From: Deltaproteobacteria bacterium
GTDB taxonomy: Bacteria; Desulfobacterota; Desulfobacteria; Desulfobacterales; JAFDMD01
DNA length: 64,000 bases
Assembly (NCBI GenBank): GCA_019306065.1
Contig: JAFDMF010000011.1
Location: 6,311-70,310 of the forward strand
Direction of reading: 5' to 3'
Shown here: positions 1 through 64,000 of the stretch, piece after piece
Numbering within the stretch: position 1 is the stretch's first letter
How the letters are laid out: each line of letters begins with the position of its first letter
Notes under the pieces: generated by a model
Databases searched by the model: none
Told to the model about the DNA's origin: nothing
The model's input: only the letters and a program-made list of their open reading frames with translations
Made by a program: the position numbers and the translations under genes

Positions 1-269
1 ACACTCTATCGGTTATAGTAACATTTGCGCCTTTTTCAATATCTTCCGGAATCGTTGCTCTTACATCTTTGGATTATCTGGGATTTGGACTTCCAGCGCC
101 TACGCCTAGCTGGGGCGAGCTTCTTGCTCAGGGTTCCGCAAACATGAGCGCATGGTGGATTTTATCTTCCGTAATTGCCGCTATGGCAATAGTATTAATT
201 GCAGTATCTTTTATAGGAGAGGCTGCAAGAGAAGCGTTTGATCCGAAGATGTATGCCATATATGAATAA
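1..269 (+). CDS. ABC transporter permease, C-terminal fragment (oligopeptide/dipeptide OppC/DppC-like); 5' end lies outside the window
   Basis: The frame is open from the window edge. LDYLGFGLPAPTPSWGELLAQG and the tail GEAAREAFDPKMY resemble the conserved C-terminus of peptide ABC permeases. Confidence 0.6.
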   Translation, partial: TLSVIVTFAPFSISSGIVALTSLDYLGFGLPAPTPSWGELLAQGSANMSAWWILSSVIAAMAIVLIAVSFIGEAAREAFDPKMYAIYE

Positions 270-332
270 TATTACAAACTTCAAACCGCGCTTCGAACCT
301 ATTTTTGTAAATCCATTATAGTTAAGATACAA

Positions 333-362
333 AGTAGAGACGTTGCATGCAACGTCTCTACT
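333..362. repeat. Perfect 30-nt palindrome (agtagagacgttgca|tgcaacgtctctact)
   Basis: Read directly: the 15-nt arms are exact reverse complements with no loop. It sits downstream of the permease gene and is followed at about 394-428 by a partial copy of the tagacacaaaaaa-aatgattat repeat module in reverse orientation. Confidence 0.9.
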
Positions 363-766
363 CTCTTCTTACAAAAAACTTTGGGCATCTCTTTTCATAA
401 TCATTCTTTTTTGTTTTTAAAATTTAACCGTCGGCGTTTTATATGAAAAAAATTTGTAAATAAGAGTAAATAATTATAAGGATATTTCATTTGTAACATA
501 TGTATACTTGCAAATATATGGGTTGATCAGTTGATAGAGCGAAGGATTAATTGTTTTATTTTGAATTTCAGATACAGTATAAAAAGGCAAAAAAGATATG
601 GTTAAAATGAAAAGAGCGCGGCTTATCACATGGGAATGGTTTGGAGAGCATGCTGCTGTCGAACAAAAAATAGTAGTTCCTCGTCCTGTTCCCCCTAAAA
701 TATAAAAAACAAATTTAATAATTTGATTTCTTTTGTCCTCAACTTAAAAACAATCTGTTATAAAAT

Positions 767-1480
767 TTAATTCTTTTCCGTAAACCTATATATCTTTTCC
801 CTATACTTATAAGAAAAAAAAATCAAAATTACGCACAAAAGAAAAACCGCCGCAAAATGCCAATACAATTTTTGAGAAACATAAGCTCCTTGAATACTTA
901 AAAGCAGAGTGCCCGGCATTCTTCCTATGGAAGACATTAACAGAAACAGCCCCCATCTCATCATTCCGCTTAATCCCAAAAAAAGGCAAAGTAAATCTTT
1001 AGGAAATCCTGGAAAAACAAAAAATATTAATATTACTATTATGCCTTCTCTTTGTAATAGAGTATTGAATTTATCCATATACTTTTCAGGGATAAGTTTT
1101 TTTATATATTTTTTTCCTAAAAAAGATCCCATTCCGAAATTGATAATAGAGCCTATTGATAATCCTATCGAAGAATATACAAATCCCCCAAAAACGCCAA
1201 AAATATAACCGCCTATAAACCCGGAAGCCTCACCCGGAATAGGGGCAAATATAACTTGAGCTATTTGTAAAAGTATAAAAATTGCAGGCGCCCCCGCCCC
1301 AAAAGAGGATATAAATTTTTCCACCTTTTCTTTATCGGATAACGCCTTATAATAATAGCTTATTTTGGCAATAATTTCGGCTCGGAACATATATAATAAT
1401 ATTATTGCCGCCAAAGCCAATAATCCTATAATAATATACAGTTTTGCTTTTTTATTCATATAAAAAACTACTTTTGTCAT
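767..1480 (-). CDS. TVP38/TMEM64 (DedA-related, SNARE-associated) family membrane protein
   Basis: 237 aa and multi-TM. QIAQVIFAPIPGEASGFIGGYIFG and FPGFPKDLLCLFLGLS are typical of this family. Confidence 0.6.
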   Translation of the reverse strand: MTKVVFYMNKKAKLYIIIGLLALAAIILLYMFRAEIIAKISYYYKALSDKEKVEKFISSFGAGAPAIFILLQIAQVIFAPIPGEASGFIGGYIFGVFGGFVYSSIGLSIGSIINFGMGSFLGKKYIKKLIPEKYMDKFNTLLQREGIIVILIFFVFPGFPKDLLCLFLGLSGMMRWGLFLLMSSIGRMPGTLLLSIQGAYVSQKLYWHFAAVFLLCVILIFFSYKYREKIYRFTEKN

Positions 1481-1685
1481 GTAATGTCAATGAGCGAAGC
1501 GAGAAAAAATCTCATAATAAAAATATCCCTGCCTAAATTTTAGACACAAAAAATAATGATTATGAAAGGAGATAACAATCTCCGAAAAGTTCGCTGGGTA
1601 ATAAAATATTTTGTTCGTTTTCAAGGCTTGCGAAAAACGGGCAAAATACAAAGTTAAACGGCGGACTTTAAACAGAGAAAACTTT
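1481..1685. repeat. Composite intergenic repeat copy (MITE-like modules); boundaries approximate
   Basis: Contains gtcaatgagcgaagcgagaaaaaatctcataataaaaat, tagacacaaaaaataatgattatgaaagg, ttgttcgttttcaaggcttgcgaaaaa and gggcaaaatacaaagt...ggactttaaacagagaaaac. All recur elsewhere in the window, for example at 16914-17162. Confidence 0.7.
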
Positions 1686-1688
1686 TAT

Positions 1689-2867
1689 TTAATTAAAAGC
1701 TTCTATAGCCGGCATTTGCTTTCCCGCCAAAAAGGATAAAAACGCCCCGCCTCCGGTAGATATGTAAGATACCTTTTCCGACAAACCTAATTTATTAATA
1801 GCAGCTACGGTATCTCCTCCGCCTATTAAAGTAAATGCGGATGTTTCTGTTATTATGTCTGCCATTGACTGGGTTCCATATCCGAAAGGATAAAAAACTT
1901 CAAAAATTCCGAATGTTCCGCTCCATATTATTGTTTTTGCGTCTTTAAGCGCCTTTTGAAAGGTTTTAAAACTTTTCAATCCTATATCTAACGCCATGTA
2001 GTCGAGCGGAATGTCATTTATGTCGAATTTGCCGAAATCGGCATCCGAAGATATTTTTTGCGCGGCAATGCAGTCTTGAGGAAAATAAAGCGGGATATTT
2101 TTTTGCTCCGCAATCTCCATTATTGCTTTAGCCCCTTCTATTGCCTCGTTATCTATTTTGGAAGCCGCCATATCAATTCCTTTTGCTTTTAAAAAGGTAT
2201 TTGCCACAGCTCCGGCTATTATGATTTTGTCTGCATAATTAAGCAGGTTTTTTAACGCGGCTATTTTGCTTGATACTTTTGCCCCTCCTATTATCGCTAC
2301 AAGGGGACGCTGCGGGTTTTGCATTACCTTTTTAAGATAATCGTATTCTTGATAAAGCAAAAAACCAGCGCATGAAACCTTTGCAAACTTTGTAATTGCA
2401 TATACCGAAGCATGCGCTCGGTGAGCAAGCCCGAAAGCGTCGTTTACATATATATCGCATAGATCCGCAAGCTGTTTTGCAAAATCCGTATCATTTTTTT
2501 CTTCGGATGAATAAAATCTTAAATTTTCCAAAAATAAAATTTCGCCGGATTTTATATTATCAATAAGTTTTTTACCTTCGCTGCTTGTAAAATCATCGCA
2601 AAAAACAACTTTTTTTCCGAGTATATCAGATAACCTCTTTACTACCGGCTTTAAACTTAATTGAGGGTTATAACTGCCTTTGGGTCTTCCGAGATGCGAG
2701 GCTATTATTATAGCCGAATTATTATCAATAAGATGTTTTAGTGTGGGAAGCGCTCTTTTTATTCTGGAATCGTCTGTTATATTTAATTGCTCGTCCATAG
2801 GAACGTTAAAATCCGTTCTTAAAAACACCTTTTTTTGATTACAATCTATATCTTTTATATGTTTCAT
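1689..2867 (-). CDS. pgk: Phosphoglycerate kinase
   Basis: 392 aa. RTDFNVP, SHLGRPKG and GGGDT / STGGGA motifs are present. Confidence 0.95.
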   Translation of the reverse strand: MKHIKDIDCNQKKVFLRTDFNVPMDEQLNITDDSRIKRALPTLKHLIDNNSAIIIASHLGRPKGSYNPQLSLKPVVKRLSDILGKKVVFCDDFTSSEGKKLIDNIKSGEILFLENLRFYSSEEKNDTDFAKQLADLCDIYVNDAFGLAHRAHASVYAITKFAKVSCAGFLLYQEYDYLKKVMQNPQRPLVAIIGGAKVSSKIAALKNLLNYADKIIIAGAVANTFLKAKGIDMAASKIDNEAIEGAKAIMEIAEQKNIPLYFPQDCIAAQKISSDADFGKFDINDIPLDYMALDIGLKSFKTFQKALKDAKTIIWSGTFGIFEVFYPFGYGTQSMADIITETSAFTLIGGGDTVAAINKLGLSEKVSYISTGGGAFLSFLAGKQMPAIEAFN

Positions 2868-3115
2868 TTTTTTTCCTCCTTACAAAGCGCTTTTTTTTGA
2901 GACCATCTTTGAAAAAAACTTAATTTTCCGCTTGTATATGCCCTATCTACCATCTCCTCTTTCAATTTTATACCCTCTTTGCCGTCTGCAACCGCTGCTT
3001 TTAAGCATTTAATGCGAAAAGAGCAGTAAAAGCAAGAATCCGGGGTATGACGAAGCCCGTCCTCTTTTTTGGGAAATACTTTTTCTAATTTTCCGTAACA
3101 ATACGGTTTATCCAT
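2864..3115 (-). CDS. Hypothetical Cys-rich small protein (83 aa)
   Basis: The ORF overlaps the radC stop by 8 nt and the pgk start by 4 nt. It has four Cys residues (C6, C28, C31, C37). No family recognised. Confidence 0.45.
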   Translation of the reverse strand: MDKPYCYGKLEKVFPKKEDGLRHTPDSCFYCSFRIKCLKAAVADGKEGIKLKEEMVDRAYTSGKLSFFQRWSQKKALCKEEKK

Positions 3116-3824
3116 CTTTTTTTAATCCTTCTTCTATTATTTTCATCTCTCCTTTATCCGCAAAGCTGTAATATTTACCGGTTCCTATTATAATGTGATC
3201 TAATAATTTTATATCTACGGTTTTTAATGCGGAGACTATTTTTTTTGTTATGTTAATATCGGATTGGGATGGTTCCGGCTCCCCTGAAGGATGATTATGA
3301 ACTAATATTACCGAGGCGGCTTTATTTTTTATAGCGGCTTTTACTATTTCTCTGGGATATACATGGTTTATTCCTATGGAGCCTTCGGAGATAGTTTCCG
3401 TATTTAATATGTTGTTTTTTATATCCAAATATATTGCCAAACAGTATTCTTTATCTTTATGACGCAGATTAAAATAAAGATAATCAAACAGGTCTTCAGC
3501 GCTTTTTATAGCATTTTTTCCTTTTAATCTTTCTTTAAGGTATCTGTTTGCAGCAGCTTTTATCAGTTTTATTCCGAAAATATTTTTTTTGCCTATTCCG
3601 TTTATTTCAAAAAGTTCAGAATCAGCGGCTTCAATAACGCCGGGCAGGGTTTTAAACTTTGCCAAAGCCTGTTTTGCAGACTGTTTGCAGTCTTTTCTGG
3701 GGGTTCCTAATGTCAAAAGAAGCTCTATTACTTCATAATCTGCAAAACCTGTCAAACCGTTTTGCAAAAATTTATCTCTTAATCTTTCTCTATGTCCTTC
3801 TCCTTTATGTCTGCTCGAACTCAT
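3108..3824 (-). CDS. radC: RadC-family JAB/MPN domain protein
   Basis: 238 aa. It has an N-terminal HhH-like region and the C-terminal motif LVHNHPSGEPEPSQSD. Confidence 0.85.
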   Translation of the reverse strand: MSSSRHKGEGHRERLRDKFLQNGLTGFADYEVIELLLTLGTPRKDCKQSAKQALAKFKTLPGVIEAADSELFEINGIGKKNIFGIKLIKAAANRYLKERLKGKNAIKSAEDLFDYLYFNLRHKDKEYCLAIYLDIKNNILNTETISEGSIGINHVYPREIVKAAIKNKAASVILVHNHPSGEPEPSQSDINITKKIVSALKTVDIKLLDHIIIGTGKYYSFADKGEMKIIEEGLKKDG

Positions 3825-4839
3825 GCTTTAGGTCTCTTGTCATAAGTTTTATAAGCGCATCCATAGGCGCCATATCTTTATATAATATATGATATACCGC
3901 ATTTGAGATGGGCATTTCTATATTTAATCTTTTGGATAGGTTATAAACGGATTCCGAATTTTTTACCCCTTCTGCTATCATCTTACTGTTTTCCGTTATC
4001 TCTTTTAATTTTTCACCTTCCCCGACTCTTTTGCCGAGTATGTAGTTTCTGCTTAAATTTCCCGTGCAGGTAAGTATTAAATCTCCGGCTCCAGCCAATC
4101 CCAAAAATGTTTCCGGTTTAGCTCCCATTTTAAGCCCGAGACGTCTTATTTCCGCAAGCCCGCGGGAAATAAGCGCTGCTCTGGTATTCAACCCTAACTT
4201 AAGCCCATCTATCATTCCTGATGCTATGGCTATTACGTTTTTAATTGCTCCGCCTATTTCTGTTCCTATAAGATCGTTGTTTGTATATACCCTGAAATAA
4301 TCGGTTGCAAATATAAGCTGTATTTTTTTAGCAACGCTTTGATCACAACAGGATGCTACTATTGCGGTAGGCGTTTTTTTAGCCACCTCTCTTGCAAAGC
4401 TGGGTCCGGAAATCGCCGCAAAATTTTTCTCCGATATTTTTGTAATAACCTCTTTTAATACCCGAGACATTGTATATGAGGTTTGGTTTTCTATCCCTTT
4501 GGAAGCGGTTAATATTACTGTTTGCGGGCTTACATACTTTTGTATCTCGCCTGCTATGTTTCTTATAAAATGAGAAGGAACTACTATAAGAAGAATATCC
4601 TTTTCGGATACCGCTTTTTCAAAATTATTTGTAGGAATTATATTGTCCGAAAGGAGTATACCCGGTAAAAATAATTTGTTTAATCTTTCGGTTTTAATCT
4701 GCTCGACTATATCTTTTTCAAAAACCCACAAATCAATTTTATAACCTTTTAATGCCAGAAGATTGGCAAGAGCCGTCCCCCAGCTTCCTCCTCCTATTAC
4801 TCCTATTTTAAATTCCGTTTGGTTCAATTGCAGTCTCAT
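3805..4839 (-). CDS. gpsA: NAD(P)H-dependent glycerol-3-phosphate dehydrogenase
   Basis: 344 aa. It has an N-terminal [13 protein letters not shown] Rossmann motif and a GpsA-like body ([19 protein letters not shown]). Confidence 0.9.
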
Positions 4840-7273
4840 CCTCCTCGTCTTCCATTACTCTTGCTACGCTTACTGTTTTTTCATTTTCCTTATAATTTGT
4901 ATCCATAAGTTTTACGCCCTGGGTATTTCTGCTTATAACGGATATTGCTTTAACCGATATTCTTATAAGCTTGCCGGAATTTGCAATAAGCATAAGATTG
5001 TCTTTATCATCTACCAAAAGTACGGATACTACTTTGCCGTTTCTGTCGCTTGTTTTGATTGTAATTACCCCTTTTCCGCCTCGTTTATGAATCGGATATT
5101 CGCCAACTGCGGTTTTTTTGCCAAAACCGTTTTCGGTTACCGTAAATAGGGTCTTGCCATGATCTGTTACCTCCATACCGATTATGCTGTCTTTTTGGGC
5201 AAACTTCATTCCTATAACTCCAGACGAAACTCTTCCCGTAGGACGAACATCGGTTTCTCTAAAATGTATGGTTTTGCCAAGTAAAGAGGTTAAAAATATG
5301 TTCCTTTCGCCGTTTGTGATGCGCACTGATATTAATTCATCCTTTGGATTAAGCTTTAAGGCTATTATTCCGTTTGTTCTGGGGTTCGAATAAGCCATAA
5401 TATCGGTTTTTTTAACAAGCCCTTTTTTGGTAGCCATAATAAGATAATTACCCGGCTCAAAGGATGGAACCGCTAAAACCGTAGCGAGTTTTTCTCCTTC
5501 TTGGAGGTTAAGAAGATTAACTATGACATAACCTTTTGCGGTTCTTCCGACTTCCGGTATATCATATACTTTACGCCAATATACTTTGCCGAAATTAGTA
5601 AAAAATAAGAAGGTATGATGAGTTGATGCTATGAAAATGTCTTTTACAAAATCTTCCTCTTTTGTACCCATAGCGGCTTTCCCTTTTCCGCCTCTGTTTT
5701 GAATTCTATATGTGGTAAGAGGCGCTCTTTTTATGTATCCGCTTTGAGATATTGTAATTACCATATCCTCTTCTTTTATCATGTCTTCTATGGTTATCTC
5801 TTTTGCTTCATCTACTATGCGGGTTCTTCTGGCGTCTCCGAATTCTGAGACTATTTGATCAAGATCCTCTTTTATCATGTTAAGAACAATCCGCTCGTTA
5901 CCCAATATCTCCTTATATACAGCTATCTGTTTTATAATCTCTTCGTATTCTCCGATAAGCTTTTCCCGTTCTAACCCAGTAAGCCTTTGGAGCCTCATAT
6001 CAAGTATTGCCTGCGCCTGTATTTGAGTAAGCGAAAAGTTTTTTATAAGTCCTGCCTTTGCCTCTGCAGGATTTTCGGAATTTCGTATTAAAGTTATAAC
6101 CGTATTAAGATTATCAAGGGCTATTTTAAGTCCTTCTAATATATGGGCTCTTGCTTCCGCTTTTTTTAATTCGTATTTGGTGCGCCTTGTTATTATATTT
6201 TTTCTGTGCTCTATAAAAAGTTGAAGTATCTTTTTCAGGTTTAAAAGCTCCGGCTTTCCGTTTACTATTGCAAGCATTATTATACCAAAGCTTAAACTCA
6301 TTCGGGTATGTTTGTATAGCTGGTTTATGATTATTTCCGGTATCTGCCCTTTTTTTAAAGCTATGGCTATTCTCATACCGTCTCTATCAGATTCGTCTCG
6401 AACATATTTTATGCCTTCTATATCTTTGCTTCTTACCAGCGAAGCTATTTTTTCTATTAAAGCCGCCTTATTAACCTGATACGGAATCTCTTTTACTATT
6501 ATGGTTTCCTGATCGCCTCTCGTATCTTTTTCAACTATTATGTGGCAGCCGAGTTTTATTATTCCGCGTCCTGTTTTGTATGCTTCGTAAATTCCTTTTT
6601 TGCCGTGTATAATACCAGCCGTAGGAAAATCGGGTCCTGGTATTATTTTTATAATCTCTTCTATTGTTAATTGCGGGTTATCTATAAGGGCTTTTATTCC
6701 TATAACTATTTCAGAAAGATTATGAGGCGGAACATTTGTAGTCATTCCAACCGCTATGCCCGAAGAGCCGTTTATAAGAAAATTAGGCAGTTTTGCAGGC
6801 AGAACTGAAGGCTCCGTTAAGGATTCGTCATAGTTTAAAACAAAATCTACGGTTTCTTTATCAAGCTCATCTATCATCAGATGAGCTAATCGTTTCATTC
6901 TTACTTCCGTATATCTCATAGCCGCCGGAGAATCTCCGTCAACTGAGCCGAAGTTGCCCTGCCCGTCTATCACAGGGTACCTTAAAGAGAAATTCTGCGC
7001 CATTCGGACTAACGCGTCGTAAACTGCAGTATCTCCGTGAGGATGATATTTACCTATAACATCTCCTACTATTCTTGCGGATTTTTTATACGGCTTATTC
7101 CAGTCATTTTTTAATTCTCTCATCGCATATAATATGCGTCTATGAACAGGTTTTAATCCATCTCGTATATCCGGCAAAGCCCTACCTACAATTACGCTCA
7201 TAGCATAGTCCAAATAAGATTTTTTCATCTCTTCTTCTATGCCGACTTGAATAAAATCTTCATTAGTTATCAT
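4808..7273 (-). CDS. gyrA: DNA gyrase subunit A
   Basis: 821 aa. [12 protein letters not shown] and AAMRYTE (catalytic Tyr) are present, followed by C-terminal beta-pinwheel repeats. Confidence 0.97.
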
Positions 7274-7289
7274 TAACGAGCCCTTTATT

Positions 7290-8357
7290 TTAAGTTGTTA
7301 TAAACCTTTTATAGTTTGAATGATATATAGATGTTAAGGTTAAAAAAGCGGTAATTAACAATGGTCCGTAAATTATTCCCAATATTCCGAAAAGCTTTAA
7401 ACCGCCTACAACAGATAAAAACACCAGCAAAGGATGCAACTGCACTCTGTCTCCTACAATTTTCGGCTTAAAAACATACTCCATGCCGCCGGATATTACT
7501 ATATAAAAAATTAAAAAAAGTATTGCCGAAGTTATTTTTCCTATTAAAAAAAAATATCCCGCTGCAGGTATAAATACCAGCCCTATGCCAAGTATAGGCA
7601 TAAACGCTAAAAGACCCATTATTACGCCCCATAAAACGGGAGATTCCAATCCGAAAACAGCAAAAAGTATGCCTCCTAAAACTCCTTGTATTATTCCGCC
7701 TAATCCGTTTCCAACTAGTATTGCAGAAGCCATGTTTTTAAACTTTATCATAAGCTCGTCTGTCTCTTCTTTACGCAAAGGAAAAAGCTCTTTTATAAAG
7801 TTTATAAGCCTACGTATATCTATTAATAAAAAATAGACTATTAAAATCATAAAGAAAAAATTGATTAAAAACTTTAAAAGATTGGAGGCTACTCCGCTTG
7901 CCTGCTTATAAAGAAACATTCCTACTACTTTGCCAAGTTCGGTTATGGTATCTTTTAACTGCTCCGCAGAAATTTGCATGGAAAAATTGGATAAAAGCAT
8001 ATTCGCTCTGGTAAGAAGATCGGTTTGTTCTAAAATCGCCTGCATCTTTTCCTTAAACACAGCAGTTTTTGCCATTAAATATAAATTATACGCTTCGTTT
8101 GATAATACTCCTATAAAAAATAAAAAAGGTCCTAATATTGTAAAAAATATAATGAGGCATGTAAGCGCCGAAGCAAGAGAAGGCTTTAGCTTTTTGGTAA
8201 AAATATTATATAACGGTTTAAATATGCCCGTAACAAGTATGGCAATAAGTATAACCGATAAAAACGGCCATAATAAAAAGCCCGTTAAAAATGTGGATAT
8301 AACAAACAGGGTTATGAAAAATCCTAAAATTATTCCCCCTGAAGACTCTTTTTTCAT
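7290..8357 (-). CDS. AI-2E family transporter (PerM/YhhT-like permease)
   Basis: 355 aa, multi-TM, with a family-typical C-terminal half ([25 protein letters not shown]). Confidence 0.8.
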
Positions 8358-8465
8358 TCTTTATAAGCCTTTAATCATACGCACATACAAAGTAAAGACG
8401 CTTAATACAGCATCTCTACGGATTAGATTCTTAATTATATAATCACATTTCGGATAATTAATTAT

Positions 8466-8562
8466 GAAGTTTCTCCTCGCTTCGCTCATCGAAATGACAC
8501 GGCGCAAAAACTTCCTTCCTGTTCTGTCGAGTGAAGCAAAAAATCCCTTTATTATTTTTATA
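8466..8562. repeat. MITE-like inverted-repeat element copy
   Basis: The left arm gtttctcctcgcttcgctcatcgaaatgaca and right arm ctgttctgtcgagtgaagcaaaaaatccc are approximate reverse complements. The track ORF 8464-8649 is an artefact of this repeat. Confidence 0.7.
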
Positions 8563-8679
8563 TTTATATTGGTTTGGAGATATCCGAATTTGTTTGCTCC
8601 GCTTCTTGCTTATCAAACTTCAGACAATCATTTTTTATATTTTGATTAAATAACGCAATATAGCAATGCTGCGCTATTA

Positions 8680-8835
8680 CTATTTGCTTAAAAAGGCGCC
8701 TGCAGTAAATAAAAGTATTATCTCATATATGCACATAGGAATAAAACCGCCGAAAATAGAATAAATTATGCCGCCGCCTACTATAGCGGGCATTCCGCAA
8801 AAAACCAATATGCCTAACTTTCTGCTGATATTCAT
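8680..8835 (-). CDS. Possible small hydrophobic protein (51 aa)
   Basis: ATG is preceded by aaaaggagttaaaattataaa (a strong SD). Translation: MNISRKLGILVFCGMPAIVGGGIIYSIFGGFIPMCIYEIILLFTAGAFLSK. It lies directly downstream of the thiolase gene and is below the ORF-track size cut-off. Confidence 0.35.
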   Translation of the reverse strand: MNISRKLGILVFCGMPAIVGGGIIYSIFGGFIPMCIYEIILLFTAGAFLSK

Positions 8836-8861
8836 TTTATAATTTTAACTCCTTTTAAAGT

Positions 8862-10139
8862 TTATCTTTCTACAATCATAGCCATGCCCATTCCGCCGCC
8901 TATACACATTGTAATAAGACCTGTGGAATAATCTTTTCTTATCATCTGATTTGCGCCTGTTACAAGCTGCCTTGCTCCCGTAGCTCCTATAGGATGCCCT
9001 AACGAAATTCCGCTTCCGAGTTCGTTAGGTTTATCTGTCGCTATTTTAAGTTCTCTCATACATCCTATAGCCTGTGAAGCAAAAGCCTCATTAAGCTCTA
9101 TAAGCTGAATATCGGATAATTCCATACCTGCAAGCTTTAAAGCTTTTTTTACTGCAGGAACAAGACCTAACCCCATGTATGCAGGGTCTATTGCTCCCGA
9201 AGCAAAAGATTTTATCTTTACAATAGGCGCAAGTCCTAACTCTTTTGCTTTATCCGCGCTCATAACGCAAAGCGCTGCGGCTCCGTCGTTTATCCCCGAA
9301 GCGTTTCCGGCGGTTACCGTTCCGTCTTTTTTAAATGCAGGTCTTAATCCGCTCATCTTTTCAATAGTGGTTTCCATAGGTCTTTCGTCTGTTTTAACAA
9401 CAATATCCCCTTTTCTACCTTTTATAACAACCGAAGATATTTCCTGCTCAAAAAGCCCCTCTTTTATAGCCGCCATAGCCCGATTATGACTTAACAAACC
9501 GAGCTCGTCCTGTTCTTGTCTGCTTATATTATACATAGAAGCAATATTTTCCGCTGTCATACCCATATGGTAGCCGTAAAAAATTTCATAAAGCCCGTCA
9601 AATACCATCAGATCATAAATGTCGCCTACTCCGGTAAGCTCCATTCTATGCCCCCACCTTGCTTTAGGCAAAGCCATAGGCGCAAGGCTCATATTCTCTT
9701 GCCCTCCGGCTATAATAACGTCAGCGCCTCCGCTCATAATAGAAGCGGCAGCCAAAGCTACGGCTTTAAGCCCAGAAGCGCATACTTTATTTATAGTATA
9801 AGCAGGAGTCTCTTTTAAAATACCAGCTTTTATCATTGCTTGCCTTGCCGGATTTTGCCCGAGCCCTGCCGTAAGAACATTGCCCATTATTACCTCGTCT
9901 ATCTCAACGGGCATAAAATCTTCGCTCCAGTCGTAAGCCTTTGTTTCAAGCTCGATCATCCCTTTATCTTTAAGAGTAGCCGGCGAATAGCTTTTATCTG
10001 CTTTCGGTTTTATTTTTACATTTTTTAAAACATCTTTTATTACTATGGAACCAAGTTGCACGGCAGAAACGCTTTTCAAGGTTCCTCCGAAACTTCCTAC
10101 CGCAGTTCTTGCCCCGCTTACAATAACAGCTTCTCTCAT
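8862..10139 (-). CDS. Acetyl-CoA C-acetyltransferase (thiolase II family)
   Basis: 425 aa. It has the active-site region NKVCASGLKAV and C-terminal NELGSGISLGHPIGATGAR and CIGGGMG. Confidence 0.9.
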   Translation of the reverse strand: MREAVIVSGARTAVGSFGGTLKSVSAVQLGSIVIKDVLKNVKIKPKADKSYSPATLKDKGMIELETKAYDWSEDFMPVEIDEVIMGNVLTAGLGQNPARQAMIKAGILKETPAYTINKVCASGLKAVALAAASIMSGGADVIIAGGQENMSLAPMALPKARWGHRMELTGVGDIYDLMVFDGLYEIFYGYHMGMTAENIASMYNISRQEQDELGLLSHNRAMAAIKEGLFEQEISSVVIKGRKGDIVVKTDERPMETTIEKMSGLRPAFKKDGTVTAGNASGINDGAAALCVMSADKAKELGLAPIVKIKSFASGAIDPAYMGLGLVPAVKKALKLAGMELSDIQLIELNEAFASQAIGCMRELKIATDKPNELGSGISLGHPIGATGARQLVTGANQMIRKDYSTGLITMCIGGGMGMAMIVER

Positions 10140-10294
10140 ATTTTTTGTCTCCTAATTATATTATCAAGGCTTTGCAAAAAGCCGTATTAAAATCTTATTT
10201 TTTAGTAAAATATAAAATAAAACCTTTGACTTTATCTGTTTTTTTTATATTAATATTATCGTTATGTCAATGGTAGTAATATTAAACTTAACGC

Positions 10295-11032
10295 ATGGAG
10301 AATGTTTTGTTAAAAAAAATATTTTTGATCTTTATCTTTTTATTATTGGTTATAGCAGGCTGCGTAAAACCGCCGCAGAAAACCCAACCCGGATATCCCC
10401 CGCCTTATAAAATCGGAAATAAATGGTATCAGCCACTTCCGGACTCAAGAGGATTTACCGAAGAAGGCATAGCCTCTTGGTACGGGAAAGCTTTTCACGG
10501 AAAAAAGACTGCAAACGGAGAGGTTTATAACATGTATGGAATAAGCGCCGCTCATAAAACCCTTCCGCTCGGCACTATGGTCCGCGTTCATAATTTGGAA
10601 AATAACAAAAAATTAAATGTCAGAATAAATGACAGAGGACCTTTTATTGAAGGCAGAATAATCGATCTTTCTTACGAAGCCGCCAAACTGCTCGGAGTTG
10701 CCGCTCCCGGAACCGCCCGCGTAAAAATTGCCGCCATGAACATTGTTCAATCAGATAATATTATATCCAATAAAAAAAAGAAACCGATAGAATTTAAAGA
10801 AGGCGATTTTTATATTCAAGTAGGCGCGTTTAAAGAAAGGCAGAATGCCGAAAGTTTAAAAAGAACGATTCCTATAAAAAATAAAACAATACTTACAACC
10901 ACAGAAGAACAAAACGGAGTAATTTATCATAAAGTAAAAGTAGTAGGAATTAAAACCTTTACAAAAGCGCTTGAATACGAAAGGTATCTTTTAAACAGGG
11001 GTTATAAAGGAATTTTTATAGTCTCCAAATAA
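10295..11032 (+). CDS. rlpA: Septal ring lytic transglycosylase RlpA-family lipoprotein with C-terminal SPOR domain
   Basis: It has a lipobox-like LLVIAGC, the DPBB core GIASWYG...GKKTANGEVY...AAHKTLPLGT...V.INDRGPF, and a SPOR-like tail (YIQVGAF). Confidence 0.85.
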   Translation: MENVLLKKIFLIFIFLLLVIAGCVKPPQKTQPGYPPPYKIGNKWYQPLPDSRGFTEEGIASWYGKAFHGKKTANGEVYNMYGISAAHKTLPLGTMVRVHNLENNKKLNVRINDRGPFIEGRIIDLSYEAAKLLGVAAPGTARVKIAAMNIVQSDNIISNKKKKPIEFKEGDFYIQVGAFKERQNAESLKRTIPIKNKTILTTTEEQNGVIYHKVKVVGIKTFTKALEYERYLLNRGYKGIFIVSK

Positions 11033-11040
11033 TCTAAAAA

Positions 11041-11081
11041 AGTATCTGACAAAAGCGTAAGCTTTGCCAGATACTTTTTTT
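11041..11081 (+). terminator. Rho-independent terminator after rlpA
   Basis: agtatctg...cagatact stem with an inner caaaagc/gctttg extension, followed by a T7 run. Confidence 0.6.
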
Positions 11082-11141
11082 GCCTCTGAAATCTATAGAC
11101 CGGTTTTAACTAAAAACCGCATAAAAAGGCATATAAGATAA

Positions 11142-13874
11142 ATGGAAATAGACAATTATAACAATTTTTTTGCAGAAATTGAAAAAACCTTTATAAAAGA
11201 AAAAATAACGGGCGATTCCGGCTTTGTAAATCTTTTGGGCATAAAAGAAAAATATTTTAATAAAATAATCCCCTTTATAAAAAAAGAGCTGACAAAAGAC
11301 ACATCCGATTTTTCTTCGGACGATTTCGATTATATTTACGAAAAACTTTATACCTTCTTTAGCCGCTATTTAAACGAAACGGGAACCCCCTTTTTTGCGA
11401 ATACCCGCATTCATAACAACATATACGAAAAAATATATTCCGATACCGAAGACGTTACCCTGTTTTGGAAAACCGAAAAGCTTTATTATGTAAAATCGGA
11501 GGCAAGTTATAAAAATCTGGAAATCCGGCTTAAAGATATAATGTTTAAATTCGACGCGTCCGACCTTAAGCATCAAAAGGCAAACGAAAAAAAGGAGCTT
11601 ATTTTTTATCTTACGCGCATAGAAGATAAGGAACTTCTTTTTAAGGTAAGATATAAGGAGCAGCCGCAATATAACAAATTAAAAAAGATTTTAAATATCT
11701 CCGATACAAAAGAGATACAAAAATATATCAAAAATAATTACCCGAATATTGAAAACAACAGCATAAGAATAAATACAAACGACTTCGATCCTTCATTATG
11801 TAATAAAAGCAAACTATTAAACAATATTTTTATAAATGAAGACAAAGATATGCTAACCGTAGAATTAGAGTTTGCGCCTATAAAGCCCGATCAGATACTT
11901 CATTTTTGCGGCAAACGGCTCGGAAGGTTTAAATTAGAAGAAGAGGATTTGAATAAAGCTTTTTACAACTACAAAAAACAGAACGAAATAGATTATTTTA
12001 TACATAAAGACGCAAAAACTTTTTTGACCGAACAGCTTAACCTCTATTTTTACAACTACTTTATGAACGATCTTAAAACCGATTTTACCGAATCTAAAAT
12101 CAAAATCATGCAAAAGGTAAAAAAGGTTGCAAGCGTAGTTATAGAATATATTGCAAAATTTGAAAACGAATTAAAAGCGATTTGGGAAAAGCCTAAATTC
12201 GTAAGAAAATCCGATTATGTTTTAACGTTAGATAAACTTCAAAACAATATAAGCATAATAGAAAAAATCATTGACCAAAAAGAGTTTTGCCAACAAAAAA
12301 AAGAATGGGAGACTCTGGGATTTATAGATAAAGATTTTAATAAAAAAAATATACTTAAAAAAGATATTGCAAACGGTTTTATTTTAAACCCGAAATACTC
12401 TTTTTTGCCTATAGACACCAAATATTTTAAAAATCTAAAGTGGGACATCTTAAACTGTTTCGACAACTTAGACGATACTATTGACGGAACCCTTATAAAA
12501 TCGGATAACTGGCAGGCGTTAAATACAATCTTGCCCAAATTCAAAGATAAAATCCAAACCATATACATAGACCCGCCCTTTAATCTCGGAACAAATCCGG
12601 ATTTTTTATATAAAGTAAATTATAAAGACGCTAACTGGATAACCCTTTTGGAAAATAGAATCGGCATGGCGAAAGACCTGTTAAATAATAAAGGGAGTAT
12701 TTTTGTAAGATGCGATTATAACGGGAATATGTATGTAAGAATGCTTTTAAACGCTATTTTAAAGGAAAGTAACTTTAGGAATGAAATTATTTTAAGTAAA
12801 TCTGCAAAACTTACGGAGCAGATAACTCGTTATCATAACGCCCATGATTTCCTATTTTTTTATACTAAATCAAACGATTATTCTTTTAAAACGGCAACGA
12901 AAAAAAGAACGATTAAAAAATGGCGGAGTATGCACTTGCCCGGCGTAAGATGGTCTCCGATACCTAATAAATATATAAAACTATTTTCCAAAAATAATAT
13001 AAAAATGAAAAAAGGAAAGCATGTTACGCGCGCAAGAATAATTTTTGATAAAGAAATGTTACCGCCGGAAGGAAGGCATTGGGCTTTAAGTCAAGAAGTA
13101 ATATATAAATTGGAAAAAGAAGGCAAAATTTTAATGAACGGCGGCGGCGATCCTATTACAGAAGAAGCCGATCTTCAAAAACTCACGGACAATTGGACGG
13201 ATTGGGTCGGGTATTCTTCTTTATGGGGGTTTAGCACGGAAAATCATGAAAAAATTATCTCAAGAGCTATTTACACCTCTTCTTTAAATCATAACAATAT
13301 TATATTAGATTTCTTTCTCGGCTCGGGCACAACAACCGCAGTCGCCCACAAACTCGGCAGAAAATGGCTTGGGGTTGAAATGGGCGAACACTTTTACGAA
13401 GTGATTATACCCCGTATGAAAAAAGTTTTATTCTATGACAAATCCGGTATTTCAAAAGCCAAAGAGGTTGAAAAAAATTACAACCCAAACAATGCCGGAG
13501 GTTTTTTTAAATACTACGAATTGGAACAATACGAAGAAACCCTTGCAAAATGCAAATACGATAACCAAACCAAAGAGCTTGAGCAAAATGAAAAAGAGCT
13601 TGCCGGTTATACCTTTGCTCAAGATCAAAAAATGTTAGACGCCGTTACAATAGATTACGAAAAAGAAACCTCCGCAATTAATTTTTACAAACTTTATTCG
13701 GATATTGATATAGCCGAAACAATCTCCAACCTTACGGGCAAAAAAATAAAAAAGCTTCAAAAAAATTATGCTATATTCGATAATGAAGGGAAAGAGGAAA
13801 AAATTATTTTCAACGAAATAACCTATGATAAATACTCCTTTATAAAACCTCTTATATGGTGGAAAAGCCAATAA
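11142..13874 (+). CDS. mod: Type III restriction-modification methyltransferase (Mod-like, beta-class N6A/N4C MTase) with a long N-terminal extension
   Basis: 910 aa. Motif IV IYIDPPFN precedes motif I FFLGSGTTTAVAHKLGRKWLGVE (the circular order typical of type III Mod). The stop abuts the res ATG. Confidence 0.8.
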   Translation: MEIDNYNNFFAEIEKTFIKEKITGDSGFVNLLGIKEKYFNKIIPFIKKELTKDTSDFSSDDFDYIYEKLYTFFSRYLNETGTPFFANTRIHNNIYEKIYSDTEDVTLFWKTEKLYYVKSEASYKNLEIRLKDIMFKFDASDLKHQKANEKKELIFYLTRIEDKELLFKVRYKEQPQYNKLKKILNISDTKEIQKYIKNNYPNIENNSIRINTNDFDPSLCNKSKLLNNIFINEDKDMLTVELEFAPIKPDQILHFCGKRLGRFKLEEEDLNKAFYNYKKQNEIDYFIHKDAKTFLTEQLNLYFYNYFMNDLKTDFTESKIKIMQKVKKVASVVIEYIAKFENELKAIWEKPKFVRKSDYVLTLDKLQNNISIIEKIIDQKEFCQQKKEWETLGFIDKDFNKKNILKKDIANGFILNPKYSFLPIDTKYFKNLKWDILNCFDNLDDTIDGTLIKSDNWQALNTILPKFKDKIQTIYIDPPFNLGTNPDFLYKVNYKDANWITLLENRIGMAKDLLNNKGSIFVRCDYNGNMYVRMLLNAILKESNFRNEIILSKSAKLTEQITRYHNAHDFLFFYTKSNDYSFKTATKKRTIKKWRSMHLPGVRWSPIPNKYIKLFSKNNIKMKKGKHVTRARIIFDKEMLPPEGRHWALSQEVIYKLEKEGKILMNGGGDPITEEADLQKLTDNWTDWVGYSSLWGFSTENHEKIISRAIYTSSLNHNNIILDFFLGSGTTTAVAHKLGRKWLGVEMGEHFYEVIIPRMKKVLFYDKSGISKAKEVEKNYNPNNAGGFFKYYELEQYEETLAKCKYDNQTKELEQNEKELAGYTFAQDQKMLDAVTIDYEKETSAINFYKLYSDIDIAETISNLTGKKIKKLQKNYAIFDNEGKEEKIIFNEITYDKYSFIKPLIWWKSQ

Positions 13875-16800
13875 ATGAAAAAACCGGAAATAAAAAAAAA
13901 AATAATACTTGCAAAAATTTGCGAAAAAAAGCCGGGTAACATCCCTGAAATCTATAACATGCAAAATATTGCCGATTTCGGATTAGATTATAAACTTTAC
14001 GATTATCAGCAAAAAGCCTTATCCAACATATTAAACTGCCTATATCTTTATTTTAACAATAAAAAAAAATTCTACGAGTTATATCAAAACAACGGATTGG
14101 ATACAGACTTTGAAAAAAATCTTCATATAACATACGCAGATAAAAGCTTTGATTTTTACAACCGTTTTTATCAAAAAAAAAACTCCGTAATACCCTTTAA
14201 AAACTTTATAAACAGGGCATCCTTTTGGATGGCTACAGGCTCCGGCAAAACCCTTGTTATGATAAAACTTATCCAAATACTCTTTAATCTGATACAAGCC
14301 GGAGAAATACCAAAAAAAAACATCCTTATACTCGCTCCAAAAGAGAACATATTAAGCCAGATAAAACAACAGATAGAAACCTTTAATAAAAGCTATAAAC
14401 TTACCATAAAACTTAAAAGCTTAAAAAACTTTGCCAAAACGGCTCGGCAAGGGGATATGTTTGCCAGCGAAAGCGTAACCGTCTTTTATTACAGGGCAGA
14501 CAACATATCCGATAAAGATAACGTTTCCGTAAAAAAAGACGCCTACAAACAAAGGATAGATTACGAAAATATATTAAATAACGGAAACTGGTATCTTCTG
14601 TTAGACGAAGCCCATAAAGGAATAAAAGACGCCAGCAAAAGACAACAATATTATACCGCTTTAAGCAAAAACGGTTTCTTGTTCAATTTTTCGGCAACCT
14701 TTGTAGAACTTATAGATATTGTAACCACAGTTTATAATTTCAACCTCAAAGAATTTATAGCCGCAGGATACGGCAAACGCCTAAAAATTATGAACTCCGA
14801 ATATAAATACTTTGATAAAAAAAATAAGGAATTTAGCGAAAAAGAAAGAGAAAAAATAATTTTAAAGTCCTTAATAACATTAGCGGCGGTAAAAAAAGAG
14901 AAAAAAAAAATAGACGATATAAAAGCCGGATTTTATCACAATCCCATGCTCGTTACCATTGCAAACAGGGTAAACGCTACGGATGCGGAACTTAAAATAT
15001 TCTTTAACAAGCTTGTTAAAATAGCAAAAGGGGATTTTGAAATAGAAGAGGCAAAAGAAAGCTTGGCAGATGATTTTAAAGAAAATTTAAAATATCATTT
15101 TGATATGGAAAAAATATCCGAAAATTTTTTGGACATAATAGAGGAAATTACAAAAGAGGATATTTTAAAACATATATTCAATACAGAAAAACAGGGAGGC
15201 ATAGAATATTCTACAATAGCCGGAAATTCCAAAGAGATAGCTTTTACCCATAAAAATTCCTCCGAGCCTTTCGCTTTAATATACATATCCGAAGCCGATA
15301 AATTTAAAGCCGAACTTCTTAATAATTACATAGAAAGCAAAACCCCATATACAGAAAGCTTTTTCAGCCGAATAAACGACAGCGAAAATCCTATAAACAT
15401 CCTCCTCGGCTCCCGTATATTTACGGAAGGATGGGACAGCAACAGACCCAACGTAATAAATTTTATAAACATAGGAGTAAATGAAGAGGCTAAAAAATTC
15501 GTTTTACAGGCTGCCGGCAGAGGCGTAAGAATAGAACCGGTAAAAAATTTTAGAAAAAGATTTAAAAAATTTAAAAATCATTCGGAATACGTAGAGGATG
15601 GCAAGTATGAAAAAATTCTTAAAACCGTTCAATCCATAGAAACCCTTTTTATATTTGCCACAAAAAAGGAAGTCCTTAAAAATATAATAGACGAATTAGA
15701 TAAAGACGATATTGATACATGGAAAAGAATAAAAGGAATAGAATACAACAAAAAAGCGCGGGAAAAAATATTCGTTTATACCGTCAAAAATCAAAAAACC
15801 GCACATTTTCAGTATAATATACATAAATCCGATTATCAAAACTGCCTTAATTTTATAGGAAATAAAAAAAATCCCAAAGATAAAATAATTTTATTTAACA
15901 ATACGGCGCATAATAAAAACATAATAAAAACCTTAAATAAAATAAGAAAAAAAAATAATTTTAAACACAACGCCAAAAAAATAGACCATCCGCCGCAACA
16001 AACCCTGTTTATTCTAAACGATTACTTTAATATGCCGGAAAAAGCCTTAGTCTTTGAAAAATTCAAACCAATAGAAAAAGAGATAAAACATTTTGAAAAA
16101 ATAGAGGCAAAAAATATAGGGAGCTATCAATTGCAAGGATTAGAAAAATATATAGAAGCCTCGTTAAAAAAAAATGGCTTAACATCCGAAGAAGATATAA
16201 AAAAAGCTAAGAAAAATTTAAACGCCTCTTTGGATAGAGGAGAATTAAAAGGGAAAGAATACAGGGAAAAACTAGAACAATATTCGGAACAATCAAAAAC
16301 GTTAAAAATCTTAAACAGAAAAAGCGGCAACAAATACCTTTGCAACATAGAAATCAATACCGAATTTCTTAACGAACATTATTATAAACCGATACTGTTT
16401 GCCGAAAACTATTATAAAGAATTTTTCAGATACATAATAAAAGAAAGATCGGAAATAGAATTTATAAAAGAATTGGAAAAATATTATAATACTAGAAAAA
16501 ACAGCTTAAAAGAATGCGATTGGTGGTATTTTTCCAAAATAATAGAAAATACGGATGAAATAAATATTCCTTATTACAACTCTATCACTCAAAAACCGTC
16601 TTATTTTTACCCGGATTTTATATTCTGGCTTAAAAAAAATAATAAATATTATATAATCTTTATAGACCCCAAAGGAACCGAACATACCGGAAACGCCATA
16701 GATAAAATAAAAGGATTTAAAAAATTTTTAAAAGGAGAATTAAGATATAAAAATAAAAAAGTTATTCCGAGATTATGGTATTTTAACGAAAAAAAACCGG

Positions 16801-16919
16801 CTAATGATTTGAAACAAGATTATCAAAAATATTGGATCGACGATTTAAAAAAAATCTTCGATCTTGATAAACCCGATTTAAAATATAAAAAGGAAACCTC
16901 CATAACTAAAAATATTTAG
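13875..16919 (+). CDS. res: Type III restriction enzyme Res subunit (SF2 helicase plus C-terminal PD-(D/E)xK nuclease)
   Basis: 1014 aa. Walker A MATGSGKT, DEAH-type LLLDEAHK, and C-terminal YPDFIFW...IIFIDPKG are present. Confidence 0.8.
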   Translation: MKKPEIKKKIILAKICEKKPGNIPEIYNMQNIADFGLDYKLYDYQQKALSNILNCLYLYFNNKKKFYELYQNNGLDTDFEKNLHITYADKSFDFYNRFYQKKNSVIPFKNFINRASFWMATGSGKTLVMIKLIQILFNLIQAGEIPKKNILILAPKENILSQIKQQIETFNKSYKLTIKLKSLKNFAKTARQGDMFASESVTVFYYRADNISDKDNVSVKKDAYKQRIDYENILNNGNWYLLLDEAHKGIKDASKRQQYYTALSKNGFLFNFSATFVELIDIVTTVYNFNLKEFIAAGYGKRLKIMNSEYKYFDKKNKEFSEKEREKIILKSLITLAAVKKEKKKIDDIKAGFYHNPMLVTIANRVNATDAELKIFFNKLVKIAKGDFEIEEAKESLADDFKENLKYHFDMEKISENFLDIIEEITKEDILKHIFNTEKQGGIEYSTIAGNSKEIAFTHKNSSEPFALIYISEADKFKAELLNNYIESKTPYTESFFSRINDSENPINILLGSRIFTEGWDSNRPNVINFINIGVNEEAKKFVLQAAGRGVRIEPVKNFRKRFKKFKNHSEYVEDGKYEKILKTVQSIETLFIFATKKEVLKNIIDELDKDDIDTWKRIKGIEYNKKAREKIFVYTVKNQKTAHFQYNIHKSDYQNCLNFIGNKKNPKDKIILFNNTAHNKNIIKTLNKIRKKNNFKHNAKKIDHPPQQTLFILNDYFNMPEKALVFEKFKPIEKEIKHFEKIEAKNIGSYQLQGLEKYIEASLKKNGLTSEEDIKKAKKNLNASLDRGELKGKEYREKLEQYSEQSKTLKILNRKSGNKYLCNIEINTEFLNEHYYKPILFAENYYKEFFRYIIKERSEIEFIKELEKYYNTRKNSLKECDWWYFSKIIENTDEINIPYYNSITQKPSYFYPDFIFWLKKNNKYYIIFIDPKGTEHTGNAIDKIKGFKKFLKGELRYKNKKVIPRLWYFNEKKPANDLKQDYQKYWIDDLKKIFDLDKPDLKYKKETSITKNI

Positions 16920-17162
16920 ACACAAAAAAGAATGATTATAAAAAGGTAAAGGAAATAATAACGGGATTTCTCGCTTCACTCGTCAAAATCTCATAATAAA
17001 AATAGCAATTTCACTGTTCAACAAAAAATTTTGTTCGTTTGCAAGGCTTGCAAAAATTTTAACCGCAGGCTTATTAAAAATAAGTCGAGGATTAAAATTC
17101 GAGCATAACACCAAAAACTGGCAAAATACGAAGTCGGACAGCAAAATTTAAACAGAGGAAAT
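16914..17162. repeat. Composite intergenic repeat copy ending in the SD of coaX
   Basis: It carries the same module order as 1481-1685: tagacacaaaaaagaatgattataaaaagg, gggatttctcgcttcactcgtc, ctcataataaaaata, ttgttcgtttgcaaggcttgcaaaaa, tggcaaaatacgaagtcggacagcaaaatttaaacagaggaaat. The coaX ATG follows. Confidence 0.7.
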
Positions 17163-17948
17163 ATGCTTTTTCTAATAGACGTAGGCAATACAAATATTGT
17201 AATGGGAGTATATGATAAGGATAAGCATGTGCGCGACTGGAGAATTCGCACAGTAGCGGATACTACCGAAGATGAATTTAACGCGCTTGTAAAAAACCTT
17301 TTTGCAGACGCAAAAATAACTCCGAATCTGATTAAAAAAACGGTTATATCCTGCGTTGTTCCCCCTATAATAGGAATTTTGAATAAATTTTGTAAAAAAT
17401 ATCTGGGGCATAATCCCTTATGGGTAGATCCGAAAACCTGCGGAGTTATGCCTATCCTTTATAAAAATCCCGCCGAAGTAGGAGCGGATAGAATTGTAAA
17501 CGGAGTAGCGGCTTATAATAAATATAAATCTTCACTTATAGTGGTTGATTTCGGCACAGCTACAACCTTTGATGCAATTTCGGAAAAAGGGGAATATCTG
17601 GGAGGCGCCATAAGCCCCGGAGTAACGATAGCCGCGGAAGCTTTATTTAAAAGAGCCTCGAAACTTCCGAGAGTGGATATTTTTACTCCGCCGGAAAATA
17701 TAATAGGAAAAGATACCATAGAAAGTATTAAATCCGGTATAATTTACGGCTATGCGGGGCTGGTAGAGGGCATAATAAAAAGAATGAGCGCCAGTATGGG
17801 AACTGATCCTATGGTTGTAGCTACGGGCGGACTTGCGGAATTAATGGCTAAAGTTACGGATGTCATAAAAAAGGTAGAACCAGATTTAACGCTTGAAGGA
17901 CTGAAATATATAGGAACTAATTTTTATCGAAATGAGAAAAATACATAG
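17163..17948 (+). CDS. coaX: Type III pantothenate kinase
   Basis: 261 aa. [20 protein letters not shown] and GADR motifs are present. Confidence 0.9.
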
Positions 17949-19947
17949 TAAAATACCCTCTGCCCTGAGTTAACGATCTTAATTCGGTAGAATATCCGAA
18001 CATTTTAGAAAGAGGAACTATTGCCGAGAGTATTTGTATTCCGTCATTTGCCTCTATACCCTCTATTTTTCCGCTTTTTGAATTAATATCTCCTATAACC
18101 TCTCCCATAAAAGCCTCTGGAACAAAAACTTTTACGTTCATTAGAGGTTCCAATAAAAAGGATTCTGCCTTTGCCAAAGCTTTTTGACATACGATTGAAG
18201 CGCTGGCTTTATAGGCAAGCTCGTCGCTAATATTCTCTTTAAAAGAGCCTCCTACAAGCGCGGCTTCTACGTCTATAACCGGATACCCTAAAACAATCCC
18301 GCTTTCAAGAGACTGTAATATACTCCCTTTTATAGCCTCAATAAATATATCCGGTATTGTTTCGTTATTAACCTCGCTTTTAAACAAATTGCCCATGCCT
18401 CTTTTTAAAGGAGTTAGTTGTATCTTAACCTCCGCAAAACGCCGCCGCCCGTCAATCTCTTTATCGAATATAAAGGCTTCGGTATGTTTAATTCCTATTG
18501 TTTCTCTATATACCACCTGCGGTCTGCCTACATTTACCTCCAAATTAAATTCTCTTTTCATTCGGCTTACTATTACTTCAAGATGAAGTTCACCCATGCC
18601 GGAAAGTATAGTCTGCCCGGTATCTTCGTTTGTTTTTACTTTAAGGGTAGGATCTTCTGCTGTATATTTTTCTATTATTTCGGAAAGCTTATCCTGATCC
18701 GAAACCGTTTTTGACTCTACGGCTATAGATATTACGGGCTCATAAACCTCAATGTTTTCCAAAATAAGCTTATCTGTTTCGCCGCACAAAGTTTCGCCTG
18801 TAGAAGAAAGTTTTAAACCTACAAGCCCTACTATACTGCCGGGCCCCGCTTTTTCGATTCTTTCCTTTTTATTTGCATGCATAAGCATTATACGGGCGAC
18901 TTTTTCTTTTATACCTCTTGCAGAATTATAAACGCTCTGCCCCGCGGTAAGCTCTCCGCTGTATATTCTGGCGTAACATAACTTGCGCCCTTCAAGCATT
19001 GCAACTTTAAATATTAATGCGGCAAGAGGTTTATTTTTTTGCGGAAAGCATTTTATAACCTCTTTGGAATCGGAAAGAACTCCTTCTATAGGAGGCACGT
19101 CAAACGGACTCGGCATAAATTGGACTATGGCGTCTAACATCGGCTGTATTCCCTTATTTCTAAGAGCGGAACCGCATAAAACCGGAACCAATTTTAAGCC
19201 GACCGTTCCTTTTCTTATGGAAGCTATTATCGCCTCGTTTGTTATCTCCTGTTCGCCTATATAAGCCTCCATAATATCATCGTCAAACTCCGCCGCGCTT
19301 TCTATTATTTTTTCTCTGTATTCAAGCGCCTGTTCAAGCATATTTTCCGGTATATCTTCAATTCTATAATTTTTGCCGAATTCCTCGGTCTCCCATATAA
19401 AACTTTTCATGCTCAAGAGGTCTATAACTCCGACAAAGGCATCTTCCGCCCCTAATGGAAGCTGAAGTATCAGCGGATTGGCGTTAAGTCTTTCCTTTAT
19501 CATTCGGACGGTTTTAAAAAAATCCGCCCCTATTCTATCCATTTTATTGATAAAGGCTATTTTCGGAACATAATATTTATCCGCCTGATGCCATACGGTT
19601 TCGGATTGCGGCTCCACGCCTCCAACAGCGCAAAAAACGCCTACGGCTCCGTCTAACACGCGCAAAGAACGCTCCACCTCTATGGTAAAATCCACATGTC
19701 CGGGAGTGTCTATTATCTGTATTATATTATTGTTCCATTCGCATGTAGTAACCGCTGATGTTATTGTAATGCCCCGTTCCTGCTCGTCTGGCATCCAGTC
19801 CATAACCGCTTGTCCGTTATGAACCTCTCCTATTTTATGAGAACGTCCTGTATAATATAAAATTCTTTCTGTAACCGTTGTTTTGCCCGCATCTATATGG
19901 GCTATTATGCCGATATTTCTTATTTTATCGGTTTGATTCTTTTTCAT
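17917..19947 (-). CDS. fusA: Elongation factor G family GTPase (stand-alone, probably an EF-G paralogue)
   Basis: 676 aa. [17 protein letters not shown] and NKMDR are present. It is not flanked by rpsL/rpsG/tuf, and its 3' end overlaps the convergent coaX by 32 nt. Confidence 0.85.
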
Positions 19948-20213
19948 AGCGATACTTTTTAAATGAGTCTGTTTTTTATCTTTAAATTACAAAATGTTAT
20001 AATATTTTTTATGCAAAAGCTTTTTATAGTCAACAAGCCTTTATGTCAATAACATAAGTATAACGCTTCCGTTCAATAAACTATTTTACGGATCTTCTAT
20101 GTTTATATTTTACTTAAAATGATTAGCCTCGCTTAATTCGATAAAATAACGGCGTACAAATAAAAAGGCGGGTTTTTAATAACCCATCTCTATTATAAAT
20201 TTATAAAAAATAA

Positions 20214-20423
20214 TTATTCCTGTTTGGTTAAAACAATTTTAAATTTACCCTCCGCTATATCGATTTTAGTATCATACCCTTTGCTTTCGGCAAGTCTTTG
20301 AACGTTTTCGCAAGCTATATTCGTATCTACAAATACCTCCAAATTCCTTTTATTTTCTTTGATAGCGTTTAAGGTTAAAACAACAGGTTGGGGACAAGAA
20401 AGTCCGCAAGCGTCTATTTTCAT
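20214..20423 (-). CDS. TusA/SirA-family sulfurtransferase-like protein
   Basis: 69 aa with the N-terminal CPxP motif (DACGLSCPQPVV). It lies immediately downstream of the YedE-like gene. Confidence 0.75.
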   Translation of the reverse strand: MKIDACGLSCPQPVVLTLNAIKENKRNLEVFVDTNIACENVQRLAESKGYDTKIDIAEGKFKIVLTKQE

Positions 20424-20433
20424 TTTAAGCCTC

Positions 20434-21561
20434 CTATATTTTTTCCCGCATAGTAAATCCTATAATCAAGCATGCCAATATTCCGATAATTACCGCAGTC
20501 ATGCCGTAGCTTGAAACTCCTCCTACCTTTAAAACTCCGTCTATAACGGCGTCCGGCTTTGCAGCCAAACCGAAATTATGCGCAAAAGCCGCTCCGGTAA
20601 TCATTCCCAAAACAAAAATCGCCGCATCCGTATCTCCTTCGCCAGATAATATAAGTTGTCTTCCCGGACATCCTCCGGCTAAAACAAAAGCCAAGCCCGC
20701 AAGAACCATGCCCAAAAAATTCCATAAATAGTCGCTATGAGCTATTGGCTGAGCCGCAATGCCGAAATTTACCTGACCCAACATAAGATTTATTAAAAAT
20801 GCGGACAAAAAAAGAGCGATTACGCCTCGCATAAGATGGAAATCTCTTACCAACATAACGTCGCGTATGGAGCCCATTGTACAGAATCTGACGCGCTGAG
20901 CTATAAAACCTATTATTAATCCGGCGGACAATGAAATTATAAGCGGCGCATGCATCGAACCCGACCCTTTTTCGCTTAAAAAAATCGCCCCGTTTGCTCC
21001 GAACTTAGGCGCAAATACAAGCAAAAGCAACAACCCCGCCATTATTGCGGGCATAATTAAACCGGAAGAATAATAAGAGTTGCGGGAGCGACCGAGGTTA
21101 TATCCGTATTTAAGAAATTGATCTCCTACGGCAATTCCGGAGGCAAGTCCGGCGATGCCGATAATAGCGTTTAAGTCTCCGCCTGCAAGACGTAAAAAAG
21201 CCCGCCAAGGACATCCTAAAAAAGCCAACGCTCCTATCATAGCAAACATGCCGAGTATAAAACGAACAAGAGGCGCCGAACCTGTTCTTGCCTTAAATTC
21301 CTTAAAAATAAAAGCCGCAACAAGGGAGCCGAGAACAAAACCGATAATTTCGGGCCTTATATACTGAACTACCGAAGCTCTATGAAGCCCCAAAGCTCCG
21401 GCAATATCCCGCTCGAAACAGGCTACGCATACCCCCATATTCGGCGGATTGCCAAATTTTTGTAAAAATGCCGCGAGAACTAATATCTCCTTTCTAAAAA
21501 TAAATTTTATTTTATCCGCACACTTATAAACGACGGTTAAAAAGAGCACTATGTTGTCCAT
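20434..21561 (-). CDS. YeeE/YedE-family membrane protein, resembling the YedE/FdhT putative selenium-metabolism subgroup
   Basis: 375 aa, polytopic. GNPPNMGVCVACFERDIAGALGLH, FLGCPWR..LRLAGGDLNA and the second-half GGCPGRQL repeat are present. The start codon choice is uncertain. Confidence 0.7.
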   Translation of the reverse strand: MDNIVLFLTVVYKCADKIKFIFRKEILVLAAFLQKFGNPPNMGVCVACFERDIAGALGLHRASVVQYIRPEIIGFVLGSLVAAFIFKEFKARTGSAPLVRFILGMFAMIGALAFLGCPWRAFLRLAGGDLNAIIGIAGLASGIAVGDQFLKYGYNLGRSRNSYYSSGLIMPAIMAGLLLLLVFAPKFGANGAIFLSEKGSGSMHAPLIISLSAGLIIGFIAQRVRFCTMGSIRDVMLVRDFHLMRGVIALFLSAFLINLMLGQVNFGIAAQPIAHSDYLWNFLGMVLAGLAFVLAGGCPGRQLILSGEGDTDAAIFVLGMITGAAFAHNFGLAAKPDAVIDGVLKVGGVSSYGMTAVIIGILACLIIGFTMREKI

Positions 21562-21767
21562 CCTTTAAAACATAGCCGCGCCGCCGCTTTTAATTTCTAC
21601 GAAAACATTAAGTTCTACCGAACCGGCATAGTTAAAAAATTTTCAGTTTCATCTGCGCCGCAACATTATAACTCACCCCCTTATTTAAAATTTAAATTTC
21701 ACTGTATAACTTAGTATTTTGCCCGTTTTAGGCGTTCTGCATTCTCCTCTTTTCAATGGGGGATAGG

Positions 21768-22232
21768 CTATATTCTATCTTTAAGCCGTTTTTCTCTGCG
21801 CATTACAGCCTCTTTATTTCGTCTTTTGTCTTCTTCGGTTTCTAATATCAGCGGCAGAACCAAAGTAGGTTTTCCCTCTCTGTCTAAAGCTACAAAAGTA
21901 ATATATGCAGAGGCGGTATGTCTTACCTCTCCCGTCATATAATCTTCGGCTTCCACTCTTGCGCCTACCTCTATAGATGTGCGTCCCACAAAATTGACCG
22001 ACGCCTTTATTCTTAAAAGATCAAACACATATACAGGTTTATAAAAAACTATTTTATCAATGGAAGCGGTAACGCAGCCTCTGCCTGCATGTCTTATTGC
22101 GGCAATTCCGGCGGTGTTATCTATAAGTTTCATTATTGTTCCGCCGTGAACATTTCCAGCCATATTCGCGTCCTGCTGGGTCATCTGCTGAACGGTTATC
22201 ATACCGCTTTCGGATACTTTTTTTGCTTCCAT
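21768..22232 (-). CDS. Acyl-CoA thioesterase (hotdog fold, YciA-like)
   Basis: 154 aa. NMAGNVHGGTIMKLIDN...A is typical of hotdog thioesterases. Confidence 0.75.
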   Translation of the reverse strand: MEAKKVSESGMITVQQMTQQDANMAGNVHGGTIMKLIDNTAGIAAIRHAGRGCVTASIDKIVFYKPVYVFDLLRIKASVNFVGRTSIEVGARVEAEDYMTGEVRHTASAYITFVALDREGKPTLVLPLILETEEDKRRNKEAVMRREKRLKDRI

Positions 22233-22267
22233 AGCGCTATATTTCCTCTGTTTATATTTTAATTAAA

Positions 22268-22402
22268 AGATTTCTCCTCACTTCGTTCGTCGAAATGGCA
22301 AGCTAAAAATAACATGGCAGAAATAAAAAGCCTGTCTTGTCGAGCAAAGCAAGAAATCCCTTTATTATTTTCATAATCATTCTTTTTTGTGTTTAACTAT
22401 TT
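22268..22402. repeat. MITE-like inverted-repeat element, full copy
   Basis: gatttctcctcacttcgttcgtcgaaatggca, a roughly 35-nt spacer, then cctgtcttgtcgagcaaagcaagaaatccc, followed by tttattattttcataatcattcttttttgtgtt. The arms are approximate reverse complements. Confidence 0.75.
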
Positions 22403-22443
22403 TTAATAATGGATGTTTCCTTTATTGACAATTAAGATACAAA

Positions 22444-23337
22444 TCATAATTCTATTACGCGCCCGGTATAAAGTTTTTTTATCCGACCTTTTAAAATTTG
22501 GCTTAAAATTTCGTAAGCTTTATCTCCGGTGCAATGCCCTGTATAAATTTCGGAAATATTTTCTTTAAGCAAGCCTTCGCCTATAAACTCAATATCTTTT
22601 ACATCTCCGGCTATGTCGTTTTTGTAAGGGTTTATTTTAAGATGAAAGCCTCCTATTACGGCTTTTATAGATTCGTTTTTAAACTTTTTTACGGTTTCTA
22701 TCATATTTAATATTCCGTTATGACAACATCCGGAAAAAAGAACCAATCTATCTTTCTCTTTTATTACCAACATTATTTCATGAATAAAATCATCCTGTTC
22801 AAGCTCATTATCCTTTTTAACAAGTAAAAATTTATTTCCTGCGGCAAGCGGATATTTTTTGCAAATATCGGTAAGAATAAAAATATTATCATCTATTTGC
22901 GTAAATTTTTCAATAAATTCAATCCGTCTGCCGTATTTTTTTAATATTTTTTTATCAAGCCCTATATATTTTGAAAATTTTTTTGATTTATTAATAAAAG
23001 GGAAAGTAAAACTGTTTACAATAAAAGGAAGCTTTGCGCCTATATTGCCGTAATAATCTCCGAAAGCCTTTTTGTGTATATATAACCGCGCTTTGTTATT
23101 TATATTCATCACATCGGAAATACCGCCGCCATGATCATAATGACCGTGAGAAATAATAGCATAATCTATATATTCCGGGTTTATCCCCATTATTTCAGCA
23201 TTTTTTAAAAAATTATCGGAAGATCCGGTATCCATAAGTATTTTTTTATCTCCGGCTTCTATATAAAAAGAAAGTCCGAATTCTTCAATAAATTTATCCT
23301 CCTTTTTTGTATTTTCTATTAATACGGTTATTTTCAT
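22444..23337 (-). CDS. MBL-fold metallo-hydrolase
   Basis: 297 aa with the HGHYDHGGG metal-binding motif. Confidence 0.75.
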   Translation of the reverse strand: MKITVLIENTKKEDKFIEEFGLSFYIEAGDKKILMDTGSSDNFLKNAEIMGINPEYIDYAIISHGHYDHGGGISDVMNINNKARLYIHKKAFGDYYGNIGAKLPFIVNSFTFPFINKSKKFSKYIGLDKKILKKYGRRIEFIEKFTQIDDNIFILTDICKKYPLAAGNKFLLVKKDNELEQDDFIHEIMLVIKEKDRLVLFSGCCHNGILNMIETVKKFKNESIKAVIGGFHLKINPYKNDIAGDVKDIEFIGEGLLKENISEIYTGHCTGDKAYEILSQILKGRIKKLYTGRVIEL

Positions 23338-23592
23338 AATAGTATCCTTTTGATAAAATTTAATATTAGAATCAATTTTTTCTTATAATATGATTTTATT
23401 AATATTTGAATAAAAAAGATTGATTAATAAAAGTCGAATTGTTAAATTATTATAAAATATGATAATTTTTTTGTAAAATTACAAGCAGTTAAATTTAGCT
23501 TTTACAATTATTTAATAGCCTTTTATAAATTCGGATACAAAAAAAATAACCGAATAAATCATTACTAAAATTTTCTATAGAAATAGAGAAAA

Positions 23593-26500
23593 ATGATACC
23601 TTTTAACAAGCTTCTAAATAAACTCGGTTACGATACTTCGCAGTATTATAAAAATACGAATTCTTACCTTTCAGAACCTGAACCAGAATTTGCTCCGTTG
23701 ATTAGAAACGCTTATAATGCCGAGATCAAAGGTATCTATTTTTTTGAAACTACCTCTCAAAATAAAATATCCAAACCTAACCCCGCGGTTTATATAACGG
23801 AAGCAAATGATGTATTTCAAGCAAGTATTATTCATAAAAGAGTCTGGAATATCGGACAGGCTCCTTTTTTAATTGTCAATACTCCTCAAAAAATACTTAT
23901 TTATACAGGATTTAATTATTCCAAAAATATAGAAGAATGCTTATTAGATGAAATAATAAGGTTTAGCGATCTGAATAGATTACTGAGTAATTTTAAAGCC
24001 GATTTTATAAATGCGGGCTATATTTGGAAAAACAAATATGCAGAAAAAATTGACGTAGAAAAACGGGTTGATAAACGACTGCTTAAAAATCTGGAAGAGT
24101 TGGAAAAAATTTTAACAGGTGAAAAAGGTTTGGATAAAAAGGCATCTCATTCGTTAATAGGAAAATATATTTATTTAAAATATTTGCGAGGCAAAAAAAT
24201 TCTTACGGACGAATGGATACAAAAACAAGGCATAAAGCCGGATGAAGTTTTTGATATTAACGCTAAGTTAGATAGCTTTAAATCTCTTATTAAAGCTCTG
24301 GAACAAAAACTTAACGGTAAAATTTTTCCTATAGATTTTGATAATAAAAATATAAAAGAAAAGCATATAAAATTAATAGCAAGCGTATTTAAAGGAGAAC
24401 AGTTAAAAAATAAACAACTGCCTCTTTTTGATATATACGATTTCGAATATATTCCGATAGAAACTTTATCTTCAATTTACGAACAGTTTATTTCGGAAAA
24501 AAGTGAGAAAAAAGCGGAAAGGGGCGGTTTATACGCCGGAATTTCTTGCGGATTATGTAATTGGCGAAATGGAGATCGAAAAACCGCTTGAAACAGGTAT
24601 GAAGATTTTAGATCCGGCTTGCGGTTCAGGTATTTTTCTTGTTCTTATTTATAAAAGGCTGATCGAAAAAAAGATAAACAGTCTTAAAAGAGAATTAAGA
24701 TTTAACGAATTAAAAGAGATATTAGAACAAAGCATTTACGGAGTAGAAAAAGAAACAGGCGCCTGCTTTGTGGCGGAGTTTAGCCTAATTCTTACTATGC
24801 TTCATTATCTTGACCCGCGAGATTTAGAAAGTTTAAATTTTCGTTTTCCCGCATTACATAATTTCCGAATTTTTAATGCCGACTTTTTTAATATAAACGC
24901 CAAAAAAGCCGAAACAAATTTTTGGAAAAAAGGTTTGCAATTCGATTGGATTGCCGGAAATCCGCCATGGATTAATTTAAAAGGAGATGAAAGAAAGCTA
25001 AAGAATAAATTTATATATTCATGGATGGAAAAAAATAAAGAAGATATGCCTGTAGGAAATTATCAAACGGCGGAAGCTTTTAGCTGGATAGCAACCGATT
25101 TATTAAAAGATAACGGCATAACAGGGCTTGTTATGCCTGTTACAAGTCTTGTTAATTCAACGGCAAAAGATTACAGAAAAAAATTCTTTTCCGAAAACGA
25201 AGTTTTAAGAGTAGCTAATTTCGGAAATATAAAAACAATTTTTAAATCGGGCTTGTCTCCTGCTACAATTATTTACCGCAAAAACTCGGCAAACAAATAT
25301 AATCATAATATTTTGCATTATGGACCTTTTAGGATTAATCAACTTTTTAAAGCAAATAAAAAACCTTGGACAATTATAATAAATGAAAATGAAATTAAAG
25401 AGGTATCCGCTTATGAAGCCGAAAAAGGGGAAACATCTTTTTGGAAATTAGCTTTATGGGGAACATATCTTGATAAAAGAAATATAGAACGTATTGAATA
25501 CCTATTTCCATTATCTTTAGAAGAACTGGTAGAAAAAAATAATTAGCATTTTGAACGCTCTATTGAACTACAAGATAAAAATAAAGAATCGGAATATGAT
25601 CCAGAGCCTAAAGACAAACTAATAGGGTATAAAATACTTGACGCCAAATTGATGAACAAATCGTTATTATCTTTTTCGCTTGATGAAGAGACTGTTTTTA
25701 AAAATATAATAAACGAAAAAAATTTTGTATCCGAGAGCGCGGAGGAGAAGCGGAACTTAAAGTTATAAAAGCTCCTCATATAGTTTTATCTAACGGATGG
25801 GGCAAATATATTCTGTTTTCTGATATTGATTTTATTTTACCCGGAGGAAATATCGGCATTGCCGGAGAAAAAAAAGATGCGGATGCGTTACGCGCTCTTT
25901 GTCTTTTTCTTAATTCCGGAATTGTTTTATATTATCTGTTTTTTAATGCGGAGCAATGGGGAATTTTTAGGCAAGCAAAATCGGTTTCAAAAAAACAGAG
26001 AGGCAAAATTATAGCGCCAGATTTTACATCCGAACAGATAAAAAGGTTATCCGACCTATATAAAAAAATTGTTAAAACCGAGCGAAAAGAACTTTTCAAA
26101 ATAATTAAAAGCCGCAACAAGAAAAAAAATATTTTAGGAAATACATCTCAAAAACATAAATTTGATTTGTCATCAGACTTAACAAAGCAGGATAAAAAAT
26201 ATATCAAAGATATAAAATCCAAGCTTGCGGCTGAATTAAGACAAAAAATAGACAATAATATATTTTCGATATTAGAAATTCCAAGAGACATAAGGGTAGC
26301 GATAGAAGATTTTATTAAAACCAAACTTCCTTTGGACGCCTATTCTATTGAGGATATAAAAAAACTGGAACGGAAGCCGAATAATGAAGAATTAAAAGAG
26401 TATGCTTTGGAAATAAGAGACGAACTTGATGATTTTGTTATGGGTAAAACTTATCATAAAGTAGTTATAAACAAATCAAAAGAGCTTATAGAATGCGTTA

Positions 26501-26757
26501 TTGAAATTAATAAAAGCAAAAAGGTTATCTCCGTTGATATAAAAGAATGCAATTTTACTATTGAAAAATTATTTGCGGAAATAAAAAAAAATCTTAAAAT
26601 ACCTATAAACCAATCTGTATATATTCAAAAAGGGCTTCGTCTTTATGATGGTCCAACAGTATATATATATAAACTTCCCGCCTTAATTAACTGGACAAAA
26701 ACTCATGCTAAAATTGACGCCGGAGAAATAATAGGAAATGCTATATCCGTCAAATGA
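23593..26757 (+). pseudogene. Decayed type IIG/IIL-like DNA methyltransferase-endonuclease gene (gamma-class N6A MTase), broken into four or more frame pieces
   Basis: The collinear pieces are 23593-24591 (ends SSIYEQFISEK) and 24503-25546 (KGAVYTPEFLADYV; motif I ILDPACGSGIFLV; motif IV AGNPPWI). An in-frame TAG at 25544-25546 is followed by open frame to 25768, and a further frame is open from 25702 to 26757. The shifts coincide with A-runs at 24497-24513 and 25716-25722. Confidence 0.7.
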
Positions 26758-27431
26758 ATTCCATAAAACAAGATAAGCCAGATTTAACACATTTCGGCGT
26801 TTTTCCCGATAGTTTCCGAGAACATGTTCATATTCTTATAGCCGAAAGTTATTGTTTCTCGTTATCCAAAATAATTTCCGATAATGACAAAGAAACGGAC
26901 ATTACAGGATATATAGTAGAAGGTATAGAACAAAAATTTAGAAACAGAGAGGCTCCGAAATGGTGTTACGGATATGCGGTAAAAGAGGATAACCCGCAAA
27001 ACAAACAAGGATATAGGGGGTAAAAACAGACTCAAACCGGATATTATAATTGAAAAAACCACAATGATAGGGCGTCCCGAATATATATTTGAAGCAAAAA
27101 GACTTAAAATATCAGCTCATACGGCAGCATATATCGGCAAAAACGGAATGGAACGTTTTATTGACGGCAGATATGCCGAAAGATATGATGAAGCAGGCAT
27201 GATAGGATATATTCAAAGCGATTCTTTATCTGTATGGAAAAAAAAAATCAAAAAGCAATATATCAAAAAAAAGACAGGCTTAATTTAAAATCCGAACAAA
27301 AAAATATAAATATAATCAAAAAACTGCCTTATGAATGGAAAAGCGAACATAAACGAGGCAATAAACATAATATAGTAATTTTTCATATTCTTCTTGCATA
27401 TCTTAAAAAAGCGTCCGCAACTAATATTTAA
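26754..27431 (+). pseudogene. Decayed PD-(D/E)xK nuclease-fold gene, partner of the preceding methylase
   Basis: Three collinear pieces (26754-27023, 27064-27288, 27234-27431) are joined at a G5 run (27016-27020) and an A10 run (27238-27247). The reconstructed motif is KPDIIIE...EYIFEAKRL. Confidence 0.55.
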
Positions 27432-27447
27432 ACGAAATAAGAGATAA

Positions 27448-28101
27448 TTATAAAAAAGCAGACGAATAGCAAAGGGATTTATTATACAAATCTTCAAATA
27501 CTGCCGGCAGCCTACTATAAAAATCGGAAAGAAGCGGAAACATAATCTCGCGTATTTGAGGGTGCGCCGCTTTAGAGCATCTTAAATTTATTATATGCCT
27601 CCATTCCCTTAAATTACAAGTCATTACTATTTCGGTTTTTAAACTGTTCGGCAAAACGCTTCTTGCCTCTTCCGGACGCGCTCCCATACTTAAAAGTTCC
27701 ATATAAGCCTTTTCCGTCTGTTCCATAGCCCTTTTCCAAACGGCAAATTTTTTGGGATCCTTATTCCAAAAAAAAGGGCGGATAACAGTTATTTCGTTTC
27801 CGAATTTATCTTTGGAATAATTTGAATACCTTGTGCTTTCCTGACTATATGCGGCAAGTCTATGACGGACAAGCTCGTGAGTAACCCCTCTGTCGCATAC
27901 AAACCGAACCGAAATATTTGCATGCTCTATAACGCTGTGATGCCCGGATTTTAAAATCATCTTAACAAAACTCTCCGCAGAACCCGCAGTAATCTTATCT
28001 TCCGATTTGTAACAGGCGCGCCCCGCTTTTTCTACAAGCGAAAGAAGCTGGTCATTATTTTGCATAAAAAGTATCTCATAAGACGGCTCTATTATTTTCA
28101 T
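27448..28101 (-). CDS. thyX: FAD-dependent thymidylate synthase
   Basis: 217 aa with the ThyX signature RHRLAAYSQESTRY. Confidence 0.9.
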   Translation of the reverse strand: MKIIEPSYEILFMQNNDQLLSLVEKAGRACYKSEDKITAGSAESFVKMILKSGHHSVIEHANISVRFVCDRGVTHELVRHRLAAYSQESTRYSNYSKDKFGNEITVIRPFFWNKDPKKFAVWKRAMEQTEKAYMELLSMGARPEEARSVLPNSLKTEIVMTCNLREWRHIINLRCSKAAHPQIREIMFPLLSDFYSRLPAVFEDLYNKSLCYSSAFL

Positions 28102-28193
28102 AATATTCCTTTTGATTTTACTAAATTTTTTTGTTAATTTTAAAAATCTTTAAATATTACTAACATAGATTTTATATAAAAGGAATCTTAATT

Positions 28194-28802
28194 ATGCTAA
28201 TCTCCATAAATCCGAAAACCCCGCAGGAAAGGCTTATAAAAAAAGCCGTAGAAATATTAAAAGAAGGAGGCGTTATCGTATATCCTACAGATACAAATTA
28301 CGGCATAGGCTGCGATATAATGAATAAAAAAGCGATCGAAAATATATACAGATTAAAACAAAGAAGCAAATATAAACCTTTCAGCTTTATATGCTCCGAT
28401 CTTACCAACATAAGCAGATATGCAAAGGTAACCAATTATGCCTACAAAACAATGAAAAGACTGCTACCCGGCACATATACCTTTGTGCTTGAAGGCTCGC
28501 GCCTTGTTCCTAAAATAATGCTTACCAAACGGAAAACGGCAGGTATAAGAGTGCCGGATAATAATATATGTATCGCTTTAGTAAAAGATCTAGGAAATCC
28601 TATAATTTCAACCACCGCAAAAACAAGAGAAGGAGAACCGCTTATTAATCCCTCTTTGATAAACGACTATTTTAAATATAATATAGATATGGTTATAGAC
28701 GGAGGACCGATAAAAATGACGCCTTCAAGCGTTATCTCCTTAATAAATGACGAGCCGGAAGTAATCAGAGAAGGAGCGGGAGATGTTTCCATATTCCAAT
28801 AA
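28194..28802 (+). CDS. tsaC: L-threonylcarbamoyladenylate synthase (YrdC/TsaC/Sua5 family)
   Basis: 202 aa. YPTDTNYGIGC, AGIRVPD and ISTTA motifs are present. Confidence 0.85.
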   Translation: MLISINPKTPQERLIKKAVEILKEGGVIVYPTDTNYGIGCDIMNKKAIENIYRLKQRSKYKPFSFICSDLTNISRYAKVTNYAYKTMKRLLPGTYTFVLEGSRLVPKIMLTKRKTAGIRVPDNNICIALVKDLGNPIISTTAKTREGEPLINPSLINDYFKYNIDMVIDGGPIKMTPSSVISLINDEPEVIREGAGDVSIFQ

Positions 28803-29892
28803 CAGAGTAATAGCCGAGATAAATCTTAAAAATCTTCTTTTTAATTTCCGCTCGCTCAAAAAACAGGTAAAAAACGCGGATATTATACCGGTTATCAAAG
28901 CGGACGCTTACGGACACGGAGCGATTGCCGCCGCAAAAACCCTTATAAAAGAAAAAGTTAAACTTTTTGCCGTAGCATCTTTTCAAGAGGCTATGGAATT
29001 AAAAGACAGCGGCATAAATACCCCCATTCTTATATTAGGTTCCGTTTTTCCAAACAGGCTTAAAGATGCGGTAAAAGCTGGTTTGAAAATAACCGTATCC
29101 TGTTGCGAAGATCTTTTAATTCTTAAAAAAACCGCTTTAAAAACCAAAGCTTTTATTCATGTGAAAATTGATACAGGCATGGGTAGAAGAGGAATCTTTG
29201 CAAAGGAGGCGCCGGCTTTTTTTTCCGATTTTATAAACCTTTCAAACTGCGTATTAGAAGGGATTTATAGCCATTTTGCCACATCCGACACATTTAACGA
29301 TTACGCCGGTATTCAGCTTGAAAAATTTAACCGGCTTATTTTATTATTATTTAAAAAAGGTATAAAACCAAAAACCGTTCACATGGCAAACAGCGGCGCA
29401 ATACTTAACATACCCGAAAGCTATTTTGACGCTGTAAGACCTGGAATATCTTTATACGGGCATTATCCCTCTTCAAACTCCTTAAAACCTATTAAGCTTA
29501 AACAGGTTATGAGTTTAAAAAGCTATGTAGAACAGGTTAGAAAAATTCCGGCTGATTATTCCGTAAGCTATGGAAGAAGATGGATAAGTAAAAAAGAAAC
29601 CTCAATTGCAGTAATTTCTGCAGGATATGCAGACGGAGTTGATAGAAGGCTTACCAATAAAGGAAAAGCGCTTATAAAAGGCAAAAAATATCCGATTGTA
29701 GGAACAGTTACTATGGATTATATAATGGTAGATATAGGAGACGATCCGATATTTGTAGGAGATGAAGTTATAATATGGGGAGGCTGCAAAGATAACAGTA
29801 TAAAACTTTTGGATTTGGCGGAACAAATCAATACAATTCCGTATGAGCTGACCTGCGGAGTTTCCAAAAGAGTAAAACGGGTTTATATATGA
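28783..29892 (+). CDS. alr: Alanine racemase
   Basis: 369 aa. The PLP site VIKADAYGHG and C-terminal YGRRW...GYADG are present. It overlaps tsaC by 20 nt. Confidence 0.9.
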   Translation: MFPYSNNRVIAEINLKNLLFNFRSLKKQVKNADIIPVIKADAYGHGAIAAAKTLIKEKVKLFAVASFQEAMELKDSGINTPILILGSVFPNRLKDAVKAGLKITVSCCEDLLILKKTALKTKAFIHVKIDTGMGRRGIFAKEAPAFFSDFINLSNCVLEGIYSHFATSDTFNDYAGIQLEKFNRLILLLFKKGIKPKTVHMANSGAILNIPESYFDAVRPGISLYGHYPSSNSLKPIKLKQVMSLKSYVEQVRKIPADYSVSYGRRWISKKETSIAVISAGYADGVDRRLTNKGKALIKGKKYPIVGTVTMDYIMVDIGDDPIFVGDEVIIWGGCKDNSIKLLDLAEQINTIPYELTCGVSKRVKRVYI

Positions 29893-30626
29893 AAAGAAAT
29901 AATTTTATAACGGTTGACGTCGTCTGTTATGACAACGGAAAACAAGAAATTCTCACCCAAAATCTTATAAAAGAAGAGCCTCTTTTAATAGAAGCGGGCA
30001 GATTTTGCCAAACCATTACAAGAACTCCGGGCGATGATATTGCTTTTGCGGCAGGAGTCTGTTTTATGCAAAAAATTATCGAATTGCCGGAACAGATTTT
30101 ATCGGCAAAATTTTATTCAAACGCTCAACCGAATAAAGTAATTATTAAACTTTCGGAAAATCCGGATAAAAAAGAATATAATCCTTTAAATGTTAAAACA
30201 GATTTTAAAATCAGTATAAAAAACGCCAAAGAATGCGTTATAAAGCTTCGCAATTCTCAGATGCTTCATAATAAAACAGGAAGCGCTCATGCAGCAATGC
30301 TTTTTGATTATAAGCTTAATTCAATCGCTTTTGCAGAAGATGTAGGACGCCATAACGCCTTTGATAAAGCAATAGGCAAAGTTTTCATGGAAAAAAATCT
30401 TAACAAAGCGCCTATTGCGGCTGTCTCGTGCAGAATTAATTACGAGATGATAACCAAAGCAAAAAGAGCAAGTATTCCTATTATAATAGGACAAGGCAAA
30501 CCTACTTCAAAAGCGGTCAACACGGCTTTATCTTATAATATAAGCATAGCTTGGATGGGTAAAAAAGGCGATTTTTTTATATTTACAGGCAAAAATAGAT
30601 TTTTACCCGACAAGTTGTCGGATTGA
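29889..30626 (+). CDS. fdhD: Formate dehydrogenase accessory sulfurtransferase FdhD
   Basis: 245 aa with the EDVGRHNAFDKAIGK signature. Confidence 0.85.
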   Translation: MKRNNFITVDVVCYDNGKQEILTQNLIKEEPLLIEAGRFCQTITRTPGDDIAFAAGVCFMQKIIELPEQILSAKFYSNAQPNKVIIKLSENPDKKEYNPLNVKTDFKISIKNAKECVIKLRNSQMLHNKTGSAHAAMLFDYKLNSIAFAEDVGRHNAFDKAIGKVFMEKNLNKAPIAAVSCRINYEMITKAKRASIPIIIGQGKPTSKAVNTALSYNISIAWMGKKGDFFIFTGKNRFLPDKLSD

Positions 30627-30654
30627 AAGATTACTATGATAAGCTCCTTATTTT

Positions 30655-30700
30655 ACCTGTCATTTCAACGAGCGAAGCAAGGAGAAATTGCTTAATTTCC
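30655..30700. repeat. Solo arm of the MITE-like repeat
   Basis: cctgtcatttcaacgagcgaagcaaggagaaattgc matches the arms seen at 8466, 22268, 32958, 49575 and 55402. Confidence 0.6.
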
Positions 30701-30806
30701 GAACCGTGATTTACATAATTAAGACTAAAAGATTTAATTACAAAAAATAGTTATAATTAGGAGTAACAAAGGGTAAGAGAAAAAAAGAATCGGTTTTTAA
30801 GTTTTT

Positions 30807-30851
30807 CTTGACATTAAAAACAAGAATAAGATATTCTTTAAGAAATTCTTT
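30807..30851 (+). promoter_or_regulatory. Putative sigma70-type promoter with overlapping palindromic half-sites upstream of the TolC/peptide island
   Basis: ttgaca (30807-30812), 16 nt, then gatatt (30829-30834). The palindromes aagaat-N5-attctt and aagaa-a-ttctt overlap and follow the -10 element. Confidence 0.3.
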
Positions 30852-30872
30852 GTCTAAAAAGCGAGGAGCAAA

Positions 30873-32435
30873 ATGTTGAAAAAGTTCCTACTCAAATATT
30901 TTAGCCTGTTATTACTATTCTTTTTTTGCAATATATGTTCGGCTGCCGAACCTGCGCAAAACAACATATCCCTTATAGATGCCGTTCGCTTAACAATTAA
31001 AAACCAGCCTAATATAAAAATTCAAGAACAAGAAGTCGAAATAAAAAAAGGGGCTTTACAAACCGCAAAAGGCGAATTTGATACAGCCGTAAGCGCTTTT
31101 ATCGGCGCGGAACACAAAGAATTAACTTATCCTGCAAGCGAAAAAATAAAAGGAATTATAGAAAAATTAAAAACCGATACTACAACCTACGGAGTAAATT
31201 TAAATAAAAAACTTCGCGGCGGCGTTAAAATAGAGCCTCAATTAGACGTTACTTATACAAATTCTTCCACATCTCCCATTAATCAATACGAGCCTACAAA
31301 CATCGGGCGTATTAACTTTACAATAACGGTTCCTTTATTAAAAGGAAAAGGAAAAAAAGTTACAACCGCAACAGAAACCGCCGCCAAAAAAGAGTATGAG
31401 GCTTCTGTTTTGCAGCTGCGTCATAAAACATCCGAATATATTCTAAATACCGTTTCCACTTACTGGGAATATCTTGCAAGTTATAAAATACTTAAAAAAA
31501 GAAAAGAGGCGGAAAAAAATGCAAAGCGGTTAGTTGTAAATACCCAAAAACTTATTGCCGCAGATAAAAGTCCCGGATCCGATCTTGAGCAAATAGCGGC
31601 TAATTCGGAAGATAAAACAGCCGATAGAATAAATGCCGAACAATCCTTTTTTGAAGCAAAACAGAAATTAGGAATAGCGCTTGGCATTTCTTTTGAAAAA
31701 ATCAAACAACTGCCTTTGCCGTCCGATAATTTTTCTATTCCGCAAAAAAACAACATGATAGACTACGATAAAATATTTGAAAAAATTATAAAACAGGCAT
31801 TACAAAACCGAGCCGATTTTTTATCTGCAAAAAAACAGGAGGAAGCGGACAAAATTCTATTCGAAGCTTCAAAAAACAACCTTTTGCCGCAGATAGATTT
31901 AAAACTTAACGCCGGATACGAAGGGCTAAGCGAAAACGGCAATTATGCAGATACCCTCTCCGCTTTGCAAAATAATGTTGCAGGGCTAAACTATTCCGCT
32001 CTTTTAAATTATGAAATTCCGGTTGCAAATAACATTGCAAAAGGAATATTGTCTCAAAAAAAAGCTGCATATAATCAAAGCATAATTTCAAAAAAAGAAC
32101 TTGAAAGAAATATATGCTCTAACGTCATTACCGCATTATCCGATCTTAACAACGGCAAGCTATCTCTTATCAAATCCGAAAAAGCGGTTCTATTTTATAA
32201 AAAAGCCGTAAAAAACGAAGAAAATAAACTTATTATGGGAATCTCTACCATATTCGATTTAATCTCCATAGAAGATAAATTAATAAATTCAGCGCTTAAA
32301 GTAATATCTTCGGAACTTAAACTAAACAAAGCGTTGGCATATCTTCGTTTTGAAACAGGAAGCCTTATTTTAAACAAACAAAATTATGATTCTATAGGCA
32401 TTGAAGAATTAACTACAATTCCTTTTGTAAATTAA
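30873..32435 (+). CDS. TolC-family outer membrane efflux protein
   Basis: 520 aa with a signal peptide (LLLLFFFCNICSAAEP) and two-repeat coiled-coil/beta-barrel-type composition. Confidence 0.8.
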   Translation: MLKKFLLKYFSLLLLFFFCNICSAAEPAQNNISLIDAVRLTIKNQPNIKIQEQEVEIKKGALQTAKGEFDTAVSAFIGAEHKELTYPASEKIKGIIEKLKTDTTTYGVNLNKKLRGGVKIEPQLDVTYTNSSTSPINQYEPTNIGRINFTITVPLLKGKGKKVTTATETAAKKEYEASVLQLRHKTSEYILNTVSTYWEYLASYKILKKRKEAEKNAKRLVVNTQKLIAADKSPGSDLEQIAANSEDKTADRINAEQSFFEAKQKLGIALGISFEKIKQLPLPSDNFSIPQKNNMIDYDKIFEKIIKQALQNRADFLSAKKQEEADKILFEASKNNLLPQIDLKLNAGYEGLSENGNYADTLSALQNNVAGLNYSALLNYEIPVANNIAKGILSQKKAAYNQSIISKKELERNICSNVITALSDLNNGKLSLIKSEKAVLFYKKAVKNEENKLIMGISTIFDLISIEDKLINSALKVISSELKLNKALAYLRFETGSLILNKQNYDSIGIEELTTIPFVN

Positions 32436-32453
32436 AGGAGGTGGCGCTTATGA

Positions 32454-32529
32454 TTGTAACGGACTTTTAAACATCTTTTTATAATTTTATTTTAAAAAAC
32501 TTTTTTAAAAATTACTTGGAGGTAATAAT
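32454..32529 (+). promoter_or_regulatory. Conserved upstream segment of A-type precursor gene, copy 1 (near-identical to 33148-33224)
   Basis: ttgtaacggacttttaaacatctttttataattttattttaa...ttacttggaggtaataat contains a perfect tataat and a GGAGG SD. Confidence 0.5.
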
Positions 32530-32655
32530 ATGGACACATTAAATATTGAACAATACGGCGTTATGGAAATGGATACTGCCGAAATGCAAAAAACCAACGG
32601 CGGCATTTGTTGTATAATACTGGCGGCACTGGTGATATACCTGCTTACGAGATAG
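32530..32655 (+). CDS. Double-glycine-leader precursor peptide A1 (41 aa)
   Basis: MDTLNIEQYGVMEMDTAEMQKTNGG|ICCIILAALVIYLLTR. GGAGG lies 8 nt upstream. Not in the ORF track because it is under 60 aa. Confidence 0.6.
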   Translation: MDTLNIEQYGVMEMDTAEMQKTNGGICCIILAALVIYLLTR

Positions 32656-32705
32656 TGCCCGCTAACATAAACAAATCAGATAACAAATAAGGAGGCGATT
32701 GAACA

Positions 32706-32897
32706 ATGAAAGAAGAAAAACAAAATATTGTTGAAGCGGAGCTTACCGATAATGATCTCGAAGCTTTGGACGATAGTATGCTGCGAGACATTTCCGGCGG
32801 TAAAAGCCTTGCTTATGCTATGAAATACGGAATTATTGCCATGTATGGCATTTTTCCTATTTTAACGGAAATAAAAACGGCAACTGTATATAAATAA
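32706..32897 (+). CDS. Double-glycine-leader precursor peptide B1 (63 aa)
   Basis: MKEEKQNIVEAELTDNDLEALDDSMLRDISGG|KSLAYAMKYGIIAMYGIFPILTEIKTATVYK, with an AAGGAGG SD. Confidence 0.65.
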   Translation: MKEEKQNIVEAELTDNDLEALDDSMLRDISGGKSLAYAMKYGIIAMYGIFPILTEIKTATVYK

Positions 32898-32908
32898 AAT
32901 ACTTAACT

Positions 32909-32946
32909 CGGATGCCCTGAATGTAGCGGGGCATCCGTTATTTTTA
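32909..32946 (+). terminator. Hairpin terminator after B1
   Basis: cggatgccc / gggcatccg 9-bp stem followed by ttattttta. Confidence 0.6.
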
Positions 32947-32957
32947 ATTTTACTTTA

Positions 32958-33137
32958 ATTAAAAAAATATAATCGCAAAAAAAAATGATTATAAAAAGGT
33001 AGAGGAAACAATAAAGGAATTTCTCGCTTTGCTCGACAAGACAGGCTTTTTATTTTTTTTGTGTTCTGTTGATAAATGTTATTTTTGCTTGTCATTTCGA
33101 CAAGCGCAGCGAGGAGAAATCCCTTAATTATCTGAAC
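32958..33137. repeat. MITE-like inverted-repeat element, full copy, between the two precursor cassettes
   Basis: aaaaatgattataaaaaggtagaggaaacaataaaggaatttctcgctttgctcgacaagacagg, a spacer, then tgtcatttcgacaagcgcagcgaggagaaatccc. Track ORF 32955-33146 is an artefact of it. Confidence 0.75.
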
Positions 33138-33147
33138 CGCTAACAAT

Positions 33148-33224
33148 TTGTAACGGACTTTTAAACATCTTTTTATAATTTTATTTTAATAAACTTTTTT
33201 AAAAAATTACTTGGAGGTAATAAA
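33148..33224 (+). promoter_or_regulatory. Conserved upstream segment of A-type precursor gene, copy 2
   Basis: Near-identical to 32454-32529 apart from about 3 substitutions or indels. Confidence 0.5.
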
Positions 33225-33359
33225 ATGGAAAAACTTATGGTTAATAATTATGGCATGGAAGAATTAACCTCTGATGCAATGAAAGAAACCGATGGCGGCA
33301 TTTTGATAGCTCTTATGTTAACAGCAGCTTTAATTTTAGTATCTAACAATGCGTATTAA
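33225..33359 (+). CDS. Double-glycine-leader precursor peptide A2 (44 aa)
   Basis: MEKLMVNNYGMEELTSDAMKETDGG|ILIALMLTAALILVSNNAY, with a GGAGG SD. Confidence 0.6.
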   Translation: MEKLMVNNYGMEELTSDAMKETDGGILIALMLTAALILVSNNAY

Positions 33360-33443
33360 AATTTAACTATTAAATAAAATAATTATTAATATAATGTTAA
33401 AATTGTTATAAATCCAAATTTAACAAAAGGAGGCGATTAAACA

Positions 33444-33587
33444 ATGAAAGAAGAAAAACAAGATATTGTTGAAGAGGAGCTTACCGATAATGATCTCGAA
33501 GCTCTTGATGAAAGTATGATGAAAGATATTAACGGCGGATATTGGCCGATAATGATGTATGGAGTATTTCTTCCTTATTCTATTTAG
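33444..33587 (+). CDS. Double-glycine-leader precursor peptide B2 (47 aa)
   Basis: MKEEKQDIVEEELTDNDLEALDESMMKDINGG|YWPIMMYGVFLPYSI, with an AAGGAGG SD. The leader is almost identical to that of B1. Confidence 0.65.
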   Translation: MKEEKQDIVEEELTDNDLEALDESMMKDINGGYWPIMMYGVFLPYSI

Positions 33588-33648
33588 AACGCTCCTGTTT
33601 ATTCCGATTAAATTAATGTATGGAATATTTTTCAAATACTAAACCACC

Positions 33649-33697
33649 CATTTCGGATGCCATACCTTTTATATGGCATCCGAAATGCTACTTTTTA
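33649..33697 (+). terminator. Hairpin terminator after B2
   Basis: catttcggatgccata / tatggcatccgaaatg 16-bp perfect stem with a 7-nt loop, followed by ctacttttt. Confidence 0.6.
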
Positions 33698-33749
33698 AAT
33701 TATTATAGATAAGAATACCTTTATGTAACAAGAAATAAGGAACAACATA

Positions 33750-35279
33750 ATGGAATATACGCCGATAAGCTCCGTATGGGAAATAACTATGGCTTGCAAT
33801 ATGCGCTGCGGACATTGCGGCTCCGAATGCTCCGTAAAACAACCGGACGAACTAACCCCCGAAGAAGCGTTAAAATTATGCGACAACCTTGCCGAATTAG
33901 GCTTAAAACTTATAACCCTTTCCGGCGGCGAGCCTTTTACCCGTCCGGACTGGCATAAAATTGCAAAAAGATTAACCGAACACGACATTATTACCAATAT
34001 AATATCCAACGGCTGGTTTATAGACGATAATATTATAAACATGGCATCTGCCGCAGGCATTGGAACAATTGCCATAAGTTTAGACGGCAACAAAGAAATA
34101 CACGATTCCATCCGAAAAGAAGGCTCTTTTAACAGAGTAATGAACGCTCTTGAAATAATGAAAAAAAGAGGTTTTACATCTTCAATAGTTACCACCATAA
34201 TGAAACATAATCTGCCTTTATTGCCGGAAATAAAAGAAATACTTATAAACAAAGGCGTTTCTCAGTGGCAGCTTCAAATTGGAACGCCTATGGGAAACCT
34301 TAAAAAAAACAGCCATAACGTAATTACTCCGGATCAGATGGAAGAAATTATTGATTTTGCTTATGAAGTTATGCAGGAAAAAACCATTAGAATAGCCCTT
34401 GCGGACGATATAGGCTATTATACCAAAAAAATTACGGCAATAGCAGGAAGCATATACGGCGAAGGTACCGTATGGCAGGGATGCGGGGCAGGAAAAAGCG
34501 TAATAGGAATTCTTCATAACGGAGAAATTACCGGCTGCACGTCGCTTCGGGATAGAAATTTTATAGAAGGCAGCATACGCGAAACCCCCTTAAAAGAGTT
34601 ATGGACAAGACCGGGCGCTTTTGCTTGGAACAGAGAGTTAAGCATAGAAAAACTTACAGGCTTTTGTAAAAAATGCAGATACGCCGAAAAATGCCTTGGC
34701 GGATGCACATCTCATAAACGGTTTACCGGAAACACCTTAACCGAAAATAATTACTGCGCATATAAATCTTCAATAGAAAAATTAATCCCGAAAATAAACA
34801 ATATAAAAGATATTAAAACCCTAATGGCGCGGGCGGAAAAATCAATATCTTTAAATCTAAATGAAGTTGCGGAAATATGCCTCTTAAAAGCCCTTGAAAT
34901 ATCCCCTTCGGACGTCAATATTTTAAATATGCTCGGATATGTATATTTTCAGTTTAAAGATTACAAACGTTGTATGGAAACAAATAAAAAAGCCCTTAAA
35001 ATATCCCATAACAACCCTTATTCCTTAAAAGGACTGGGGCTTGCTTTGGCAAAACTCGGCAAAACAAAAGAAGGCGTAGAAACCCTAAAAAAATCTATTG
35101 AATTTGCAGAAAAAGATTTTATGGATCCGTATCATGACCTTGCCGTAACCCTTTGTGAAGCGGGAGACTTAAATCAAGCGTTAGAGATTCTTGAAAAAGG
35201 AAGAAGCATATCAAAAAGCTTTGAAAAACAGAGTCAGGCAATATATGAGGATTTGATTAAACAGAAACAAAATAATTAA
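33750..35279 (+). CDS. Radical SAM / SPASM-domain peptide-modifying enzyme with C-terminal TPR repeats
   Basis: 509 aa. CNMRCGHCG (CxxxCxxC) sits at residues 16-24. SPASM-like Cys clusters are GCGAGKS...GEITGCTS and FCKKCRYAEKCLGGCTSH. The C-terminal region of about 150 aa is TPR-like (NMLGYVYFQFKDYKRCMETNKKALKI...). Confidence 0.85.
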   Translation: MEYTPISSVWEITMACNMRCGHCGSECSVKQPDELTPEEALKLCDNLAELGLKLITLSGGEPFTRPDWHKIAKRLTEHDIITNIISNGWFIDDNIINMASAAGIGTIAISLDGNKEIHDSIRKEGSFNRVMNALEIMKKRGFTSSIVTTIMKHNLPLLPEIKEILINKGVSQWQLQIGTPMGNLKKNSHNVITPDQMEEIIDFAYEVMQEKTIRIALADDIGYYTKKITAIAGSIYGEGTVWQGCGAGKSVIGILHNGEITGCTSLRDRNFIEGSIRETPLKELWTRPGAFAWNRELSIEKLTGFCKKCRYAEKCLGGCTSHKRFTGNTLTENNYCAYKSSIEKLIPKINNIKDIKTLMARAEKSISLNLNEVAEICLLKALEISPSDVNILNMLGYVYFQFKDYKRCMETNKKALKISHNNPYSLKGLGLALAKLGKTKEGVETLKKSIEFAEKDFMDPYHDLAVTLCEAGDLNQALEILEKGRSISKSFEKQSQAIYEDLIKQKQNN

Positions 35280-35297
35280 TTACGCTAAATAAAAAAT

Positions 35298-35450
35298 TTG
35301 GATATTACAAAATATGAAGTTATGGAAATGGATGCTACTGAAATGAGTGAATTCGATGGTGGTATTGTTTTTGTTACTGCGTTAGGTTTAGGAATGGGGG
35401 CTTTTGGAGTTGGCTATGTTATCGGTTATTGGTGGAATCATCGTCGTTAA
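35298..35450 (+). CDS. Double-glycine-leader precursor peptide A3 (about 50 aa; start uncertain, TTG or an internal ATG)
   Basis: (L/M)DITKYEVMEMDATEMSEFDGG|IVFVTALGLGMGAFGVGYVIGYWWNHRR. The leader aligns with A1 (YGVMEMDTAEM..NGG). No clear SD. Confidence 0.5.
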   Translation: MDITKYEVMEMDATEMSEFDGGIVFVTALGLGMGAFGVGYVIGYWWNHRR

Positions 35451-35460
35451 CTGATTAATT

Positions 35461-35497
35461 ATTTAGGTAGCCCTATGATAACAAGGGCTACCTAAAT
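35461..35497 (+). terminator. Hairpin after A3
   Basis: atttaggtagccct / agggctacctaaat 14-bp perfect stem with a 9-nt loop. Confidence 0.55.
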
Positions 35498-35597
35498 AAA
35501 ACCAGCTTGTTTCTTTTAAGACTATATAATAGATGTTATCAAAAATGAGGATTTTAAACTATCTTTTTTAATTCAATAGAAATAAGAGGTTGTAATT

Positions 35598-35777
35598 ATG
35601 GCTAATAAAGCATTATTAATAATAGTTTTTACTAGTTTAGCGTCTTTAGTAATATTTCTTACAACAATAATCAAAAATAAATTGGTAGTCTCTCAAATCA
35701 ACTGGGTAGTAATTATAATTTTAATTATGGTAGGATTTCTTATAGGCTTCCTTTTGGGATATATTGCAAAAGGTTAA
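35598..35777 (+). CDS. Small two-TM membrane protein (59 aa), candidate immunity/accessory protein
   Basis: MANKALLIIVFTSLASLVIFLTTIIKNKLVVSQINWVVIIILIMVGFLIGFLLGYIAKG. It has an AAGAGG SD and lies between the precursor gene and the export genes. Confidence 0.45.
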   Translation: MANKALLIIVFTSLASLVIFLTTIIKNKLVVSQINWVVIIILIMVGFLIGFLLGYIAKG

Positions 35778-35789
35778 TACTTACAAATA

Positions 35790-36968
35790 ATGCAAAACTC
35801 CATATACCCACACGATATAATAAACAATACTTCGGAACAAATACTTGCTCCGGATGCCGCAAAAGGTCATATAATCTATTCCTTATTTATTTTATCAATA
35901 ATCATAATGCTTATACTTCTGCCTATTTTAAAAGTTACGATTTCAATTCAAAGCAACGGCATAATACGCCCGGTTATAGAAAAAAACGAAATAAAGTCAT
36001 TGGCAACAGGAATAATAAACGAGGTTTTTGTTAAAGAAAACCAAACAATAAAAAAAAATCAACCCTTGCTTATTCTTGATAATTCCGTTTTAAATAAAGA
36101 ATTGCAACTTATTAATTACCAAGAAAAAGAAGAAAAAAATTCAATTTATGATCTGGAACTATTATTAAATTCCGATTTATCAAATCTATCCGAACAGCTA
36201 ATAAAAACTTCCGATTTTAAAAACCTGCATTATAAAAACGAATACCTTTATTTTAAAAATCAGCTTAAAGAAAATTTTTATAATCAAACAAAAGCAAAAA
36301 AAGAATTAAACAGATATAAAACCTTAAATAAAGATAAATTGGCAAGCTTAAGCGAATTGGAACAAAAGGATCTGGAACTGTCAAAACTGCAATTTCAATA
36401 TAAAATGCTAATAGAAAATCAGAATGCAAAATGGAATAAAGAACTATTGGCTGGCAGGTTAAAACTAAACGAGTTAAAAACCAAAAAAAAACAGACCGAA
36501 AAAGAAAAGGAATTTTCTGTTATTAAATCTCCCGTATCCGGAACAATAGAGCAGTTTTCCGGCATAACCGCCGGCGGATACATACAAGCAGGGCAGCTTA
36601 TAGCGGTTATTTCCCCAAGCAGCGATATAATAGCCGAAGTTTATATGTCTCCTCAAGATATAGGGCTTATAAACATAGGAACAAAAGCAAACATTCAGGT
36701 TGACGCTTTTAATTACAATCAATGGGGGCTTATTAAAGGGGAAGTAATAAAAATTTCGGACGACTTTTATCCCATAGATAACCAACCCTTTTTTAGAGTA
36801 AAATGCAAATTAAATAAAAACTATTTACAGCTTAAAAACGGATATAAAAGATATTTAAAAAAAGGAATGACCATTAGAACCCGTTTTTTAATAGCAAAAA
36901 GAAGCCTGTTCCAATTATTATACGATAAAGTTGATGACTGGATAAATCCTTTACAAAAAAGCGAATAA
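35790..36968 (+). CDS. HlyD-family secretion adaptor (periplasmic membrane-fusion protein)
   Basis: 392 aa with an N-terminal TM, a long coiled coil, and the family-typical VIKSPVSGTIEQ...AGQLIAVISP lipoyl/beta-barrel regions. Confidence 0.85.
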   Translation: MQNSIYPHDIINNTSEQILAPDAAKGHIIYSLFILSIIIMLILLPILKVTISIQSNGIIRPVIEKNEIKSLATGIINEVFVKENQTIKKNQPLLILDNSVLNKELQLINYQEKEEKNSIYDLELLLNSDLSNLSEQLIKTSDFKNLHYKNEYLYFKNQLKENFYNQTKAKKELNRYKTLNKDKLASLSELEQKDLELSKLQFQYKMLIENQNAKWNKELLAGRLKLNELKTKKKQTEKEKEFSVIKSPVSGTIEQFSGITAGGYIQAGQLIAVISPSSDIIAEVYMSPQDIGLINIGTKANIQVDAFNYNQWGLIKGEVIKISDDFYPIDNQPFFRVKCKLNKNYLQLKNGYKRYLKKGMTIRTRFLIAKRSLFQLLYDKVDDWINPLQKSE

Positions 36969-36970
36969 TA

Positions 36971-39136
36971 ATGCTAAAAAAATCCTTAAAATTCAAACAG
37001 CACGATATTACGGACTGCGGAGCTGCATGCCTTGCTTCAATAGCCGCTCATTACGGCTATAAAATGCCGATATCTCGAATCAGACAATATGCATCCACCG
37101 ATAAAAAAGGAACAAATGTTTTGGGAATGATAGAAGCCGCGGAAAAACTCGGCTTTATGGCAAAAGGGGTAAAAGGACCCTTTGAAAGCCTTTTTAAAAT
37201 ACCCAAACCTGCAATAGCCCATGTTGTGGTTAAAGAAGTCTTGCATCATTTTGTAGTTATTTACGAAACTACGCCCAATCATATAATTATTATGGATCCG
37301 AGCGACGGAACTTTTTATAAAAAAACCCATGAAGAATTTAAAAAAGAATGGACAGGCGTTATAATTCTTTTAGCGCCTTCCGAAGAATTTGAACAAGGAG
37401 ATAACACAACTTCGGCTTTCAAAAGATTTTGGGACCTTATTAAGCCCCATAAAACGGTTATGACAGAAGCCCTATTCGGAGCCGTTATTACTACCATACT
37501 CGGACTTTCAACCGCTATTTATGTTCAAAAAATAGTTGACTATGTAATAGTGGACGGCAATAAAAACCTGCTTAACCTTATGAGCGTTCTAATGATAGCT
37601 ATTCTTCTTCTCCGCATCTTTATAGGTTTTGCAAGAAACCTCTTTGTATTGCGGACAGGTCAAAAAATAGACGTTAAGCTTATTTTGGGATATTATAAAC
37701 ATCTGTTAACCCTTCCTCAAAGATTTTTCGATACAATGAGAATAGGAGAAATAGTTTCCCGTTTAAACGACGCTATAAAAATACGCTCTTTTATAAACGA
37801 GGTTGCTATAGATATGGTTGTTGATATTTTTATAGTAATATTCTCATTTGCTTTACTGTTTGTTTATTCTTGGAAAATAGCCCTAATAATGCTTATATCC
37901 GTACCACTTTATGCGGCGGTTTATTATATTGTAAATAAAATAAACAAAAAATATCAAAGAAAAATAATGGAAAACGCAGCGGACGTAGAAACTCAGCTTG
38001 TGGAATCTTTAAACTCCGTAGCTACGGTAAAAAGATTCGGGCTTGAATGGTATTCCAACATAAAAACCGAAACCCGCTTTGTAAAACTTCTTAAATCAAT
38101 ATATAAATCTGGAATAAATTCAATATTTGCGGGAAGCGCATCCTCTTTTGTATCCTCTCTTTTTACAATCATTTTATTATGGATAGGAACCTACTTTGCA
38201 TTAGATAATCAAATAACCCCCGGCGAACTAATGTCTTGTTATGCTTTAATAGGCTATTTTACCGAACCCGTAAGTAGCCTTATCAATGTAAACAGAACAA
38301 TACAGGACGCCCTTATTGCAGCAGATCGTCTTTTTGAAATAATGGATTTGGAAAGAGAACAAGCTCAAGGCTCAATAGACCTTACAAAAGAGATGATAGA
38401 AGATATTCATTTTAATAACGTCTCCTTTCGTTACGGAACCAGAGTAGAAGTTTTTAAAAACCTAAATTTAACAATACAAAAAGGGAAAGTAACAGGCATT
38501 GTAGGCGAGAGCGGCTCCGGCAAAACAACCTTAATCTCTTTGCTGCAGAAAATATACCTTATTAATAACGGATACATAAAAATAGGAAAATATGATATTA
38601 AAGATATTAAAAATGAAAATATCCGAAACATTATAAGCGTAGTGCCTCAAAAAATAGATATATTTGCAGGCAGCGTAATAGAAAACATTGCATTGGGAGA
38701 TTTTGAACCGAATATGGAAAAAATTATATCCGTATGCGACGACATAGGCATTAAAAACTTTATAGAAAACCTGCCTAACGGATTTCAAACATATTTGGGC
38801 GAAAGAGGCGCAAATCTTTCAGGAGGAGAAAGCCAGAGACTTGCAATTGCCAGAGCCTTTTATAAAAATCCGGAAATACTAATATTAGACGAAGCTACAT
38901 CGTCATTGGATTCCGCTGCGGAAAAATCGATTCAAAAAGCGATATTCTCCTTAAAAAAACAGAATAAAACGGTTATAATAATAGCTCATCGTTTAAGTAC
39001 GGTTATGAACTCCGATAAAATTATAGTTTTAAAACAAGGCGAAACCGTAGAAGAAGGAACACATCAAAACTTGCTTGCCAAAAAAGGAGAATATTACTTG
39101 CTTTGGCAATATCAATTTCCTTTATCTTTAACATAG
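36971..39136 (+). CDS. Peptidase C39 domain-containing ABC exporter (PCAT)
   Basis: 721 aa. It has an N-terminal QHDITDCGAACLASI (catalytic Cys), six TM segments, Walker A GESGSGKTT, signature LSGGESQR and Walker B ILILDEATS. Confidence 0.9.
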   Translation: MLKKSLKFKQHDITDCGAACLASIAAHYGYKMPISRIRQYASTDKKGTNVLGMIEAAEKLGFMAKGVKGPFESLFKIPKPAIAHVVVKEVLHHFVVIYETTPNHIIIMDPSDGTFYKKTHEEFKKEWTGVIILLAPSEEFEQGDNTTSAFKRFWDLIKPHKTVMTEALFGAVITTILGLSTAIYVQKIVDYVIVDGNKNLLNLMSVLMIAILLLRIFIGFARNLFVLRTGQKIDVKLILGYYKHLLTLPQRFFDTMRIGEIVSRLNDAIKIRSFINEVAIDMVVDIFIVIFSFALLFVYSWKIALIMLISVPLYAAVYYIVNKINKKYQRKIMENAADVETQLVESLNSVATVKRFGLEWYSNIKTETRFVKLLKSIYKSGINSIFAGSASSFVSSLFTIILLWIGTYFALDNQITPGELMSCYALIGYFTEPVSSLINVNRTIQDALIAADRLFEIMDLEREQAQGSIDLTKEMIEDIHFNNVSFRYGTRVEVFKNLNLTIQKGKVTGIVGESGSGKTTLISLLQKIYLINNGYIKIGKYDIKDIKNENIRNIISVVPQKIDIFAGSVIENIALGDFEPNMEKIISVCDDIGIKNFIENLPNGFQTYLGERGANLSGGESQRLAIARAFYKNPEILILDEATSSLDSAAEKSIQKAIFSLKKQNKTVIIIAHRLSTVMNSDKIIVLKQGETVEEGTHQNLLAKKGEYYLLWQYQFPLSLT

Positions 39137-39139
39137 CCT

Positions 39140-39393
39140 TTATTATTGGGTTGAGCGCAGCGAAACCCAAACCTACGAAATTATTGAATTTGCCGATTTA
39201 AACGGCGCCCCCAGAGACTAAATATCTATAGAAAAAATAACTATCATCGAAAAATAATCACAAAAAATAATGATTAATTTCGTTGGATAACAAAAAAAAT
39301 TGTTCGTTTGGAAGACGAAAAAAATTTTTCAATACCGCAAACGGACAAAATCCGAAGTTATGCGCCGAAATTTAAATAAAGGAAATTCTGTTA
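39140..39393. repeat. Composite intergenic repeat copy ending in the SD of pfk; includes the hairpin tgggtt-N11-aaccca (39147-39169)
   Basis: aatcacaaaaaataatgattaat, ttgttcgtttggaagacgaaaaaaa and cgcaaacggacaaaatccgaagt...aaatttaaataaaggaaatt align with 1481-1685 and 16914-17162. Confidence 0.65.
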
Positions 39394-40722
39394 ATGACTA
39401 TTCCGTATAACATAGATACTAACGTTCCCACTTTGGGAATCCCAAAAATAAATTCGCCTATGAAGTCTCTGGTAAATGATCCGAAAAGCCGCAATTTTAT
39501 ACCTGATACAAAACGGGTTTTAATCAGCGTTATATCGGACGATTTTACCGAAGTTATTAAAAGCGGCTTCGCTCCGCTCTCTTTTGAAGCTGCAGGACCC
39601 AGAGAAAAAATATTTTTCGACCCAAGCAAGCTAAGATGCGCTCTGATTACCTGCGGCGGATTATGCCCGGGTATAAACGATATAATCCGCTCTATAGTTT
39701 TTAGCCTATATTTCGGATACGGAGTTCGTAATATTTACGGCATAAAATACGGGCTTCAAGGATTTATTCCGGAATACGGACACGATTTTATCCAACTCGG
39801 TCCTTCTGCGGTAGTAGACATTTTAACTCGGGGCGGCTCCATACTCGGCTCTTCAAGAGGACCTCAGGATATTGAAAAAATAGTAGACTCTTTGGAAAGA
39901 ATGAATGTCGGAATCCTATTTATGATAGGCGGAGACGGTACATTACAAGCCGCTTTAAATATTGCGGACGCTATTATTAAAAGAGGGCTTAATATAAGCG
40001 TTGTAGGAATTCCGAAAACCATAGACAATGATATATTTTTAGTGTCAAAATCTTTCGGATTCGATACTGCGGTTGAAATAGCAACCTCTGCAATAAGAAG
40101 CGCTCATACCGAAGCCATAGGATATCCTGACGGAATAGGACTTATAAAACTTATGGGCAGATATTCCGGATTTATAGCGGTAAACTCCGCCCTTGCCCAG
40201 CAGGATGTTAATTTTGTTCTTATTCCCGAAGCCGACTTTGATTTGGAAGGGGAACGCGGCTTATTAAAGGCTCTTGAAAATAGACTTTCGAGCAGAAAAC
40301 ATGCCGTCATAGTTGTAGCGGAAGGAGCGGGGCAAAAATTCTTCGGCAAAAACCAAAAAAAATACGACGCTTCCGGCAATATTAAACTTTATGATATAGG
40401 CAGTTTTTTAAAAGATAAAATAACGCAATATTTTAAAGATAAAAATATTAATATAGCTATGAAGTATATTGATCCCAGTTACATGATAAGAAGCGTTCCT
40501 GCAAATGCAAACGATAGAGTTTTTTGCAGTTTTTTAGGCAGAGAAGCGGTTCATGCAGGTATGGCTGGAAAAACAAAGCTTATAATAGGGCATTGGAATA
40601 ACTGTTTTGTGCATCTGCCTATGGAGGCATCCGTTGGAAAACGTAAAAGCGTAAATACTGAAGGAAGATTATGGAGGGGAGTTTTAGAGGCTACCGGGCA
40701 GGGGGCTCTGACTAATTGGTAA
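39394..40722 (+). CDS. 6-phosphofructokinase (PfkA superfamily, long form)
   Basis: 442 aa. GGLCPGINDIIRS, MIGGDGT (GGDG suggests ATP dependence, though this is not decisive) and IPKTIDND are present. Confidence 0.85.
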   Translation: MTIPYNIDTNVPTLGIPKINSPMKSLVNDPKSRNFIPDTKRVLISVISDDFTEVIKSGFAPLSFEAAGPREKIFFDPSKLRCALITCGGLCPGINDIIRSIVFSLYFGYGVRNIYGIKYGLQGFIPEYGHDFIQLGPSAVVDILTRGGSILGSSRGPQDIEKIVDSLERMNVGILFMIGGDGTLQAALNIADAIIKRGLNISVVGIPKTIDNDIFLVSKSFGFDTAVEIATSAIRSAHTEAIGYPDGIGLIKLMGRYSGFIAVNSALAQQDVNFVLIPEADFDLEGERGLLKALENRLSSRKHAVIVVAEGAGQKFFGKNQKKYDASGNIKLYDIGSFLKDKITQYFKDKNINIAMKYIDPSYMIRSVPANANDRVFCSFLGREAVHAGMAGKTKLIIGHWNNCFVHLPMEASVGKRKSVNTEGRLWRGVLEATGQGALTNW

Positions 40723-40753
40723 TAGATAAGGGCGATGTATCGCCCTTATCTAT
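40722..40753. terminator. Bidirectional hairpin between convergent pfk and the LOG-family gene
   Basis: atagataagggcga tgta tcgcccttatctat: 14-bp perfect arms. Confidence 0.6.
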
Positions 40754-40761
40754 TATTCGAG

Positions 40762-41427
40762 TTATACTATTACTATATCCTTTATTGTTTTTACAATCTG
40801 TTCCGGATCATCCATAATTTTAAAATTTTCTATATCTTTTACCACAACATTTCCGCAAGAAAGCATCTGGTCTTGCATCCATTCTACAAGCCCTTTCCAA
40901 TATTCGGTTCCCACCAATATTACCGGAAACGGTTTAATTCTTTGGGTTTGGATTAAAGTAACCGCTTCAAACAGTTCATCCATTGTTCCTAATCCCCCCG
41001 GCATAATAATATAAGCCATAGCATATTTTATAAACATTACTTTTCTTATAAAAAAATACTTGAAATCTATTTTTATATTGGAATATTTGTTCGAAATTTC
41101 TTCAAAAGGCAGAAGTATATTAAGCCCGACGGATGCGCCTTTTGCATCTGACGCTCCCTTATTTGCGGCTTCCATTATTCCGCCTCCGCCTCCGGTTATA
41201 ACGGCAAATTTGTTTTTGGCGAAAAGATATGCAATCTCTTCCGCTTTTTTATAAAAAGGAGCACCTTTTTTTGTTCTTGCGGAGCCGAATATGCTTACCG
41301 CCGGACCTAAATCGTGCAAAGCTTCGATTCCATCTGTAAACTCCCCTATTATTTTAAACATCCGCCAAGATTCGTCATTTCTTAAATTATTTATTACATA
41401 CTGTTTCTCGAATTTTGAATTTTTCAT
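40762..41427 (-). CDS. LOG-family (TIGR00730-type) Rossmann-fold nucleotide-binding protein
   Basis: 221 aa. VITGGGGGIMEAANKGA and PGGLGTMDELFE motifs are present. Confidence 0.8.
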   Translation of the reverse strand: MKNSKFEKQYVINNLRNDESWRMFKIIGEFTDGIEALHDLGPAVSIFGSARTKKGAPFYKKAEEIAYLFAKNKFAVITGGGGGIMEAANKGASDAKGASVGLNILLPFEEISNKYSNIKIDFKYFFIRKVMFIKYAMAYIIMPGGLGTMDELFEAVTLIQTQRIKPFPVILVGTEYWKGLVEWMQDQMLSCGNVVVKDIENFKIMDDPEQIVKTIKDIVIV

Positions 41428-41601
41428 TTTCGTTTTCCATTTTCGTTTGTTTAATATTAGCCCACAGCCCTTTTAAAAGCTATATCTATTTTAAAATTTT
41501 CCAAATTAAAGAATCCTGCTTATTATTAATGTTTACTCTATTAAAAACCGCCCTATATTGTAAAAAAGTATTTTTGATATATTCATAACAAAACGTTTTA
41601 A

Positions 41602-42585
41602 TTATAAATTAGACGAATAAGGTAAAGATTTTATATGGTTTTCCATAAAATTCCAGTCTGGTCGATTATCTTTGGCGGGTAATTTGATTTTTAATTCGCC
41701 AAGCCTTTTTTTTGTCGCGCCTCTGCCATAATTAAATTTTTTTTGTAAATTTTTAGTTAAAATTGTGTTTAAAAATAATGTGTTATATCTATTCAAATTT
41801 TTATTATACAAAAGAGTAATATTATTTCCCGCTATAAATTTTTGGAATTGATAAAAAGCAGCCGAACTTTCGCCGCCTATAGAGATACAATTTTTTTGAT
41901 TTAAATTTTCATCGAATTGATTATTATCCGTTATAAATTTTTCGGCGCCATTATTAAAATTTGTTCTTGTAATATAAGGCATACTTCCGTTTTCTATATC
42001 TTCTAACGAAACTGCATGAACAGGATTTGCCTTTTTTAAATCAAATAATTCGCCGATAATAAAATGCTTCCATTTTTCAACCTCCAATTCGATTTTTCTA
42101 TCAATCAGAGATTCTTTGGAAATATCGTTTAAAACTTTTTTATAATAAGCAAAAAAATGATTGGATAATCGTTTTGGCATGCTATCCGGAACAAATATGT
42201 TTCTTAATGTTTTGTTGGCCTGTCTTCCGTAATTATATTTGTATTTATTTGCGTTTATACATTTCGCATAAAAAAGCATCTCTGTTTCGCTCGTCTCTTT
42301 TTTCGGGGTAAGAACTAATACATGAAAACCGGTATAAAACGAAAAGAGCTGATAAAATGTCGATAAAACCGAACCTCCTACGGCAACCGATAAGGAATGC
42401 GCCGGATTTGTTTCAATATACGGTTCTTTTTCTACATAAGCGGAAACGCCGTTATTTTTTTCGGTGCGAGAAACAAAAGGAACGGAGTTTTTATCGGAGC
42501 TTTTACATTGAGTTAAACTAATAAGTTCCAAACTATTTCCATATCTTATGTTAAACAGATCGGATATTTTTACTAATCTACTCAT
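41602..42585 (-). CDS. HsdS-like DNA specificity subunit with two target-recognition domains (BcgI-B-like)
   Basis: 327 aa with two repeated halves, each starting with an (I/L)xDLFxIxxG-like segment (ISDLFNIRYGN; IGELFDLKKAN). It overlaps the upstream RM fusion gene by 8 nt. Confidence 0.7.
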   Translation of the reverse strand: MSRLVKISDLFNIRYGNSLELISLTQCKSSDKNSVPFVSRTEKNNGVSAYVEKEPYIETNPAHSLSVAVGGSVLSTFYQLFSFYTGFHVLVLTPKKETSETEMLFYAKCINANKYKYNYGRQANKTLRNIFVPDSMPKRLSNHFFAYYKKVLNDISKESLIDRKIELEVEKWKHFIIGELFDLKKANPVHAVSLEDIENGSMPYITRTNFNNGAEKFITDNNQFDENLNQKNCISIGGESSAAFYQFQKFIAGNNITLLYNKNLNRYNTLFLNTILTKNLQKKFNYGRGATKKRLGELKIKLPAKDNRPDWNFMENHIKSLPYSSNL

Positions 42586-44413
42586 TCTCTTGTTCCCGTT
42601 TTCTATCTAAAAGTCTGTTGCTATGCAAAAATATTACATAATTAAGAATAGTATCCTCAAAATCAGACGGCTTTAAATTAGAATAATCGGTTTCCATATA
42701 AGCCTCCGCCGCCCATTCCATATCTGCGGAAACTATTTGATTAACGCTCAACCCGGGTTCCTCTTTTCTGTTGATAAAATTTAAGTTCCATTTTTCTTTT
42801 ATATCATTCCATTTTCCGTAAGCGTCAATTCTTCCTTTATTCTTTCTTTTTACAAATCCGTCCTCCTTATAATAGCCGAAATAGGTCTCCTTATTCTTTG
42901 AATGAGGTTTATGAGCGGTAAAAACCATAATACAGGAGACTACATTTACGTTTGAATTATGAAACAATTCGTCCGGCATAGATAAAACCGCCTCTAAAGT
43001 ATGTTTTTCTAACAGTCTTTTTTTTAATTCAAAAACTTTGCCGGATTGAGACAAAGCGCTTTGCATAGGAACGATTGCAACGCAGGTTCCGCCATAGGTT
43101 AAACATTCAAGATTATTTAAGATAAACTCCAGTTCGTCCGTATCCGTTTTTTTGTTTGACTTGTATGGAGGATTTAAAAATCCTACTGTAGGTTTTCTAT
43201 TTTTTACCTTTTCTATAACTTCTTTATCAAAACAGTCTCCATTTATTATATTTGTTTTTCCGTCCTGATGAATATACATGTTGGAAACCGCCAAAGCAAA
43301 AATATGAGACTGATATTCCGTCCCTATAAGCCGGTTTACCTTTATTTCTTCAATTTTTGCTTCGTCTCCTTTTGCGTCTTCGATCATTTTTTTCATAGCG
43401 CCGATTAAAAAACCGCCGGTTCCGGCGCAGTTGTCATAAGCAATCGAATCTTTATTTACCTGCGCCAAATCTGCAAAAAATTCTGTAATATGCGGAGGGG
43501 TTAAAACGATTCCAAGCCCTTTATCGCTGTTTGCATATCTTAAAAATTCAACGTAAAGCTGACCTAATACGTCGAAATATTTGTGGGTTTTAATAAATGC
43601 GTTTATATTTTCGTCAATATCGTCAATAATCTGCTTTAAAACCTTATCCTTTTTTGACAACGAAGTATCGGTTTTAATAAAGCTGAATTGAGTATTTAAA
43701 TTTGTAAGTCTTGCGCCTGTTATGTTTGCGTTTTTCAATTCGTCGGAAACGGTTTGAATAAGATGCGAGGCAAGCTCTTCCGGTTTTTTATAAAGAGGGT
43801 AAGATTTTTTAAAAGCCGGATTTTCCAAAGCTATTAGGATGGAGCTGATTAACAGGCTTCTTTCGCTTTCTCGAATTTTATAAAAATGTAATTTTTCATT
43901 TAATTTTTTTGTAAAATCCAAAAGCGAATTATAATCTTGCCTAAATTTTTCGGGGCTTTTTAAATATCCGTTAAGATAATCTTGAACGCCTAAAAATTTA
44001 TCTCCGAAAACAGGAACCGCTTTTTTTTCGTTTTTTAAATATAAAAAATGAGAGACTTTTAAAGTTTCTTCGGTTTCTCCGCTAACTCCAAGCGCCAAAA
44101 CGTCAAAATTTTTTGATAGGTAGGAAGCGTATAAAAGCGCGCCGTCAACCGCAAATTCCGAGTATTTATTGTTATCTTTGCTTTGATGCTTTAAAATGTC
44201 CGCCTTACATTCGATAAGTATTAAAAAATCGGGATTGGTTTTATAGGTAATGATAAAATCGGGGTAGCCTTTGCCCGCTCCTTTTTTTGAAGCGAATTTC
44301 AATAGCTTATCAATTTTCGGATTATCGGAACGCTGCTCTTCTATGTAGATTTTATCCGAAAATTTTAAAAAGTGTTCTCTTACAATTGTTTCGGTTTTTC
44401 TTTCGTTTCTCAT
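42578..44413 (-). CDS. Restriction endonuclease / N6-adenine DNA methyltransferase fusion (type IIB BcgI-A-like)
   Basis: 611 aa. The N-terminal PD-(D/E)xK is YPDFII...LILIECKAD. Motif I is YDNCAGTGGFLIG and motif IV is FLNPPYK. Confidence 0.75.
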   Translation of the reverse strand: MRNERKTETIVREHFLKFSDKIYIEEQRSDNPKIDKLLKFASKKGAGKGYPDFIITYKTNPDFLILIECKADILKHQSKDNNKYSEFAVDGALLYASYLSKNFDVLALGVSGETEETLKVSHFLYLKNEKKAVPVFGDKFLGVQDYLNGYLKSPEKFRQDYNSLLDFTKKLNEKLHFYKIRESERSLLISSILIALENPAFKKSYPLYKKPEELASHLIQTVSDELKNANITGARLTNLNTQFSFIKTDTSLSKKDKVLKQIIDDIDENINAFIKTHKYFDVLGQLYVEFLRYANSDKGLGIVLTPPHITEFFADLAQVNKDSIAYDNCAGTGGFLIGAMKKMIEDAKGDEAKIEEIKVNRLIGTEYQSHIFALAVSNMYIHQDGKTNIINGDCFDKEVIEKVKNRKPTVGFLNPPYKSNKKTDTDELEFILNNLECLTYGGTCVAIVPMQSALSQSGKVFELKKRLLEKHTLEAVLSMPDELFHNSNVNVVSCIMVFTAHKPHSKNKETYFGYYKEDGFVKRKNKGRIDAYGKWNDIKEKWNLNFINRKEEPGLSVNQIVSADMEWAAEAYMETDYSNLKPSDFEDTILNYVIFLHSNRLLDRKREQENE

Positions 44414-44502
44414 GCTCTTTTCCGATTAAAATTGACTTTCTATATAAAGCGGAGAAAACCGAAGAATCAGGCGTTATTATTAATACATAAGAGGCTTTGT
44501 TT

Positions 44503-44541
44503 AAGATATATAAAAAGGGGACAACCCTTTTTATATATCTT
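44503..44541. terminator. 17-bp perfect hairpin between the pnp/grx-like unit and the type IIB R-M genes
   Basis: aagatatataaaaaggg gacaa ccctttttatatatctt. Confidence 0.55.
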
Positions 44542-44584
44542 GATTTGAAAATTTCGTTATACCTAACGAACGCCGTTATACTCT

Positions 44585-44814
44585 TCAGGTTTTTCCTTTA
44601 AAGCCGAATATTGTTTTACCGTTTTCGATTATAACCGGTATTCTTTTTTCCCGTCTGTAAGCGCAAGCATCAAATTAAATTTTTCGGCGTCTGACGATAC
44701 GTCGAAAAACTCATATTTTTTTCCTGCGGATTCAAAAACTTCACGAGCCGATTGTGTAAAAGGTCAGGAGGATTTTCCGTAAATAATTATTTTATTCGTC
44801 TGCTTTACCGTCAT
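44585..44814 (-). pseudogene. Glutaredoxin/NrdH-like ORF with in-frame TGA at the active-site Cys position and a frameshift in an A6 run (selenoprotein candidate or pseudogene)
   Basis: The ATG at 44812-44814 is preceded by aaagaggatacaa. Translation: [16 protein letters not shown][TGA]PFTQSAREVFESAGKKYEFFDVSSDAEKFNLMLALTDGKK, then a +1 shift gives RIPVIIENGKTIFGFKGKT*. The TGA is at 44764-44766 and the A-run at 44644-44649. Confidence 0.5.
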
Positions 44815-46918
44815 TTGTATCCTCTTTTTGCATATTTTTTTCATCTGCAATAGCGGCTTTAAGGCTTAATCTTATTTTTCCGTTTCTATCGGTTTCCAAT
44901 ACTTTTACTTTTATGATTTCGCCTTCTTTTACTATATCGGTTACCTTTTTCACATGATATTCCGCAAGCTGAGATATATGCACAAGTCCGTCCGTATTAG
45001 GAAGTATTCTTACAAACGCGCCGAAGTCGGTTATTTTTACAACTTCTCCTTCATATATTTTTCCTTCTTCCGCCGTCTGAGTATGGAATAGTATAAGAAC
45101 TTTTGCGGCTTCGGCTTCCGAAGCGGATGTCGCGGCTATTTTTATCAAACCGGTATCTTCTATTTCAATTTTGGTTGAAGTTTCGTCTTGTATTGATTTT
45201 ATTACTTTGCCTCCGGGACCTATTACGACTCTGATTTTATCAGGATGTATTTTTACCGTAGTTATAGCCGGAGCATAAGAGGAGACTTCTTTTCTCGGTT
45301 TGTTTAAAGTTTCAAGCATTTTGTTTAAGATGAAAATTCTGCCTTTTCTTGCCTGTTCAAGCGCCTCTTTTAGGATTGTTTCGGATATTTCGCTTATTTT
45401 TATATCCATCTGAATGGCTGTTATTCCCTCGCTTGTTCCCGCTACTTTAAAATCCATATCTCCGGTATGATCTTCATCTCCCAGAATATCGGATAATATT
45501 ACTGTTTTGTCTTCTCCCGCTATAAGCCCCATTGCAATTCCTGCCACCGGCGCTTTTATAGGAACGCCTCCGTCCATTAAAGCAAGGGATCCTGCGCATA
45601 CTGTTGCCATAGAAGAAGAGCCGTTTGATTCTAAAACTTCGGATACTAATCTTATGATATAATCGAAATCTTCTTTATTCGGTATTATTTTTTCCAAAGC
45701 TTTTCCCGCAAGTCTGCCGTGTCCTATGTCGCGTCTGCTGGGGCCTCCGGGTCTTTTGACTTCTCCTACCGAAAAAGGCGGAAAATTATAATGAAGCATA
45801 AATTTTCTTACTTCGTCCCCGCTTAAGGTTTCTATTCTCTGCCCGTCCTGACCGGAGCCTAATGTCATTACCCCTAATACTTGTGTTTCGCCTCTGGTAA
45901 AAAGAGCGCTTCCGTGCGGTCTGGGTAAAATGCCTGTTTCGCAGGAAATGGAGCGTATTTCGTCGAATTTTCTTTTATCTATACGCATTCCTTCTTTTAA
46001 TATAAAGTCTCTTGATATTTTTTTCTTTATATCGCTAAACGCCTCGGATATTTCTTTTTTACGCTCCGTATATTCTTCGCCGAAAGAAAGGTATATTTTC
46101 TCTTTTAATGCGGATAACGCTTTATTTCTATTGGTTTTGCCTTCCGTAAGTAATGTTTGACGAATTTCCTCATAATATTTTTCTTCAATATTTTTTATAA
46201 TTTGTTCGTCTTTTAAAGGCGGCGAAAATATTCTTTTTTCTATGCCTACGGCATCTTGGAGCTCTTTTTGAATTTTTATTATAGGCTGCATTGCCTCATG
46301 CCCGTAGAATATAGCTTTTAAAATGTCCTCTTCGCTTGATAGCATGGCGTTTCCTTCAACCATTACTATTCCCGATTCCGAACCAGCCGCTACTATTTCC
46401 ATATCGCTTGCCGCTACTTGTTCGATTGTAGGGTTGATTACAAATTCGTTGTTTATTCTGCAGATTCTTACGCATGCTATAGGTCCTGCAAAAGGGATGT
46501 CGGATATTGTAAGCGCGGCGGATGCTCCTATCATAGCGAGTATATCCGGCTCGTTTTCTTTATCCATAGATAAAACCGTCGCTATTACTTGGGTTTCATA
46601 GTTATATTTTTCCGCAAACAGGGGGCGTAAAGGACGGTCTATAAGACGCGCCGTAAGGGTTTCCTTTTCGCTTGGTCTGCCTATTTCTCGTCTAAAATAG
46701 TTTCCGGGTATTCTTCCCGCAGCATAGATTTTTTCCTGATATTCTACCGAAAGCGGTAAAAAATTTACATCCTGCGGTTCGGCGGCTGATGTCGCGCATA
46801 CTAACACCGCGGTATCTCCATAAGTTACCAAAGCGGATCCCGAGGCCTGTTTTGCAAGTTTTCCTGTTTTTATACTTAAAGTTTTGCCGCCTATTTCGGC
46901 TTTTACCACATATTCCAT
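44792..46918 (-). CDS. pnp: Polyribonucleotide nucleotidyltransferase (PNPase)
   Basis: 708 aa with two RNase PH domains followed by KH and S1 domains ([13 protein letters not shown]). Confidence 0.95.
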
Positions 46919-47028
46919 TTTTCTCCTTTTTGTCGGATATTCCTTATTAAAAATATTCGGTTAAAAGAACCGCATATTTTTAATATTGGAGGCATTGCCT
47001 CAATCGTAACAAATTGTTTTTTTATATA

Positions 47029-47298
47029 TTATTTTCTTATTCCTACAGCTTCGATTAATTTTCTGTATCTGTTTACGTCTTTATTTTTTACATAATTTAA
47101 AAGTCTTCTTCGTCTTCCTACCATCATCAGAAGCCCGCGTCTTGAATGATGATCCTTTTTATGAATTTTCAAATGCTCGGTAAGATATGTTATTCTATTT
47201 GTAAGAAGAGCCACTTGAACTTCCGGAGAGCCTGTATCCGTATCATGAAGACGGAACTGTCCGATTACTCCGGATTTATCTGTTGCAGTTAACGCCAC
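47029..47298 (-). CDS. rpsO: 30S ribosomal protein S15
   Basis: 89 aa. [31 protein letters not shown] is present. Confidence 0.95.
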
Positions 47299-47318
47299 TT
47301 TTTTACCTCCTTGATTTT

Positions 47319-48221
47319 TTAATTAAACACATAATAATATTTATAATCTTTTTTATCCGTGAAACCGAGTATTGCTATAAGCCGGTTTTGCGGGTTGACA
47401 ATTTTCAATATGTTTTGATCCGATGTATCGGTATTATCGGATAGTTGTATATCTTCGGCTATAATTTTTTTTCCGTAAGATATTTTTTCGCAAAGTTTTA
47501 AATCCGCTTTAAACTGCGGTATATTTTTTAAAGCCTCGTTAGGCGTTATTATATGCTTTTTTATATCATCTTTTTCCAATTGTTTACAAGTTACGGCTTC
47601 CGATATATCGAAACCGCTGCAATAGGTTCTTCTTAATTGGCTCAGACAGCCTCCGAATCCTAAAGCGTCGCCTATATCCGAAGCAAGAGTCCTTATATAT
47701 GTTCCGGAAGAACAACTTACTTCGATTTTTATATAAGGAATATTTATATCCGTTATTTTTATATATTCAATATAAATTTTTCTTTTTGCTTTTACTATAA
47801 ATTTTCCGGCTCTTGCAAGTTTATATAACGGGGTTCCATTATGTTTTAAAGCGGAATACGCCGGCGGAATCTGTTCTATATATCCTGTAAATTTATCTAT
47901 AACCTTTTTTATTTCTGCTTCCGAGATGTTTTGCGGTTTATTTTTTTCGATTATTTTTCCTGTTATATCATAAGTATCGGTTTTTACGCCCAAACATATT
48001 TCCGCTTCATATTTTTTTTTGCCTGATATTAAGAAATGGCATAATTTCGTAGCTTTTCCGAAACAGCATATTAGTATGCCTGTCGCAAACGGATCAAGGG
48101 TTCCTGCATGTCCGGCTTTTTTAACTTTTAAAAATTTTTTTATACGTCCCAAAAAGGATGCCGAACTGATTTTGGCAGGTTTATCGGCTATTATTACACC
48201 GTCTTCTATTTTTAAACTCAT
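47319..48221 (-). CDS. truB: tRNA pseudouridine(55) synthase
   Basis: 300 aa. [15 protein letters not shown] (catalytic Asp) is present. Confidence 0.9.
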
Positions 48222-49189
48222 TTGAGCAGCTTTGAAAGTTTTGTTTTTAATTCTAAAAGTTCGCTGTTTATTAAAAAACCGGATGCGCTCGGATGCCCTC
48301 CTCCGTCAAAGGTTGAAGCTATTGCAGATACGTCTATATGCCCGTTAGATCTTAAACTTACGCTGTATTTGTATGTATTGTCTTCGGTTTCGGCTTCTAT
48401 TGAATATTCTTTTATTAACGCCGCTATTTTAACCTGTTTTATATTTACCGCATAATCTAACAGTCCTGTGGTATCTTCATGGGACGCGCCTGTTTTTTTA
48501 AGCATCTCTGATGTAAGAGTCATTATTGCAATTTGCCCGTCTTCAAAAAGCTCTATTGTATCTAACGCGACATTGAGCAGTTTTATGCGGTTTATGGAAT
48601 AGCTACCGTAGACTGCCTGCGCTATCAAAAACGGACTAACCTCAAATTTCATAAGATCTGCGCATATTTCATAAGTTTTTTTGTTTGTATTGGAATATCG
48701 AAAAGAGCCTGTATCGGTTAAAATTCCAAGATATATGGCGTCTGCCATCTCTTTATTTAAAGGGGTTTTCATTTCGGAAATAAGTCTGTAAACCATCTCG
48801 GTTGTAGATGCCGCGTTCGGATCAATATATTGAAAATTTCCATATCCTGTATTTGTTTTATGGTGATCTATGTTTATTACCGCTCCTATTTTTGATATTT
48901 TTTCTCCTGCATTTCCAGCCATGTTTATTCGGCCGCAATCAAGAAATATTGCCGTATCGTAATTGTCATAATTTTCGATGTTTTTTTTTATCAGCCCGGA
49001 AGAAGGCAGGATTGTATAATATTTTTGATTGATTTTACTTTTGTTGTATATCGTAACATATTTATTAAGCTGTTTTAAAGCAAGCCCTAATGCTATAGAT
49101 GATCCTATGGCGTCTCCGTCCGGCTTTGCGTGGGATGTAATAAGTATGTTTTGAGCTTTTTTTAAGTGGGAAATAAGATTATGTGTCAT
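48218..49189 (-). CDS. nrnA: DHH/DHHA1 family phosphoesterase (NrnA-like oligoribonuclease/pAp phosphatase)
   Basis: 323 aa. HAKPDGDAIGS, DHH (NIDHHKTN) and GGGHPSASG are present. Confidence 0.8.
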   Translation of the reverse strand: MTHNLISHLKKAQNILITSHAKPDGDAIGSSIALGLALKQLNKYVTIYNKSKINQKYYTILPSSGLIKKNIENYDNYDTAIFLDCGRINMAGNAGEKISKIGAVINIDHHKTNTGYGNFQYIDPNAASTTEMVYRLISEMKTPLNKEMADAIYLGILTDTGSFRYSNTNKKTYEICADLMKFEVSPFLIAQAVYGSYSINRIKLLNVALDTIELFEDGQIAIMTLTSEMLKKTGASHEDTTGLLDYAVNIKQVKIAALIKEYSIEAETEDNTYKYSVSLRSNGHIDVSAIASTFDGGGHPSASGFLINSELLELKTKLSKLLK

Positions 49190-49544
49190 CGTTTTTATAG
49201 GTTTCAGGTGTAAGATTTTTTAATATTTTTTCTATATGTCTGCTATATTCAAAGGTTTCGTCATAATAGAAGCGGAGTTCCGGCATATATCTTGTTTCAA
49301 TATGTTTTGCCAAATTCCGTTTGATAAAACCAGAAGCTTTATTAAAAGCCTTCAGTATCTCTTTTTTTTTAAAGTTTTCTGATGTTGTAAAATAAATTTT
49401 TGCAATTTTAAGATCCGCCGTCATTTTTACCGCTGTAATGGTGGCGGAACAAAGGCGCGGATCACTTATTTTTTTTATTAATATTCCGGCGATTTTTCTT
49501 TGTATCAGCTCCGCCACTCTATTTGCTCTTAAATGGGTTTTCAT
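49179..49544 (-). CDS. rbfA: Ribosome-binding factor A
   Basis: 121 aa. RANRVAELIQ...DPRL...T...V..DLK.AKIY is present. Confidence 0.9.
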   Translation of the reverse strand: MKTHLRANRVAELIQRKIAGILIKKISDPRLCSATITAVKMTADLKIAKIYFTTSENFKKKEILKAFNKASGFIKRNLAKHIETRYMPELRFYYDETFEYSRHIEKILKNLTPETYKNDDT

Positions 49545-49574
49545 AAGTTTATATTGGTGAAACTATTCTGTTTT

Positions 49575-49745
49575 ATAAGATTTCTCCTCACTGCGTTCGT
49601 TGACATTACACGGCAAAAAAATTGCCGGGATATTAAACATCTGCCAAAATAAAAAGCCTGTCCTGTCGAGCGAAGCGAGAAATTCCTTTATTGTTTAGTT
49701 TAATTTTTTATAATTATCCTTTTTTATGTCTAAAATTTAGTCGTA
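49575..49745. repeat. MITE-like inverted-repeat element, full copy
   Basis: gatttctcctcactgcgttcgttgacattaca, a spacer, then cctgtcctgtcgagcgaagcgagaaattcc, followed by ataattatccttttttatgtctaaaatttag. Confidence 0.7.
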
Positions 49746-49750
49746 GATCT

Positions 49751-52357
49751 TCATAAGGGCATATTAGGTTTTATCTCTTCTACAAAATAGGATTCTATTA
49801 TATCGTTTTCTTTTATATCATTATATTTTTCTATGCCTATACCGCATTCATAGCCAGATAAAACCTCTTTTACGTCGTCTTTATATCTTTTTAAAGAGGA
49901 GATGCTGCCGTCATATAATATAACTCCATCTCGTAATACTCGCGCGTTTTTATTTCTTTCTATTTTTCCATCTATTATATAGCAGCCGAATATGCTGCCG
50001 ATTTTAGGCACATGAAATACTTTACGAACTTCGGCTCTGCCTACAACATTTTCTTTGAACGTAGATTTCATCATACCCAAAATCGCGCTTTTAATGTCGT
50101 TTATAACTTCGTATATTATATTGTAATAGCGTATATCAACACGCTCCTCTTCGGCAATAGCCGCCGTATTGCCGCTTGGACGAACATTAAAACCTACGAT
50201 GATCGCATTTGACACTGCGGCAAGAAATATGTCGGATTCCGTAATTGTTCCTGTTGCGGAATGGATTGTGTTTATTTCCACTTCATCTATGGAAAGCTGG
50301 GTTAAGGATTCTTTTAAAGCCTCTATAGATCCCTGAACGTCCGCTTTCACAATAAGGTTAAGGGTTTTTGTTTCCCCTTTTTGCATTTTTTCAAATAAAG
50401 CGTCCAGACTCATTCTACTGGTTTTTGCAAGCTCTACAAAACGCTGTTTTTGAGTTCTGTATGAACTTACCTGTTTTGCTTTTTTCTCGTCTGATGCGGA
50501 AATTAGTTGATCTCCAGATGTAGGAACTCCGGAAAGCCCAAGCACCTTTACAGGTATTGAAGGGGCTGCGACATTCACCTGTTTTCCGATGTCGTTTATT
50601 AATGCTCTTACTTTGCCGTAATGTATTCCGCAAACTATTACGTCGCCTGCCTTAAGGGTTCCTTCTTGAACTAATACTGTAGCTACCGGACCTTTTCCAA
50701 TATCTAACTTTGCTTCTATAACATAGCCGGATGCCTGTTTGTCCGGATTTGCTTTTAATTCTAGCATTTCCGCCTGTAAAAGTATCATTTCAAGAAGGTT
50801 GTCTATTCCTATGTTCTTTTTTGCAGATACATCTACAAATATGGTGTCTCCGCCCCATTCTTCGGATATTAATCCTTGCTCGGCAAGCTCTCTTACTATA
50901 CGCTCTTTATCTGCGCTCGGTTTATCTATCTTATTTATTGCAACTATCATCGGCACGTTCGCTGCTTTGGAATGGTTAATAGCTTCCATTGTCTGCAGCA
51001 TCACTCCGTCGTCTGCGGCTACTACCAGCACTACTATATCAGTAACTTTTGCTCCTCTTGCGCGCATTGAGGTAAAAGCCTCGTGTCCGGGAGTATCTAA
51101 AAATGTTATTTCTCCTTTTTCGGTTTTAACGCTGTATGCTCCTATATGCTGGGTAATGCCTCCTGCTTCGGTATCTATAACTTTTGTTTTACGAATTGCG
51201 TCTAAAAGAGAGGTTTTTCCATGATCAATATGTCCCATTATTGTAACTATAGGGGCTCTTTTGAGCATTTTTTCAGGCTCGTCTTTAACCTTTTCCAATA
51301 TACTTTCTTCTTCAAAAACCGCTTTGTATGCTTCGAAACCAAATTCGGAGGCTACTAACGCGGTGGTTTCAAAATCTATTGTCTGATTTATGGTTGCCAT
51401 TACGCCCATGCTCATTAATTTTACAATAAGCTCGTTGGCTTTAATACCCATTCTTTTACCAAGTTCGGATAAAACGATTGTTTCATCTGTTTTTATTCTT
51501 CGTTTGCTTGCCTTAGGGGTGGTAATTTGTGTTTTCTGCCCTTTCTGTTTTTTCGATTTTTTCCTTTTTTTGCCGTGTATAACATCGGCATTAAGAGCGC
51601 CCCCTTCTATAACCTCTTTCCATTTAAAATTGATTTCTTTTTTAAAGCCTTTCTTCTTCGATGCCACCGCTTTTTTTCGTTCGCCGACTTTTTCTCCCCC
51701 GTTTTTCTTTAAATCTTTTGTTTTAAAAGGCTGTTTTTTATCCCCCTTTTCCGACATATTTACTTCTTTAAGCTCTTGTAACGCGGGTTTATCGGTTATT
51801 TCCTCTTTTTTGTCGAATACAGGTATCGGTTCTATGCTTTTTTCTATCTTATCTGGAAGTTTTATGATTTTTGCGGCTATATTTCTATCTTTTTTTTTCT
51901 TTTTGTTCTGTTTACGGGCAAGCTGCGCCGGTTTTGCTTCCGGTTTTTCCTCTTTCTTCTTCTCTATTTTTCTCGGTTTATCCTTTTGATCCTCTTTTTT
52001 ATCTTCTTCCTGTTTTTTTTCAACATTAGACTGGCTATCAATATCTTCTCTTCCGCTGTCTGCTGCCGGCTTTATATCAACGGCAGTATCGGACAGTTTT
52101 TTCTGTTCTATTTCCTTCTGATCGGAAGTTTTAATGATTTTTTTACGTCGTCTAATAATCGTAGATTTCACACGCGTTTCGCTAACGCGCTCTTCTTCGG
52201 ATTCAGATCCTTTAATCTTTTCGAATATTTTGTCTTTATCCTCTATAACGCTCATATGACTCTTAACGGAAATATTTAATTTTTCAAGTTTGTCAATTAG
52301 AGCTTTGTTGCTCACATTAAGCTTTCTGGCAAGTTCATATACTCTAATCTTTGCCAT
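49751..52357 (-). CDS. infB: Translation initiation factor IF-2
   Basis: It has the GTPase core [12 protein letters not shown] / DTPGHEAF / NKID and a Lys/Glu-rich N-terminal region. I place the start at [10 protein letters not shown], 5 codons inside the track ORF, preceded by gaaaggga. Confidence 0.93.
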
Positions 52358-52416
52358 AATCGTCCCTTTCACCCTATTACATTTTTAATTTTTGACGGGT
52401 TTTTTTCTACAAAAAA

Positions 52417-53661
52417 CTATTTTAAACCCAAAATATAATCTTTCGCCTCTTTAATTATCTCTTCCGCCTCTGCTTCCGAAATTTCTTCAACCTGCATAAT
52501 ATCTTCAACAGATGCGCTTACTATATCAGTTGCTGAAAAAAAGCCTTTTTCCGTAAATTTATCCGCCAATTGAGAACCGACTTTTCCAAGCGCCATTAAA
52601 GAAGCATAACCATCTTTAAGATTTTTGCTATACACGGATTCGCTTTTTACGTCTATATTCCAGCCGGTAAGCTTAGAAGCTAATTTTATATTCTGCCCTT
52701 TTCTGCCTATTGCCAAAGGCAGCGAATCGTCCGATACTATCATTTCCATTGAATTTGAGGCTTCATTTACTATTACTCTTAATATTTCGGCAGGAGCCAT
52801 AGCGTTACATACAAATTTAACGCTGTTGGAGCTCCACTTAATAATGTCTATTTTTTCTCCTTTAAGCTCTTGAACTACGTTTTGAACTCTGCTGCCTCTC
52901 AAACCTACGCATGACCCTACGGGATCTATATCCGGATTATCTGAAGCAACCGCTATTTTAGCTCGTTTTCCCGGCTCTCTTACGGCCCCTACTATTTCAA
53001 TTGTTCCTTCGCTTATCTCAGGCGTTTCGGCTTTAAAAAGCGCTATAAGAAAATTCGGATGCGTCCTTGATAAAATTATTTGAGGCCCTCTGCTTTCGGA
53101 AAGCACATCTAATATATAAGCTCTGATCCGTTCTTTTCTTTTATAGATTTCCTTCGGCATCTGTTCTTTTACGGGAAGTATCGCTTCAGTTTTTCCGAGA
53201 TTAACTATTATATCTCCTTTATCCCGTCTTAAAACTATCCCGTTGATTATTTCTCCTTTACGTCCGATAAAGTCGGAATAAACCGCCTCTTTTTCAGCAT
53301 TTTTCATTCTTTGAATTATTACCTGTTTTGCAGACTGAGCCGCTATTCTTCCTAATTCGGAAGCATCTATTTTTCTGCCTAAACTGTCTCCCATCTTAGA
53401 TTCTGGATCAAGTTTTAAAGCGTCCTCTATGCTGATTTGTAAGGCATCGTCTTCAACTTCTTCTACTACGTCTTTAAATTCAAAAATTTCAAGTTCTCCT
53501 GTTTCTTCGTTATAACTTGCCTCTATATCTATATTTATCCCATATTTTTTTTTAGCTGCCGCTTTTAAAGCATCTTTTAAAGTCATTATCAAAAATTCGG
53601 AATCTATACCTCTTTCTTTGCTTATCTGTTCGATAACACGTTTGATATCGTTTATAAACAT
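52417..53661 (-). CDS. nusA: Transcription termination/antitermination factor NusA
   Basis: 414 aa with S1 plus two KH domains (AVASDNPDIDPVGSCVG.RGSRV). Confidence 0.95.
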   Translation of the reverse strand: MFINDIKRVIEQISKERGIDSEFLIMTLKDALKAAAKKKYGINIDIEASYNEETGELEIFEFKDVVEEVEDDALQISIEDALKLDPESKMGDSLGRKIDASELGRIAAQSAKQVIIQRMKNAEKEAVYSDFIGRKGEIINGIVLRRDKGDIIVNLGKTEAILPVKEQMPKEIYKRKERIRAYILDVLSESRGPQIILSRTHPNFLIALFKAETPEISEGTIEIVGAVREPGKRAKIAVASDNPDIDPVGSCVGLRGSRVQNVVQELKGEKIDIIKWSSNSVKFVCNAMAPAEILRVIVNEASNSMEMIVSDDSLPLAIGRKGQNIKLASKLTGWNIDVKSESVYSKNLKDGYASLMALGKVGSQLADKFTEKGFFSATDIVSASVEDIMQVEEISEAEAEEIIKEAKDYILGLK

Positions 53662-53664
53662 AAT

Positions 53665-54180
53665 TTAAAGGTCTCCTTTACGAAAATTATCGAATCTTGC
53701 CCCGTAAATCGTTTCAAAAGGTATGCGAACTTGCTCTCCGCTTACTATTATATTAACGATTCCTTCAGAAATTCCTTCCAATATTCCTTTTATCTTCTTT
53801 TTACCCGCATTTGAGCAGGATGTGTAAAGAGTTATGGAATTTCCTGCAAATTTTTGAAAATCAGACTCTTTTGATATTGGTCTTCTACTGCCGGGCGAAG
53901 ATACTTCCAGATTATAAGACTGATCCAAATTCAGATTTATATCAAAAAGATTGCCGAGTTGTCTGCTTATTAAGACGCAGTCCTCAATATTTACACCTTC
54001 TTCTTTATCTATATATACACAAAGCGTTTTATTGCCGGATTGATTTTTATACTCTACATGAATCAATTCCATCCCTTCGGCAATGCATACGGGCTCCGCA
54101 AGCTCTATAACCTGTTTTGCAAGCTCGAATGTTTTAAGTCCTGCATTGTTTCTTTTACGCTTTTTAACCTTGTATTTCAT
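53665..54180 (-). CDS. rimP: Ribosome maturation factor RimP
   Basis: 171 aa. LEVSSPG.RRP is present, and the gene sits upstream of nusA. Confidence 0.85.
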   Translation of the reverse strand: MKYKVKKRKRNNAGLKTFELAKQVIELAEPVCIAEGMELIHVEYKNQSGNKTLCVYIDKEEGVNIEDCVLISRQLGNLFDINLNLDQSYNLEVSSPGSRRPISKESDFQKFAGNSITLYTSCSNAGKKKIKGILEGISEGIVNIIVSGEQVRIPFETIYGARFDNFRKGDL

Positions 54181-54197
54181 CTTAATCTTATAAAATA

Positions 54198-54222
54198 CAA
54201 AAACGGGTTAAACCCGTTTTTG
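54198..54222 (-). terminator. Hairpin downstream of tRNA-Gly
   Basis: aaaacgggtt / aacccgtttt stem, T-rich on the minus strand. Confidence 0.5.
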
Positions 54223-54275
54223 ATAAGTTGCTGTTTTCCAACTTTTAATCTTTATACTTTTTTAATAAAAAATAG

Positions 54276-54348
54276 AGCGGGCAACGAGATTCGAACTCGT
54301 GACCACAAGCTTGGGAAGCTTGTACTCTACCCGCTGAGCTATACCCGC
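54276..54348 (-). tRNA. tRNA-Gly (anticodon CCC), CCA not encoded
   Basis: Hand-folded cloverleaf: acceptor GCGGGTA/TGCCCGC, D arm GCTC..GAGT, anticodon stem CAAGC/GCTTG with loop TTCCCAA, T arm ACGAG-TTCGAAT-CTCGT, and discriminator T. Confidence 0.9.
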
Positions 54349-54572
54349 TTTCTACTTCTTCAAACGGATATTTATAAGTTAATTATATTAACTTGTCAAT
54401 ATCTTTATAATATAACTTGAAATATAAAAATGTTATTTCTTGATATTTTTAACTGTATTGCTATAATTCTTTTTCAATCAATTTAAAATGGCGAAATATA
54501 AAAAAAACTCCCGCCTCTCATTATAATTCGCGGGGAGAAAATAAAAATTATAGAAAAATCAAAAGGAAAATT

Positions 54573-55400
54573 ATGCTGTTATACGAAGATAAGGTTTATA
54601 ACGCGGCAGACTATTTAAAGCCTTTTATAAAAAATAATCCCAAAACGGCAATTCTTACAGGAACAGGGCTTGGAGATGCAATAGCATCCTCCGCAATTAT
54701 AGACGGCAGAGTATCTTATAAAAATATTCCTTATTTTCCAGTATCTACGACTCCAAGTCATAATGCAGAATTTATCTTCGGAAGCATTGATAACCTGCCT
54801 CTTGTTATCCTTTTCGGAAGGCTTCATCTTTACGAAGGCTTTTCGGCTAAAGAGGTAGCCTTTCCTATAAGAGTTATAAAGGAGCTCGGAATAGAAAATC
54901 TAATAATAACAAATGCTTCAGGCGGCATTAATCCGAAATTTTGCGCTGGCGATGTAATGATAATATCGGATCATATAAATCTTACGGGAGCAAATCCTTT
55001 AACAGGACCAAATAACGACAAATGCGGCATAAGATTTCCTGATATGTCTTCCGTTTATAATAAAGAGATGATTAAAATTGCGTCAAAAGCATCTCAACAG
55101 CTTAATATCAATATAAAACAAGGAGTTTATGCGGGTTTAATGGGTCCGTCTTTAGAGACTCCCGCTGAAATTAAATTTTTAAAGATAATAGGAGCGGATG
55201 CGGTAGGATTATCTACAATACAGGAGGTTATTGCCGCAGTGCATTCTAATGTCTCGGTACTCGGATTATCGGCAATTACAAACATTGCAAATTCTGATAA
55301 CCCAACCCGCGCGCTGCTTGAAGATATAATAAAAACAGCAAATAAAACTGCGGTTATTCTTGCTTCCTTAATAAAAAAAATTATAAGGGAGACGGGTTAA
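54573..55400 (+). CDS. Purine nucleoside phosphorylase (PNP/MTAP family 2)
   Basis: 275 aa. GRLHLYEG, ITNASGG and GPS.ETPAE motifs are present. Confidence 0.85.
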   Translation: MLLYEDKVYNAADYLKPFIKNNPKTAILTGTGLGDAIASSAIIDGRVSYKNIPYFPVSTTPSHNAEFIFGSIDNLPLVILFGRLHLYEGFSAKEVAFPIRVIKELGIENLIITNASGGINPKFCAGDVMIISDHINLTGANPLTGPNNDKCGIRFPDMSSVYNKEMIKIASKASQQLNINIKQGVYAGLMGPSLETPAEIKFLKIIGADAVGLSTIQEVIAAVHSNVSVLGLSAITNIANSDNPTRALLEDIIKTANKTAVILASLIKKIIRETG

Positions 55401-55401
55401 A

Positions 55402-55729
55402 AGGAAATAAGGAAGGGATTTCTCGCTTCGATCGACCAGGACATGAAGCATTTTTTTCACCGTGTAATGTCAATGAGTGCAGTGAGGAGAAATTTCATAA
55501 AACAGGATGGTTTTAAAAATATAAGAGAAGTAGTTATAAAGGAGATGTCCAAAATTTTTTGCGTAGCGGCTTTCATCGATGAGGAAACAATTCTCGGCAA
55601 GTTTTGCGTAAAAAAATGTGAACTGTTTGAAAGCGTAGCTTGAGTTTTCACATTTTTCGCAAGCCTTGAAAATGAACAAAATATTTTGTTATACAACGGA
55701 CTTTAATCAAAATTTAAACAGGGGAATAA
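55402..55729. repeat. Composite intergenic repeat copy ending in the SD of mtaD
   Basis: gggatttctcgcttcgatcgaccagg...gtaatgtcaatgagtgcagtgaggagaaattt. The ttgttcgttttcaaggcttgcgaaaa module follows in inverted orientation (55652-55687), then caacggactttaatcaaaatttaaacaggggaataa before the ATG. Confidence 0.65.
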
Positions 55730-57061
55730 ATGAGCGATAATAACATAATAGACATACTAATTTGCAACGGCATACTCGTTGCTATGGAAGAAACCATACC
55801 CCCTTTTAAAGATGGAGTTGTAGCCGTTAAAGAGGATAAAATAATATTTGCAGGCAGTAAAAAAGATATGCCGGCTTATAAGCCGATTAGAATAATTGAC
55901 GCCAAAAGAGGCATAATAATGCCAGGTCTTATAAATACCCATACTCATGCCCCTATGACATGTTTTAGAGGACTTGCGGATGATCTTCCGCTTATGACAT
56001 GGTTAAACGATTATATTTTTCCGGCAGAGGCAAATCTAAATCCGGATATGGTTTATAAAGGCTCCCTTCTTGCATGCGCCGAAATGATAATGTCCGGAAC
56101 AACCTGTTTTTGCGATATGTATATTTTTGAAGATTTCGTAGCAAAAGCCGCAAAACAGGCAGGAATACGCTCTTTGGTAGGCGAAGGGCTTTTTGATTTC
56201 GATTCTCCTAATTACGGTCCTTTGGAAAAAGGATACGATTATACTAAAATGCTGGCGGAAAAATGGAAAGATGACGATCTGATTAATATAGCAGTTATGC
56301 CCCATTCCCCCTATTTATGCGCTCCGGATCTTTTAAAAACGGCTCTTTTAATATCCGAAAAATATCAACTGCCTCTTGTAATACATCTGTCCGAAACAAA
56401 AAACGAAGTATCTATGATAAAAAAAAAATACGGAGCGACTCCTGTAAAGCATCTTGAAAATATAGGCGCTTTATCCTCTTCGCTTGTAGCCTGCCATGCA
56501 GTGGTTTTAACTCAAGATGATATACCTCTTTTACAAAAATATAATGTAAAAGTATCCCATAACCCTCAAAGCAATATGAAACTTGCCTCCGGCATTGCGC
56601 CTGTTCCGAAGCTTATCAACAGCGGCATACATGTAGGTTTGGGAACAGACGGATGCGCAAGCAATAATGATCTGGATATGTTCTCGGAAATGGATTCCGC
56701 TGCAAAGCTTCATAAAGTTAAAGAGCTTGATCCCACAGTGTTAGATGCCTTGACAGTTTTAAAAATGGCTACCATAAACGGCGCATTTGTTTTGGGAATG
56801 GAGGAAAAAACAGGCTCTATAAAGCCGGGTAAAAAAGCGGATATAATTATAGTGGACATAAATAAGCCACATTTAACCCCTATGTATAATCCTTATTCTC
56901 ATCTTGTTTACAGCGTAAAAGGAAGCGACGTAACAACTTCGATCATAAACGGAAAAATAGTTATGGAAAACAGAAAACTTTTGACATTAGATATAGCAAA
57001 AATAATGGCAGATGTTAATGATATAGCAAAAAAAATAAAATCCAAACATGATAAAATATAA
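55730..57061 (+). CDS. mtaD: Amidohydrolase, 5-methylthioadenosine/S-adenosylhomocysteine deaminase-like
   Basis: 443 aa. PGLINTHTHAPM, the HxxE-type metal ligands (IHLSET) and GTDG are present. Confidence 0.8.
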   Translation: MSDNNIIDILICNGILVAMEETIPPFKDGVVAVKEDKIIFAGSKKDMPAYKPIRIIDAKRGIIMPGLINTHTHAPMTCFRGLADDLPLMTWLNDYIFPAEANLNPDMVYKGSLLACAEMIMSGTTCFCDMYIFEDFVAKAAKQAGIRSLVGEGLFDFDSPNYGPLEKGYDYTKMLAEKWKDDDLINIAVMPHSPYLCAPDLLKTALLISEKYQLPLVIHLSETKNEVSMIKKKYGATPVKHLENIGALSSSLVACHAVVLTQDDIPLLQKYNVKVSHNPQSNMKLASGIAPVPKLINSGIHVGLGTDGCASNNDLDMFSEMDSAAKLHKVKELDPTVLDALTVLKMATINGAFVLGMEEKTGSIKPGKKADIIIVDINKPHLTPMYNPYSHLVYSVKGSDVTTSIINGKIVMENRKLLTLDIAKIMADVNDIAKKIKSKHDKI

Positions 57062-57073
57062 ACAGGGGAATCC

Positions 57074-58192
57074 ATGAAAAGCAACGTATATTTTGCAGAT
57101 TTAAGAGCAGGACATAAAGAAAACCTTCTATATAAACTTTCAAGACTTATTAAAACCGCCGGTATGCCGAAAATGATTAAAAAAAATGAACTTGCGGCAA
57201 TAAAACTACATTTCGGAGAGCCCGGAAATACATCTTTTATAAGACCCGTATTTATAAAAAAACTTGTAGAAGATATAAAAAAAATAGGCGCTTATCCTTT
57301 TTTAACCGACGCCAATACCTTATATTCCGGCGAAAGAGGTAATTCCGTAAAACATCTTCATAGCGCAGTGCAAAACGGGTTCGCTTATTCCACTATAAAC
57401 GCTCCGATTATAATAGCGGACGGGCTCCGCGGAAAAAGCGAAAAAACGATCAAGGTAAATTTAAAAAGATTTAAAGAGGTTTATATAGGAAAAGAGATAA
57501 TAGAAGCAGACTTTTTATTATCTGCAGCCCATTTTAAAGGGCATGAGCTTTCCGGCTTCGGAGGAACAATAAAAAATCTCGGCATGGGATGCGCTTCGCG
57601 CAGAGGCAAACTTGCCCAGCATTCCACATTATCGCCTGCAATAAAAAAAAAAAAATGTATAGGATGCGCAGAGTGCGCAGCCCATTGTTCGCGGCATGCT
57701 ATCTCTATTGTTAAAAACGAAAAAAAAAATTACGCTGCAATTGATCAAACAAAATGTATAGGATGCGGCGAATGTATAATTATATGCGCAAACGACGCGG
57801 TTCAAATCCAATGGAATCAGTCAATACCTATATTTTTGGAAAATATGACGGAATATACCGCAGGAGTTTTGCAAAATAAAAAAGATAAAGCTTTTTTTAT
57901 AAATTTTATAATTGATGTTTCTCCTGCCTGCGACTGTTACGGACATAATGACGCGCCTATAGTTCAAAATATAGGAATACTTGCCTCAAAAGATCCCGTG
58001 GCAATAGATCAGGCGTCTGTTGATCTGGTAAATAAAGAGCAGGGTTTGCCTAACACCTGTCTTAAAACAAATCTTGCTTCCGGCGAAGATAAGTTTAAAG
58101 GTATTTATCCGCAGGTAGATTGGGAGATTCAACTGGAATATGCCGAAGAAATCGGTCTTGGATATAGAAATTATGAATTAATAAAGATATAA
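57074..58192 (+). CDS. DUF362 domain protein with an inserted 2x[4Fe-4S] ferredoxin domain
   Basis: 372 aa. CIGCAECAAHC and CIGCGECIIIC clusters are present, with DUF362-like flanks. Confidence 0.75.
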   Translation: MKSNVYFADLRAGHKENLLYKLSRLIKTAGMPKMIKKNELAAIKLHFGEPGNTSFIRPVFIKKLVEDIKKIGAYPFLTDANTLYSGERGNSVKHLHSAVQNGFAYSTINAPIIIADGLRGKSEKTIKVNLKRFKEVYIGKEIIEADFLLSAAHFKGHELSGFGGTIKNLGMGCASRRGKLAQHSTLSPAIKKKKCIGCAECAAHCSRHAISIVKNEKKNYAAIDQTKCIGCGECIIICANDAVQIQWNQSIPIFLENMTEYTAGVLQNKKDKAFFINFIIDVSPACDCYGHNDAPIVQNIGILASKDPVAIDQASVDLVNKEQGLPNTCLKTNLASGEDKFKGIYPQVDWEIQLEYAEEIGLGYRNYELIKI

Positions 58193-58292
58193 AACGGAAT
58201 TTAAAAGCAAAAAAATTTCAATGCTTTTTTAAAGCAGTATAGACGAGGTAAGCCTTATCTTAAATCCCCTCTCAATTGGGTCAATATCTCTT

Positions 58293-58320
58293 GTAGATAC
58301 AAGGCATCCCTTGTATCTAC
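58293..58320. terminator. 12-bp perfect hairpin between the convergent DUF362 gene and the cas relic
   Basis: gtagatacaagg catc ccttgtatctac. Confidence 0.55.
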
Positions 58321-58364
58321 GTCTATCTAATTAAAAATAATAACAAAATCAATTAAATCATATA

Positions 58365-58957
58365 TTAAGAAGCGCTATCCGCAGTATGCTCGCTCATAAA
58401 AACAGGGCTGCCATGTTCTCGAATTGTAGGGTCTTTAATTAAACCTTTATCTTGAGTTCCTATAACATATATAGAAGATACCCCTGCTTGTTCCGCAGCT
58501 TGAAACATCCCTATAGACATCGACACCTTTCCGCCTGTAGTATCAAAAAAAATATTATAAAATTCAATATTTTTGCGAATATTTTTTTTTACTTTTCCCT
58601 GTGCCTCTTCAACCTTATCAGGCGTAGATAATATATAAAAAGGCTCCTTTATATTATTTAAATCCGGAAAAAATTCTATTTTATCCGAAAAATCCTTAAT
58701 AAAATTTTTTGCCTGTTCTTTAGACTGTTCGGTAGCATAATCCAGCTTTAAATGTCTTATTATCCATTCCGGCTGTTCCTTTCGGCTTACAGGTATAAAA
58801 TCGGCATTTCTATAGGAGCTTCAAACGGCTCGTTTTGCCTTGCGCCTTCATATTCGGTATCCAAAAAATCGCATCCGAAAAATTTGGGATTGTATCTTTT
58901 CCCGATTCTTTCGGCTTGGAAGCCTTTCTTTTTCTCGTCGCTCTCTTTCGCGAACAT
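58365..58957 (-). pseudogene. Frameshifted small ORF with a CARF/Rossmann-like DxTGG motif, in the csm6 position
   Basis: The ATG at 58955-58957 has a GAGG upstream. It reads MFAKESDEKKKGFQAERIGKRYNPKFFGCDFLDTEYEGARQNEPFEAPIE, shifts near 58800, then reads DFIPVSRKEQPEW...NIFFDTTGGKVSMSIGMFQAAEQAGVSSIYVIG...ADSAS*. Confidence 0.35.
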
Positions 58958-58969
58958 TTTATCCCAACC

Positions 58970-59418
58970 TCAAATGTTTGTTTTCAAAAACTCATAATTG
59001 AAAGCGGTTCTTATCAATCCTTTAACAGTGGAGCAGGGAAGTATAATTAAGCATATAACAATGCTCTTTTATATGGGCGGATATAGGATGTTTAAACAGA
59101 TCCTCTTTATTGCGAAAAATGGTTTCTATTGCATAATCGGTTAATATCTATATATTCGGACGCCGCACTCTTAATATGAGGTTTCATCGCCCTTTTTAAC
59201 TTAAAATAATCACCCGCTTCGGCAGCCTTTAAAAAGTCGGCAAACTCTTTTTTGCTCTGCTTACATATTAATTGGCTTACTTTGGTTTTATCGTAAAATA
59301 TCAGTTTATTATCCTGATCGTCAAAATAATAGTCCGTAAGATAATAATCTTCGCCCGAACCTATATGAACCGGAGTTATTATCTCAAAACTGCAATAAAA
59401 TTTTTTATTATTATCCAT
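58970..59418 (-). pseudogene. csm5: Csm5-like RAMP protein, N-terminal part only, multiply frameshifted
   Basis: The start FEIITPVHIGSGEDYYLTDYY is typical of Csm5. After the stop at 59107, shifted frames give ILPCSTVKGLIRTAFNYEFLK, resembling the IPGSS.KG..RT RAMP motif. Confidence 0.5.
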
Positions 59419-59809
59419 TGTTAATCTCCGAATCTTTAAATTTTATATAATAAGGAACTGCACGCTCGTTATGGATATGCTCTTTATAATCTTTTTGAGC
59501 GTCATAATGAAGCCTTTTTATATTCTCTTCTTTATACTCCTCCTTAACTTCAAATCTTCCTTTTCCTGTAGATTTATCTCTTCCAAAGCCGTTTATACCT
59601 ATAACCTTTATTACTTCTTTTATAAGTTTAATATCCAAACCCTCATTGTATAGTATATAAATATCTATAAGTCTTTTTTTACCGCTTTTTTCAATATCAA
59701 AAAAAAATTCGGGTACCCCGTATAATCCCCCCTCTATGCCGGTTGTGCCTGTATATCTGCTTATCGAATTTTTATATTTTTTTTGATTTTTTAAAAAGTG
59801 AAAAGAGGC
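59411..59809 (-). pseudogene. csm4: Csm4/Cmr3-like RAMP protein, C-terminal fragment only
   Basis: The frame is open with no start: NSISRYTGTTGIEGGLYGVPEFFFDIE...IGINGFGRDKSTGKGRFEV (glycine-rich loop). It overlaps the csm5-like start by 8 nt. Confidence 0.5.
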
Positions 59810-59931
59810 TCAATTGTTATCTTTAAACTTTTCTTTTTACTCTTCCTTGTTTTTTTTCTTCGGCTATATAGTTTTGATTGTATCCCCTTCTTTATATATT
59901 ATCTCTCTATCGGGATTTAAAAAACTAACCT

Positions 59932-61102
59932 TTACGATGTTAAATTATAACATTCCCATAACATATCTTCGGCATCTTTAGAATCTGGCTTGCTTCTAAC
60001 CGCCTTTTTAAATCTTAAAAACCCATTTCTATACAACTTTTCCATCTCTTTTAACTCTTGCTTTTCCCCCATTTCGTATGCTCTCTCGCATAAGTTAATT
60101 CCATTGTTATTAAGTAATTCGGGAAAATATTTTTCAACATCATTTTTATCTTCGAAAATCTTTTTAGCCAGTTTAATCCGCTTCTTCGGTTCTTCAAGAA
60201 TAAAATAATTATCTATATCATCCTTTCCAACATCCACTATATTACCAAATGTTTCTAATAAATAATTAAAAAGGCTATCTATAATCAGCAGTTTTGTTAC
60301 TTCCAATAATTCAGCTAATTTTATAAAAAAAGAATCTGCATCATATCCTTTCATATAACGAGAATTTTCCTTGCTTAAAATTTTTTCTTTTATATGATCT
60401 TCGGGGTCGTCATCTTTATATCCCACCCAATATATTCCATCTTCAAAATCTTTAATATCTCTCAAACATTTAAAAACGGGATTATTTTTTCCACTATATC
60501 CTATTACTATTATATTCCTATCGCCTATCAACTCTTTGAATTTAGAATCCATTTCTTTAAAATGTTTCTCAAAATCTTTATGAGTGTGGAGCTGAACAAT
60601 GCTATACTGCCGACCATGCAAATGCAATATGGAAATATCGGAAAGTTTATCTGTGATTACATCTTTAGAGGTTGTAAAATCATAAACCGCAGGAAAAAAA
60701 TTTTGTATATATAAAGCATTCGATAAGATAGTATCAAAGTTTGTAGTCAAAACTCTATCTATATAACCAGCCTTTATTATGCTACCCAAATACAGATAGG
60801 CAGTATTAATTTTAGCATCTTCAATAATATCGTTAATAAACTGCTTGCTTTCTCTAGTCAGGAGTTAATACGCTCATATACTCGGAATAAGAATTCCCCT
60901 TACATCTTTTAGAGCTCTCATGATATTTCTCTTTTATTTTTTCAACAATATCTTTTGCAACTGGAATTCCGGTGGATTCAGATACACCGATGCCTATTAA
61001 AAACAGATTGCCGCGTTTATTATCTTTATTTGAAGTTATATTATCTACGAGATCTTCTATTGTAGCTTCTTCATAGTTTACTTCTTTATTTTGGTTACTC
61101 AT
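59932..61102 (-). pseudogene. SIR2-like (SIR2_2-type) NAD-binding domain protein split by one frameshift
   Basis: The N-terminal piece has GNLFLIGIGVSESTGIPV. The second piece has IDRVLTTNFD, ILHLHG and IIVIGYSG. The frames join near 60850-60862 (..EYMSVLTP / RESKQFINDII..). I place the start at MSNQNKE (61102), which has an aagga SD. Confidence 0.6.
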
Positions 61103-61218
61103 CGCTATCCTTATCTTAATGATAACTAAAATCAACCTTTATAATTTTTTGATATGCAAAGCAAAATGCTAACTGAACTCAAAGATAATGCTATGTAATT
61201 AAGAAATGTCAGCGTCTA

Positions 61219-62093
61219 CTATTCAACTATTGAAAACTTGATTTTTCCTAATCCAAACGAGGTCCGTTTACCTACATGGGTTTTTTTGCAAAATTTTATT
61301 AAGGGTATAAACTCTTCAAGGTCTCCTTGATATATAACTCTTCCTTTTACTCCTCCAAACAGTATTCTTTGTTTTTGGCTTCCGGAATATCTGCTTAAAT
61401 CTTCCCAAACCGTATCAGATTTAACGGTTTTTACGGTTTTAGCTTTTTGTATTATATTATAACTATCTATAGTTAAAGTATCTTTTCCGTATTTTCGGAT
61501 AAGCGCCGCCGATTTTTTTATGCTTCCCCTTACCAATATGAAAATTAGTATCGAGATTTAAACGGTTTGGATGTTTTATTCTAAACGGAGTTATAAAATC
61601 TATGCCGATTTTTTTTATATTTTTAAAATTATCAGAATTTACGCCAATCTCCGGCAGATTTTCTATAAGACGAAATTTTTAATTTTCGGCAAGATAAACC
61701 GAAGTATTCCCTGATGTAACAAATTTTAGCATAAATTTTCCGCTCTCTTTGAAAAATTTTGTTCCCACGCCGTTTTTTTCGACATTATTGATTGCATGTA
61801 TAAAATAGGGCAGATATTTACTAAAATTATTATGATGTTTTGATTAAGCGGAGGCTCTATAACAAAGGGGCTTGGAATTGATGCTTTTTTTGAACGGATA
61901 AAGAGGAAGGAACAAATATTTTTATATAAAGGCATTCTGTTTTTAGAAGGCATCCTTTGCAGTATCTTTTTTACGGGGCACACTGCCTTTTTTAAATGAA
62001 AACCCAAAGCCCTCTTAATACGAAGCCTTAATAATCGTTAAAAAAAATATCGGATAAGGCTATACAGTTAAAAGAATATTTGCCGTATTTCAT
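61219..62093 (-). pseudogene. cas6: Cas6-family pre-crRNA endoribonuclease, multiply disrupted
   Basis: Fragments lie in three frames: MKYGKYSFNCIALSDIFFNDY*, ..RALGFHLKKAVCPV...CSFLFIRSKKASIPSPFVIEPP.., ..IDFITPFRIKHPNRL.. (with an in-frame TAA), then the C-terminal piece 61219-61536 ending HVGKRTSFGLGKIKF (G-rich loop). Confidence 0.6.
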
Positions 62094-62107
62094 ATCATTA
62101 TAATTGC

Positions 62108-62172
62108 TATTATAAGATTTCTCCTCGCTTCGCTTGTCGAATAATCATTATTTTTTGTGTCTAATTTTAGTT
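62108..62172. repeat. Partial MITE-like repeat copy
   Basis: gatttctcctcgcttcgcttgtcgaataatcattattttttgtgtctaattttag. Confidence 0.6.
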
Positions 62173-62478
62173 ATTGGGGTTTTATATATCTATTCTATAT
62201 AGGTTAATATATTGCTTCTTGAAAATTGCAGCCGAGTATTTTATAAACTTGTATGAGCAGAGCTTGTTATTTTTGCAGACAATTTGGATCTACGATAGCT
62301 TTTATTGATTCTTAATAAAGACCGCGACAAGTTAAAACATCTCTGTATTGACAATGATAACCTCAATAGCTCAATCATATTTTAAACAGGTATGCAAGAA
62401 AAAAAATATAGATAAAAATTATTCTTGATATTTTTCGATAATTTAATTAAATCAATAATCTTTATAAGATTTTAAAAA

Positions 62479-63741
62479 ATGGAGTATGAAGAAAGCATGA
62501 ATTTAAACTATATAAAAGGCGTTGATCCTGAAATAGAAAAAATAATTATAGATGAAACTAAAAGACAGCAATATACTCTGGAGCTTATAGCTTCGGAAAA
62601 TATAGTAAGCAGGGCAGTAATGGAGGCTCAGGGGAGTATTTTGACTAACAAATACGCCGAAGGGTATCCTAAAGCGAGATACTATGGAGGATGCGAATTC
62701 GCAGATGCAGCGGAAAATGTTGCAATCAGCCGCGCAAAGAAACTTTTTAACGCGGAATATGTAAATGTTCAGCCTCATTCTGGCTCTCAGGCAAATATGG
62801 CGGTATATTTTGCCCTTTTAAAACCGGGAGATACTATTTTGAGTATGAAGCTTTCTCATGGAGGGCATCTTACTCATGGAAGCGAAGTAAATTTTTCGGG
62901 AAAGATTTATAATATTATTCATTACGGGCTTAATAAGGATACGGGGCTTATTGATTATAACGAGATTGAAAGGCTTGCCGTAAAATATAAACCTAATATG
63001 ATTATAGCCGGAGCAAGTGCTTATCCAAGAATTTTGGATTTTAAAAAATTTGGCGAAATTGCAAAATTGGCAAACGCATATTTGATGGTTGATATGGCTC
63101 ATATAGCGGGTCTTGTAGCAGCAGGAGTTCACCCTTCTCCGATGCCTTTTGCAGATATCGCCACTACTACCACTCATAAAACTTTAAGAGGACCCAGAGG
63201 CGGTATGATTCTTGCAAAAGCCGAATTTGAAAAAAAGATTAATTCTTCTATATTTCCGGGTATGCAAGGAGGACCTCTTATGCATGTAATAGCGGCAAAA
63301 GCCGTGGCATTTAAGGAGGCTCTTTCAAAAGAATTTTGCGATTATCAACATAATATTGTCCGAAATGCCAAAACAATTGCAGATACGCTTGCCAAAGAGG
63401 GCATTAAACTTATCACGGGCGGCGCTGATAATCATATGATTCTTATTGATTTAAGAAACTTAAATATTACCGGAAAAGAAGCCGAAGAGATTTTGGAATT
63501 TGCCGGAATTACCGTAAATAAAAATGCGGTGCCTTTTGATTCTTTACCGCCTACAATTACCGGCGGAATAAGGATTGGCACTCCGGCGGTTACTACAAGA
63601 GGTATGAAACAGCGGGAAATGATTAAGATAGCGGAATTTATAATTAGGATTTTAAAATCGAAAAAGGATTCGCAGATGATAAAAAATATAAGAAAAGAGG
63701 TTTATGATTTGTGTAAAAGTTTTCCGATTTATCAATATTAA
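62479..63741 (+). CDS. glyA: Serine hydroxymethyltransferase
   Basis: 420 aa. LIASEN, the PLP-Lys region [14 protein letters not shown], and [13 protein letters not shown] are present. Confidence 0.95.
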
Positions 63742-63771
63742 TTAATAAATGAATTATAGGAGCATTTAAGT

Positions 63772-64000
63772 ATGGCATTAACTAAAAATGATATAATATC
63801 AAAGATTTACAAACTCGGTTTTACTCAAAAACAAGCAGTTGATATTGTGGAATCGCTTTTTGAAATTTTAAAGAAAAATCTTGAAAAAAATAAAGATATT
63901 CTTATCACTCGTTTCGGAAAACTCTGCATAAAAGATAAAAATTCCCGAAAAGGAAGAAACCCAGCAACAGGTAGCGATTTGATACTTGATGCTAAAAGGG
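63772..64000 (+). CDS. HU/IHF-family DNA-binding protein, 3' end outside the window
   Basis: MALTKNDIISKIY...FGKLCIKDKNSRKGRNPATGSDL is a typical IHF/HU arm region. Confidence 0.85.
   Translation, partial: MALTKNDIISKIYKLGFTQKQAVDIVESLFEILKKNLEKNKDILITRFGKLCIKDKNSRKGRNPATGSDLILDAKR

What the first reader, a model, noticed from the sequence alone, without database searches (positions are those of the whole stretch)
30873..39136. Secreted-peptide island: TolC, five double-glycine precursors of two families, rSAM-SPASM-TPR enzyme, HlyD and C39-ABC exporter
Seen: one same-strand block between fdhD and pfk carries the following.
- A TolC-family OMP.
- Five short ORFs whose leaders end in GG (32530, 32706, 33225, 33444, 35298).
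- A radical SAM enzyme with N-terminal CxxxCxxC, SPASM-type Cys clusters and TPR repeats.
- A 59-aa two-TM ORF.
- An HlyD adaptor.
- An ABC exporter with an N-terminal C39 peptidase domain.
Established: C39-ABC (PCAT) exporters cleave precursors after Gly-Gly and work with HlyD and TolC in diderms. SPASM radical SAM enzymes install crosslinks in RiPPs.
Inference: this is a three-component-exported, possibly rSAM-modified peptide system with two unrelated core families under one exporter. I could not match either peptide family to a RiPP or bacteriocin class I know.
Basis: partly seen in the sequence, partly recalled or inferred. Interest (0 to 1): 0.8.

Follow-up and report, generated by a model that had tools for sequence, protein, structure and literature searches.

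The report
Predicted spliceotide and bacteriocin export island
This is a real peptide-secretion gene cluster in which one of the two peptide families most likely has a tyrosine cut out of its backbone by a radical SAM enzyme, making a protease-inhibitor-type "spliceotide" (a RiPP class first described in 2018), while the other family looks like ordinary unmodified bacteriocins that share the same exporter.

Summary
All ten ORFs lie on the + strand at the stated coordinates.

**Family B (B1, B2).** The cores carry K/M-Y-G-[IV] sites. The adjacent rSAM-SPASM-TPR enzyme is 35% identical (E 2e-66) to PlpX, the experimentally characterised tyramine splicease that acts on X-Y-G motifs. Its homologues occur in 375 species genomes. 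In 69 of 86 loci they sit beside an ORF with a P-x-Y-G-[IV]-x-P-type site. These ORFs include GG-leader and NHLP-leader peptides and YG-repeat proteins. In the GG-leader cores, YG occurs 123 times against 14.7 expected.

The best reading is a splicease-type RiPP: tyramine excision gives an α-keto-β-amino acid. PCAT cleavage after Gly-Gly and HlyD/TolC export follow.

**Family A (A1-A3).** This is a separate, widespread family of lactobin A/cerein 7B-like double-glycine peptides. Elsewhere it occurs with PCAT and HlyD but without any rSAM.

**Verdict.** Both "unmatched" families therefore map to known kinds. The chemistry is inferred, not shown. The enzyme scores below the curated cut-off of the PlpX family model. 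The TPR fusion is the only feature here not matched to a described system, and I could not check it against Scott et al. 2022 (not held).

The parts
30873..32435 (+). TolC-family outer-membrane channel (520 aa, signal peptide)
   Evidence: Pfam OEP 93 bits. TIGR01844 79 bits, below its cut-off. The orthologue in L001 is 42% identical and sits in the same cluster.
32530..32655 (+). A1 precursor: MDTLNIEQYGVMEMDTAEMQKTNGG|ICCIILAALVIYLLTR. Class-II-bacteriocin-like, hydrophobic core, no YG in the core.
   Evidence: The family A profile finds 268 representatives at E<=1e-3. Relatives are named lactobin A/cerein 7B class IIb bacteriocin.
32706..32897 (+). B1 precursor: ...DLEALDDSMLRDISGG|KSLAYAMKYGIIAMYGIFPILTEIKTATVYK. 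Two predicted splice sites (KYG, MYG).
32909..32937 (+). Terminator-like hairpin plus T-run after the A1-B1 unit
   Evidence: Fold -20.8 kcal/mol, z -4.6.
33225..33359 (+). A2 precursor: MEKLMVNNYGMEELTSDAMKETDGG|ILIALMLTAALILVSNNAY
33444..33587 (+). B2 precursor: ...DLEALDESMMKDINGG|YWPIMMYGVFLPYSI. One predicted splice site. MMYGVFLP resembles the PlpA3 site AMYGVVFP.
33649..33687 (+). Terminator-like 16-bp hairpin after the A2-B2 unit, just upstream of the rSAM gene
   Evidence: Fold -24.7 kcal/mol, z -10.4.
33750..35279 (+). Radical SAM / SPASM / C-terminal TPR enzyme (509 aa), predicted tyramine splicease
   Evidence: 35% identity to PlpX over 342 aa, E 2e-66.
35298..35450 (+). A3 precursor (TTG start): MDITKYEVMEMDATEMSEFDGG|IVFVTALGLGMGAFGVGYVIGYWWNHRR. 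Core is rich in GxxxG.
35459..35499 (+). 16-bp hairpin after A3
   Evidence: -24.7 kcal/mol, z -5.8.
35598..35777 (+). 59-aa two-TM protein. Candidate immunity or accessory protein; weak inference.
   Evidence: RBS read. No family match. Singleton in the protein collection.
35790..36968 (+). HlyD-family periplasmic adaptor
   Evidence: Pfam HlyD_3 63 bits. TIGR01843 165 bits. 56% identical orthologue in L001.
36971..39136 (+). Peptidase-C39 ABC exporter (PCAT)
   Evidence: TIGR01193 552 bits, above the 524-bit cut-off. Pfam Peptidase_C39 127 bits. Catalytic Cys and His motifs read directly.

Best explanation
The island combines two peptide modules behind one tripartite exporter.

**Module 1: a spliceotide-type RiPP.**
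- B1 and B2 are made with a double-glycine leader.
- The rSAM-SPASM-TPR enzyme acts on the X-Y-G sites in their cores: K-Y-G and M-Y-G in B1, M-Y-G in B2.
- By analogy with PlpX, it excises a tyramine equivalent from the Tyr. This rejoins the backbone as an α-keto-β-amino acid (ketoamide), with a loss of 135.07 Da per site.
- The fused TPR domain probably replaces the separate PlpY activator or the leader helix of known systems in recruiting the substrate.

**Module 2: unmodified bacteriocin-like peptides.**
- A1-A3 are short hydrophobic double-glycine peptides of a lactobin A/cerein 7B-like family. They do not need the rSAM.
- The 59-aa membrane protein may give immunity.

**Export.**
- The PCAT cuts both families after Gly-Gly. 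It passes them through HlyD and TolC out of the diderm cell.

**Expression.**
- Each precursor unit ends in a strong hairpin. This is likely to give more precursor transcript than enzyme or exporter transcript.

**Likely role of mature B peptides.**
- Protease inhibition through the ketoamide warhead.

**What is shown and what is inferred.**
- Shown: gene content, motifs, homology and family-wide co-occurrence.
- Inferred: the chemistry, the TPR role, immunity, attenuation and bioactivity.
For: **Homology to a characterised splicease**
- PlpX was recovered next to its published substrate PlpA3. It scores 824 bits on TIGR04103, above the cut-off.
- The window enzyme aligns with PlpX at 35% identity over 342 residues, covering the rSAM and SPASM domains (E 2e-66).
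- Its two best NCBIfam hits are TIGR03913 (232 bits) and TIGR04103 (230 bits). The next family, AhbD, scores 171 bits. PlpX itself hits TIGR03913 at 395 bits.

**Substrate motif across the enzyme family**
- Next to homologues there are 50 distinct GG-leader cores in 40 loci, with 135 Y-[GA] sites.
- YG occurs 123 times against 14.7 expected from composition. 80% of core Tyr residues are followed by G or A.
- The consensus is [IPV]-x-P-[LK]-Y-G-[IV]-x-P.
- Strict sites are 7.5-fold denser within 3 kb of the enzyme gene than at 4 kb or more (Fisher p 1e-46). 69 of 86 loci have a same-strand ORF with at least one strict site.
- This consensus matches the published splice tags PIRPLYGLPI and AVAAMYGVVFP (PMC10533398).

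**Close relatives keep the arrangement**
- L001 (64% identity): four YG peptides, HlyD, PCAT, TolC.
- L087 (66% identity): one PLYGIL peptide.

**Shared leader types**
- NHLP-leader precursors lie beside homologues (TIGR03793 above cut-off). This leader class is also present in the plp cluster (PMC11002830).

**Link to protease inhibition**
- Published spliceotides inhibit Ser and Cys proteases (PMC11626197).
- In L024 and L035 the YG-repeat substrate is fused to a chagasin-type peptidase inhibitor I42 domain.

**Family A is independent of the rSAM**
- Paludibacteraceae locus L093 has at least 6 A-type peptides, a PCAT 57% identical to the window's, and HlyD. It has no rSAM.

**Exporter and hairpins**
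- PCAT membership.
- Hairpins.
Against: - No chemistry was observed.
- The enzyme scores far below the curated cut-offs of TIGR04103 (230 vs 725 bits) and TIGR03913 (232 vs 592 bits). It is therefore a distinct clade, and rSAM-SPASM enzymes at 35% identity can differ in reaction.
- 12 of 135 sites have Ala instead of Gly. Whether spliceases accept this is unknown to me.
- The window's sites lack the Pro at -2 that is common in the family.
- No PlpY homologue is present.
- The TPR role is conjecture. The domain is kept even where the substrate is a full-length protein without a GG leader (L024), so it may not bind leaders at all.
- Only 29 of 84 loci have a PCAT within the flank.
- Immunity and attenuation roles rest on position and analogy only.
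Confidence: 0.74

Rival explanations
1. The rSAM-TPR enzyme targets the same Y-G-[IV] sites but performs a different radical reaction. One candidate is a Tyr-to-Ile/Val C-C cyclophane of the triceptide type (aromatic-X-X motif). Others are another Tyr crosslink or an epimerisation. That would define a new RiPP modification class.
For: - The enzyme is below the curated cut-offs of both splicease-related models.
- The residue after Gly is almost always Ile or Val (128/135), and Pro is frequent at +4. A three-residue crosslink motif would also produce this pattern.
- Y-A variants exist.
Against: - No triceptide maturase family appears among its 25 best NCBIfam hits. The two splicease-clade models lead by about 60 bits.
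- The site context is nearly identical to experimentally spliced tags, PLYGLP and MYGVVFP. These also have a hydrophobic residue after Gly.
- The chagasin fusion fits an inhibitor warhead.
Confidence: 0.13
2. All five peptides are unmodified class II bacteriocins or signalling peptides. The rSAM gene is a passenger that acts on an unrelated substrate.
For: - The leaders are ordinary double-glycine leaders.
- TIGR03949 gives weak hits to A1, A3 and B2.
Against: - The enzyme gene lies between precursor genes.
- Its homologues sit beside YG-rich ORFs in most of the 86 loci, across several phyla.
- A ~8-fold excess of YG in the cores has no explanation without a site-specific enzyme.
Confidence: 0.04
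3. Family A peptides are also rSAM substrates, for example at the conserved Y-G-V/M in their leaders.
For: - A1 and A2 leaders contain QYGV and NYGM.
- A and B genes are paired in tandem units.
Against: - The same L-N-x-Y-G-V-x-E-M leader is conserved in relatives that have PCAT and HlyD but no rSAM nearby.
- A3 has Y-E at that position.
- Closer rSAM relatives (L001, L087) lack A peptides.
- A modification in a discarded leader would have no product.
Confidence: 0.04

Closest known systems
Spliceotides: PlpX/PlpY/PlpA of Pleurocapsa sp. PCC 7319 (type I) and binary systems such as RhaX/RasX of Rheinheimera (type II)
   Same: - rSAM-SPASM enzyme homologous over its whole catalytic region (35% identity).
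- X-Y-G sites in the core with near-identical context.
- Leaders ending in Gly-Gly. PlpA3 ends ...EAIAGG.
- A PCAT in the neighbourhood. The plp locus also has one.
- No PlpY, as in the binary systems (PMC11414181).
   Different: - The enzyme carries a C-terminal TPR domain of about 130 residues that PlpX lacks.
- It scores below the TIGR04103 cut-off.
- The leaders are short (32 aa) double-glycine leaders, not Nif11 or NHLP.
- The host is a diderm Deltaproteobacteria MAG with dedicated HlyD and TolC genes.
- Unmodified bacteriocin-like peptides are co-encoded.
- I could not check whether the TPR-fused clade is one of the 'types' of Scott et al. 2022 (Chem 8:2659), because the paper is not held.
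Class IIb-like double-glycine bacteriocins (lactobin A/cerein 7B family, TIGR03949) with PCAT export
   Same: - Family A has a GG leader and a short hydrophobic, GxxxG-containing core.
- It occurs in multiple copies and is exported by a PCAT.
- Relatives are named this way by JGI and NCBI.
   Different: - A1 and A3 score 16-17.5 bits, below the 21.5-bit cut-off.
- The leader has its own L-N-x-Y-G-V-x-E-M-x-x-x-E-M-x-E-T-D-G-G signature, seen here in Bacteroidales and Paludibacteraceae MAGs and in many unnamed metagenome contigs.
- No activity is known.
Tripartite PCAT-HlyD-TolC microcin exporters of diderms (e.g. colicin V CvaAB-TolC; from established knowledge)
   Same: C39-ABC, membrane fusion protein and TolC-type channel. 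Cleavage after Gly-Gly is coupled to export.
   Different: Here the TolC gene is inside the cluster, and the cargo includes a predicted rSAM-modified peptide.
Triceptides (three-residue cyclophane RiPPs made by rSAM-SPASM 3-CyFE enzymes)
   Same: rSAM-SPASM enzyme acting on repeated aromatic-X-X motifs in GG-leader peptides.
   Different: No sequence affinity to those maturase families was detected. It is considered only as the rival chemistry.

Membership tests
Spliceotide system (functional class) | rSAM-SPASM enzyme homologous to an experimentally verified splicease | tested here: met
   35% identity, E 2e-66, over 342 aa to PlpX. PlpX identity was confirmed by its position next to PlpA3 and by TIGR04103 at 824 bits.
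Spliceotide system (functional class) | X-Y-G motif(s) in the precursor core next to the enzyme gene | tested here: met
   B1 has KYG and MYG; B2 has MYG. Family-wide, YG occurs 123 times vs 14.7 expected, with 7.5-fold local enrichment, p 1e-46.
Spliceotide system (functional class) | Loss of a tyramine equivalent (-135.07 Da) giving an α-keto-β-amino acid | not testable with these tools
   Needs co-expression and HR-MS/MS.
Spliceotide type I (PlpXY) | Separate small PlpY activator gene next to the splicease | tested here: not met
   No such ORF between 33587 and 35598. Binary systems also lack it (PMC11414181). A TPR domain is fused instead.
NCBIfam TIGR04103 (nif11-class peptide rSAM maturase 3; the PlpX family) | Whole-protein score at or above the curated cut-off of 725 bits | tested here: not met
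   229.7 bits. C. aceticum and P. cellulosolvens homologues score 230 and 214 bits.
NCBIfam TIGR03913 (GDL motif peptide-associated rSAM/SPASM maturase) | Score at or above 591.75 bits | tested here: not met
   232.4 bits.
SPASM subgroup of radical SAM enzymes | CxxxCxxC plus the 7-Cys motif CX9-15GX4C...CX2CX5CX3C...C | tested here: met
   C16/C20/C23; C245...G258-x4-C263; C306-x2-C309-x5-C315-x3-C319; C336. All are invariant in 30 homologues. Pfam SPASM 31 bits, above 21.5.
Peptidase-containing ABC transporter (PCAT, TIGR01193) | Score at or above 523.85 bits, and catalytic Cys and His motifs in the C39 domain | tested here: met
   552.1 bits. QHDITDC16GAAC and H-F-V-V...I-M-D-P read directly.
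Double-glycine leader peptides | GG at -2/-1 with hydrophobic residues at -4, -7, -12, -15 | tested here: met
   B1 I/L/L/L; B2 I/M/L/L; A1 T/M/M/V (read). Actual cleavage is not testable here.
Class IIb bacteriocin, lactobin A/cerein 7B family (TIGR03949), for family A | Score at or above 21.5 bits | tested here: not met
   A1 16.3 bits, A3 17.5 bits, A2 no hit. Relatives found with the family profile carry this name in JGI and NCBI, so family A is a neighbouring family, not a curated member.
TolC family (TIGR01844) / type I secretion HlyD (TIGR01843) | Scores at or above 225 and 209 bits | tested here: not met
   79 and 165 bits. The broader Pfam OEP and HlyD_3 domains are met.

The most novel reading that the evidence does not exclude
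The TPR-fused clade is a mechanistically distinct kind of Tyr-directed rSAM maturase.

- One possibility is that it performs a reaction other than tyramine excision at Y-G-[IV].
- The other is that it is a splicease whose TPR domain recognises the repeated core motif itself. That would let one enzyme process short GG-leader peptides, NHLP peptides and leaderless full-length proteins (chagasin-fused, dockerin-fused) at many sites.

In that case the window's B peptides would be founding examples of an undescribed subclass with a natural export route.
Probability: 0.2. Interest if true: 0.7.

Novelty: new member of a known kind. Interest (0 to 1): 0.42.

Why it matters
[quoted passage not shown] Most work has used heterologous co-expression.
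- This cluster contains an intact leader-cleaving exporter, so it predicts the exact secreted products. An example is the B2 core YWPIMMYGVFLPYSI with one α-keto-β-Met.
- Ketoamide peptides are potent Ser/Cys protease inhibitors with antiviral activity (PMC11626197). A single-polypeptide splicease with a built-in TPR domain could be a simpler tool for installing β-amino acids in proteins.
- For genome annotation, a family of about 375 species-level 'radical SAM protein' entries, and their 'hypothetical' neighbours, can be given a testable function.

Tried and rejected
**Literature and structure searches that gave nothing**
- Scott et al. 2022 (Chem 8:2659), the paper that defines splicease types, is not held. 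I could not settle whether the TPR clade is already typed.
- No held paper contains both 'splicease' and 'tetratricopeptide'.
- Supplements of two Piel-lab papers are not held.
- The PDB has no splicease. Only generic TPR and distant rSAM hits were found.

**Look-ups of limited use**
- The contig for P0002 was too short to show neighbours.
- The contigs for P0230 and P0192 were also too short.
- L089, a 54% relative, has no visible YG substrate.

**Method limits and negative results**
- My first regex for GG leaders missed protein substrates and NHLP leaders. An unbiased motif count replaced it.
- Horizontal transfer: island GC is 33.7% against 35.0% for the rest of the window, so there is no signal.
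- No extra hidden precursors were found in the gaps or elsewhere in the window.

**Not attempted**
- Structure prediction of an enzyme-precursor fusion was not attempted.


Full report
**1. Observation**

ORF listing and domain scans confirm every element at the stated coordinates on the + strand.
- OEP/TolC-family protein with a signal peptide, 30873-32435.
- Five short ORFs with Gly-Gly leaders.
- A 509-aa radical SAM enzyme, 33750-35279. It has C16-x3-C20-x2-C23, a complete 7-Cys SPASM pattern and C-terminal TPR repeats. The Cys residues are invariant in 30 homologues.
- A 59-aa two-TM ORF with a good ribosome-binding site.
- An HlyD adaptor.
- A C39-ABC exporter. It passes the curated TIGR01193 cut-off (552 vs 524 bits) and keeps the catalytic Cys and His motifs.

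The flanks are alr/fdhD and a pfk-type gene. Island GC is 33.7% and the rest of the window is 35.0%, so there is no transfer signal. The window is a Deltaproteobacteria MAG. All the peptides are 'hypothetical' singletons in a 15-billion-protein collection.

**2. Two peptide families, one tandem duplication**

A1-B1 and A2-B2 are duplicated units. About 50 bp upstream, including the GGAGG site, is almost identical. The B leader is almost identical, with some synonymous changes. The cores have diverged. This is the usual pattern for real precursor genes.

Each unit, and A3, is followed by a very stable hairpin (-20.8, -24.7 and -24.7 kcal/mol; z -4.6, -10.4 and -5.8). The first two hairpins have T-runs. 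By analogy with other bacteriocin operons, I read these as partial terminators that raise precursor transcript over enzyme and exporter transcript. This is an inference.

**3. The enzyme family and its neighbours**

The rSAM has more than 600 full-length homologues with the same rSAM+SPASM+TPR architecture. They are 45-50% identical across Clostridia, Spirochaetales, Desulfobacterales, Bacteroidales and others. There are 375 in one-genome-per-species GTDB contigs. None is named beyond 'radical SAM protein'.

Neighbourhoods are strikingly uniform.
- L001 (64% identical enzyme) has four GG-leader peptides, HlyD, PCAT and TolC.
- Clostridium aceticum has PCAT, an LcnD-type accessory protein, an 80-aa GG peptide with four x-Y-G-I sites, then the enzyme.
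- L087 (66% identical) has a GG peptide ending ...PLYGILMCSKN.

Across 84 loci I found 50 distinct GG-leader cores in 40 loci, carrying 135 Y-[GA] sites.
- YG is seen 123 times against 14.7 expected from composition.
- 80% of all core Tyr residues are followed by G or A.
- The consensus is [IPV]-x-P-[LK]-Y-G-[IV]-x-P, with up to 5-6 sites per peptide.

An unbiased six-frame count gives 0.333 strict sites per 1000 aa within 3 kb of the enzyme gene and 0.044 at 4 kb or more. That is 7.5-fold, Fisher p 1e-46. 69 of 86 loci have a same-strand ORF with at least one strict site, and 41 have two or more.

The window's B1 (AMKYGII, AMYGIFP) and B2 (IMMYGVFLP) fit at positions -1, +1 and +2.

**4. What the motif means**

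X-Y-G is the target of tyramine spliceases. These are rSAM-SPASM enzymes, with PlpX as prototype. They excise a tyramine equivalent (C8H9NO, 135.06 Da) from Tyr and rejoin the backbone as an α-keto-β-amino acid (PMC11414181, PMC11626197, PMC9811515).

Published splice tags are PIRPLYGLPI and AVAAMYGVVFP. PlpA3 itself ends its leader in ...EELEAIAGG.

I recovered PlpX by finding PlpA3 in the protein collection and reading its locus.
- It scores 824 bits on TIGR04103, above the cut-off, and 395 bits on TIGR03913.
- The window enzyme is 35% identical to it over 342 residues (E 2e-66).
- The window enzyme's two best NCBIfam hits are these same two models (232 and 230 bits). They lead the next family by about 60 bits, but both are far below the curated cut-offs.

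So the enzyme belongs to the wider splicease clade but is not a member of the curated PlpX equivalog. PlpX lacks the TPR domain and needs PlpY. Later 'binary' systems lack PlpY and use a leader helix instead (PMC11414181). The fused TPR is a plausible substitute. This is an inference.

**5. Further family-level support**
- Some homologues sit beside NHLP-leader precursors with one AYGV site (TIGR03793 above cut-off). This leader class is also present in the plp cluster (PMC11002830).
- Others sit beside full-length proteins. L024 and L035 encode an N-terminal chagasin-type peptidase inhibitor I42 domain followed by 8-14 repeats of C-[LV]-[VL]-K-Y-G-[IVFM]-P.
- L004 and L049 encode Pro/Thr-rich YG sites fused to a type I dockerin.
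- The chagasin fusion fits the published protease-inhibitor activity of ketoamide spliceotides.
- Because the TPR is kept with leaderless substrates, it may recognise the core motif rather than the leader.

**6. Family A**

A profile of A1-A3 finds 268 representatives at E<=1e-3 in 1.84 billion proteins.
- These are 40-90-aa peptides with the leader M-K-x-L-D-L-N-x-Y-G-V-x-E-M-N-x-x-E-M-x-E-T-D-G-G and hydrophobic cores.
- Several are named 'lactobin A/cerein 7B family class IIb bacteriocin' by JGI or NCBI.
- In a Paludibacteraceae contig at least six copies lie with a CPBP-type protein, HlyD and a PCAT 57% identical to the window's. There is no rSAM.
- Closer rSAM relatives (L001, L087) lack A peptides.

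Family A is therefore an independent PCAT cargo. The Y-G-V in its leader is a family-wide leader feature, not evidence of splicing. C. aceticum shows the same mixture of a YG peptide and Gly-rich class-II-like peptides in one locus, so mixed cargo under one exporter recurs.

**7. Mechanism proposed**

The mechanism is as given in the best explanation: splicing of B1 and B2 at K/M-Y-G, PCAT cleavage after Gly-Gly with HlyD/TolC export, and unmodified A1-A3 sharing the exporter.

The confidences below are for the individual components. The 0.74 reported with the best explanation is for the combined picture.
- About 0.75-0.8 that the rSAM modifies B1 and B2 at the YG sites by splicing.
- About 0.9 that the PCAT, HlyD and TolC process and export GG peptides.
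- About 0.8 that A peptides are rSAM-independent.
- About 0.3-0.4 for the TPR, immunity and attenuation details.

**8. Rivals**
- A different radical reaction at the same sites, such as a cyclophane-type crosslink (0.13).
- The rSAM is a passenger (0.04).
- A peptides are also substrates (0.04).

**9. Novelty**

Spliceotides have been known since 2018. A 2022 survey predicted 939 systems in 189 genera by looking for YG-rich ORFs next to rSAM-SPASM genes (PMC10849128, PMC10533398). Its starting set was the UniProt reference proteomes. This very YG-rich family has cultured members carrying UniProt/UniRef entries, such as C. aceticum and Alkaliphilus metalliredigens. It was therefore probably captured, but I could not read that paper.

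- I file the island as a new member of a known kind.
- Possibly undescribed specifics are the TPR fusion, the in-cluster TolC/HlyD/PCAT route in a diderm, and co-encoded class-II-like peptides.
- Its claim that neither family matches a known class does not hold.
- Its expected -2 Da signature does not hold either.

Noticed in passing
L024:8806-9873 and L035:8796-9806: Beside rSAM-TPR homologues lie full-length proteins. Each has an N-terminal chagasin-type peptidase inhibitor I42 domain followed by 8-14 repeats of C-[LV]-[VL]-K-Y-G-[IVFM]-P. They look like protein substrates that combine two protease-inhibitor principles.
   Followed up: partly
L004:9362-9919 and L049:798-1379 (Spirochaetales MAGs): The ORF next to the enzyme has a signal/TM segment, Pro/Thr-rich YG sites (PVYGT, VVYGA, PLYGII) and a C-terminal type I dockerin. 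This suggests a scaffold-anchored modified protein.
   Followed up: partly
L042:9645-9986, L064:3845-4201, L065:9644-9982 (Syntrophomonas-type loci): These loci have NHLP-leader precursors (TIGR03793 above cut-off) with a single A-Y-G-V site. The same loci carry extra GG peptides whose hydrophobic cores end in R-[SG]-R-W. That second family has no assigned enzyme.
   Followed up: partly
L056:11599-11817, L045:9724-9903, L051:31-192, L063:7842: Some sites read Y-A-[IV] instead of Y-G-[IV] (12 of 135). I do not know whether the enzyme accepts Ala here.
   Followed up: no
L008:4234-5400 (Orenia metallireducens): Three further GG-leader peptides beside the enzyme carry L-S-G-[NVR]-I-x-M-x-P and no Tyr. 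Ser appears to take the place of Tyr in the motif.
   Followed up: no
window 32530-32655, 33225-33359; L093: Family A leaders contain a conserved L-N-x-Y-G-V-x-E-M segment. It superficially resembles a splice site, but it is conserved in loci without any rSAM.
   Followed up: yes
window 32909-32937, 33649-33687, 35459-35499: Three very stable hairpins follow each precursor unit. The first two share the stem core CGGAUGCC/GGCAUCCG.
   Followed up: partly
window 35298-35450: A3 starts at a TTG 19 bp after the rSAM stop, with no clear ribosome-binding site. An in-frame ATG at 35322 would give a 14-residue leader. N-terminal similarity to A1 and A2 favours the TTG.
   Followed up: partly
L002:1086-3776 and 16596-18184 (Clostridium aceticum): An agr-like quorum-sensing set (AgrB, LytTR response regulator, histidine kinase) lies upstream of the cluster. 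A truncated duplicate of the PCAT and LcnD genes lies downstream, next to CPBP (Rce1-like) genes.
   Followed up: no
L089:399-1502: A 54%-identical rSAM-TPR enzyme has no YG substrate nearby. Instead a 367-aa protein with no Pfam match lies upstream and a BTAD-domain regulator downstream.
   Followed up: no
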